From the NCBI GenBank assembly GCA_023213395.1, contig CM041465.1, positions 211,861,741-211,925,740 of the forward strand: DNA of 64,000 bases, given 5' to 3'. This document shows, piece after piece, positions 1-64,000 of this stretch. Every line of letters starts with the position of its first letter. The first letter of the stretch is position 1. The position numbers and the translations under genes are program-made. The stretch comes from Cycas panzhihuaensis. Its lineage: Eukaryota; Plantae; Cycadophyta. The notes beneath the pieces were generated by a model. It was not told the origin of the DNA. It saw only the letters and a program-made list of their open reading frames with translations, and ran no database searches.

Positions 1-1590
1 GATGTGGTACCCTTCATAAATTCATCTTTGAGATTTCGCAGACCTCCAACCAATTGATTATATCACATTCTTCATCCTCGCATACATGCATTTTGTCGCA
101 AACTCATTCTTCGTCATTTTTTTACGACTTCTTCATTTTTTTTTTACATAGTTGGGATCACATTTAATTATAATTTATAATCTCTTGGTGTTTGTGTGTT
201 TTTGTGTGGCCCCCTCCACTTAGCATATGGTCATATGAGAGCCCCCTCATAACCATTGTATTAGTCTTCAAAGGGGCAAATTTGAAAGTTTTAATAGTTA
301 CTTTTTATAATTTTAGGTTTTAAAATAATTTGGTATATTTTATAAGTTTTTGAAGTCCGTAGCCCCTTTTTAGACTCTAGTGCATGGTCATATTAGCCCC
401 CATATAACCAAGATCCTTTTTCCTAAGGGACTTAACCACCACCACCCCCAATTTTAATTTATTTACCATAAGAGGGTCTTTGTGTTATTTTCTTTATAAC
501 TTTTAATCCGAGTCCATTTTAAATAGTTAGATTTATAAGAAAGGTATTTTAATTATCTACATATTGAAGTAATATTTAGCAAGATCTAAAATTATTTTGA
601 AGGTTTTTGAGGCTGGTGAAGTTAAGGATTCTCTTTGATACTAGTTTGGCATATTTTTAAATATTTCAAGTAATTTTTTAACTCTAACTCAACAAACTTA
701 TTTATTATTGAGCTACTAATTAGTTGTTGACAGTTTTTTGTCTATTTTAAAGGCTCACAACTGAGTTTTACAACTATTTAACTCTACTTTGGCCTCCCAA
801 ATAGAAGGAGCTTTGTTAGAAATAAAAGTTTCAAATTAGAGCACTGAAACTCCTTATAACTCTATTCTAAAGCTATCATTTTATCTTTTTGCTTATAAAC
901 TTGATTCTAAAGCTCTTTTAGGACACATTTTCTACTCATTTAAGGTTATTTTTCCTTCTTAAAAGTATTGTATTTAAGGTACATTTAGTTGTATAAGATC
1001 ATTCAAAAGCACTTCACTCCCTTTCAAAGCTTATTTGAATCCTTATGAAAGTTGTTTTGCAAAAGTATTCATTGAATCTAATTTGAAAGGATATATTTTT
1101 TATTACTAAGTTATCTTTTCATTGACTAAGAAGGTATCTATTTAAAAGTTCATGTATATTTGAAGCTATTTTCTATCTTATTAGTAAAATATCTTCAAAA
1201 TTGATTTAAGGCTATCTCTATTATAATTGAAAGCTCAAATAAGTTGTATTACATTGCATAATTATAAGTTCATTTCATAGGCTTTTACCTTTAAGATTTA
1301 TATATATCATTTTGAATAATGAAATGAATAGAAGGCATATTTTTCTCCATTTCAACTCTTAAAAGCATTTCAAAGTACATTTAGTTTGCTTCAAAAGTAT
1401 GTCATGGTATCAAGGTACTTTAGAATCATTAAACTCTTGTTTACTTCATTTTCATATCTTTATTTAAAAGGAGAATTTATTAATTTTAATTTGAAAGGAT
1501 ATGTCTTGCTTTTATTGTTAGGTTCTTTTATATGTATATATATATCATATTAAAAAGATAATTACCCAAAAGAACCTCCTTTATTTCTAA

Positions 1591-2002
1591 TCTTGTAAGG
1601 GGAATGGTTAAGACCCCTAAAGTTACCACCACGCACATGCCCTTGGCCTACTCATATTAGATGAGGAACATCATTAGCTATCTGGTGTATTAGGTGGTAG
1701 GATGAGATGAGAAACCTTTCTTATTTTGGAGTTTAGTGACCAAGGCTATAACTGGAGAGGGTGAGTACCTTGGTTAGTAAAGCTATCACCACTAGATTTG
1801 TCGCTAGGTATAAGACTAGCATAGGTGGACAAACAAGTCAAGGGGGTATAGCACCTTCTTTGTAGTCTGTATACTGATGTACATTGAGCCAAGTGCTCAT
1901 ATACCAATATATTGATTCTTTGATTTACCACTCATGGGTAGGCACCATTAGATAGGATAATAGCTAAAGGCTTCCCTTAGAGACCCATAAACTTAGAGCC
2001 TA
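1591..2002 (+). ncRNA. Putative cis-acting structured RNA in the Copia A leader (copy 1)
   Basis: GC-rich island in an AT-rich leader, colinear with the reverse complement of 26914-27322. Conserved stems: agggg/cccct (1598-1618), accaagg/ccttggt (1739-1774), gagc/gctc (1886-1898), long-range ggtggta/taccact (1693/1926). Confidence 0.6.
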
Positions 2003-2021
2003 GAAACCTTCTTAAGGACTA

Positions 2022-2180
2022 GGATACTTATCAAAACTTTATTTAGAACATCTATAAATTTAAAGAACCCTTATAAAAACTTTATTTGGAACATCTATAA
2101 CTTTGGAGGATACTTATCAAAACTTTATTTGGGATATCTATAGCTTTAGGAGACACTTGGTAAAACTTTATTTGAGATAT
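2022..2180 (+). repeat. 43-bp tandem repeat (about 3.7 copies) immediately before the gag ATG
   Basis: Core aaaactttattt at 2033, 2076, 2119 and 2162, spaced exactly 43 bp apart. Confidence 0.9.
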
Positions 2181-2181
2181 A

Positions 2182-5100
2182 ATGGTACCTAGTTTTGGCA
2201 ATATGATTATTCCAAATTTTGATGGATCTAACCTCTTAAATAAGAGTAGGAGGATGAGACCCATTCTTATCACTAAAGATATGTAGGATATTGCGAATAT
2301 AGCATATAGTGAACTAGGCCAAAATGCAACTGATCTAGAGAAACTAGCATTCAAGGAAAATTTAAAGAAGGATAATGAGACTCTTGCTTTGATTTTTTGT
2401 ACCCTAGAGGATCACATATTTCCTAGGGTAAGTGAGGCAACTAAATCTAAGGAGGCTTGGGATACCTAACAACCTATTTATGAAGGGGTAGCCTCATCCA
2501 AATTACAAACCTTAAGAAGTAGATTTGATAACTTAAGAATAATGCTTAACAACTCAATTACTAAATTCATAACCAAGGTTCAAGACCTTGTGAACTATAT
2601 GAAATCCTTTAGTGAATCATTAACCAAATAAAAGGTTTTTTGGAGAATTCTAATATATATTGGTGAAGTAAAAAGATTCAAAATGGTGGTAACTAATATA
2701 GAAGTTTCAAAGGATCTAAGTATCTTAAAAATTGAATAATTAAGTGCCATGTTAATGGCGGTTAAGGAGAAAAAGAACATAAGGGAATCACTAAAGTGTG
2801 CATTTATAACTAAATCTAGTATCAAATTAAACACACAAGTTGAAAGCTCAAAATATAGGGATTAAACACTAAGGGGAAGAGAAAACATCCTAGACAAGAA
2901 GTACATTAAGAACAACAAGCTAGATATCAAGCTCCACATTTAAGAAATTAAGGATTGAATCAAAGAAATCCTATTCATACTAGATATTAAAGTCAAAAAA
3001 TGCACCACGAGGCAAACCATTATTGCCACAATTGTCAAAGACATATGAACTCTCAAAGGACCAACTTCAATTATCCTAATAATACATAAAGGAATAACTA
3101 GGCTCCATATTTGGAAAGAGGAAGACCATCCAATATTGATAGAACTAATCCTTAAAGTAGGAGTCTTAGCTATGGAAGAAGGGATCCAATTCATTGTTCA
3201 TTCTGTAATAAAGTTGGTCATACAAAAGATAAGTGTTCTCCTAAGAATCCCAATATAGTTGTTGAAACAAGGGAAACGATCAACTATTCCTATCCAATTT
3301 TGTTGCTCATAAGGAATAAGAAGACTATTATTAAATTGATTCTAGTTACTCTACTCATATGACCCACAAACAAGAGATATTTCAAATCATTGATAGAACT
3401 AGAAAGGGGTCCATTATGTTTGGAGAGGACACTTCTCACGAATTTATTAGAAGGGGTAACATCATCCTAAAGACAGAATTAGGTGAATATTAACATTTTG
3501 ACGATGTTCTCTATGTTCCAACTATGAAGAAAAATGTTTTATTAGTAGGACAAATGATGGGTCAAGACTATAAAGTTATATTTGACAATGGTGAATGTAC
3601 CATTAAGGATAAAAGAAAGAATAAGGTACTAGTTACCAAAGAAAAAATGACCAAAGATAGACTCTTCAAGCTAGTTCTCATCCCATCAGATAACTATACT
3701 TTGAAAACTATAGTCAATCTTGATAATGATATGTGGCATAAAATATTTAGCCACTTAAATTATAATAGTTTAACACTCATGAAGAAAATGGACATAATTG
3801 ATGGGCTACCTTATATTGAAGTAGATAAAGATATTTATGAAGGTTGTCTACTAGGAAAGTAACATAGAGAAAGTTTTTTGGATGGTAGCCATAGAGAAAA
3901 AGGACCACTCCATCTAATCCATACAGATCTTTGTGGCCCTATGGATTTTCCTTCACTACTAGGTGCCAAATACTTCCTCGTATTCATCATATAAGAAAAA
4001 CTTGGATCTATTTCTTGAACTTTAAATCAGATGTATTCAATTGCTTTATCAACTGTAAAACCTTTATAAAAAGGCAAAGTGGACATAAAATACTCTCCCT
4101 AAGATTAGATAATGGAGGAGAGTTTATTTCAAATGTGTTTAATGCCTATTGCACATATCATGAGATTAGAAGATAACTTACCAATCCTTACACCCCTTAA
4201 TAAAATGGGGTGGCTAAATGTAAGAATCACACTATAGTTGAAATAGTTAGGTGTGTACTGAAAGATAAAAAGTTGGTATATGAATTTTGGATAGAAGTTG
4301 TCCACACTGCTATCTACCTACTTAATAGGTGTACCACTAAGGCCCTTAAGTGGATGACACCTGAAGAAGTGTGTACCAGATATAAACCTAGTGTTCACAA
4401 TTTAAGAGACTTTGGTTACCTAGCTTATATTCATCTCCCTAAATAAAAGAGGACTAAACTAGATGATGAAAACATCAAATGTATATTTATTAACTATAAT
4501 GACGCTTCCAAATCTTATAAAGTATATGATCCCAAAGCATGAAAAGTCATGGTGAGCATGGATATTTGTTCAAAGAAAATGACTATTATCACTTTGATTA
4601 TATTTAAGATAAAGGATAAGGCATTATGATAAACCTTAATTCAACCACTAGGTCTATATATGTGTCACCTAAGTAGGGTTTGAGAGAAATCTTTAGTGTA
4701 CTAAGTGGGGAGGGAAACTCCTCTCAACCTCCACCATAAAGATTTCTTAGATGGGTTCAAAGTAATAATACCTTGGATAATATTCTAGATAATAACCATA
4801 ATAGAAGATCTAGTTATTCCCAAAGGGTGAATTTTTCCCTTGTAAGTCAAGTCATGGAAACTCAGGAGCCTCACACCATTGAGGACGCTAATACTCATGA
4901 TGATTAGAGAAAATCCATAGAAGAGGAATACAATTCCAAGGTGAAGAATGATACATGGGAACTTATTAACCTTCCTCCCAACAATAAGGCTATTAGTACT
5001 AAATGGGTCTATAAGACCAAATTCAGATATGATGAATCAATTGATAAACATAAGGCTAAACTCATATCCAAATGATATGCCCAAAGGGAAGGCATAGACT

Positions 5101-6400
5101 ATAGAGAAACCTTTACTCCTATTGCATGCATGGAGGTAGTTTATATGATGTTGAGTGTGGCCACCCAAAAAAGTTGGGATATTCATCAAATGGATGTCAA
5201 AAATACATTCCTTAATGTGTGTATTAAAGAAGACATATATGTCCATCAGCCAAAAGGTTTTAAAGTTAGGGGGAAAGAATATAAAGTGTACAACCTAAAA
5301 AAGACACTCTATGGATTAAAACAAACACCCAAGGCATGGTGCTCTTGGATTAATAAATATTTTAGAGACCAAGGATTTGAAAGAACCCAATCGAATCCAA
5401 ATTTTTACATTAGGATCAAAGGAGATTCCATCTTGATAGTGTGACTTTATGTAGATGACTTTGTTTATATAGGAAACAACTCCCACCTTTCACAAAAGTT
5501 TAAGGATGATATGCATAAAGAATTTAAAATGACTAATTTAGGATTGATGCATTACTTCATAGGATTGGAAGTATGGAAAGATGATGATGGTATTTTCATT
5601 TCCCAAAGAAAGTATACCTTGGACTTACTCCAAAAGTTCAAGATAAATGATTATAAAGCCTTAATGACACCTATTGAAGTTGGTATTAAGTTATCTAAAC
5701 TTGATGATTTTGCACTAGTGGATCCCACTCTTTACAGACAATTGATTGGTAGCCTGCTATATTTAATATCAACATGACCTAACATTATGCATGCAGTTAG
5801 TATAGTTTTAAGATTCATGTAAGATCCTAAATCTACTCATTAGCAAGTAGCTAAGAGGATCTTACAATACTTAAAGGGTGTAACATATTATAAGTTATGC
5901 TATAAATCTTCACCAAACTTTAGGTTGATTGTATATACATACTCTAATTAGGCAGGAGATATTAATGGAAGAAAATCTACTTTAGAGTATGCATTTAGTT
6001 TAGGTTTAATAGCCATTGCATGAAGCACAAAGAAATAGAATACGATTTCCTTATCTACAATAGAAGTAGAATACAAAGCAACAGTTTTAGGTACATATGA
6101 GATAGCATGGTTACGATGACTTCTACATGATCTTCAAATGGAACAAAAAGGCCCTACCAAGATTTGATGTGATAATTAGAGCATCATTTAAATCACTCTG
6201 AATCTATTTTTTTCATGGCAAAACTAAGTACATTAAGACTCAACATCACTTCATTTATGAATTGGTCTAAGCAGGTTAAATTGAGTTAGCATATTATAGT
6301 ATAAAAGACGAAACAACAAATATCTTCACAAAGTCTTTGGGAAAAATCAAGTTCCATAAATTCAGAGAGAAACTCAGAGTTATACACAATAGACATTATG
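2182..6400 (+). pseudogene. gag-pol: Copia gag-pol polyprotein with many stops and frameshifts
   Basis: ATG at 2182 (MVPSFGNMIIPNFDG); zinc knuckle near 3200; ORFs 3524-5777 are INT/RT; RNase H ends ...KFHKFREKL. Confidence 0.93.
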
Positions 6401-6408
6401 GGGGAGAA

Positions 6409-6733
6409 TGTTAGAATAATATTCATTTGTTTAAACTACATGCAAATGTATCTTGGAAAGTAGTGGGCCACCACTAGCCATCTCCAAGCCACCATAAGTC
6501 ATCATCAAGCTAACAAGGTAAGATTGTATTTTGATTTATTATTTTCTTAATATTTAGGCTAACAGTTGGGTATAAGCAAACTCTTGCCTCCTCAAAATCT
6601 ATAAATATCTTAGGTGTACCACCTTGGAGTTTTTTAACACTACCATTAAATATTTGGAGATTTGTTACAATGATTTGACAATGGATTAATGTGTTATAAT
6701 CTACTCTATTCTCTACAATTTATAATAACATCA
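6409..6733 (+). repeat. 3' LTR of Copia A
   Basis: TG after the PPT; TATA-like ctataaata near 6600; ends ...aacatca like the Copia C LTR. The right edge is inferred by homology. Confidence 0.75.
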
Positions 6734-7860
6734 ATAGAGTTACTATTAAGGGTTAAGTGAAGGGGTTAGGCATTAGTTTGATCTCTATAACTATGGGTTC
6801 ATCCCATGGGGGAGATATAATATAGCATATAATGTTATTTAGAGTTAGATCAATTGACTCTTGGCTAAAAGAATGGTTGTTTTTGTTTGCTTATGTCCCA
6901 TGCCTATTATATATATGTTGGTATATGCGACCTATTATCCCAATGTTCAAGGGGTATCTAAATTTTTTTATAATAAGGTCAAACCCAACCCAAGGTTTGG
7001 GCTTTTCTTTTCTATATTTTCTCACTTATATTATATATGGTTGAGCCTTATAGCCATTGAGACTTGAGTCTTATACTTATATCTAGTCAAGGTTTCTTTA
7101 CTTTCTCAAGGGATGAAGAGGTAACTCTATGTGGTTATTTATTTTTGAGTGTGCCTCCATCATTAGGTCTAACTATTTCTAGTGCTATGTATAGTACTAA
7201 TTGTAGATATGGGTAACTTACAACCTATAAAGGTAGTGCTTTATAATTGCAATAGACCTAAATGCTTGTGTAAGGCTATAATTTTATAGGCTAGTTGAGT
7301 CTTATATCCTAAATTCTTTAAGTTGGAGTTGAGTTTATCCTAGGGACCTCTCTTTAGTGGGTGTGCTCTTTGGATTTCCTATTATGTGAAGTGATTATTA
7401 ATACCATCTAGGGGGGTGGTAGGGATAATGTCCTCTACTCAAATTTTTTTATCTACTATGCAGGCAATTTTTTTTTAATCTATAAAATAATACATTTACA
7501 ATAAAAAAATAATAATTATATGGTTGTGATCTATTATGTATTAACTACTAATGCAATTATTGATTTATGATTTGGGGACACAAGGGGTTAAAACTAGTAT
7601 ATAGGATTAAGAATTATGGATGTTCAAACTTGGGTTTTTATGTGCTAATTATATATTTCATGTTTGCGTGTGTACTTTTTGTATGATATCTTTGTAGCAT
7701 AAACTACACCTTATTTGTGGCCATTGAATTCCTTACCTACCTTACCATTTATATTGTCTATTCCTTTCATGCCTGCCAAAACTATTTAATAATTGACGCA
7801 TCATGTGACATTAACTCCATCAAAGTATTAACATTTAATTGGTTTTTGAGATCAAAGGCA

Positions 7861-7863
<3 letters not shown>

Positions 7864-7909
<46 letters not shown>
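7864..7909. repeat. (CT)n(AT)n compound microsatellite
   Basis: Seen directly. Confidence 0.95.
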
Positions 7910-7945
7910 GTGGTGTTCTACTGCAATAAGAGCTAATTATGTAGA

Positions 7946-10650
7946 TCAAACTCCCCATAATGTACATTTAGGATGATACTTATGATTCCTCTAAATTTAT
8001 AATGTTTTATTTTTGGTAATGCCTTTGTGAAGATACCTATAATTTGGTCCTCAATCCTACAATATAATAGTCCAATCTTACCTTATTTTACCAACACTTG
8101 AATGAAGTGATGTTTGATCTCAATATGCTTTGTTCTAATATAAAAAAGTAGGTTTTTTGTCATATGAATGTTACTCTAGTTATAACAATACATCTAAATT
8201 GGTCTAATCGATGGTTGTTGTAAATCTTATAGTATCCTCTTGATCCAAATTGCTTCATGAGCTACTACTTCAATCAATTTATACTCTACTTTAACTGTTG
8301 ATAAAAAAATTATCAAATATTTCTTTGTATACCAAGCTACTATGGTTATTTCAATGTTAAAAACATAACTCATTGTTGATTTCCTATCTTCAATATCACT
8401 TGCCCAATCTACATCCATATAACCAATTAATCTACATTCATATTAATGTGTAACGAGGACCATAATGTACTATTCCTTTGAGATATCTGAGAATTCTCTT
8501 AGGTACATTCTAATATTCTTCCTTAGGTTGTGATATGAATCTAGAAAGAAACCTTATTGCATATGTTATGTATAGATGGGTAGTTGTTAAATAAATCAAA
8601 CTTCCTATTAGTTAATGATACAAAGTGGGATCAACTAAAATAAGATCTCTATTTTTACTTAACTTCAAACCTACTTTAATAAGAGTTATAGTTGGATTAT
8701 AAGCACTCATGTTAAAATTCTTTAAAATATCCATCCCATATTTGGCTTATGATATATTAGTGTTAATATCACTTTACCATACTTTAACACCAAGAAAGTA
8801 GTGTAATTAGCCCAACTCTATCATCTTAAACTCTAAACACATATCATCCTTGAACTATTGAAGAAACCATATGTTATTTCCTATACAAATAAGATCATCA
8901 ACATAAAGTGTAATAAACAAAATTGAAGTACCAATTATCTTCACTTATAAATTAGGATCAAAAGGGATCTTTTGAAATACTTTATCCTAGAAGAATTTTT
9001 TAATCTTGGAATACCATGTTGTTAGTGCTAACTTTAATCTATATAAATCTTTCTTCAAATTATTTCTTGTAACCACTTTGAATTTTTGAGTGACAAATTC
9101 CTTATTGGTTCACAAAGATTAATATGAACTAATGTTAAAGTTAAATAGGCTCTAGATTATGAAATTAGAAAACTATCCCCACACTACTTGACCAAAATCA
9201 CATCCTTCACATGCTTTATTATTTTATTGAATCAATGGAAGTCCTTTAACCATTTCCTTCATCTTCAATATGATAAGTCCAAAATAATTAAGATGCCTAT
9301 ATTGATAGTACCAAAGTACATTATCATTTATACTAAAGCATTCAAGACTTGAGTTTGTGAAGAAATGATAAATTTGAATAGTTTGTCTTATGCCATTTAT
9401 CCTTTTACTATAATCATATGATTGTTCAACTTATCTATGATCTCACATTCGCAATTATCAAACACTAACTTATATTATTATTCTATCATTTATCCAATAG
9501 ATAATATGTTTTTGTTTAAACCAGGCATAAGAAATACATCAAGAAAATTTTTACTTTCTCTACCCTCTATTTAGATTGAGACAACACATCAGCTTAGGAT
9601 TTCCTATGTGTTATCATCTCTAAACATGAATTGATATTTCTTATCATCTTCCTGAATCTCTTAAAACCAATCAATATTATAAGACATCTATGTCAAATAA
9701 CCTAAATTAATATACCACTCACCATTTGAAGTTTTTACTAGTAGACTTTAATAAACTAAATTCTCATTTCATTGTGATTTATTAGTTGTTGTGTTTACTT
9801 TTAGTTATAAGTCATCTCTAATAATTTAACAAAAATTTAGAAAGTGACCAAAGTTACCATATTTATAACAATGAGGCTGTGGCACACCTCTTCCTATTCC
9901 TTGTGGAATTAGACTCCTACTTCCACATCCTCTTATGGATGGACTTTACCCTAAACTAACTCCACAAAAATTTTGTGGTCTACTTCTTAAACTTAAGGTT
10001 CTTACTTTTGGACAATTTGGTCTCCTAAATCTACCTCCTCCTCTCAAGTTTATCTTTATGGCAAAAACTTACTTCTATTTCTCATTTGATGCATTAGTTC
10101 TCTCTTCCATAACCAAGAGCATTGCAATTAACTAATCCACTTTTAAGGTAAAAAGATATTTTGAAGCTTAAATTCTTGTTATCATATTTTCAAACTTCTT
10201 AATTTTAATAATACTCTTAAGGATCTTTTTAATTAGTCCTTACTCAAAAACATTTTCTCCTAATATTCTCATTTGATTAGCCATGGGTTATGTTTTTATG
10301 AAGAAATCATTTATTGATTCAAATGCATTTATTCTAAGATTCTCAAAAATCCTTCATAGAGTTTAAACTTTAACATTCACAACACCCACAAATATAGTTT
10401 TTTTAGGCATCCCATGCTCACTACTGTAATAAGAGCTAATCATGCAAAGCTTCCTCACATCTAATGAAATTATTTTAAATGTGAACTAATGTGTATCAAC
10501 TATCTAATAGTCTTTACTTGGGAAAAAAGATTTTGATAGTCCACAAATAATGCTATAAGTGGTATTAGAATATGGTCTTAGTCCATTAGGGTTTCTAGCA
10601 TAAAGCAACCTCTAAATATTTAAATGATTGAATTTAGGAAAAATGACCAT
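7946..10650 (-). mobile_element. Degenerate Copia element B, with the integrase core and RT N-terminus deleted
   Basis: RNase H DVDWASDIEDRKST (8227-8418); RT LKKDLYRLK near 9040; GAG-pre-integrase near 9180-9330; gag start MVIFPKFN near 10650; PPT ctcccc at 7951. Confidence 0.85.
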
Positions 10651-11199
10651 ATAATTGAGTTGACCACACTTATGTTATAAATGTAGAGTTGTTACATATA
10701 TTTCTAATTAGAATTATTATTTATATAAGTAGTTCAATTTTAACCTACTATCAAGCCCCTTTTATAAGACTAAAAAAATGCTACTTTAATTGACGAGCAC
10801 CACCTTAAAGGCTATAGACATCCAATAATCTATCTTTTCTTTTATTTTTTTGTTTAGTAGGTAAATAGAACCTAATTTTAATTAAAAATATTTCACTTAA
10901 TTTGGACATTAGGACATGAAGTTATAATCATTTTTATGAGGGGTATTATTATTATTCTAAACCATAATATTATTTATCAAAATTTTAAGGTCATTACAAA
11001 ATCTATAGAACTCTAAATCACCTTAGACTAGGCTTATTAAAAGCATATTCCAGTCCTCTTTCTATTAAAAAAAAAGATCTAGCGTACGGGGCAAAGATAT
11101 ATAAGTTATAAGTCTAAATAAGTTATAGTGACCTATTGACTAATAATAACCAAGCAAAGTAAGATGTCCTCAAGTGGTAGCAAAATGTTCACTAAAAAA

Positions 11200-13555
11200 T
11201 GTTAGACTGAATAGAGAGCAGAGTAAAGAAGGTAAACATAAATATTCAAGCCATATTGTAAATGTAATCGAAATACATCATTATATTAATCTATTTTTAA
11301 GAAGAGTGAATCAAATATCCTTTGAGAAGATGGTGTTAAAGAACACTAGGGATTTTGGCCATAAAGAATAAATATATGGGAGGAGGATAGGATCCCTCCT
11401 TAACCTTAAATTTAAAATATAATAAAATAATAACAAAACATAATAAAATAATCTTAACTGACGGCTAGGGGCAGCTCACATGGTCCTAATGCAAGGTTAG
11501 GTGATGAGCATTAACCCAACATTCTCCTCCTTAATGGTTATCACATGTATCTTCAACTTCTCTTTGAACTTGTGATACTTGTACTTAAGAAAAACTTTGA
11601 ATACTTGTCCTTTATCTTAGCATCATCCTTGAAGTAATCAACTTACAATATTATTCTTTTAATAATATGTGTCTTAAATGGTTTCCAAGTAGGTGTGGCT
11701 TGATCTAAATGAGTAGGAGTTACTCTATTAAGATATTTATCTTTTACTTTAATCAAGTCCAAGGTACATATAATCTTATCAAATGCAACATTAAAGTCAT
11801 CAACTTTATTGAAGTCTACACTAATACATGCAACATTAGTCTTTTCATTAAAATTCACCAGCTCTAACATCTGTCTCACAGGAAAAGTATCATGAATATA
11901 ATTAGTAACATTTAAATATAAGGAATCTCCTCTATAAATCCATTCTAAGGTATCCCATATAGATTTATAAGTAGTTAACTCACTTACACTAGAAAATACA
12001 TTATCATCTAGTGCACAAAACATGAGCGCTAAGGTCTCATTATCCATTTTCATGTCTTTTTTAACATATGGGTCATAACCATCTTTTAAAAGATTTCACA
12101 AATAATTTGTAATAAAGTATGCTTTCACTATTTTAATCCATAGTTAAAAATCATTTCCATCAAATATAGGAAAACCTATGTTACTTAGATTCATTGCCAT
12201 TGTATAAAAGACTTTAATACATAATAAAAAAGGTATGATTTTTAATGAATAAATAAGAAAAAATTTAACCTCAAATGAATAAATGACTTGAAACATGCAA
12301 TTAGTCTATTTTCACAAGAACTTTCAATCACAATTTTAACATAGATTCCTCTTTAATCAATGAAAAATAATAACTTAGTAATAAAAAATAAATATGCAAT
12401 AAATCTCTTTTTAAAGCAAGATAGGAGGAATATAATGCTCTTTCTTGAATGATCTAAATGTACCTTGAAAAGCTTTAAAGAGGTAAAAGAATGACTTTAA
12501 ATAAGCAAAAGAATATGCCTTAAAGAGCTTTAAGATCAACTTTATAAACTAGAATATCAAATAACAGCTTTAGAGTATGGTTAGAAGGTGTTTGAATACA
12601 CCAATTTGACATACTTGATCTTAAAGAGGTTCCTTCTCTTTAGGAGTCCAAAATAGAGATAAATGGCTACAAAAATAAGTTATGTACCTCTAAAATTGGT
12701 AAAAATCTGTCAACACCTGATTAGTAACTCAAGAATAAATAAATATATTGAATTAGAGCAAAACTTTTTCTTGAAATATTTAAAAATATATCCAATTACG
12801 TCTAAATAGGATCCTTAACTTTATTAGATTTAAAACCATAAAATATAGTTCTAGATCATAATAAAACCTATTTCAATGTATAGAGAATTAAAATATCTTT
12901 CGATGATCTAATCGGGAGGCTCGAGTTTTAAAAATATTAAAATAATAATAATAATAATAATAAAGGTAGCTTTGAAATCTTTAGAATCTACCCTTTTAGA
13001 ATGAATATTAAGGTCACATGGACCGAAATGAGAATGCCTACCCGATGACGAAGGGAGATAACTAAAATTAAATACCCACAGATTTGAGATTATATCAAAT
13101 TTGATTAAATTTATTTCAAACTTTATAAAAAATAAAATATTTCATGTAGATTTACACAGGTATTAATTAGCAATAAACAAACACAAAAACTATGATTAAA
13201 TGATTACAAATCGATAAAAAAATGGATTGATTTGATCACAGGGGGAGGGCACCCAATATCCAAAGTAAATACCATTTATTTATTTTTTTAATATCATGTA
13301 GATAACAAATGTGGAGAGGAAATAGATTGATTAAATACAAGAGCACCTAAGTAAGGGATTGCTCAAATCATATTTGATGAACTACAAGAATTGATAGAAG
13401 AATCCAAACCCTTTTAATTGGAATCCTAGGGATAGATATTCCACCTAAGAGTCTGTCCTCATTGGCTTACTAGGAAATGGTAGCATAGAAGAGATCTGGC
13501 TAGGCGACAATGAAGACGCAGGTCTATTCCAATGATCAAAGTGCCATAAAGAGAT

Positions 13556-13598
<43 letters not shown>

Positions 13599-14963
13599 AT
13601 ATTATGAAAAAATATAAGAGAAACCTTATGATCATGCAACGATTATAATCTATCATGCAGTTATGTGATGCCATGCAGATGGAAATGTACATATTAAGAA
13701 AGGATGCAGCTTTGTATCCTAATGGTAATTCCAACAATGGTTGATTGCGGGTGATGCACATAATCACAGAGTGAAATCCTCTCTTTAAAGATCATCCATA
13801 GGTTTTCCAAGGTTTTTAAATCATGTGCAAAATAATCATATGTATATTGAGATAGCTTATTGTAACTTCCAATTAAAGATCATCAAAGTTAAAAGATAAC
13901 AGTCTGTAGAAGTAAGTAGTCTAAGCAACCAAGTAGTGTTCCCTTGGAAAAGAACAATCTCTACTCTCTAGAAGTAAGTAGTCTAAGTAGCCCAAGACTG
14001 AGCACTAAAAGGAACACTCTCTTATAGTGACTAGTCTTCACTACCAGTCTCTTTATATTCATAGTTCAAGGAGAAGGGAGATAAAGCATATAAGATTAAT
14101 TGTTACACTGGATAACTATCAAAAATATTCAAATGGGAGAAGGCATAGATTGTATTATTTTTATAGGCAAAACTATTTGACCAAATGTTTAACTATATAC
14201 AGATTATAACACAAATATTCAACCAAAGATTACAATGGTGGAAATGAATATTAGAGATAAATGTAAAGCTAGAGTCATCAATGGAGGAAGGACTTATTCA
14301 ATACATAGATAAGAGGATAAGGGCTAAAAAATAGAAGGCTTATACAATACAATATGATCTTATCACTCTTAATGTTAATAGAGAAATATTTCAACACACA
14401 CACACACACACATACACATATATAAAAACTCATGAATAAACCTAGTAAAGTGATGGTAACTAGTATGTAGAGGACCATCTTCCGAGAGTGAGATCTCCTT
14501 TTAGGAGAGGTGAAACTTTAAACTGATTTCTCAAATGAGTAGATGAGTCTACTAGGAATCCAACAAGTAGTCATATGTTGCACTTTCACTGAGTGTATGA
14601 GAAGCTAGAGGCTATGCACCTAGGTTTACTCTAATACCAAATGTTGTTCTAAATAGAGAGCAAAGCGAAGTAAGTAAATATAAATATTCAAGCTATATTA
14701 TAAATGCATTTGAAATACATCATTATATTAATCCATATTTGAGAAGAGTACATCAAATATCCTTTGAAAAGGTGGTGTTAAAGAACATAGAGGGTTTTGG
14801 TCCCAAAGAATAAATATGCAAGAGTAGGGCGGGAGCCCTCCTCAACCTAAAATTTGAAATACAATAAAATAATAACAAAACATAATAAAATAATCTCACT
14901 TAATGGTTGGGGGTGGCTCACTTGGTCCCAATGCAAGGTTAGGTGATGAGCATTAACCCAACA
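11200..14963 (-). mobile_element. Non-autonomous Copia-related LTR element with mini-gag (TR-GAG-like), copy 1
   Basis: LTRs 11200-11521 and 14642-14963 (TG..CA); TSD AAAAA; tRNA-iMet PBS (ctctaatacca, 14629-14639); PPT ttctcctcct 11522-11531; no pol. Confidence 0.9.
11523..12200 (-). pseudogene. gag: Mini-gag ORF: Copia gag N-terminus, novel middle region and RNase H-terminal tail
   Basis: MAMNLSNIGFPIFDGNDF..DGYD..LALMFCALDDNVF..KSIWDTL..VRQMLE..QATPTWKPFK..KYHKFKEKL; a few in-frame stops. Confidence 0.8.
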
Positions 14964-15239
14964 AAAAAATTATACTAGAGGTCTCATTAGAATTAAAGGG
15001 TTAAACTTATCTATTAAAGTTTTCTTGGTAAAGATAATCAAGTAAATATTAGATATCATACAAACCATGACACATAAAAACCAATAATAATTAAGAGTTA
15101 AAATAAGTAAATTACGAGATTAAGAAAATAAGTAAAGAAATATAAGGCCTAATAGACATAGTAAAAGGTAAGCCATACAAGCTTAAAATAGAACTAAAAG
15201 AGAAATCACCACTAGTAGAAAGAAATAGTATAAGACCAT

Positions 15240-16900
15240 AAAAATTTAAGATTCAAATTGATGTACCTAATTTTATGTTTAATGGTAACATTAACCTAGA
15301 AGAATCCATCAAACTTAGAAATTGTATACTTTGTTTCAAATAGACTAGAAGGGTTTATGCTTACTTGGGGAAACAATTAGTTTAAATTAGTAGTAGAATA
15401 AGTACCCTTAAGTTTTGACAAATTTATACAAGAATTTGTTATTCAAGCAATAATAAATTAAGACAAACCCTACCACATCAAACTTACCTACACTCTCTAA
15501 GTAGAGCAATCAATATAAGAGTACATGAAGAAATTTGAGAGTTTATCCAATAAAATAAAGTTGTGGTCTAAATAAGCATTAGATTTATATACTAAAAGTT
15601 AAAGAGCTAAATCAAAGGTAAAACTTCATAAATGCAAATGTTTAACCACTTGATGAGGTCATTAATATAGCTTATCAATCAAAGGTATAAGATCAAATTA
15701 GCTTACAATAGATCTATCATTCTATAGAGATATTAGATATTAATTAGAAGACATCCAAAACCTCTATAAATATGGAGTAACTATATAGCACTACCATGAC
15801 CAACCAAAATTACTAATTACAAAGAGAATAATAAAAGTAATGGAGAAGAAGAGAGAGTAGGTTATGTTATAATTGTGAGAAAGAGGTAGACATTTGACCA
15901 CCTAAAATCATGTGATAAGACACAAAAGTAACTATTTTAGATAGAAATATTTGAAGACATGATAAAATTATAGAATGAAAAGGAAGGTGAGTTAAAATAT
16001 AATATAGATTAGATAACTTGAGATATCTATAGAATTAATAATTGGATTACAAGGAAATGATACATTAAAATTAGTAGGTTACATTAAGAACCAAGTAGTT
16101 GTTCTTATAGAATTTGAAATCACTAAAAAGTTTATTAACTCTCAAAAGATGTAACAAATAGATTTGCACATTGAACACAATTCAAGATTTAGTGCATCAA
16201 TAGTAGTAAATAAAATTTTATAATACAATAGGGAAATTGAGAGCCTCAAACTAAGGATATAAGACTATGAGCTAAATTCTTTTTTTTTTATATTACCTTT
16301 ATGGGCTTAGTCTTGGGAATTTAATGAATAAAGATATTAGGCACATATAGCATAAAATTGGATGAAAGGTTTATATAATGCAAGGAAAATAGAGCTAAAT
16401 ATATATTATACGTAATCAAAATTTGATCTCCTTAAACATTTTAAGACTTACCCAAGGGGAGCATTATACTAACCTAGTAGTAGCATGACTATACTAATAC
16501 AACAATAAATACAAAACTAAGATAGAACTCTTAATTCATTAGCTACAAGATATGGATGTGATAACATATAATCAAATTTCTTATAATGCTTTAGTACTCA
16601 TAATAAGGAAAAAGAATTAATCATTTCACATGTGTATGGATTATAGAGTACTTAATAAGATTACCACTAAGGACAAATTCTCCATGCCATGAATTAATGA
16701 TATATTTAATATCACAATGTCTAATTATTCCCTAAACTAGATTTATGATCAAGTCACCTTAAAAATTACATAAGTGGCAAATAAAATAAGTGGTTCAAAT
16801 GATTGCATTTAACAAGATGTTTATATAATACCACTAACCACATGATAATAAAGATGTCATTATATATGAAACTACAAGGATACTTTGCACCTTTAATTAA
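15240..16900 (+). pseudogene. Highly degenerate, internally deleted Gypsy gag-pol fragment
   Basis: RT motif CMDYRVLNKITTKDKF at about 16632-16680; gag- and protease-like remnants upstream. Confidence 0.7.
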
Positions 16901-17239
16901 TAAATACCTAATCTTAAATACCAAAGTTCAAATAGTTAAAATAACTATTACATTCCCATACTAAGTGAAGACTAGCCTTAAAAGGAATAATATATTACTA
17001 TAGAGGTCTAATTAGAGGAAAAAGAGAGGGGGGAATATATAATGCTAGAGGTTAACTTCTTTATATGAATACTAAAATATACATATTTATAGTAGAAGTT
17101 ATCCTAATTTATAGGTTGTCTTGGATTAATTTATTCTTTTTCCTTTAATAGAGATGCACTAGAAAAGGCTTCCTTACCTTAAATATAGAAACTACAAATG
17201 TACTATTATCACTTCTTATTACTTATTTATTTTCCTTTT

Positions 17240-18100
17240 TATATTTTTTATTAAAAGTAATACTTCATTAGATCAAAAAGATTACATAAATGATGATATA
17301 CTAAAAAATAGGAAGAGAACATCATCCCCGCCATCCTATAGATGAGAAAACCAAAAAGACTAGACACCTAATAATACTCTATTAATCCACCTTATGCGGG
17401 TTGCTATGTTCGTACCCCAAACATCATCCCCCTTATAAGTGGTCAGCCTAATAGTTATGAGGACTAATAATTGACTAGTTTATTATATTTCGATCATGTT
17501 GGCTAGGTGGTGTACTAAATGTTATTGCTACTAGGACAAGTTAGGGTGATTATGGCAGGATCTACTTCTTCTCTTAAAGTAACCTTGGTAAGGCTCATTT
17601 AGCCTTGAATTATCCTCATTGGGTAATGCTCTAGATATTCTATAAGGGGTTGTACCCTATTGATCAATTAATTTAAGTAGGTAGGTTAGTTTATCTTGGA
17701 CCTTTTACACCTAGGTGTTGATATGTAAAACACATGATTGTAATATCATTAGAAACATCTTAGCTAGGAAGGTATATGTGAATGCCTATCTTTATGTTAA
17801 AATAACACATTATTTTTTAATTTCTAAATGGAGTAAAGGACTGCTACTTTCAATATCTCCTAAGTTAAATACATGAAAAGGGAGAGAAATTTAGTGTCAC
17901 CAAGAAGGACCACATTCTAATCAATCATATTAAAGGTGGTACATGAGAGAAAACTATTGACTAGGTTCCCAGTAGAGTTGTTGAAGAGACACCACCACTA
18001 AAATGGGTGGAGTGAACTTTCTTTCTATTTATAGAATATGTATACCACATCAACATGACTCATTTTAGCTAGCCAATCTTTGATTATCAAGCCCTTGTAG
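17240..18100 (-). mobile_element. Probable L1-type LINE 3' relic (RNase H / RVT_3-like)
   Basis: Minus-strand remnants resemble K.NVDG, GG..R..G, VVLLGDT and FLAK motifs in the right order; A-rich end near 17240. Heavily decayed. Confidence 0.4.
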
Positions 18101-18162
18101 AGTAAGGACTAAGTAAGAAAAAAGTTTCTTTTATTTTATTAGGACATGTTAGTCTTTCAAAT

Positions 18163-19327
18163 TGTCATTTCCATATTAGTTCATTTTATTTAAATTTATA
18201 AATACCATTTAAATTATCAACTATCCCATATATTTCCTACTATTTAAGAATCTAAAATTCATAGACTACATAGGTAAGTTAGTTATGCATATGCTATTTG
18301 TTATTTTAATTTGGTTGTTAGCTTATATATTTGTGTGTCTTTATATGTTGTTTGGCCTTACTTGTGGCATGGTGATGAGTATATGTGTTTTAGTAGCCTA
18401 TGATGATTTTGACCATGGTTAGTGGCACTATATTGCTTATTCACCTGAATCCCACATATTTAGAGATATCTCTAAGTACCTTTAAGAGCACTTCTAACCT
18501 CCACTTGTGACTATTATCCCTTTTTGTTACTATTTATTGATGAAATTTTGGCCATTGGACCTTCCAGTTACTTTTATTATGCTTCATTGTATTTCTCTAT
18601 CCCATTCTCTTTTTTGCAATAGGACATATGTCCCATTATAAAAATCATAATAGGGCACTCTTGTCTATTTTCTATTGTTTCAACTAGGCATACACTATAT
18701 CATTAAAAAAATTATAATGGGGTGGCTTATCCTATTATGTTTTTTTATAATGGGGTAGCACTTACCTATTATAAAATCGTAGGTGATGTTTTCTCTAAAA
18801 AAGAGCCATCATCTCCTCCTTTATCCATTAAAATTAAATGTACCTATAATAGGAGGTATCCAAATTTAATGTTCTATGTCCTTAATCTTGTATTACTCCC
18901 CCAAAACCACTCCTAAATCCATGATTTTACTTTTGATTTATGAATCAATCATATGGGATTTTGTACACATTCAAATCCATGGACTAAGTATTCATGGGTT
19001 TTGCTTATAATTTTATCAAAACCATGACCCTCAAAGCCATAAAGGGATCCCCTTATCAAATCTATATATACCCCTCCACTTTCCATAAAAGGGAAAAAAA
19101 ATTATACTATTATGTTGCTAAACTTTGGTTGAAATAATCTTCATTATTTGCTTATTTCATGTGAGTTGCATGTCATCTCATGCTTTCATTGCTCATATAA
19201 TTAGCTTTTACTTTTATTACATTTTCCACCTCGTTACATGTATGTATACCAATTTCCCACTTTTCAAAGTACTCAAGAAGTCTCTTAAGATGGTTAGTTG
19301 GTATTGTGGGGCCCTCAAAGTGTGACA
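18163..19327 (+). repeat. Probable solo or partial Gypsy LTR (TGTCA...GTGTGACA)
   Basis: Typical LTR terminus ggggccctcaaagtgtgaca at 19308-19327; no TSD found, so the left edge is uncertain. Confidence 0.35.
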
Positions 19328-19423
19328 AGCTTACCATCTCTAAGGCTCAACTCTTATTTTTCCTTTACTTTTGCTAGTAGAACAATTTATTTGAGTATTG
19401 CTCATAATTTAGCTTTTTGTTAT

Positions 19424-19447
19424 GATATATATATATATATATATATA

Positions 19448-19492
<45 letters not shown>
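19424..19492. repeat. (TA)n microsatellite
   Basis: Seen directly. Confidence 0.95.
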
Positions 19493-19496
<4 letters not shown>

Positions 19497-22216
19497 GTTA
19501 TTTTACTACTGACTTAGTAGGTAAAGGGAGCATTTAAAGGCCTTTATTTACAAGTAGTAGGAGCATGGAGCTTAGAGTTCCTTTTTGGTTCCTCTCTCCT
19601 CTTCTTTTCTACTTCTTCCTCTATTCCTTAAAATTTAATGGTGCATATAGGGCAGGGGAAACTCTATCAAAATTTTTCTACAAGGTACCATAGATATTAT
19701 CCCTTTAACTTATATTTTAATTTAATTTTTAGTAATTTAGATCATCTTAAGAAACTTATTTTTGTCATAGAGCAGGTTGATTAGTCATGATACTGTCAAA
19801 ATCCACCTAGAATTATCTAAAAATATATTTGCTAACTCCACTAAATTTAAGAACTACCTAGGGCAAGAGAGATTCCACCAAACTTTTTTAGCATTACCTT
19901 TAAAGGTATTGCCTTTTTAACTCTTCTTTTTCATTAATTTATAGCATTTTAAAATAATTATAATAACTTTTTTAATGTCATAAGTCTATCTAGCAAGCAA
20001 AAATACTATTAAATTTTTTATAAATTCCTTTCTTATTTTGTTTATGCTTTTGTGTGGTATTTAATGATTTACCCACCAAGTTGGCTATACAAGAAAGGGA
20101 TATTGGAGAAGTGGATGACTCCCCATTAAGGCTATAGGCACATTCAAGGTGTACTTATTTGCCTCCATTTTTTTTATTATTATTAAAAAATAAATAAAGT
20201 AACAAAAGTAAAATTTGGTATAATGGACCCTTCTTATACTTCAATCATTTCATTAAAAAAAGAAAGAGAAGAGAAGGATATGACTTCTTTCTTTACCTTC
20301 CGTTATTTACCCCAAGAAATAAAATGAATAAAATAAAGTACTCCTCCCTTTTTCATCCCTCTTTTCTTTATTGCCCATTCACACTTTATAAATAAAAGAT
20401 AAAAGAGAGAGAGAAGAGAGTAGAACACTCTCTTTCTGCTCATTTATTCCACAAGAAGAAAAAAAGAATGAAAAAGAAAAAAAAAAGATTGAGGATAGAG
20501 AGGGAGTGCTTATCCTTAGTTTGTTTACACATGCATTAATTTATTTATCCTTTCCCTCTCCTTTATTCATGTAGTTCTAATTAGAGAACTAAGAGAAAAG
20601 AGTAAAACAAGATATTCACATTTCACAAGCATGCTTGTTAGTAAGACTGAAGAGGGTATAAGGGTCACATTTGTTATGAGTCTCCAAACCCAAAGGTCTT
20701 AATTATGAATTTAATATAAGTTAATTATTATTTACATAAAAATCCAATAAGCATATATTTGCATTATAGTTGTGTGTTTTATATCCCCTCTTGTCCCCTT
20801 GTTTGTCCTAGTCCTCTATCTTCACCTTAGTGTTCATGTCCAAATGGAACATAGTGTCTATTATAGAGTTTACTATCTCCCTCCTTAGATAAGGATCTTC
20901 TTTGCCTTGGATCCTTTTCCATATTATAAGAGAGGTCATTCCCCCTTATAGGTTATGCCCTCTAGAAACCATATTAGGGACTCATTAATTAAGGGTTGAT
21001 GGTATACCATTCGCCCTTCCATTCTATATTATACTTTATATTTCACTTTAGGGTAGCCCAACTAGTAAGGCCTTATTAAGTTTACAAGCATCACATTCCC
21101 TCTTATTCTCTCATCAAGGTAATAAGTGCATCCATTTACTTGTTCTTATCTCTTATTTTAAAGGGTAGCTCTCACATGCATTAATATTCTTGAAGATTGC
21201 AAGCCCTTCTTCCCTTAGATCCCTATCAGTTTATATCCCTTAACTCCTTGCCCATCTAGTATACCTCAATGGTAACCCCACCAACTATGGATCATTGGAC
21301 CCTTACTACTCAAATGCTTTAGTGGTCCCAGATAACCAAGGATGTCTATACCTTTCCTTCATATAACCCTATTAGGATAGATGAATCTTACCCACCACAT
21401 AAACTTACACCAACTTATCAAAATCTAGTAGGATCCCCACTCATGTCATTGGAACTACCTAGGTGTAGTCCACTACATCCTTATTCAAACCATTAGCCTA
21501 TACATTCTAACAGGATCTATCACATGTAACTATGTCAAATCTCCAACCTATTCATACCCTAAAGAAGCCATCTAAGATCATCACCTCATTAAAGACACAC
21601 TTTAATGGGCTTTCTTTAGTTCCAACATCTTCAACCCCTAATCCTACATAGATCTCTCACATGTTTAATATTAAAAATATTAGTCCAAACTTACCTCCAC
21701 TTGTATCTCAACCCCAATAGGGTGGCTACATAAGCCACTTTGATAACTCCCTTAAACTATAGCTTCCATATTGACCCCTTTCTCAAATATAATGGGATTG
21801 ATCCCACCTTCATACTTTACCCCACCTATCTCGCTAGCTTCAAGACTTCATGCATTCATCATCCAACCTTCTAAGGTTTTAGTAAACCCTACTATTTGAC
21901 CTCACTTTATACCTTGCCATCCATCATTGGGGGTATGATGGGTCATATCCTACACTCTACTTAAATTATAGTGGGCTTACTCCTATCCTATATATACCAC
22001 CTAACTACCAACGCATTAGGCCTCAACTATATCCCACATACAATATGGATCTTCTCCGCCTGTGTGGTATAGCCCCTCTATCTAGGGGCCCATATGATTA
22101 AAACTAATTTTTACATCCCCTTGTTTATCCTCCTCTTATGCCCTTAAATATGGTTTTCCCTCAAATAACTCCTATTTAAGAGGGGATACCTCATCAAGGC
22201 TAGAGTAATACTAGCA

Positions 22217-22548
22217 TGATGGAGCCGAGGAGCAGAGCAAGACATCATAACGTTCTCATCTTGAGTACAACAAAGAATTTCCAATAGAATGGCGGTGTTA
22301 ATAAACACCAGGGAGGTATTCCCAACCCTTAAATAGAGAATTCGGGGAGGCATCGAGCACCATCACCCTAGCTGCATAATAATTAAGGTTAGTTTAAAAA
22401 ATATTAAAATAAATAATGGTGATACGTACCTCAAATGAGTGGTCATCTGAGCTGCTATCGAAGCGGCTCAAGGTACCTTAGGGGCCCTCAAAGGCGCCTT
22501 TGAGGGCCTTAAGCGCCCAGTGCACATACATTAGGATTATTCCCAACA
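22217..22548 (-). repeat. 3' LTR of Copia C
   Basis: Near-identical to 29999-30326; adjacent to the PPT. Confidence 0.95.
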
Positions 22549-22559
22549 TTCTCCCCCAT

Positions 22560-25500
22560 AAGCCCAATGTGTATGACTCCTAAATCATCTCTGAATTTCT
22601 CAAATTTGATTTTTCCCAAGGCCTTTGTAAAATATCCTCTATTTGATCTTCTGTACAATAAGTCAACTCTATCTCGTCTGCTTGTACAAGTTCTAGAATG
22701 AAGTGGTATTGAGTTTCAATATGCTTTGTTCTGCCATGGAATACTAGATTTTTGGTTATTTGAATAATGCTCTGATTATCACACTAAATTCTAGTGGGAC
22801 CTTTGCTTAATTTGAAAATCCTGTAAGAGTCTTCTTAACCGATTGATTCACGTGCTCCTAACATTGCAGCCTTTATATTCTACTTGATTGTGGATAAGGA
22901 AACAAGATTTTGTTTCTTTGTACCCAAGCTACCACACGATCCCATACTAAATGAATAACCCGAGGTAGATTTTCTATCATCGACATCACCACCTAATCAA
23001 TCTATATAACCGCTAATCGAAACTCGGATGTAGGTTTGTAGTATAATCCAAAGTCCGAGTCCCTTTAAGGTATCCGAGGATTCTTTTAGTAGCTTGCCAA
23101 TGAGATGTCTTTGGGTCCCGTGATAAATCTAGATACAACACTTACGTAATATGTTATATCGTGTCGAGTAGAGGTTAAATAAAGTAGGTCGCCAATCGGT
23201 TGTCTATAGTGAGTGGGATCAATCAAGTTGAGTCATCTGTCTTAGAGAGTTTAATTCCAATTTCTGCTGGTATTGACAATGGTTTACAGGTTGTCATATT
23301 AAATCTTTGTAGAAGGTCTAATATATATTTACGTTGAGAGATAAATATTCCTTGTTTATCTTCCCATACTTCCAATCCTAAGAAGTAGTGCATAAGACCT
23401 AAGTCACTATTTCAATTCCTTACACATAGCTTCTTTAAATTGACTTAAAAGTTGGGAGTCATTTCCAGATAAATTAAGTCATCTACGTAAAGTCCTATGA
23501 TCAATATCAAATTTCCTTTAATTTTGGTGTATAGGTTTGGATCCTTGAGATCTTTCAAACCCTTGATCTTTAAGATATGTGTCGATATGGGAATACCAAG
23601 CCCTAGGTGCTTGTTTTAGACCATATAACGCTTTCTTTAACTTGTACACTTTGTTTTCTTCCCCCCTGACTTCAAAACCGAGGGGTTGAGAGACATATAT
23701 ATCTTCTTGGATATAACCATTTAAGAAAGCACTTTTTACATCCATTTGATAAACAGGCCAACCCATTTGAGTGGCTAAACTTATTATCATGCGAACTGAT
23801 TCCATCCTAGCAACTGGGGCAAATGTTTCGGTATAGTCTATGCCTTCTCTTTGGGCATATCCTTTTGCAACTAAACGAGCTTTATATTTATCAATTGATC
23901 CATCAGAGTGGAACTTAGTCTTATAGACCCATTTGGTTCCAATGGCTTTCTTCCTTGGTGGTAAGTCTACAAGTTCCCAAGTATCATTTTTAACGATGGA
24001 TTTATATTCCTCTTGCATGGATTTTGCCAAGACTCATGTTGATTAGCCTCATCAAAAGTTTGAGGCTCATGACTTTCAAGTAGCTTACTCATTAGAGCAA
24101 AGTTAATTTTTGTGAACGTGTAGATCTTCGATTGTTATCTAATATATTTCCTAAGTCATGGTTGCGTTGAACCCATTTGGGTAGAGGTTGTGATGGTGGT
24201 TGAGATGATGTTGTTTCCTAGTGGTTTCGGAGAGTTTCTCCACATAGTAGGCACATATTTGGATGTATTTGATGCATTAAACTTAATGGTAATGTCCTTC
24301 TGTTGTTCGTGATTATTTTGATAGTAGGTGTCTTCTTGAAATTTGACGTCTCTACTCAAAGATAACTTTTGGGATTTGGGATCATAAACTTTGTAAGATT
24401 TTGATGATTCACTATATCCAATAAAGATACATTTTACACTATGATCATCTAATTTGGTTTTTCTTTGGTCAGGGATGTGGGCATAGGCTAAACAGCCAAA
24501 TACCTTAAGGTGACGGATACCGTGTTTATAACATGTCCATGCTTCTTCCGTGTCTTCCCCCTAACGGCTTTTGTGGAACATCGATTAAGTAAGTAGACTG
24601 TGGTATGGACTACTTCAGCCCAAAATTCATGGCCTAAGTTTTTATCTTTAAGCATACAATGTGCCATTTCTATGATAGTTCTATTTTTCCTTTCAGCTAC
24701 ACCATTTTGTTATGGGGTGTAGGGGTTGGTATGTTGTCGCCTAATCCCATGTTGGATACAGTAATCCTTGAAGATATTAGAGGTAAATTCTCCCCCATTA
24801 TCTGATCTTAAGGAGAGGATATGATATCCACTTTGTCGCTCAACGAAGGTTTTGAAGTCAACAAAGTGGTCGAAAGCATCGATTTGTATTTGAGAAAGAA
24901 CACCCAAGTATTTCTTGTAAAGTCATCAATAAATGTAAGGAAATACTTGGCACCGCCAGGAAGGAGTGGCCATTGGGCCACAAATATCTCGGTATACGAG
25001 TTGAAGAGGGGCAGATGCCCGATGGCTAAAGTCCGAAAACTTTCTCTATGTTGTTTTCCAAGAAGGCATCCTCACACAACTCTTTATTAACATCAATAGG
25101 GGTAAGCCATTAACCATATCTAATCTTTTCATAAGGGCTAAATTGGTATAATTAAGGTGGCCAAAAGCCGATGCCATAGGTCACTATCCATAGTAGTTGT
25201 GGTTCTAAGAGCATATGTATCTGAGGGGGTGATAGTAAGCTTAAATAAACAATCTTTAGTCATGATACCCCTAGCAACAATAGCTTTATTTTGTCGTTTG
25301 TCTTTGATGACACATTCACCGTTGTCAAAATTATTTTATAATCTTGTCCCATCATCATCCTCTACCGATAGTAAGTTTTTCCTTAAAGCAGGATGTATAG
25401 AACATCATTTAAATATTTATATTCACCATTATCACCAATAAGGCAATATTACCTTTTCCAATCAATTGGTGAGAAGTGTTGTCTCCAAACATAATAGACC

Positions 25501-26750
25501 CTTTCTTATTTGTATCTAAAGTTTGAAATAAATGTTCTTTATAGGTCATGTGGGTGGAACAACCTGGAATCAATGTACCAACTATCATCCTCTTCTTCCC
25601 GGTGAAAAACTAGATAGAAATAACCTATTATTGATTTTAGATTCGATGTATTTGACACATGCCTTCTAGGGGTGGTCCATGTTTTAAAAACACTTATCTT
25701 CAAGTGACCATTTCTACGATAATAAGTGCAATATAGTTGATCTCTTTTTCATAACTAAGATTTTGATTCCTTGGTGGAGAGTGATCAAAGTTGAGAGGTC
25801 TCCCCTTTCTTCATAGAATTGAGTATTATTATTTCTTGGTTGGTCATGATAGTTTTGAGGTGTTCTAGAAGGTTATGGATTCCCATGACAATGTGGGCAA
25901 CAAGGATGATTATCGACTTGTCTTCGTTGGTTTGGGTTTCTTTGAATGTTCGAATGTCTTGGAGAGTTTTCATGTTGTGGGGTCGTCCTTGTCTATTATG
26001 AGGAACTTGGTATCGTGGAGGATATTGTCTAGTTTCATTTCTAGGGTTTTCATCTTTTCTCCTTAGAGGAGATTCATTTTGTTTTGAGGTGCCATCTTGA
26101 GGGTTAGGTTGAATGTTGGCCTTTGTAGCAAAGGCATGTTCTAAAGTTTCATTGGCAACTTGTTGCTCTTCTATGGACATGAGCATAGCGAAGTTGTTCT
26201 ACTTTAAGGGTACTTAGGTCTTTAGATACACTAATACTAGTAGCCACCATTTCAAAACCTCTAACCCCTCCTACACATCCAACCATTCCTTCAACTACTC
26301 TTTCTTCCCTTAACCTATCCCCAACCCACCTCATTTCCTTAACTATATCTTCAATCTTCCTCATAAATTCACTTATTCATTCATCACCCATCATACCTAA
26401 ATTTTCAAACTTACTTCTTAAGTTTTGTAATTTAGGGGACACGACCCCTTCGTATATAAGCTGTAAAGTATCCCAAGCCTCTTTAGACTTAATGGATTCA
26501 CTGACTCGTGGGAAAACATGATCTTCCAATGCACAGAAGATAAGGGCTAATGCTTCATTATCTTTTTTGACATTTTCCTTGTATGTAGCTTTTTCAAGAC
26601 GCTTGGATTTGATCCTAAGTCATTGTAACCAGTTCTCACTATATCCCACATCTCATTTGCTATGAGGATGGGCCTCATCCTCCTACTCCAGTTAAGAAAA
26701 TTATTTCTATCAAATTTAGGAATAATCATATTCCCAAAACTAGACGTCAT
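22560..26750 (-). pseudogene. gag-pol: Copia gag-pol of element C (frameshifted)
   Basis: MTSSFGNMIIPKFD start; LRSDNGGEF integrase; RT 23518-24030 ([35 protein letters not shown]); RNase H. Confidence 0.95.
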
Positions 26751-26913
26751 TTTAAATTAAGGTTGTATAAAATGTGATAAATGCAATAGCAAAAATATTT
26801 GAATGTAAAAAATTTGAAAGAACTTAAATAAAAGAAGTTATTTCCAAATATATATATATATCCCAAGGTTTTCCAAAGTTTTAAATAAATGAACTAGGAC
26901 CTAGAACGGCTAA

Positions 26914-27322
26914 TAGGCTCTAAGTTTATGTTTCTCCTGGGGCAACCTTCGGTTGCTATTCTGTCTAATGGCGCCTGCCCACAGATGGCAAAACAGGGAC
27001 CCTTTATACCCAGGTATAGCGCCGGGCTCTATATACCTCAGTACGTGGGTTGCTAAGAAGGCTTTGACACCCCCCTGAATTGTTGGTCCACCTGCGCCGG
27101 ATTTATGCCTAACGGATCTGATCTAGCGGTGAAGGTTCTTGAACCAAGGCACTCTCCAGGTCTAGCCTTGGTCTCCAAACACCATAAAATGAAAAGGTTC
27201 TGCACCTCAGCCTGCCACCGTATACACCTGATAGCTAATGGCTGTCATCATCCAATATGAGTAGGCCGATTAGCGTGTGCGGGGTGGTAACTTCAGGGGT
27301 CCTAACCGTTCCCCTTGCAAGG
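26914..27322 (-). ncRNA. Putative cis-acting structured RNA in the Copia C leader (copy 2, better preserved)
   Basis: Homologous to 1591-2002. Hairpins accaaggc/gccttggt (27143-27172), ggtat-agc/gct-atacc (27013-27037), gcaacc-gaa-ggttgc (26942-26956); long-range ggtggca/tgccatc. Confidence 0.65.
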
Positions 27323-27785
27323 CTGGAAAAAAGTGTGGTTCAATTCAGAATTATCTTATTTAATGTGGAAACTAATCTATTTAGCAATGTGGTCTTGCTT
27401 AGAAAAAGAAAATTCCTTTGATAATAAAAAAAATGCTCTAAGCAAGATGAAATGAAAACTTTTACAAAAGTCTTTTATTTATTTATTTTTTTAAATAATG
27501 TCCTTCAAACAAATGTAATATGCCTTTGGAAAGAAATACAATTTTCCTTTTATAAGTGCAAGAAAGATGATATTTTTCAACAACTTTGATACAAAAGTAT
27601 AATGATCAATAAGAAAGTAATGATGCATTTGAAACAAACTTAAAAAAAAAAATTCACTTATGCAAAACTTGAAATAACTTTTGAGAATAAAGAGTTTTCA
27701 AAAAATGCCAATTTATCAAATAAGTAATGTAAATCTTCAATATAAAGAGACTTTCCCTTTTGTATAAAAATAACTTTCTTTGAGT

Positions 27786-27899
<114 letters not shown>

Positions 27900-29119
27900 C
27901 CTTATAAACAAATGATGATTCAAAATAACTTAAAATGCTTGTAGAAAGATTAAGCGAAACTTTGAGTAAATAATGAGGTATGAACTAGAATTTTCTTTAA
28001 AAATTTTGAAAGAAGACAAGCTTGTTAGGATGTATGTATATGCTCAACTTTAACAGATTGAAAACTATATTGAATAATGTCAGAATAACTTAAAATTTTA
28101 CCAATATGTAGATTGATGAGGTGTGAATCCAATGAAATAAACAGTTTTGAAAATGGGTACCAATAAATCATAATTTAAATAATGCAAAGTTATGGACCTC
28201 CTTATGGAGCCTAACAAGAGCAGGGTAGGCAAGAATTGCATAAAATTACTAATTAACCTTTAGAAAAAGTTGAACAAAGGATCAAATATTATTTACGAAG
28301 TAATCAATGTTCTTCCAATTGAAAATTTTTTAAAAAATTAGTGTAAAAAATAACAGATTTAGGGCAATAAGATACCTCAACTTTGAATGATTTGAAAGAT
28401 AAGAAAATTTGTCAAAATATATAGAAAAATATGTCAAAATGAAGAGAAATGAGTCAGCTTCCCAACGGTCGACTAATTGAAATCGATAGAAAATGGAAAA
28501 GTTATAGTGAAAAATGTAAGAAGTGTGTTTATGGAGAATGTTAAAAATAAGCAAAACCAACTAAATTCCTTATTTCAAATGATTAAAGTATTAGTGAAGA
28601 TGAACTCAAAAATTGAAGTAAAAAGTGGGTATTAAATTCTATACAAAATAGATCATTATAGAGGAAATTTGGGTAAAAATAGTTTACGTAAATAAATGAC
28701 ATGATCTAAAACCGATTTTGTTAAAAATGCGAAAATTGTGAAATTTTGAAAGTCTAATGTTAAAATGGTCGAACAGGTCAAATTGGCACCAAATTGGTCT
28801 TATGACTAGTCGAAATCGGTGTATGGAAAAGTTTGATCTATTGGAGGTGGTTTCGCCTAAAAACGATAAGCGCTGAGAAGTTATGGCCACAAAAGTGCCA
28901 ATAACTCTATGAAAAATAAAATTAAAAAAAAAAAAAAGTTTAAAAATTAAAAAAACTTCTTAAAAATGGGTTCAAGATGGACCTGGGATTGAACCCAAGA
29001 CCAATGAGAAACTAAAGACCTCCAATGCCAGGAGGGTAAACTCACTCGCCGAGTTTTAAGACAAGAATGAATTTAAAAACCCAAAACAAAAGCGAGTAAC
29101 GAAAAACTAAAATAGTACA

Positions 29120-29310
29120 AGGCGAATATAATCAATGCACAAAGGCGATTTAATGAAACGCAATAATCAACGCACAAAGGCGATTTAATGAAACGTAAAA
29201 TGCGTAAAGGCGATTTAATAATAAATATAATGAAACGATAGAATATGGCGTAACGCACAAAGGCGATTTAATGAAACGCAATGGCAAGATGATTTAATGG
29301 AACACGCAAC
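29120..29310. repeat. Irregular tandem repeat with core aaaggcgatttaat (4 exact copies plus degenerate ones)
   Basis: Seen directly in the Copia C leader. Confidence 0.85.
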
Positions 29311-29998
29311 AACGGTAAAAGACGTGGCAAACGGCCTAGCTATGCTCGAATAGCGCCAGAGGCAGGAGCCTGAACTAGACACGCCAAGACCAGAGAGGTA
29401 GCGCACAGACAAAGAGACAACGCAGGAGCACAGAGGCGAGCACGCCAAAGATAACGCAAAGAGGTTGTGCGCACCTACAGAGAAACAGAAATACCAAAAC
29501 GGCACAAGAGCAAAATGAACGGAGGCAGAGAGTGCAAAGAGACAACATAGGCTGAGTAGCGTTAGCAACAAGCGAGGCACATAGGCCTTAGCAGCATTAA
29601 TACAGAGAGAGGGTATCAATAATGCAGGAGAGTTGTTCAGTACAGTTGCAAAGAGTGCACAGGACAACAGAGAGCTGGCTCAAGCTATATATATGGATGG
29701 TAATAATACTACAGATCTATGGAGCGCTTATATATTGAAGATCAAAAGTACGAAGCAAAAATATATATAAAAATTTATTTATTTAGAGATCGAGGAACGA
29801 AGAACCCGGTTCCAGATGGTTGTGCAAACTTCGAAGTGAGAACTTCCTTTATGGTGGATGAAATCTTGATCCGCTTCTCCAAAGGATAGGTGAGCTCGCT
29901 AGAATCTCAACGAGCAGTCATATAGATACGTTTCGCCAGATGTATGAGTAACTAACAACAGAAAATAGACAATAGTATCACCGTGGCTCGATACCAAA

Positions 29999-30326
29999 TG
30001 ATGGAGCCGAGGAGCAGAAAGCAGACATCATAACGTTCTCATCTTGAGTACAACGGCAATTTCAATAGAATGGTGGTGTTAATAAACACCGTGGAGGTAT
30101 TCCCAACCCTTAAATAGAGAATTGGGGAGGCGCCAGCGCCATCACCCTACCGCACAACAATTAAAGTTAGTTTAAAAATATTAAAATAAATAACGGTGAT
30201 ACGACCTCAAATGAGTGGTCGGTCCGAGCGGATATTGAATGGATCAAGGTACCTTAGGGGCCCTTAAAGGCGCCTTTGAGGGGCCCTAAGTGCTTTGGTG
30301 CACGTACATTGGGATTATTCCCAACA
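29999..30326 (-). repeat. 5' LTR of Copia C
   Basis: TG..CA, adjacent to the PBS, TSD TAGCA. Confidence 0.95.
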
Positions 30327-32623
30327 TAGCATATGATAAGTGCCCAATCAAGTTGCTTAAATCCTTCCTACATATATGTATCCCTATGGGAATAATGGGT
30401 GTAGAGGAAATATACCTTGTGTGACCAACCCATATTTTTATCTAATTGAGACAATCCCCCAACCTATATAAGTACATCATACCCACCATCAACACCCTTA
30501 CCCCCTATGGGTGGTGCCTAAGACTAATGGACTTATTAATCATAACTTAGACCCATGGACTCATGGACCCAACCTACAAGGTTGGAAGGTTCCTTCCTAG
30601 TGATCTTCCTTAATCTTATAATAAAAGTGATGCAAAAGCCACAATAGGAATGTAAAATGGACCAATTTTATTAATGGAAGATGTAAAGTACATAAAATAA
30701 GCACTTGAAAGACACTAAAGAAAGATTAAGAGCACCAAAGTGTACTAAAGTATAATCTCAAATGAGATACAAAATACACAACCACCTTCTTTTATACACA
30801 TTAGGCCTTAAATAAACAAAAGAGGCTTTCTTCTAAACAATGCCATTAATGGGGCAAATGGTCTTCAATTCTATTAGTAGTTACAAATAATCCTATGTAC
30901 ACAAGCTAATGACTACCACTGACCATTGGGAGCCTTCATCATAAACACATATAAGTAAGTTTCATAGGCTATAAGTGGTTATATGACAGGTCCCCCTCCC
31001 TAAGATGTTGAGTACTCAAAGTGGAAAAGGTGTAAATATTACTTAATAAAATTAGCAAATTTCTAAGTTACTTCATCTAAACCATAATTGACCTATTACA
31101 CCAAGTATTTAGAGATGGTCCTATTATGAAGGTGGTATTATTGGCTAACCAAAATTTGCTCTAGTAGGATGGTGATAAGTTACTCTTTATTAAGGATTGA
31201 TAGGGTTATTTGGGAGATGGTATCCTTACTAAGGCACTTCTTAAGACAAGAAACATGAAAGACAATCTAGATTTTAGTATTAGATAGGAGTTCAAGGATG
31301 TAAGTAACCTCATCAATTCATTGAAGTACTTTGTAAGTCTATAATTACATAATCTAAGCTTCTAACTTTTATGACTCTTAAGGGATTATTTCTTATAGGG
31401 TTGGAGATGAAGAAAGACAAGGTCACTAATGGAAAAGGAATAAATGGAACAGTGGTGGTTGGTAAGTTGTTTCATATGATTTTATGCTACAACTAGGTTG
31501 TATTTAAGGGTGGTGAGAATTTGATCCATATCCTTGAGTTTTTACTAAATAGACATGGTGTGGAGGTTAGTGGCTAACATATGATGGGATGGTAGGGGAT
31601 ATCTATATAGAGCTAGAAATAGGGATATTTCAATAGTTGAATGATGAAAAGAATTATACTAATATTCTATGAGGGCTAGTTAGGAGGTCCATTTAGCTTA
31701 GTGTTCATAGGTAAAGCATTTGAGGTAAGTTTCCATAATTTTGTTAATGGCTTCTGATTAGTTATTTGTTTAGGGATTAAGGATGGACTCATATTAAATA
31801 AAGTTCCTAGTACTCTAGAAAATTCTTTCCAAAATGTGTTAGTAAACTTGGGGTTATGGTCATATACTATAGTAGACAAAACCCATGAAGGCAAAATATA
31901 GTTTAGATGTATAAATCAGAAGGTGAGGTGCCTTATACAATATATAGATTGGAAGAAAATAGGTATATTTTATCGCCTATTAATAACTACCCAAATCAAA
32001 TTATATCTGATAGATATTATTAACCCTATCATAAAATCCATGGTAATATCCCACCATTTTCCTTAGGAAATATGTAGGGGTTGAAGTAGTCAGAGTTGGG
32101 CCTTAGTGTTAATCTTATTCCTTTAGCATATGTCAGATTTTATGATAAATGTGAGGATGGAAGGTTTCATATGTGGCTAGTAAAAATTTATATGAATATA
32201 TCATTATGTTTTATTGAAACCTAAGTGACCTCCTTATAAGAGTGGAGTAGCATTCTATCATGATACTAAGGATAAAGGTGGATGCAAGAGGTACAAAAAT
32301 ATAATTTTTATATAGAAGCATATTTTATTAGTGGACCAATCCTTATGATTTTGGGCTTTAGAAGCCCATTAGAAATGATAGACTAGGCCTGGTTTTCAAT
32401 TGCTAAACCCTTTATCCAAGTTAGTTGAGGTGAGGAAATAGCTTAGATAAGGGATTTCGGGGAAGTATTATCAACAACAATATTATATTTTTCATTCTTA
32501 TAGGTGATTGTAAAATAAAATAACTATAATAATTTAATCCATTTAGCCTAGTCTTTAGATAATACTGGTTAGTCTAATAAGCAACAAAGGCTATGGTGAA
32601 CTTAGAGCCAAGGAGGTATTGAT

Positions 32624-35600
32624 TATTAGATATGTGATAATAATTATGAGAAGGCTTTAATTTTTAGGACTTTTATCGGCAGCTTCCCACTAATCTTTCC
32701 TCGAGGATCCAAGGAGATGACACCCCACTTGGCCGAGGGGATGTGGGGGTTATGGAACACCGCAAGTGGGGGTTCAGGCACAGCCCAAAAGCAAAAATCT
32801 AGGGCTCAAAATATATTAAATTATAAAGGGAATCTAGGTTGTTCATTAAAAAGAACTAGATATGATGGTTACAATTGATGTGTCTTTCTTATAACCCATT
32901 TTCAAGGTAATTGTATCACATTATATTGTATTGCATTGCATTATAAAGGGATGACTATTAATTATTACTACTGTGGAAATTCTGTGGAGATTGCATATAT
33001 AATTTTTCATTCCTGACTAATAAAGATTGATACCTTTCTTGTGTGGATATTTCCCTAGCATTCTGCTAGGGTTTTACCATGTTAACATCTATGTACTAAG
33101 TAAAGTATATACTTTCTTATATATATTGAATAATCTCTAGTTTTAGAGACTTGAATTTATTACAGTTTTAAATCCTTGTTATTGTTGTAAAATAGTTAGA
33201 TCTTAATGGCTAGTTTTGGTTAGTTAGACTAGGTTTTTCTCAACAAGTGGTATTAAAGTCACTCATATTTTGTAGCAAGTCTATAAAGAGTTTGATATTG
33301 ATTCATTTTACATCAAATGGAAAAAGTAACAAATGCAAAGTTCAAGGTGGAGAAGTTCAATATGAAAAATAACTTCAAGTTGTGGAAGCTCAAAGCATAT
33401 GACATTCTATTACAATAGGGATTGTACAAAGCCTTGGAAGGTAAGGCAAAGAAACCATTGGTAATAACTGATAAAGAATGGGAGGGTATGGACAAAATAC
33501 TTATTATTACAATACATTTATACTTGGCAAATGAAGTTCTATTTAACATTGCAGATAAAAAATTAGTAGTAGGTCTATGGAAAACATTAGGAAGCCTCTA
33601 CATGATAAAGTCCATGACCAATCAAATCTACTTGAAGAGGTAACTATATTCATTATGTATGAATGAAGGTATTAAAATTTTTTATTATTTAATTGTCTTT
33701 TGTACTTTTATATGATAGTTGGCTAGTATTGGTGTACATCTAGAGAATGAAGACAAGGTAGTAACCTTATTATGTTCATTACCTAGGTCTTAGGATAACA
33801 TTATCATCTCCATTAGATTTAGTACTACTATCAACTAGACTATGACTCTTTTATGAGTGCTTTACTCATTGAAAAGTGAGGATGAGATGTAGTTTAAAAA
33901 CCTCTACACCAAGCTAAGGGGTAGATCCATAGAGAGAGGAAAAAGTTCTAGAGATACATTAAGATCAAATTTGAAAGGTAAGAAGGGTAAACTAAGATGC
34001 TGGCACTATAATAAGATAGGTCACCTTAAGAAGAATTGCTAGAAGAGGAAGGAATTATAGAGGAAAGAAGACCCTACTAAGGAGGCAAATTAGGCTAAAT
34101 CAAGTCAAGCTATGGATAATGATGTCTTAGTTGCATGCAATATTTCTCATTATCATAATAATTGGATATTAGATTTGGGTGATTCTCACCATATATATCG
34201 ACACAAAAGTTGGTTCTCTGTGTACCAACCTCTTGATGATGGTGATGTTCTCATGGGAAATGATGTTTCTTGTAAAACTATTGGGGTTAGTAGCATCAAA
34301 AACAAAATGTTTAATGGTGTAGTAAGAACATTAATAGAAGCTAAACTTGTACCTAATCTTAAAAGGAACCTAATTTCTTTGGGTGAACTAGATTCTAGTC
34401 ATTGCAAGTATACAAGTCATGGAGGAGTTTTAAAGGTGTCAAAGGGTGCCTTAGTTGTCATGAAGGCTGTGAAGAAAAGAAATATTTACACTCTAATTGG
34501 AAGTATAGAAATCAATCAAGAAGTTATAGTGTTAAAGATAGTAGAAGATCCTACTTGATTATGGCATCAAAGGTGGGATATATGAGTGAGAAAGGATTGC
34601 AAGTATTGATGAACTATAAGTTACTTCCTAACTTAAAGTTTTCAGATTCGACATTTTGTAAACATTATGTCTTTAGAAAGTAGTGTAGTCTTAGATTTAA
34701 TATAGGGAGTCATATAAGTAAAGGTATTATAGATTATGTCCATTTAAATGTATGAGGACCAACCCCTATGATATCTTATAGAGGAGTATTGTATTAAAAC
34801 ACTCGTAGATTACTTCTCTAGAAAGGTGTGGGCTTATTTTTTGAAGAGAAAGTATGATGTATTCAGTGTCTTTAAGTAATTTAAAGCTTCAGTTAAAAGG
34901 AGTATAGGTAGGTCAATCAAATGCTTACGAATAGATAATATAGGTGAGTTCAATTCTTTAGAGTGGCAAGCAAAAGTATGATAGAAATCAACATGAAGGC
35001 TTAATTGGCTAGGACGTTTGATATGAAGGATCTCAAAGTAGCAAAACAAATCTTGGGTATGGAGATATATAGAGACAGGAATAATGGTAATCTTTGGTTA
35101 TCACAATAGAAATATATAGAGAAGATACTAACTAGATTTGGTATGGTAAATATGAAACTTATTAGTATCTCATTTGCTTCCTATTTCAAGCTTTCTTCAA
35201 GTTTGAGTCTTAATTATGAGGAAGAAAAGGAATATATGTCTTGTGTACCTTATGCTAGTATAGTATAAAGCTTAATATATACCATGGTATGTACAAGACC
35301 TAATATTTCATATGCATTCAAAGGTGATTAGCAAATACATGGTAAATCTAGGTAAATAACATTAGGTGGAAATGAAATAGATGCTTTGATATTTAAGAGG
35401 CATAAGTGACTATTGCATTATCTTTAATGGTATGGCTAATTCAATTTGTAGATATATGGATGCAGATTTTATATAAGACTTGGATAAAATAAGGTCGACT
35501 TCAGGTTATGTATTTACTCTTATAAATAGTCTAATTCATTGGATGTCTAAACTTCAAAGTTTAATTGCTTTGTCTACTACATAAGCTAAGTATATTATTA

Positions 35601-36594
35601 TAGCACATGCTTGTAAGGAGGAAATTTAGTTGTAGGGTCTATTGGGTAAGTTTGAAAGGATACAAGATAAGGTAAAGGTATTTTGTGATAGTTAAAGTGC
35701 TATTTACTTAGCCAAGAATATAGCTTATCATAATAGGACAAAGCATAGTATAGTCAAATACCATTTTGTAAGATAGGTTATTGAAGCAGGTGGAGTAGCC
35801 CTTGAGAAGGTTAATACTCATCAAAATTATGTAGAAATATTCATTAAACTAGTGCCATTAAAGAAGCTCAAATGGAGTGTAGTTTCTCTTAGCTTGCAGA
35901 AAAGATGATGAATGGTTTAGGAATGGTATTAGGAAAATTGTTGTCAAGGTAGAGATTGTTAGATATGTGACAATAATTATGATAAGTCTTTAATTTTTAG
36001 GACCTTTATCCACAAGGTTTGCCCATCAATCTTTCCTCAAGGGGATCCAAAGGGGGTGACATACCTCCTTGGCTAAGGGAGGTATGAGGGAGTGTGGAAC
36101 GCCAGTATGCAAGTGGGTGTTCAGGGGTGATAGCCCCTGAATAAAAAAACTAGAGCTCAAAACTTATCAAATTATAAAGGGAATCTAGGTTGTTCATAAA
36201 AAGACCTAGATCTAATGGCTATGATTGATGTGCCTTTCTTATAACCCATTTTTAGGATAATTGTATCATATTGTATTGTGTTACATTATATTACAAAGGG
36301 GCAATCATTGGTTGTTGTTGTTGTGTAAATTCTATGGAGACTACATATATAATCTTTCATTCCTAACTAATAAAGAATGATACCTTTCCTATGTGGATGT
36401 TTCCCTAGCACTCTATTAGGGTTTTACCATATTAAAAGCTATGTATTAGGTAATGTGTATGTTTTCTTAGGTATGTTGAGTAATCTATGGTTTTAGAGAC
36501 TTACATTTATTACAATTTTGAATTGCGGTTATTATTATAAAATAATTAGATCTTGGTGGCTTGTTTTGGTTAGTTAGACTAGGTTTTCTCAACA
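32624..36594 (+). mobile_element. Tnt1/Tork-like Copia element D nested in the chromovirus RNase H
   Basis: LTRs 32624-33245 and 35957-36594; TSD TTGAT; PBS tggtattaaagtc at 33248; PPT aaggtagagat. Confidence 0.95.
33317..35909 (+). pseudogene. gag-pol: Copia gag-pol of element D with an INT-RT deletion near 34960
   Basis: MEKVTNAKFKVEKFN start; WILDLGDSHHI protease; LRIDNIGEF runs directly into RT-middle FDMKDL. Confidence 0.9.
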
Positions 36595-39500
36595 TTGATG
36601 TCACTTACCCATTGCATGCCATATTACTTTCATCTCTTTCTTATAGATGGATAATTGATTCTTATGGTCCTTGAGTTTTTAGCTTTAAAATTTAATGGGA
36701 TGAAACTTTTACATGAGAATGATGCCTAGGCTAAAACCTAAAGCATTGTATTCAAGCTAAAATGGTTACCACAATTTGGGTGTTGTGAGGACCATAGTGA
36801 ACATCATAATAGTTTTAAGGTAATTAAAAGTATCTCTTACTACAAGGGACTAATAGAATGAGTATTTTTAAAGTAAGTTGGTTAGCGAGGCAATCAATAA
36901 AGCATAGTTCTAAGTGAAAGAATGATAGAATCCTATGAGGCATAGGAAGGCTTACAACTATGTGAGGTCCTTAAGGATGGGCTAGGCAGTGACAACTAAG
37001 ATTTTATCTAGGTTGACCCTAACATAATTTGATAAAATGATATAGCCTAAGTACTATAACATAGATCTACCAAATTTACAATTATATAGTTTTATATATC
37101 TTTGATACCAATTGAGGATTTAGAAGATTTTTTTAAGATGTTAAAGGTGGCGACTCATATAAGAAGTGTAAATAAGGATTTTGTTAAAGGAAACAATAAT
37201 AAACTTTTGCAAATAAGGCCTAGATATTTTATTTATTAAGTCTTAGAATGTGGATGGTATATTACATAATCCAAATGGCATCACTTATAACTCAAAGAAC
37301 TAGTGATTAGGATCTAGTAATAGTCAGACTAAAGATTGAGTTTAGAAAAGATAGTAATTCCATGAATCTCATCAAGAATTTCATCAATTCTAGGGGTTGG
37401 GAACTTATTTTTTATAGTGATTTTATTGAGCTCTCAATATTCTACATAGAGTTAAAATGAACTATCTTTTTTTTTTATACAAGGACAATGGGTGTTATAT
37501 AAGGACTTTTACTAGTCTAGATAATAACCATGTCCATTAGTTCATTTAAAATTTTCTTAATTTTATTTTTCTAAAAATATGAATTTTGGTAGGGTCTTAA
37601 GCTAATGGGGTCATGGGTATTCTTGAGTTTAATGAAGTGATGAAAACCATGATCTAATAGAGGTGTGTTAAGTAATAAGACAAATATTGGTTGATACTTT
37701 AATAGGAGTGTCTAAATATTTGAATGAATAATCTATTGAGGTTGGATGTTGTTAATATAAATTATATATCCAAGACTACTAGATAAGTGCTTCCTCACTC
37801 AATTTTGAGATATGACTTTGTTTGGGGAGAATGGATACCATGTAATTTATGAGTTTGACTAATGTAATCCTTAAACAAGATGAAGGGATTATTAGGAGAG
37901 TTATTAGTATTATATTTACCAAGTATTTGAACCCATTGGACACTAAGTATTTCATTTGATCCTCCTATAGATAGGGTGCAAAAGTCATCAACTTAGTGAT
38001 AGGAATCAATTTATACCATCGTATTTTTTATAGTACTAATACAGTGCAAGGTTTATGGCATGATAAGGCATAAATAAACCAAAGTTTAGGAATAATCTAA
38101 AGTTTTACCTATCTGACTAAGGAAATATCTATAAAGTTTAAAGATGCACCACCATCAATTAAAATTATGATGGAGGTCTTCTTGATTTATCCTTTTACAA
38201 GGAGGGGTTCTAGATAGGATGTGATCAAGATAATAGCTAAGGAAACTTCTAGTTAGGGATCGGGAAGGAATTCTTTACGGGCCTGCTCTTTGAGTTCATT
38301 TTAAGAGTAAGAGTCCTTATCCAAAGCAAGGTCAATTGTGAAGATTATTTTCTTTACTTTGCATGCCTTCATGTATCTAGGGACCTTTTTTTTTTAATAC
38401 CTAATATATAGGCTAGCCTTCATACATCGATTTACTTTCATTATTAAAATATAGACTTGGTCTACTACTAGTTCTATAGTTGATCATTGCATTTCATCAA
38501 TTTTAAGCCCTTGGTGTTATTGGTCAAAAAATTAAGGTTTGCTGATATTGTATGGGATTTGCCTAAATGTTGTTTCTTATTCTACTATAAACTCAACCTT
38601 AATTACTTTGGATTTATACATGGCCTCCCTTAGGCTAAATAAGGATATAGCCTTTAGGCACATATGAATGTGCTCCTTGATTCCCAACATATAAATATCA
38701 ATGCGTGTGTCCTAATCAAGTGAATAGAGAACCTAGGTGTGTAATTCCTAAAATTTATTTGTGTAAGCCTTTACTAACCTTATCTACTTTAGCCAAGTGA
38801 GTTGTCTAAAGAAGGAGTTATTCTAGGTGTTACCATATTATTCAAAAAAACTCTAATACAATTATTCCCATATTTGGACAGATGAATTCTCATGTTGCCA
38901 CTATTAGAAACAATGGTATACTTTCCCCTCTAAATGGATTAAGGCAAATATAATTTGGTCTATTAGGAAGAAGTAAGACTCCAACTTACTAATCCAACTT
39001 TATGAAGAATCTATATTTATATTAAGGTCAAAAGTTGGGACTATAATCTTGTGATTGAATTATAGTTGCCTTGATGAAAAAGGGGGTAGTGCTCTAGAAG
39101 GTAGTGGTGAAGGGCCTTTTGTATTAGACATAAACAAGTTACCAGAGTTGGTCACCAATTGTTAGAGTATCTTCTCAATGTTCTAGCATAAGCCATCTTA
39201 TTGTTGGTCACTCTAGTCTTATATCTATTATATGGCATGTTTCATCTTTGTTATTGCTTATGAGAAGGAAATAATACTTGGAGCCATTTCTTCCAAGTGT
39301 GTAATACTTTAAGATACTCCCTTCGAGTGTACCTTTAATACTTAAATATAATTAACCTATGTAAAAGGGGTCATTAAAGAATAATCCAATATTGCAAGAA
39401 GTGTGAAGGGGAATTATAAAAGGAGGAATAGATCTAGAAGAAGGATGTTACTGGAAGGGGAAATAGGTAGACAAAAATAGATTAAAGAATTAGGGATTAA

Positions 39501-42500
39501 TATAGAAGGGAATGGGAGTGCTAGAGGTGTTTATAGTCTATTAACCTCTTAGGTATAATTATGTATAGACAAGGTAAAAATTATGTAATAATCTCACTTA
39601 GTCCATCATGACAAGCATGATGAGCTTGTCAAATTGATGTAGGTAAGATTATGTATGATTTTTTGGCTGATGGGGCCCACTTGCTATTTTTTACTAAAAT
39701 TTTAGGTTGAGATTGACCGAGCCAAAAATGATTAGCACAACATACTAATTAAAATAAAATGTATATGTGAATAGATGACATTTTTTGCCTGATACACTTT
39801 TTTTCTAGAGTTGGTACAAGTTTCATTTAAATTAGATAAGTATTTCTTGAAGTAACCCTAGGGACTAGGTGGGGGCCTTTCCCTCTTCCTCTTTTTTTTC
39901 CTTTATATAGAGGGCAGGATTTGGACCAAGAGACTGGGTGTGGGGATTAAAAATTGAGTATGAGGTTTGGACAAAAAAATTTAAATGTTATGTTATTATC
40001 TTTGTACTATAGGTCAAAGTTGTGTTGTTGTATATGTAATATAGGTTGGTGTTCTTGTTTTGATGATGTTATAACTTTAAGATTTTTTCTTTTTAAATTA
40101 TCTTTTGGATTATCTTATGAAAATATAGTAGTCTCAACTTATTTTGAGGTAATTTACCTTTTATTATTTTTATAACCCTCTTCTTTTGGGTAGAATTTTG
40201 ACTATAGGGATACAGAAGTACCTAAGACTTAAGAAATATGGTATACCTATTTCTACAAGCCCCTTGATAAACTTCCCAGCCATTACTACTACTCGACTTA
40301 ATTTCTCAAGGTACCAACTACAAAAGAAATCCACACCTATAACTATAATAATTGTGTTAGTATATTTGTAAGGAGTAATTTCTTGGTGATATTCATTAAT
40401 TAGTGCACTATATAAAATAGATGGCCAAAATTTTTTCCTATTCTAGGTAAGGCAAAAGAATCAATAATGGTCCTCTAATCTAACCAAAGGTATATAGAGG
40501 CTTAATCTCATAGCTAGGTTCTGGTTAAGGTTTATGTAGGTAGTATTATCTAATTTTCTTGTTACATAGACATATACACATATGTACTTGGCTATAAATA
40601 AGAAATCCTTATGATTTTTAAAGTCTCCTAATACAAGGTCTCTACCTATAACTAGGGGATATAGGAGGGAGGGAGTTTGCTACCTACTTGCAGTTGCTTA
40701 TTAAATTTTAGAAAATAACAATATTATAGAACTAAAAAAATAAAAGCAAAAGATAAATTCTAGAATTTCACCAAGGGGGGAAACAAATCTTAAAAGTTTT
40801 GCTCTTCCTACAAATCAACTCCTTGGGTGGATCTATAACTTAACTTTGATACTACTTCAAAGGTTCCTTCTCAGTAATCTTTCTTAATCTTATAATATAA
40901 ATGATGCAAAAGACATAATAGAAAGGAAAAATAGACCACTTTTATTAATGGAAGATGTAAAGAACATAGAATAAGCACTTATAAAGACACTAAAGAAAGC
41001 TTAGGGGAACCAAAGTACAACCTTAAATAAGATATAAAATACACAACCCCCTTCCTTTATAAACATCTAGCCTTAAATAAATAAAAGAGGCCTTCTTTTA
41101 GCCAATGCCATTAGTAGATAAATAGTCTTTAATTTTATTGGTAGTTACAAATGATCTCGCACACACAAGTTAATGACTACCACTAACCACTAAGAGACTT
41201 AGACATAAACATATATGGGTAAGTTCTATAGGCCACAAGTTTGTATGTGAACTATTAGAGTAGTCTATTATACCTCAAAGTACTCAAGATCAACTTGGTA
41301 CCCCATCCACCTAATATTCCTAAGATTGATAGGACTACTCAATAAGACCTTGGTAATCATGTTAAAGCTTTTACTATGGAGTATATTAATTATTGACCTT
41401 CTAATCATGTTATAATGAAGTTATTCCCACTTTGCCTCTATAAGGATGCTCTTAAATAGTTTTATTGTCAACCATACATTCTATTCACACCTTCTAATAA
41501 TTATTTAATACATTTGTCAATTATTTTAATGTATCTAAACCCTTTGAGAGTGAGGCCAAGGCCTTCTTCTCCATTAAACAAGGTCATGATAAGCTTAATA
41601 GGGATTTTTTTAGCTACTCCCATGACCTTCTTCACTCTCTTAAGGCCACATTATATGAAAAGTTAAAGCAAGATAGTTTTGTTAATTCCCTCCATCCCAA
41701 GGTACATATGAAAGTTATTAAAATATGTGCCACTACTTGTAAGAGTGTGGTAGCTAAATGCCTTACTTTAGAGTCTATTGGGATCTAGATAGGAGTCAAT
41801 AAACTCATAACACCAACCCCAAGATGTGAAACTTACATATAATCTAAAGAACTAAAACCCCAAGTCAAAACCACTAATAAGACCATGGATTCCCTTATTT
41901 TAGTCATTCTTTCATTTGAAAGAATGATGTAAGACCTCAAATTACAAACTAAGCCCTTATAAAAGTAAAGTTCACAACCCCAAAATCAATAAAACCATTA
42001 ACCTATTCATCAAACTACTTAATAATCTTATTATCCTAAGGATAATAAGGGAGATATCTCCCACATTGGGAAGAAGTAGTATCTAGTCTATTAGAGTTAT
42101 GCCCATGATGATGATTAGTGCTAAACCTAACACCTCGAGGTTTGACCTCCTTATGAGCCTTCTACATATCTTACCTCAAGGCTTAACCTTAACTAATGAA
42201 TCTATAAGGATCCCTTCCCTGAACATGATGGTGGCTTAAGTCTCAAGCCTAGAAGGGTAAATGGAAAAACCCCATAAATCCAAATTGCCACTCTTAAACC
42301 AAGTGTTTTATAATAAGAGTAAACTCAATCCCTACTAAAGGCCCAAAATACCTAACTAGGAGAAGTTGTATGATGCTTTAATATAAAGGATAAGCATATT
42401 TATCAAATGCTTAAGGTTACTCAAGAATTTGTTGTCACCTAAGTTGTAGCTACTTAAGAAGTCGATGACCCTTCCTCTTCATATCTTCAGCCTACCAAGA

Positions 42501-42521
42501 TCCATGTGCTCCCTAAGATTA

Positions 42522-43097
42522 TATTAGAATATGTGATATTTTTACATATATAATATTTAATATAAAATTATAAACCTATATAATTCCATATACAAAAATA
42601 TTAATAGATGTAATAATACATATATATTCATGTTAAAAGATAAAGAGACTCAAAGATTCTATAGGCTATTCATGAGGTGACTAAATCTATAAATATATAT
42701 ATGCACCACTTGAGAACTTAATAAAGGATTAAGTAAGGAGTGTGAATTCATTTAGAGATTAATAACGAGGAGCTCCTAACTCTAACCTTCTCCGTGGTTT
42801 TATCCTTATAGGTTTTCCGTGATATAAATCTATTATCTCTTGTGGTATATATTCATAGATTTATGGTGATGTTTATTATGTTTTATAATTCATGATACTA
42901 TGTTGCCTATTGATCTTACATCTTATACTTGTGTATATATTATTTATATTCCTTATGATATATTATAATTCATAATTGATACTTCATTGATATGATTTTA
43001 CTATATAGATGAGTATATTTTAACATGGTATGAAAGAATAAAATTTTTTAATATGCTATCAAAGCAAATTCAAAATTTCTAATATGGTATTAGAGCC
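42522..43097 (+). mobile_element. LTR followed by three tandem LTR-end/iMet-PBS units; internal part not coding
   Basis: ctataaata TATA and gggttttcc-like LTR motifs; ends ttttaaca; PBS variants at 43026, 43054 and 43085. Confidence 0.6.
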
Positions 43098-43588
43098 ATG
43101 GTGAAATATTAGAGTGTAGTTTAAGAGCCAGAGTGAACTATGAGATCTCCAAGGTTGTGAAAGATCTTGTAGAGACTTGTGATAAATTATTAGCCTATTC
43201 TGAGCTAGTATATAGGCTAATTTAAAAAGAAGTTTGAAGAGTCAAGACCAATTATGTTAGTGACATGTGACTAAGACTTTGGGGCAAGATGAAGATACTG
43301 AGAATCATATATAGTTGTTTAAAGTCATATGAAGAAGAAAACTATGACATTGATGGTAAAACTATTTATTATTTATTATGGATATTAATTTTTAACATAT
43401 CAGTACCATATATTTGAAGCATATAGGTATGAAACAAGTCTAACAAAAGTGATAAAGAAAAGACAAGATATTATTACTAGTTACATTTATCAATATAGGC
43501 TAGCCCCTATAAAAGTGATTGAGATTTTGTGAGATATGCCATCTCATCAAATCACACAATTATCAATAGTAAGATTAAATAAGATAAG

Positions 43589-44306
43589 TGTTGATAACAT
43601 CTCTCTTACCTAGTGCTTAATCATGAAAAATTTTATCCACCTTTTTTTTATGGATTTTCTTCTAGTCCATGTTATTCTTATAATAATTGTTATTGAGAAA
43701 TGAGTAGGAAAATGATGAGAGTAAATGTGTTAAAGAGGAATTTTATGAACAACAATAAAACAAGATATTATGAAGCAAGCTAGTAAGTTGTCACTATAAC
43801 CCAAACATATAGTAGGCTTATATAGTATGATATATGACAAATTTGAAAAAGGTATATTAATGGAAAAATTAATGTATGCAAAAAAGTAAGACATGTTTAG
43901 GACATGATGAAAATATAAAACATAAGGTTTTATGGTAGCAAAATACGATATGTACAAGGCATGTTGATAGCAAAAGTATGATAGGTAGTTATGTGAAGCA
44001 TGAAATTAGGGTTTCAAAGATGATAAATTTTATGAAAAACTTTTGAACATATTGTTATTGAGAAATTAATAGTTTCATATTATGATTTGAGCTATAAAAA
44101 GTGATATGTAATGGGGTAAATCTATATAGACATAATACATAAAATAAAGGATGATTGAAAAAGCAAAGGTGTTAGGGTTTAATGAAGAGTATATGAAGTA
44201 GATATACTTTGGGAAATATGTATGCAAGAGGTTGATAAGAATTAAGGGTTTATATTGAATGGGGTTGTCTATTTATAGGACTCCATTTATGTGTATCCCT
44301 CTATCA
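43589..44306 (-). repeat. Probable solo Gypsy LTR
   Basis: Minus strand reads TGATAGAGGG...ATCAACA, with ctatataagc TATA and aaaccctaa motifs; TSD not clear. Confidence 0.35.
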
Positions 44307-47300
44307 TTATGTTATAAAAAACCTATGATGCCCTACCTATGTACTTACATATAGATCATATATGGAGTCTTACATATCTATGTGTTTTTCATATTATATA
44401 TTAATTCATCCTACCAATTTATGAGTATACTTAAATTACTATTATTGATAATTGTAAAGCTTGTAGAGAAGTCAACTAGGTGTACTATCTATTACTAGCC
44501 CTATCTTGACTACATGAAATACCCTTTGACTCTATTCACCAAAGAATATTTTAACTAGCCTATGGAATCATTACCCTATTTACATGAGGATTATACTCAG
44601 AGTTATGAGATATAAATGCCTTCTAACCATGCTTAATTTATATATGCAAACATGTCTTGCCCACAAAAGAAAGAGCATCATCATTTAAAGAAATTGTGGT
44701 ATATTGGAGTAATTTTTCACCTATACAATGATTTGTTAATTGTGCCTTATATGAAAATTTATCATTGGTTGACTTTTCAAGCCTTTAATTTGTGATTTTA
44801 CGATATACAAATTATATGCATCACCTATTGACTATATAGAGACAAGTTGACTATAAATTTTTTAGCTAGAGTTATTATTTTTTAAATATTTTATGACATT
44901 AAACTAGATTGGATAATTTTATGAAGTCTATTAAAAACCCTTAGCAGATAGCCTGAGGTCATATGGAGCATAGCCATGACTAGGATCCTAAACAAAAAGG
45001 GCTAAACTTAATTTCTTAAGAAATATTCATTTTTAAAGGACATATTAAGACTCTTTTTAGTATAAATTTCCATCTAAGAGTCTATTCTTCATGACATTAG
45101 TTATGTTAGGAAGAGAATTTAGAGATAGATAAAATGAGTGGTTGTAAGGCATATTTTAAAGGTTAGATAATAGATATTTTAATTAGTAAAGTTGATTGAA
45201 GTATTTTTGATATAATAAAACTAGTAATTTTTTAGAAATTTAAAATTTAATTTGGTAATTTTTGACAATTTTAAAAGCTCTTAAGCATATGATGATGTAT
45301 ATTGATGATTGTTGATGAAAGAAAAAGGAATCTTAGTTGAAATTTAATTTAAAATGTCATATTTAAGGCTAATTAATGATATTTTAAGGCTTAAAATTAA
45401 ATATGTAGAAAGTTATTTAATGAAAATATGATATGGGTTTCTTATACATGTTAGACATTATTACGAACCTTCTTAAAGGTTAATCAATTATTATTAATGA
45501 AAAAGGCATCTACTGAAGAGTTGTGACCTTTTATTAAAGGGTCCTATTATGCACCTATAAATGAGGCCTTCAAGGTATTGGATATCATTCATTTTTTTAT
45601 CAACTAAATATATTGGTCTTGTGACTATTAAATCTATTGACCAACTTTGTGTTTCATGGGTGCTCGCTAAATCGATTGATTGTACTCCTGTTATGAAATT
45701 GGTTCATAATTAGTGGTATCATACTGTACAAGATCCATGCCTAGAAGATATTTATTAGTAACCATATAAATAAGAATCAAATTCACTGTTATGAGCCCTA
45801 CATACACAAATCTATAATTGGGTTGAGGCAGAATAATTCCAACTACAACAACTGGCTAATACATCTACAACCGTATTAATATATTTGCATTATATTCAGC
45901 ACAAATCAACACATCCACATTCAGTTGATCAACTTTAATATATTTGTCATTGATATAGTCACTTCTGCAATCTAGTTCCTTGCTCTCATAATATATCATT
46001 GTGACCAGTAACCCTATCCACTATAGAAAGAGTCGTATAAAATTACTACACATTATTTAAGGTAACATGTGGTTCTTCCATTTGCATTGCCTTATTTTTA
46101 TTTTCATTCCATTACCATGCTTGTCTTCTTACGTCATCTCTCCACTTTCTCTACATTGTTGGTTGACAACCACTATCAAAATCACACAGCCATCACACCT
46201 CTTCACGCCTACTACTTTAATACAAACAAATTAACATTGCATTAACACTTTGTCTATTTTGTCCGCTCGTTCTTTTTATTCTGTCAACATTCTGAAATAG
46301 ATAATCAATCATCAACATTGTCGTTAGACGTGTTAGTTAATGCTCATCACTCCACTCCCACAATTTACACATATGAGTGCACACATGTGAAGGTAAGTAA
46401 GGTAAGGTTAAAGTTACTTTAGTTAAGAATTATTTTATTATATTTTAAATTTTAGAGGTTGAGGAGGTTTCCCCTCTTTATCAAACTATATCTTTACTAG
46501 GGTGACAAACCATGGTATCTTTTCATACCACCTTCATTTTAAACATTTATAATACTCTCTCAAAGATAGATTAAATACAAAGATTATTATGTTTATGTGT
46601 TGATTATTTGATATATGCTCCGCTCTGTCTCTATTTTACAAACCTTGATTTGGTAATATTATTTGAAATCTAGGTGCAAGGGTACTAGCCCCCTTTAACA
46701 TTAGCCCCCGATTATATTCTTTTATACGTGACCTTTAGTTATTAAAGGGGGCTTCTTAACTTTATAATTTTTTTTTTTTTTTTTAAATTTCTCCTTAATA
46801 CATAGGGTACCTAGATAATTTCTACAATATCTCTTCATTGGGGTATCAGTTTCTGATGAAACCTATCCTGTCGAGTCTAGAATTTTATGGGTTATAGTTT
46901 AGACTGGCTATTTTCTATATTTGGAGCTGATTTGAACTGATTTTAATGAGATAAAATTAATCATTTTTTTTTTAAGCCTTTTTAAGTTATTACCACAAAA
47001 TCCCTTCTTTAACGAGTTATACTTTATCACCAAGAGATTATTTTTTACCCAAATCTACTCCGTAGTAATCTATTTTCAACAAACTTCATTACTGCTCACT
47101 TATTTTATTTTTTAGGATTTGTTTTAATTACTATTTTAATAAGTGAAAATGACACTTTAGTGTTTTTTTAATATATTTACATAAAAAATACTACTTACAT
47201 TTTTAGTTGTATCTCCTCAACCAAAAATTGGATTTCCAAACTGTAAGATTTGTTGGAATCCTAATTCAGAGCACTACTACCTGGAGGTATTTTTTGCTTG

Positions 47301-48131
47301 ATTTGATTAATTATATTGTAGGTTTGAGTAGGTCAAAGTTGACCTTGTTTATGTTGCCTATTTTATTAATGTTGAAGGACACTTTGAATGCTTTCTTTAA
47401 TATCTTGAGCTTCATAGCTCAGAATTAAATACCATCTGATTCTGGTGAAAGATTTTTAGAGATTTACAATTTTAAATAATTTTAATTTTATTTTAAATCT
47501 ATTTTATAGGTTCTCTAAGCTATCAAAGTTGAGGTATATAGAATCACCTAGTTTGTCATTATTAAACATTTTTATATACTATTTCTTAAGTTTATTGGCT
47601 AAAAGCATATTAAGCATCTCTTTAATTTATATTTGATCATTTTACATTATTTTATAAGGGTTTTACTAGTATTTCGTGATCTTTTCAGCCATATTCTCTC
47701 GTTAAGCCCTAAAAAGGGGACCATATCATTTATACTTTAAAATCTTGACTTGCATGAACCCATTCTTAAAATGATCAGCTCCATTGAATAGATATTTTAT
47801 TAATCTTCAAATTGTTATAATCTCATCTTAATTTGATATTGTTTAGTACAACTTTGAAGCTGATCAACTTGAAAATTAAATATATACCAATAGGCTTGTT
47901 CTCTTAACCTTTTAAGGAATTCTTTCTTTTATTTTTCTTACCGATTACTTATTATACGTGTTTAAGGATTTCATTTAACTTTTATATAGTTTCTTTTAAG
48001 CTAATTTGTAGCAGAAAATTAATTACATACATCTAAAGAAAGTGATAAACTATGTGGTCCTACATCCTAAAATGGGTATAATTCGCTCTTTTTTGGAAGT
48101 TTCTTCTTCACATTTTTCATCCTTCTAAAGA

Positions 48132-48133
<2 letters not shown>

Positions 48134-48183
<50 letters not shown>

Positions 48184-48202
48184 CGAGAGAGAGAGAGAGA
48201 GA
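48134..48202. repeat. (TA)n(GA)n microsatellite
   Basis: Seen directly. Confidence 0.95.
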
Positions 48203-48819
48203 TTTTAGATTTCTTACATCATACATCTTCATTATAGACAAAAGGAATACTTATTAATCTTATATTGAAAAAGGTCATTTTTTTTGCTCAAGTTAATATT
48301 TATTCATTTGAAAAACCAAAAGCTTAAAACTTTTATTTCTTCATCATCAAGAAGTTTTATTTCAAATCTATATATTTAAAGATCTTAGTTACTTTGCAAG
48401 TTTGCTTATATAATCATTCTATTTCAAAGTATATTTGAAATTATATATTATAAGTTTATTGATTTATTAAGTTCTTTGATTCCTTCTAAAGGCACATATT
48501 TTATTAAGAAGTACAAAAAGTTCACTTAGTAGAAACATCCTTGATTCATTATTATACTTAAGGTTGCATAAAGTGCATTTTACTTCAAAGGAACATTTCA
48601 TTTCATTTTATTTTTAAGGGTATTTTTAAGGGCATTACATATTTTGCTTAAAAGTTATTGGCAAGACCACATCATTAATAACTTATTGACATTAGCTTAT
48701 ATTCTTTCTAGAATATCTTTATCATCTACTTGTATTAGTATTAACATCATTTAAGGAGTTCTCTATTTGAAAATCATATTTCTTTTCGATTATATACTAA
48801 AGTTTCCTATAAAATTGCA

Positions 48820-49539
48820 ATGGATCTAAATCAAATATGATTCCTTATATTTGATGGCTATGATTTTTCACAATGGCATAAAATAATGCAAACTTACTTT
48901 ATCACAAATGATCTTTGGAGATACCTACAAGATGGATATGACCTTAATAATAAAGAAGACATAAAAAAAGATAATGAACCCTTAGCTATATTATTTTCCA
49001 CAATAGATGATAATGCTTTTTCTAAAGTTTATGAAATAACAACCTCTAAATCCATATAGGACACATTATATTCTATTTATGGGGGAGAAACCCTCAATCT
49101 AAATGAATTTAACATTGATGTTGTTGAGCATGTGAGACAGATGTTAGAGTAAGTTATTTGTGATGAAAATACCAAGAAAGAGAATTAAGTCAAATGAATG
49201 ATCACCTTGTTGTATGTGAAGATCATCCTTCATTTGAGGGGGAGAAACCTTATAATATGAAAGTTACTCACAAAACAAAGATTTCAGAAGATAAAGTCAA
49301 AGTTCTAAGAGATAAAATTAGAGTTGCAGCCATTCACCTTCATTCAAATCAAGCTACACCTATTTGGACTTCATTTAAACCACTCAATATTAAAGAAACA
49401 CATATTACTGAAAGGACAATGTAGTTGATAATGATCAAGTTAAAGGACAAACATTCAAAGTTTTTTAAGTTTTTCAAGTTTAAGTTTCACAAGTTTAAAG
49501 AGAAGACAAAGATATTCGTGATGACTATTAAGGGGAGAA
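48820..49539 (+). pseudogene. gag: Mini-gag ORF, homologue of 11523-12200
   Basis: MDLNQI.FLIFDGYDFSQW..DLWRYLQDGYD..LAILFSTIDDNAF..VRQMLE..QATPIWTSFK..KDKHSKFF..KFHKFKEK; has stops and a frameshift. Confidence 0.8.
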
Positions 49540-50561
49540 TGTTGAGGTTAATATTCATCACTCCACTCTCACCCTTTATACATGTGAAGGTAAGTAAGGT
49601 AAGGTTAAAGTTACTTTAGTTAAGAATTTTAGAGGTTAAAGAGGTTTCCCTCCTCCCTCAAACTATATCTTTACTAGGGTGACAATCCTTGGTGTATTTT
49701 GATACCACCTTCATTTTGGACATTTGTAATACTCTCTCAAAGATGGATTGAATACAAATATTATTATGTTTATGTGTTGATTATTTGATATATGCTCTGC
49801 TCTATCTCTATTTTACAAACCTTCAAGATGCCAACACTGTAATATAAGGAGGTGTTTTAACTAATAATCTATTTAAATATGGTATATACATTATCATCAT
49901 TAGTCCTTCAAGAAATAAATGAAGAGCCATGGAGGTGCATTAACAAGCAAGATTAATTCGAGTTTGGATTCGCTAGCTACGCTATCACCTACAATATATA
50001 ATGTGCATATAGTGAAGTCAAGACATTACCTATTAACATTTATTTTGGAAAAATATTATAAAGACATCTAAGATATTTTACAACGCAAGGGTTATTACAT
50101 AATCGTGATGTAATATCACTGCCTCAACTTTTGAATCTTCGCCATTACCCATCATCATCCGTGACAATACCATAGAATACCCATGTGTTATTTCGCAAGG
50201 CAAGATAGTGTGTTATTATCCATCTTCTTAACCACCTAATCTTTTCTTATGCAAGATTGCTCGTGATAATAAGAAGCTCCAACCAACTAGATTTCTAAAT
50301 AATAATTCCTATGCATAAAACTTGTCATCGTAACCCATTATATCACTGAGAGTACTCAAGCTAAAATTGAGGTCATGTGGCGTATACACTAAGGCACAAG
50401 TAAGAGTCTCAGATAAATAAGACAAGGAGCCAAATAAACTTTATAGTCGACATGTAGAGAGCTGGACAACCCTTAGAGTGGCTTATGCATATCACTATAC
50501 AAACGCATTGTTACTTGAATAAGAAAGCCATCTAAAATTGTGTGGCGTGGTTCTGGGTTAA

Positions 50562-50724
50562 ACACCATATATCCATATTTGGCATACTATAAATACATAT
50601 TAGAATTATGCCTATCATAATCAAAATCACAAGGGAGAATTTACACCATATATCTATACTTAGCATATCATAAAGACATATTAGAATTGTGCTAATCATA
50701 ATCTCAAAATCATAAGGGAAAATA
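50562..50724. repeat. Two-copy ~81-bp tandem duplication
   Basis: acaccatatatc...catattagaatt...aaaatca.aaggga at 50562 and 50643. Confidence 0.85.
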
Positions 50725-51651
50725 ATTTTTTATATTCTCGATATTGAGAGTCAACATCGCAAGTTAATTAGGAGCCCATATATGCAGTGCAATTAATATA
50801 TTTATCAAGCAAGCATTTGTACATTTTCTATTCACTAATATATTTTGTCGAATGGATGTTTGCCAAGAAGGATACAAACATACATAATTAAGTTAACTAT
50901 GGATTGTTAACAATTACTCTTTATGCTGAGTGGAATAAGTTACATATTATATTAATTATCACCCAAGTTGTGACCTTATCATTCTTGTTATATCATCTTA
51001 CTATCAATTAGAGTCGGTTAGATTGTTCTCTCCTACCTACCACTAGTAAAATATCTAGTTATATAACCATTAAAGGTTACATAGCATCATACAAGATCTC
51101 ACCAAGATATTCACACCCTTTTGCTTGTGTATATATATAATGCCAATAAGATATTCTAAAGTAAGGCAAGGAAATAAGGTTATTATTTCAAGGAATAAGA
51201 TTTGTACTAGTAGGATTCAATTCTATAACACAAAACAAATTTGTAGCACGTTTTGTGTACAAATGGATCAATCAATGTAAGACAATATGATGCAAGTTGT
51301 ACCCATGTCATTATTTACCAATTATCATATTATAATCGTATTTGTGTTATGGCTAGGAAGGATGGAAAGGGACTGGTTATATACTTATGGATTGCAGATA
51401 GTTTGGCCAGCAGAATACTTAGAGATACTTATAAGATATTGTATAAACTTGTAAGAAATATGATAGGCATTCTAGGTAGTGCATCCTTATGTATTTACTT
51501 AACCAGGTATCAAGGTCAAGATTGTTATGACATCATGAGAATAGTTGAAATAATGGGAGCACGATTTATAACACCATTAATCATGAGTGAAGTAACACAT
51601 ATCATCTATAAGGTAATGTGACAACAATAGTTGGAGGCTAAAATTTTGGTA

Positions 51652-54100
51652 TGTTGGTGTTTCTCGACCCTAGAATGGCTTCTTAGCAAGTCGACTCAAG
51701 TAAGTATAAGTATGCTTCTATCCTTCGCCTTTACTACTTCTCCAAAAAGGTAAATAAAAGCATCATCTTATTACATGACTGACTATCACATTTGAGTGAT
51801 CATCTTGCACACGCTGCTTGATCATATTGCGTGTTACTCTTTCAACCTATGACAATCAGTAGGGCATGCATCCCCATGGCATTCCACAACCCTCCTATGC
51901 ACCTCCACATTGTCCTAAGCACTGCTCAACCCATGTGATCCATCACACCCCTAACCACATCACAACCCTTAGGAACCCGCTAAGTGTGATTGGTTGATCC
52001 TTATGTTAGTTATCAGTTTCCTGGGAGTCCTGCCACTTTGGTACCCCATCTGGTTTAGGTCATCTTCTCTATTTGACTGTCCCCAGCCACCTGGATAAAG
52101 GGCCAGCCCCTCCTAGGCCTGGGGTACCTCCTTTAAAGATCACAGGCATCCTCCCTTTGGCCTTTTTTGGTCCCTATCATCGCACCATGACAAATGTTAT
52201 GATATCATGGTAAACTTCATGGTACCATAAAGTTTGCCACATGGCATCGCCATAACTTGTTTTCTAAAATTTGTCATGGTAAATTTCATTTTTTTTACGA
52301 AATTACCACGTGGATTCAACACCTCTTGAGCCTTACCTCAACCCTAATCATCCATCCAGCCTAGGGTTAGGTATAAAGCCCAAAACAACCTCATTTTCCT
52401 ATTCTTCTTCCACCTTCCTTGCTCTCTTCTCTCTCTTTCATAGGAGTTTTCTACAGGAGTGCCTTGCAACGTTCAAGTTCCCTGTGTTCCACACCGAGGT
52501 CGCCCATTGTAGCCTCGATCCATGGCAAGAGGCCCACCAACTAACACCTCCAAGTAAGGATTCATACCCAATTTTGGCCTCCACGCCCTTCCTATAGCTT
52601 TCAGCAAGTGTGTTTCCATTGCAAAGATCTTCCTAAGGATATCCTATAAGCATACCAAACCTACCATTTTCTGTTGTCTTCAGGGGCAGATCCACCTCCT
52701 ACATAGCCCAGTAGGTATTTTCCATTGTTATTCCATATATTTCCTTAGGTTTATCTTGTAAAAGGTTAGGTCTTTGAGCACATTATTCCTTTCCTTATCT
52801 TCTTTGTTGTATATAGGAGGTATTCCTCCATTCCTTGTCTTCTTGCCCTCCTAATCTCCCTACCCTCTCCTAGTTTTTTCTAAGGAGGCTTTGGGAGAGG
52901 ACCCACAAAGAGTGAAAGAAAGGAGCTAGTGCAGGATCTGTACCTACTTGGCCTGCTCCTCAAGGGTAAACCCCTTCTCCTCTTTCCTCTCCTTCACTTG
53001 TGCCTCCCTTGGGTCACCTGGGAGTCTTTGGGATTAGGCCTGCACTGGATATCAACGTATACAACCCTTGCTACACTGTTTCCAAACTTGCACGCCTCTT
53101 TTGGGAATCTCTTCCAGCCTAAAACGGTGTCCTCTATTTATCCTAGGTCCTGGCATAGCCAACATTGTAATTTGTTGCCCATAGCATACTTGCAACATAG
53201 GCAACTTTCACAAATCTCATAGTGTTTGTTTCCTTTATTGTTTAGTACTAATATGTTGTTCTAATCGATGTACCTTATGTCTAAGGATAGTGTAGAGGTG
53301 TACTTGCCGGAGGGTTATCTATTCCGAGGCTAACCTCCCTTGCCTTAGCATGTGTTGTTGGTTTTCTTGAGAGATTATGGAGTTATATTTGGTGGAAGAT
53401 TACCTAACTTAAAGCATTCTAACTTGTAACATTTTAGCATTTTACTTTTGCATAAGTATATAAAAATTGACTTCAGATCTTAGCAACCCCTTTAGAAAGG
53501 GTAAAGAACTTTATGATTTTTGCACCATTTATAGAGAAAGTATATTCATTGTTCTTTGCACTTGTATGCTTAGTTTACCTCTCATTTGCACACATACGAC
53601 TAGTCTTTATTCCATCAGTGCTGAGAGACTAGGAACCCCTTAACACATAGAGTGGCAGAACTCTTTATGCTACCAATCTTTATCCATCCGATCTTTTGTT
53701 AAGTGGATTAGTTCCTAGAGGATCCATTCCCTAAGATCCTTTCTCTTTCCTTATCATACCTATATACACTTCACCTACATCACTTAGCTTTCTTTCCATG
53801 AGGGTCTACTCCCTCATTGGGTCTTGCCTTCCCTTATGGCCATCCAAGGGTAAAAGACTCTTGTTTTGAGGTTACTCGCAATCGAGGGCATCCTCACCTA
53901 TGCTCCCTTCAAAGTCAAAAGACAATTTACCTTAAGAAAGTCGTATGCCATTTGTGGGTTCCAAACCTGTGTTCTGATGCATGGACACCCTATGTGGGTG
54001 CTTCCTTACACTTGTTAGTTTGATCACTTTGTTCGAGCCTTCTATTAGTTACGTTAATCCCCAACTAGGTATAATTACCATCCCCATAGATGTGATTCCA
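51652..54100 (+). repeat. 5' LTR (~2.4 kb) of the Gypsy element
   Basis: Starts tgttggtg (left edge tentative); TATA ggtataaagccc near 52370; ends CA directly before the PBS. Confidence 0.6.
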
Positions 54101-54101
54101 C

Positions 54102-54119
54102 TAGCGACCATACTGGGGA
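54102..54119 (+). promoter_or_regulatory. Primer binding site, tRNA-Arg type
   Basis: tagcgaccatactgggga is a decayed form of TGGCGAC..CACTGGGGA, complementary to the plant tRNA-Arg 3' end. Confidence 0.7.
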
Positions 54120-54249
54120 CCCGCCAGTAAGGGAATTAGTCTTTCTCCCTTTTCTGTTGGTGCTACTATCTCTTGGTAGCTTTCCCTTTTGATCTTGTTG
54201 AGCAGCCCCCAATACATTCATAAACTTATTTCCTTACATAGGTAGGACT

Positions 54250-57200
54250 TGCATGCGATGATTCTCACATCGCCACAAGGCCTTACCCCATTGTCAGAAG
54301 AGCCTTCATATTATTCCCTTCCTACATCGGATCCTGATCTGATCATGGAGGGATCTCTCTCAGATTGGGCATACCACACTTATATGTTTGATTCCTTAGA
54401 GCCACCTACTTCCTTCCAAGGGTCCACCTAAGGAAGTGAAGACCCCATTTATTATCTAGGTGACTAACCACACCCTCAGATCACCATTCCTCTACTCATG
54501 GAGTAGGACCTACATCTCCTTTAGAGTTTTGCCACCCTCATGGCAATTCTCATGAGAACCATCCTACGGGATCCACTTTGTATAAGGCTCATTCCACCTC
54601 TTACAATCAAGCTTGATACCCTTCCCACCGATGTAGTAAAGCTTGAGCCAAGGTTTCCAAGCCGCTAATCTCTAACCACCCCAAAGTGGTTTGAGAACGC
54701 CTTACAAACCATCAGGCCCCTTTCTTATACATCTCCTTCACCTCGCTCATCTCGCTCACCACTTTACCTATGATAAGCTTGCCTTTACATCTTCTTATTC
54801 TCCCATGGTATATGTTCCTGGGACCACCTGTGGCATGTCATCTTCCCAACTCGACTTGAGCATGCCCCTGGCTAGTCAAACCAATAGTCCTCCTCTTACC
54901 ATTGTTTATCCACCTACTAGACTTAGGGGACCCCAATTTACCCCTACTTCTAGTCACGTGGGGTCCCTCCCCACATAATCCTAATACCAACCTAGGGATC
55001 CTTCTCTCTACCTACCTCCTAGTTACACTACTCAACCGTGGGGGCATGGTAAAAGGAACTCCCCACCGCTATGGGGTGGACCCTCCGTGATCCTTATGGG
55101 GTTATACCACCCACTTGCGCCCATATGAGCATAATCTAGTCCCTCACCCTCCTTTCAGCCATCTTATGTGGCACCTTACATCGCACCTTTGCAAGGAGGC
55201 CCAACTCCTTCCCAAGGATCATTCCCTTAAGCTCCTTTTCAACAAGGATCACTCTCTCTAGGAGGGATGGGTACGCCATACCCATCTCGCCTCCCATGCA
55301 AGTTTCTTCAAATGTGGGATTCATGTCTCTTCACCCAACAAGGAGGATAACATCCCCTTTCAAACTAAACCCTCTAAGGAGGATTTGGCCAAACCTACCC
55401 ACCATCATTTCTAGCTTATATTGACTCTGTGGTCCACCAAGGGTACATCCCATTATGGACTATCAGTTAACCCTATTATCCATTGAGGCGCTAAGATCTA
55501 ACTTACCACCTCACCCTCCTGAGGTCCCCAAATTCGATGGGACTTCATCAGAAGACCTAGCAGAGTATTGACTACTGGGCTTATGACCACATCTCATGAA
55601 ACTATTTCCACGATCTCAATGGTTTTATCGCCTACCCGTGCATTCTATCTTCTCATTCCAATAGCTCGTGGATGAGTTTGTCAACTACTTTGATGTGGCT
55701 CGCCCATTTGAGAGTGGAATGAAATCCATTTTGTCACTTAAACAAGGTCACGATAAAATGAATCGTGACTTTATGTGGTGTTTCCATGACCTTCTTCATT
55801 CCACTAAGGCTACTTTACCCGAGGAGTTGAAGAGGGACCCTTTTGTCAATGCCCTTCATCCAGAAGTTCACGTAGAAGTCCTCAAGATGGGGGTAACTAC
55901 GTGCCAGTCCGCTATAGCAAAGTGCTTGGAATTTGAGCCCATCGAGATCCGTGCTAGACTTAAGAAGTTTCTAAAGTCCTCACAATGACGTGAGGTACTA
56001 CCACCATCAAAAGAAACCAAAACCCAACAACCTACTAGGTCTTCTTCTCATTCTACCGAGAAGATCCTAGTCCCTCTCACTTCAGCCATACATTCATTTA
56101 AACATACTATAAAGGAGATCAAGCTTCAAACTCCTACGTCTCCCATATCTACCAAGCTAGTCCACCAGGCTTCCCAAGATGCTCCTTCTAAGGGTGGCAA
56201 CACCTAGTCCTCTCAAGTGAGGAATCTCGACTCCTCCCTTGAGAATAAGTGGTGCTCCATCCATGGAGAGTGCTTCCATGATGATTTGTGGTGCCAAGCA
56301 CAACATCTTAAGGTTGCCCTACAATGTGACTCTTCCCCCAACAGGCATCTAGGCCTAACCTAGACCAGCCTGTTCATAGAGATCCCTTCCCTAAACATGG
56401 GGAATGTGATCGCAACCCCCAGTAAAAGAATAATCGAAATTGAGAGAGTTCTCCTAATCGCTGCCCTTCACAAACTAAAGGGGAGGGTACAAGGAATTTA
56501 TCCTCTTCCTCGGGTTCCCCTAGCCAATATACCCCTTTACCTTCGCGATCCCAGAATAAAGGAAATAAGGCCATTCAGTTGCTTGAGATGACCCCATTAT
56601 ATGCCTTAACCTGGTCTCAAGCGATCAAAGAGGCAAATAGTGCCTCTTTGTCCACATCTCATCCTAACCCTCTTCTGGAAACTTCTCTTTTGGAAGCCCC
56701 TGCACTTCCCAAGACCATTCCTATGCACCCTGGTCATTACGACTTTAGAAGGGCTCTTCCCCAACCCACTATGAGGGGGAATCCTTTCTCTATCATTGAT
56801 GAGCTTCATACCGTGGCTGCCGAAATGTCCATAATGGATGTCTTCAAGAGTGTCCTTAAATAGCATACACTACTCTTGGAGGCCTTAGGATTAGGTGACA
56901 TGCCTATTCATGTCTTGGGTGTCACCTCGAGTCATGAGCTCGTCATCTCCTTTGATCTTAAGGATCTTCCCCCTACTAGTAAAAGGGAGCACCAATGGTA
57001 TTTCCCTTTCACTATTACATCACGACACTTTGGATTGTACTTTATGAAGAACCATTATTGATAATGGTTCTTTTGTTAATGCCATGCCCTTACATATTAT
57101 GCAAGAGCTTGGCATATCAACTTTAGAACTAGTTCTATGGCGGTGCCATGACTATGACGGTAGCGAAAAGACACCCTTGGGATTGGTGTCTATCCTATTT

Positions 57201-60200
57201 ACTCTTGAGGACAAGACTGTCCTTGCTGATATTATAGTACTTGACATTGAAATTGACTACATTATGTTGTTAGGATGCCCATGGCTCGATCAGATGGGAG
57301 CCATGTGCTCATCTTATTGGGGGCAACTTAGATTTGTCCATGAGGGGTGAATGAGAGTTATCTCTCAGGAGATTCCTTCTATTAAACAACCATGTCAATC
57401 CCGCCAAGCAGGTTATAGCCAAATGAAAGGCGACAAAGGCCTTTCTACCCATGCCTCGACTTGTTCTATTGACATCCCCAACTCATCTCTTTTGGAAGAA
57501 GGCCCTTCATCCTCTTTTTCAACCTCATATATTTGGCCCCTATTGGTGTTGAAAGTTACAACCACCTTGCCATACTTAGTGATGATGAGTTTGACGGTGA
57601 GGATGATGACTTCCCTCACCCCATTTCCCTTTTGGGCATGAGTAGGGGGCACCTCCTACATTCTAGATTTTGCTTTGGAACCCCTATAATTGGAGAAACT
57701 AGTTCTCCTCTTGTATCTCATGTCATTACCCCTGTTGATCAGGTGATCCTTCAGTCTTCCCCTTCATTTCCATAAATAGGTAACGAGGTTGGGGAACCTC
57801 CTGTTGTCCCTTGTGAGGGACCTCTTTCCGCTTTTTCTAGGAGTCCATCGTATACCAATTGGCGTGACGACCACCATGGTCCCGCTGTCTCTACTCCTTC
57901 ACCCTTCGCCTTCTCGAAGCGTGGTCATCCATGGGGTGGACTACTTTGAGAATGATGAAGCCCTGCTTGAGCACTTAGCAGGATCCATGCCCAACCTTCC
58001 TTCTAGTCACCGTAGTCTTGGTTATTAGAAGGTTTTGGCTATTGGGTCTTCTCTTGCTGACCCAACTCTATCCCTTGTTCCATCCCTTCCTGTTGACCGA
58101 TCCCCCCTCCACTTTGAGGAGGGGAATGCCATGTGCATGGGGGTAACCCAGGACATAGTCCTTGCCCCAGGCAAAGTCATTAAGGTAGGGCAAATGCTCT
58201 TCCGATGAAGTGAATGAGTATACCCTTCTATTCTAAGAGTTTCAAGATGTTTTTACATGGGACTACTCCGATATAAAGGGAATTGATCCTTCAATCATAA
58301 CCCACAACCTTACCACCATTCCTAGCACTCGTCCTATGCGTCAGAAACAATGCCCTCTTCACCCTAAGCTCTTAGTTCAAGTTAAAATAGAACTTGAGAA
58401 ACTCCTCAATCCAACATTCATCACTTCCATCGACTACCCTAACTGAATATCTAACATTATCCTAGTTGCTAGAAAGAATGGGACAACTGGATATGCATTA
58501 ATTTTGTGACATTAATAATGCATGTCCTAAGGACGCTTCCCACTTCATTTTATTGATTAGATCATCGATCGAACCATCGCTTTTGAAGTTATGTCCTTAA
58601 TGGATGCCTTCTCCGTTACAACCAAATTCAAATTTCTCCTAAAGATCGCCATAAATGGCCTTCACCACTTTGTGGGGTACTTTTGCCTATAAGGCAATGC
58701 CTTTAGACTCAAGAATGCGTGCACTACTTATCAAAAGGTAATGCAATTCATTTTCACGATCCGATTAATAAATCCTTCGAGGTCTTCATGGATGACATGA
58801 TGGATCTCTCATGCATTAGAGCCCATCACCCGCCGATTTCGGCCATCTTTGCATGATGCCGCAAATACCATGTAAGCCTCAACCCTCTTAAATGTATGTT
58901 TACCATGACCACTAGCAAACTCCTTGGTTTTCTTGTGTCAAAGCAAGGAATCCAAATTGACCCTGATAAAGTTAAGGCCATCCTTGACATGTCAACTCCT
59001 AAAACCGAACAATGATTAAGTCATTTTAGGTAGGCTTGGTTTCTTAAGATTTGTTTGGCAAACTACGCCATAAATACCAAACTGCTCACTAACCTATTAA
59101 AGAAGGGGGCTTGTTTACTTGGTCTTCTAAGGCCCAACAAGCCTTCAAGTACTTAAGGAAGCCCTTGCTTCTCGCTCCAACTTTGGTGCCGCTCTTTGAT
59201 AGGCTATTCATCCTATATACCTCGACAACCAATTAATCTCTTGGAGCTATGTTGGCCTGTGAGGATGATTCGAGAGTCAAGAGGGCTATTTACTTCACCA
59301 CCACGCCCTTGTGGCTACCGAACTTAATTAATCCCCTCAGAGAATGAATGCCTCTCCTCGTACATGCAACCAAGAAGTTTAGGCATTATTTGCTTAGAAA
59401 TACTACCGTGATCATTCAACTGATCCCTACATTATTTACTCACCCGACTTGACCGATGTAGGACCTGCAAGTGGGTTGTCCTCCTTCGTAAATTTAATCT
59501 CCACATCATTAATAGGAAATCAAAGAAGGATGGTAGTGGTAGCACTCATCGACACTCTTATCCCAAACCCTTTGATGTTCCCGCTGATGACTCTCTTCTT
59601 GATAAGCAAATTGTGGCCATCGAGGACTCCCTCCTCATCCGCCATCGATAGTGAATAGTATGGGGCATTGTGCGATATCTCACTTAATAGCAAGATTGCC
59701 CTAATGTTAGTAATAAAGTTAGGTCTCAGATTCAAAGCTACTACTAGACAATACTTTCTTATGGGTGAGGTATTATACAAGAGATCCTTCGATGGGATCC
59801 TTCTTCACGATCACCCCCGATTTAAGTAAACTAGATATTCCATGAATACCATAATGACATTTGCAAGGGCCACTTTGGGGCCAATCCATAGCCCAAAGGA
59901 TCCTCCATATGGGTACTATTGGCCATCCCTCTTTAAGGATGCCCATGTTATGCCTCGAGATATTGGCAATGCCAAGAGCATGCCAACATCACCCACTTGC
60001 CTTCTAAGACTCTCCACCCCATTATATCTCCATGGTCCTTCTCCCAATAGGGGTTGGACCTCATCGAGCCATATCCTCGCCTCTTCATTACAAAGACAAG
60101 TTCATCTTGATCGGTACTGCACCAGTACTTTACTAAATGGGTGAAAGTCATTCTTTGATCACTACCCCTAGTAAGACGATAGCCACCTTCATCTACCAAA

Positions 60201-60891
60201 GATATCATCTACTGCTTTAGGATTCTTGATGTCCTAATCACAGATAATATAACTCCTTTTTGTAATAAATACATGGATGAGCTTTGCGATAAATTTCATA
60301 TTTTTCATAAAACTTCCTCTCCTTACTACCCCTGTGCCAATGGCCGTGTCTAATCATTTAATAAGACTCTTATAAATATATTAAAGAAGACAATGCCCAA
60401 TCTCAAAGAGATTAGCACCTCCACTCCCTTCTCGCCCTATGGGCGATTATACATCTATCTGTATGGCTACAGTGAAAGACCTTTCTCCCTAGTCTATGGG
60501 ACAGAGGTGGTTCTCCCATCGAAGTGGAGATTCCTTCTCTATGGGTCTCTCTCGAGGTCTTATTACTAAGGAGTCTATCTATCGTGCTCATCTCTTAGAC
60601 CTCAAGGCCTTGATGAGAAACGCTGACTACCTACCAAGGCAACCTCACCTCTAAGGCTAGGCATGAATGACCTATGATAAACACCTTCGTTCTTGTCCTT
60701 TACATCCTAGGGACTACGTCCTTAAACTGAAATATCTCCATGATCGCCTAACCAAATTCAGACCTAAATGGATTGGCCCTTTCATCGTTCTCAAGAGCCT
60801 TGGGAATGGTGCTTATAGGATCGCCACCCTAGAGGGCATTAAATTTGAGAAGGTTCTTAATGGAAAATTCCTAAAAAAATTTTATGCATGA
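54250..60891 (+). pseudogene. gag-pol: Gypsy gag-pol (frameshifted)
   Basis: Retrotransposon gag 55668-55988; protease IIDNGS..LLGCPWL 57050-57350; RT 58.2-59.1 kb; RNase H; integrase ending KFRPKWIGPF..NGKFLKKFYA. Confidence 0.93.
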
Positions 60892-61649
60892 CTATGTCAC
60901 TCTTCTCTATGTGCTCTGAAATGAGCATAAACTACCATCCTAGGCACGTCCCCATTCCCCCTAACCATAGGTGGAATGGTGGGTTAGGGTGGCCCTCTTG
61001 CTTATTTTGGGTTCCTCCTGTAGAACCCCTTGTTCTCCTTTCTCTGGGGGCTCCATCTTCCTAATTGGGTATGTTGTCCTAATTGCTCCTAAGCTTGGAT
61101 ACATTTCCCAGCTAGGATGGCGTGTTGGAGTATCATCACTCCCTTCCCGCTAGCGCTTCCTTTGCATACCCCGCTATGCTCCCATATGGACATGTGTGTC
61201 GCCTACCTTCTAGCCTTATATATGTCTATCACCATTGCTCATGGTGATCATGTATGCACTTACTAGAACATGGCGTATATGAAAAGGAGTATGTGTAACT
61301 TAAACAATCCTCTATCATAAACCATATGATAATCAACCAAAAACATCATAATATATGGCTCTTTGTGCATCCTAGGCACCCTCATACATATACATACGCA
61401 TACATAGAAAAATAAATATACATCATCCATCATCATGTGTTATCACACACATTAGCATAAATCAAATAAGGTGCTAATCACCTTGTATATATATACAAAA
61501 TCATCATGTGTCATATCATATAAATGGTATGGTACATCATTTATAGGAAGCCAAATCCATGCAAGGAGGAGTACAATCATGTGGCAACATATAGGACTCC
61601 TTGCAGTCCGGTGCTTTCCTATATCACATCAAAACTACTACAACCTACT

Positions 61650-63706
61650 CTCTAGTGGTGCCTTGCTCCTAGGGCATCATCTCTTGATCGATGTGATCCC
61701 TGTCCTGGGGACCACATGCCTCCTGCACTCTTCCTGCCTGGGAACTCCTAGCCTCGCCCTCATCCCAAGGCCTCCTCGTGGTCATCACCACTATGTGGGT
61801 ATAGGTCCCGCCTCCTCGATGACCTCGATGCCATCTAACCTACCAGATGATCGTATCGTACCTAGATATAATCCCTCTCCCACTCTACTCCTCAAGTCGC
61901 CTCCTCCAAGATCGCTATCCCGATGCGACTCTCAACATCACCACTTGCTCCTCCCTAAGCCTCTAGAGCCTGGACCCAGCTTCATCATATATTTCTCTCT
62001 GCCCTGGTCATATCTAGCTCTCCTTATAGTTGTCCCACCCTCGTCTCATGCTCCTAGGACTCTACCATCCACATGTCTCTAGCCCTAACTAAAGGAGCGA
62101 ATGCCACCATGTAATCTCCCACCACCATGGCTCCTCTCCTATCTATATGGGAGGTTGGCCCTCCATGTAGACCTAGGGAAACATCTCCCAGACTACCACT
62201 TTAATCAACCTCATGATGTCTCGCCTCAATTAACCTCCCAATGTCCACCACTCCTACAAATCCAACATGCCACGTATCAGTATATACACCAAATAAATCA
62301 AATAAAGCATAACAACTAGATATCTAGTGATCGAAAGATGAAGGGAAAAGGTAGTGTCTCACCGGAACCATCGCCTCCCGACTCACGATGACCTCCTCCT
62401 CAGGTCCTCCACCTACTACTGGTACCTCCTCCTCCTCTGGTACCACCTCTCTGACTACTTGGCCTACCAGGGTACCTCCACCCTCCGCTTTTGGTGTTGC
62501 CACCATTCAGACTCTCCCTACTATCCTCGCCTTTTAGATTAGCATCCGGAAGCTCCACCTCTCCCTATAGTCCCCATGCACCGCCTCCTCCTATGGCTCC
62601 CCGATGGCCCCGCCTTTCTCCGACGGTCCCCGATGGACCCGCCTCTTCTCAGGGCTCCCGATGGCCCCTCTCCTCCCGTGGGTCCCTAATGGACCTACCT
62701 CTCCACTTGTTACTCCTAATGGGACCCCATCACCCCAATCATCATTATCTCCCTCACCGGCATCTCCCCGCCTCCTACCTCATCATTACTATCCTACCTC
62801 ACCCCTCTATATGGATCTCCTGTGTAGTCATCCATGGTGAGGAGGTCTAGTGGTGTAGACTCCATTAAGTGCATGACCTGTGCCTGGTCTTTAATTCCTC
62901 TAAATCAAGTCTACTACCTGTGGACCATAGGAGCCCATGCTAAGATCAGGTGGGGCCCTCCTAGTGGTGCCACTACTCCAAAGTGATCAAAGAACTAGCA
63001 GTGTAATAATATGTATATGACAATCCTCCTCTCCCCGCTACCCTGATGGCATCTAACTGGGCAATTAAGTTTGTCGCTATCAGCGTGGCCCAGTCTAATC
63101 TCTCCCTGGCCTCACATCTCCTTACTACATCCATCCATCTACTAGGTATATCCCTATAATTTTATTTCTAGGATATCTAGAATAGAATGCACATAGTAAT
63201 CAATTTCCTTACATGAGGAATCCTAGACTTAATCATGCTCGACCTGCATACCTCTCCTCTTCCATCCATCCTAATCAGAAAGTAGGTTACCGCCTCTATG
63301 TACATCATTATTACTAGGCAGGCACCTAGTGACACCGGTGCTCTAGCTACTAGTACTCCCAAGATCCTCTTAATGTCTCCTAGTGTGATCAGAACATCTC
63401 CCACTGGGAGATAAAACACATGCCTCCGCTGATCCCATCAGGAGACCGATCTAGTAGGAGGTATTAGTCTGACGCATATTATGGTGTTTGAATGGCCTTC
63501 AATAGGCCACATCTCTCAAGTACTCGCTGATCTCTGTAAGTCATTATCTCAATAAAACTAATCATGGTAACTCCTATGTTTTTGTAGTTGTCCACTGTGA
63601 TAACCGCCACAAAACCCCAAAACACGCCGAGCTCTGCTAAATCTACCCATCGCCCTTAGACTACCTCTCACTCCTCTCGAACCGAGATCCGCCTCCTTCG
63701 AGCCAT
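61650..63706 (-). pseudogene. Antisense Plant Mobile Domain (PF10536, MAIN/MAIL1-like) gene with two exons: PMD, acidic Gly/Glu linker, charged C-terminus
   Basis: ATG at 63706 (MARRRR); WDQRRHVFYLPVGDVLITLGDIKRILG matches the PMD W..ETHTFHLP.GE.TITL.D...LG motif; later LDWATLIATNL and WFFDHF-like motifs. The 3' end is approximate. Confidence 0.8.
62254..62362 (-). other. Predicted spliceosomal intron in the PMD gene
   Basis: CCG|GTGAGA donor, U-rich body, TACTGAT branch point about 22 nt before TTTGTAG|GAG acceptor; phase 0. Confidence 0.65.
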
Positions 63707-63845
63707 CTTTTTGCTTTTCACCATCGCAGACCACGCTAAACTCCACAAGATCGCAAAGTTTAGAGTGGGGCCCACTGAGATTTTCCCCTAATCTTAGCAA
63801 TTTCAAAGAAAGATCATCGCACCATGATCTTTGCTATGGTGTTGA

Positions 63846-64000
63846 TGTCACCCCCAAAATGGGGGTTTTCAACCTAAAAATAAAAATTATTTACCCGAGT
63901 GGGCCACACTCAGGCCCACTGAGACTAGGGCTCCTTAATACCCAGTCCCACCTCTCGATGGGTCTAATTCAGACTCTAGGAGATCATTATTTGGCATTAA
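63846..64000. repeat. Terminus of another LTR (TGTCACCCC...), running out of the window
   Basis: TGTCAC terminus typical of Gypsy LTRs; no similarity to 51652 and no PPT before it. Confidence 0.35.

Follow-up and report, generated by a model that had tools for sequence, protein, structure and literature searches.

Copia A, Copia C and their gag-only neighbours

The stretch of DNA analysed here, 64,000 nucleotides from Cycas panzhihuaensis and referred to below as the window, carries two related Copia elements with long leaders, Copia A on the forward strand and Copia C on the minus strand. These two form the compared pair, the sense sequence of Copia C being the reverse complement of the window. 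Copia C is bounded by a 5' LTR at 29998-30327 with TG...CA ends and a 3' LTR at 22216-22549 (both minus strand), which pair with each other in a self-BLAST comparison at 87% identity across 339 nt, and a PBS-like sequence, tggtatcgagcc, follows directly after the 5' LTR at ~29995. The leader up to the gag ATG at 26750 is 3,247 nt long and falls into three parts, all read on the minus strand: an upstream leader from the PBS to the block (27323-29997), which is AUG-poor on the sense strand and cannot be aligned with that of Copia A; a conserved GC-rich block (26914-27322), recognized by alignment with Copia A, nhmmer, GC content and transversions; and a block-to-gag spacer (26751-26913), which is AT-rich, poorly conserved and AUG-free. 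The first open piece of Copia C gag (26547-26750, minus strand) encodes 67 aa and is 56% identical to the gag of Copia A, whose ATG lies at 2182 on the forward strand. The 5' LTR of Copia A falls outside the window. Its block, an older copy decayed by deamination and identified by alignment with that of Copia C, occupies 1591-2002 (forward strand), and its AT-rich, AUG-free spacer at 2003-2181 (forward strand) consists mostly of a 43-nt tandem repeat, present in 3.5 copies at 2026-2174 with TATA-like words and no ATG; Copia C has no tandem array at the matching position of its spacer. The upstream leader of Copia C has compositional features of its own. Its PBS-proximal kilobase (29000-29997, minus strand) is pyrimidine-rich on the sense strand, with 42% GC, the highest CpG observed/expected ratio of the element (1.10) and 35-nt tandem repeats at 29128-29219, while the segment at 27786-27897 reads, on the sense strand, as 27 consecutive T and then (TA)43.

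Relatives of these elements are distant. The closest gag relatives, found among 1.8 billion representative proteins, are fragments of 25-48% identity on short ENA/Logan contigs, and P0001, P0003 and P0008 are distant gag relatives. A homologous-protein search with the 67-aa Copia C gag piece returned no match, and neither did comparison of the gag protein and gag alignment with viral, metagenome and genome contig collections. The gag of this Copia group is thus scarce in public protein sets, the best matches for the query region 26550-26750 (minus strand) being short fragments of 43-48% identity. The reverse transcriptase has relatives of at most ~70% identity in Ginkgo, Adiantum and various angiosperms.

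The window also holds two gag-only, TR-GAG-like satellites, at 11197-14963 (minus strand; satellite 1, leader of 2.4 kb) and 46336-49823 (forward strand; satellite 2). Each carries an LTR pair of its own and a leader of 2.2-2.4 kb, and encodes a gag N-terminal domain fused to unrelated sequence, at 11643-12200 (minus strand) and 48850-49421 (forward strand), respectively; no zinc-knuckle motif was seen in the mini-gag translation on inspection by eye. The block was found in neither of them, either by nhmmer over the window or in the satellite sequence upstream of the mini-gag. The leader of satellite 1 is mildly depleted of ATGs (35 against 47 expected), with one ATG standing 22 nt before the gag start. 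This leader shares a segment of ~450 nt with that of Copia A (539-988 and 1091-1147 of the window against 12901-12334, 74% identity), and the LTRs of satellite 1 are unrelated to the Copia A 3' LTR region. Leaders in this Copia group therefore look modular, as judged from these alignments, and the segment common to Copia A and satellite 1 is a candidate for the real packaging signal.

A conserved non-coding block upstream of gag

The first-pass annotation had reported a colinear GC-rich block shared by the two elements amid otherwise unalignable leaders and ending about 160-180 nt before gag, and both observations hold. The two copies align colinearly with 7 indel events, whereas the flanks cannot be aligned (48.6% identity for the upstream leader, 55% for the spacer), and the distance from block end to gag ATG is 163 nt in Copia C and 179 nt in Copia A. 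An nhmmer search with the block recovers just these two copies within the 64-kb window, with E values of 1e-142 (A) and 1e-146 (C). A marginal match to the 5' part of the block, at 58105-58162 (minus strand; E 0.03) inside a GC-rich Gypsy-like region, is probably noise. In composition the block is a sharply bounded GC island, with 51% GC in Copia C and 41% in Copia A against 17-27% in the flanks. Its CpG observed/expected ratio is 0.52, no higher than in the coding region, and 0.12 in the decayed copy of Copia A.

Raw identity between the two blocks is 74%, rising to 80% in the 5' third, and the top 100-nt identity window of the whole element pair lies at the 5' end of the block (81%). C>T or G>A changes in Copia A account for 54 of the 108 differences, or half of them; divergence was therefore measured by transversions, which are less affected by the decay of this copy. 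By this measure the block is the most conserved stretch of the pair, with 9.4% divergence; the reverse transcriptase core reaches 12.5%, coding sequence as a whole 15.2%, the spacer 25.9% and the upstream leader 33.6%. Within the block, divergence is even over the three thirds (10.0, 8.1 and 9.9%). The C-terminal/linker region of gag, at 56% identity between the two elements, is less conserved than the block. The existence of a constrained block is thus solid and lies far beyond chance, and we take it to be maintained by purifying selection across families. Searches with block DNA motifs in metagenome, genome and viral contig collections gave no external copies.

Several familiar identities were considered for the block and rejected. 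A protein-coding exon is contradicted by stops in every frame of both copies, by mismatches that fall about equally on the three codon phases (11/12/11, for example, within the longest segment free of gaps), by indels that are not multiples of 3 and by the lack of Pfam matches to the longest ORF pieces of the block. No Rfam family reaches its gathering threshold anywhere in the window, and a relaxed search (E <= 10) around both copies gave only noise at E 2-7, with nothing that meaningfully overlaps the block. A tRNA or SINE origin was dismissed, as no tRNA-like gene was detected, and so was a CpG-island promoter, the CpG ratio of 0.52 being coding-like. A second PBS near the block was likewise discarded: the PBS-like words at 1405 and 27583 do not align with each other and occur at near-chance frequency. 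The suggestion that the element is of an undescribed kind has stood up, in that it is non-coding, more conserved than any other stretch of the pair and without an Rfam match. From its sequence, the block appears to be a functionally constrained non-coding element, previously undescribed.

AUG depletion of the leader and putative pairing within the block

The 3.2-kb leader had been described as full of ATGs and hence hard to translate by scanning, which is wrong for Copia C. Its sense strand contains 12 ATGs in 3,247 nt, against 44.9 +/- 5.6 expected from dinucleotide shuffles. No other of the 64 trinucleotides is as depleted in this leader as ATG (observed/expected 0.27, z -4.9; the next reaches -2.8), the depletion persists when the (TA)n microsatellite is removed, and the antisense strand does not share it (88 against 73 expected). 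In 3.2-kb segments taken over the 64 kb, the ATG ratio averages 1.16 +/- 0.17, and none of them comes near the Copia C leader, which has the lowest value. Broken down by part, observed and expected counts are 4 and 16.3 in the 5' part, 5 and 18.2 in the AT-rich middle, 3 and 6.0 in the block, and 0 and 1.3 in the spacer, and the divergence of the LTRs leads one to expect that ~5.6 +/- 2.2 of the 12 ATGs arose after insertion. The AUG-free run immediately before the gag AUG measures 432 nt in Copia C, where it reaches into the block, and 245 nt in Copia A, whose decayed leader shows the same trend weakly (13 ATGs against 18.9 expected). A 5' leader that is AUG-poor on a kilobase scale is unusual in itself.

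In the established view of eukaryotic initiation, a strand-specific purge of AUGs is the signature of ribosomes that scan the whole leader. The depletion in Copia C thus argues for ordinary linear scanning and, being confined to the sense strand, it speaks against an IRES, an internal promoter for a gag mRNA and a leader intron, since each of these would make upstream AUGs irrelevant. One of the few ATGs inside the block is common to both copies and opens a short uORF, of 14 codons in Copia C (27207-27251, minus strand, ATG at 27251) and of 10 codons in Copia A (1661-1693, forward strand, ATG at 1661). The uORF stop falls at the start of a candidate helix arm (alignment columns 112-120) in Copia A and just after this arm in Copia C. 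Any function of the shared uORF ATG is putative.

As to structure, the first-pass annotation had drawn one nested multibranch fold supported by both copies, a picture that survives in part. Of its 39 base pairs, 32 can form in both copies and 7 are broken in one; the 32 common pairs comprise 27 invariant ones, 4 with wobble changes and a single compensatory one, a change from U-A to C-G in which both steps are transitions of the deamination type. This sole compensatory pair belongs to a long-range helix with a 5' arm, ggtggca, at 27213-27219 and a 3' arm at 26984-26990 (minus strand), corresponding to 1693-1699 and 1926-1932 in Copia A, and RNAalifold also predicts this helix (columns 112-120 / 347-355). 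The individual motifs that had been listed are all present in Copia C, but the aggt/acct and gcaacc/ggttgc hairpins occur in this copy only, and the gctat/atagc helix does not line up fully: its 3' arms in the two copies lie 3 alignment columns apart, and that of Copia C overlaps the 3' hairpin. Minimum free energies show no excess stability over dinucleotide shuffles (z +0.28 and -0.72 for the two copies), and the minimum free energy folds of Copia A and Copia C differ from each other. RNAalifold gives z values against column shuffles of -2.0 to -2.6 for the sense strand and -2.7 for the antisense strand, and on 10 coding control windows of the same pair the values range from -3.5 to +1.2, with 2 of the 10 matching that of the block; the consensus-fold signal thus lies within the range of coding controls, and the sense strand does not outdo the antisense strand.

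The positions of substitutions give a suggestive signal in a test that preserves the substitution spectrum. When Copia C was folded, the pairs broken in Copia A were counted and the substitutions were permuted among sites with the same base, 21 pairs of the Copia C fold were found broken against 32-33 expected (z -3.1, P 0.001); the smallest P among 38 control tests on coding windows was 0.03. The reverse test, in which the Copia A fold is judged in Copia C, gave nothing (z -0.8), and an ensemble-weighted version gave -2.3 for the sense and -2.9 for the antisense strand, with controls reaching -2.8. These models, applied to two sequences, hint that pairing potential is protected in the block, without strand specificity, and a specific multibranch fold is not demonstrated by them. 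The strongest local hairpins amount to -14 kcal/mol per 40 nt and -29 per 80 nt, so that nothing in the block is predicted to be strong enough to stop scanning ribosomes. A highly conserved block segment, ggcctactcatatt (1645-1658 in Copia A), is complementary to conserved 7-mers at the gag start (2200-2206 and 2244-2250) and can alternatively pair within the block (columns 357-366). Conserved complementary 7-mers between block and gag start number 2, against 0.8 expected, which is near chance. For the block and the 3' end of the element, RNAduplex returned a global duplex that carries no information.

What the block may do, and known systems

A retrovirus-like packaging or dimerisation core, that is, a Psi/DIS analogue bound by Gag and holding two genomic RNAs together, is a serious though doubtful candidate. 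The block lies between the PBS (~29995) and the gag AUG (26750), directly upstream of gag and hence in the position of retroviral Psi; it is the most conserved stretch of its element, as retroviral 5' leaders are of theirs; and its substitutions spare pairing potential. In a plant pararetrovirus, moreover, the packaging signal sits inside a structured leader region (PMC5902531). This option, already offered by the first-pass annotation, stays viable but is weakened by the satellites, which seem to depend on a partner's Gag (the zinc knuckle being judged by eye) and lack the block, yet share the segment at 539-988 of Copia A. The absence of the block from elements that must be packaged and reverse-transcribed in trans, by partners as yet putative, lowers the packaging reading and favours a role in expression of the autonomous element's own proteins. 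In addition, the block is 2.7 kb away from the PBS, is conserved between families that have just 56% identity in the C-terminal gag region, and offers neither a prominent palindromic kissing-loop candidate nor covariation support. An element acting at the DNA level on transcription, either as an enhancer of the LTR promoter or as an internal or antisense promoter, is unlikely. It would fit a GC island in AT-rich DNA, the TATA-like motifs and 43-nt tandem repeat of the spacer just downstream, and a structure signal that is not strand-specific, and it has a precedent in the enhancer of the Drosophila copia untranslated leader, in the account of Wilson et al. (1998) given in PMC2829016. However, promoters are usually patchy, whereas the block is evenly conserved over 410 nt with few indels; its CpG ratio does not exceed that of coding sequence; an internal sense promoter would remove the selection that purges AUGs from the 2.7 kb upstream; and a model of DNA-binding sites does not predict substitutions that avoid breaking predicted pairs.

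The remaining explanations are less probable still. The first-pass annotation preferred an IRES-like structured RNA, and a large IRES that recruits ribosomes internally, so that scanning of the leader is bypassed, could be imagined from the size of ~410 nt with its multi-helix potential and from the AUG-free 160-180 nt before the start codon, a spacer that resembles the geometry of type I picornavirus IRESs. This idea is not borne out: the upstream leader is depleted of sense AUGs about fourfold, as expected only under scanning, Rfam models of IRESs and ribozymes give no match, those of IRESs not even at E <= 10, stability is no better than that of shuffles, the consensus fold does not exceed controls and one pair is compensatory, all of which leaves an IRES very improbable. 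A role in RNA processing, export or stability, be it as a splice-bounded exon-like island or as a CTE-like export element, is very unlikely as well. A GC-rich island between AU-rich stretches does look like the contrast of plant exons and introns, and in Copia C a pyrimidine run followed by CAG stands exactly where conservation starts (in deaminated form in Copia A); but the AT-rich stretch upstream is itself depleted of AUGs (5 against 18.2), seemingly as part of a translated RNA rather than an intron, no conserved donor is found at the 3' edge of the block, and the satellites, which would need such elements too, are without it. Finally, there is a slim chance that the block has no present function and is a captured or exchanged segment that moved recently between families. 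Leaders are modular, with Copia A sharing a different 450-nt segment with a satellite, and similarity is greatest in the 5' third of the block (80% identity), but transversions are even across the block, its edges are composition boundaries in both copies, and substitutions spare predicted pairs.

The reading we prefer, tentatively and as a possibility rather than an expectation, is that the block is an RNA module controlling Gag-Pol translation within the full-length transcript. Its conservation, lack of coding capacity and position, the purge of AUGs and its absence from the gag-only satellites are observed; that it acts as RNA, and on translation, and how it does so, is what we infer. In this view, a group of long-leader Copia retrotransposons carries the block as a discrete non-coding cis module near gag, at the leader's 3' end. 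Ribosomes would load at the 5' end, scan the AUG-purged leader and reach the GC-rich block with its short uORF and several alternative GGUGG/CCACC-type pairings, and would then traverse 245-430 nt free of AUGs to the gag AUG. The block may thereby set the fraction of ribosomes that pass, and binding of Gag could perhaps use it to switch the RNA between translation and packaging. Its geometry is fixed in both copies, 163 and 179 nt before the gag AUG with no AUG between. Moreover, conservation is higher in the block than in the C-terminal gag/linker region, which we take, from general Copia architecture, to hold the nucleocapsid part; if so, the partner of the block is probably a conserved one, such as host machinery. 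Against a translational role stand the satellites, which lack the block although they have a gag-like ORF behind leaders of 2.2-2.4 kb; the block is therefore not a general requirement for translation behind a long leader. A narrower proposal, in which the block within an AUG-purged 3-kb leader governs non-canonical initiation at gag, by shunt-like bypass or by regulated re-initiation after the uORF, and perhaps also responds to Gag by switching the RNA between translation and packaging, is improbable; if true, the block would be a new class of RNA element and the first of its sort in plant LTR retrotransposons, common to several Copia families.

In plants, little is understood of the way in which LTR retrotransposons with kilobase leaders translate Gag-Pol and divide one RNA between translation and packaging. 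The locus offers two handles on these questions, a 410-nt non-coding module more tightly conserved than the reverse transcriptase and a 3.2-kb leader cleared of AUGs, and both yield simple predictions for reporter, ribosome-profiling and structure-probing work. A block that turned out to gate translation or to switch packaging would represent a new type of cis-element for Pseudoviridae and also a useful marker for classifying this Copia group.

A literature search found no long conserved block upstream of gag described for plant Copia elements; the conserved non-coding microdomains of Sireviruses lie at LTR junctions and PPTs, not upstream of gag (PMC2829016). Retroviral Psi/DIS and the 5' cis-acting RNA domain of Ty1 (PMC6844567, PMC7969010) resemble the block in being cis elements at the leader-gag junction, among the most conserved parts of their genomes and with multi-helix potential. 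In contrast to them, the block has no sequence or covariance-model match, is 2.7 kb from the PBS and absent from satellites, and its Gag binding is putative; the Ty1 domain, in addition, extends into gag, whereas the block is wholly upstream of it. Picornavirus-type IRESs (the Rfam IRES families) are about as long and likewise have an AUG-free spacer in front of the genuine start codon, but the block differs in lacking an Rfam match, excess stability and covariation and in having its upstream AUGs purged. The leader enhancer of Drosophila copia, as cited in PMC2829016 from Wilson et al. (1998), is also regulatory and lies in the leader of a member of the Copia superfamily; it consists of protein-binding sites acting as DNA, in contrast to 410 nt of even conservation with pairing-sparing substitutions.

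Similar in some respects is the pregenomic RNA leader of the Caulimoviridae, plant elements that also replicate by reverse transcription, where a short uORF, a large stem and a ribosome shunt are combined with a packaging signal atop the structure (PMC5902531). The likeness consists in a long leader, a short uORF beside a GC-rich pairing region and an AUG-free zone up to the first long ORF. The paired part of the Copia leader, however, makes up 410 of 3,247 nt and is cap-distal, and the leader upstream of it is AUG-poor rather than rich in short ORFs. A pararetrovirus-like shunt would be an attractive variant, but its defining geometry is not the one modelled here: the uORF terminates inside or right at the proposed helix arm instead of 5-10 nt before it, and there is no single strong stem. 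In RTBV, a 900-nt AUG-free stretch serves leaky scanning, and the pararetrovirus literature draws from an AUG-free stretch the same argument for scanning as is made here (PMC5902531). Taken together with these systems, the block is rated as a cis-acting leader element of a reverse-transcribing element, of a kind that is known, with this one newly described.
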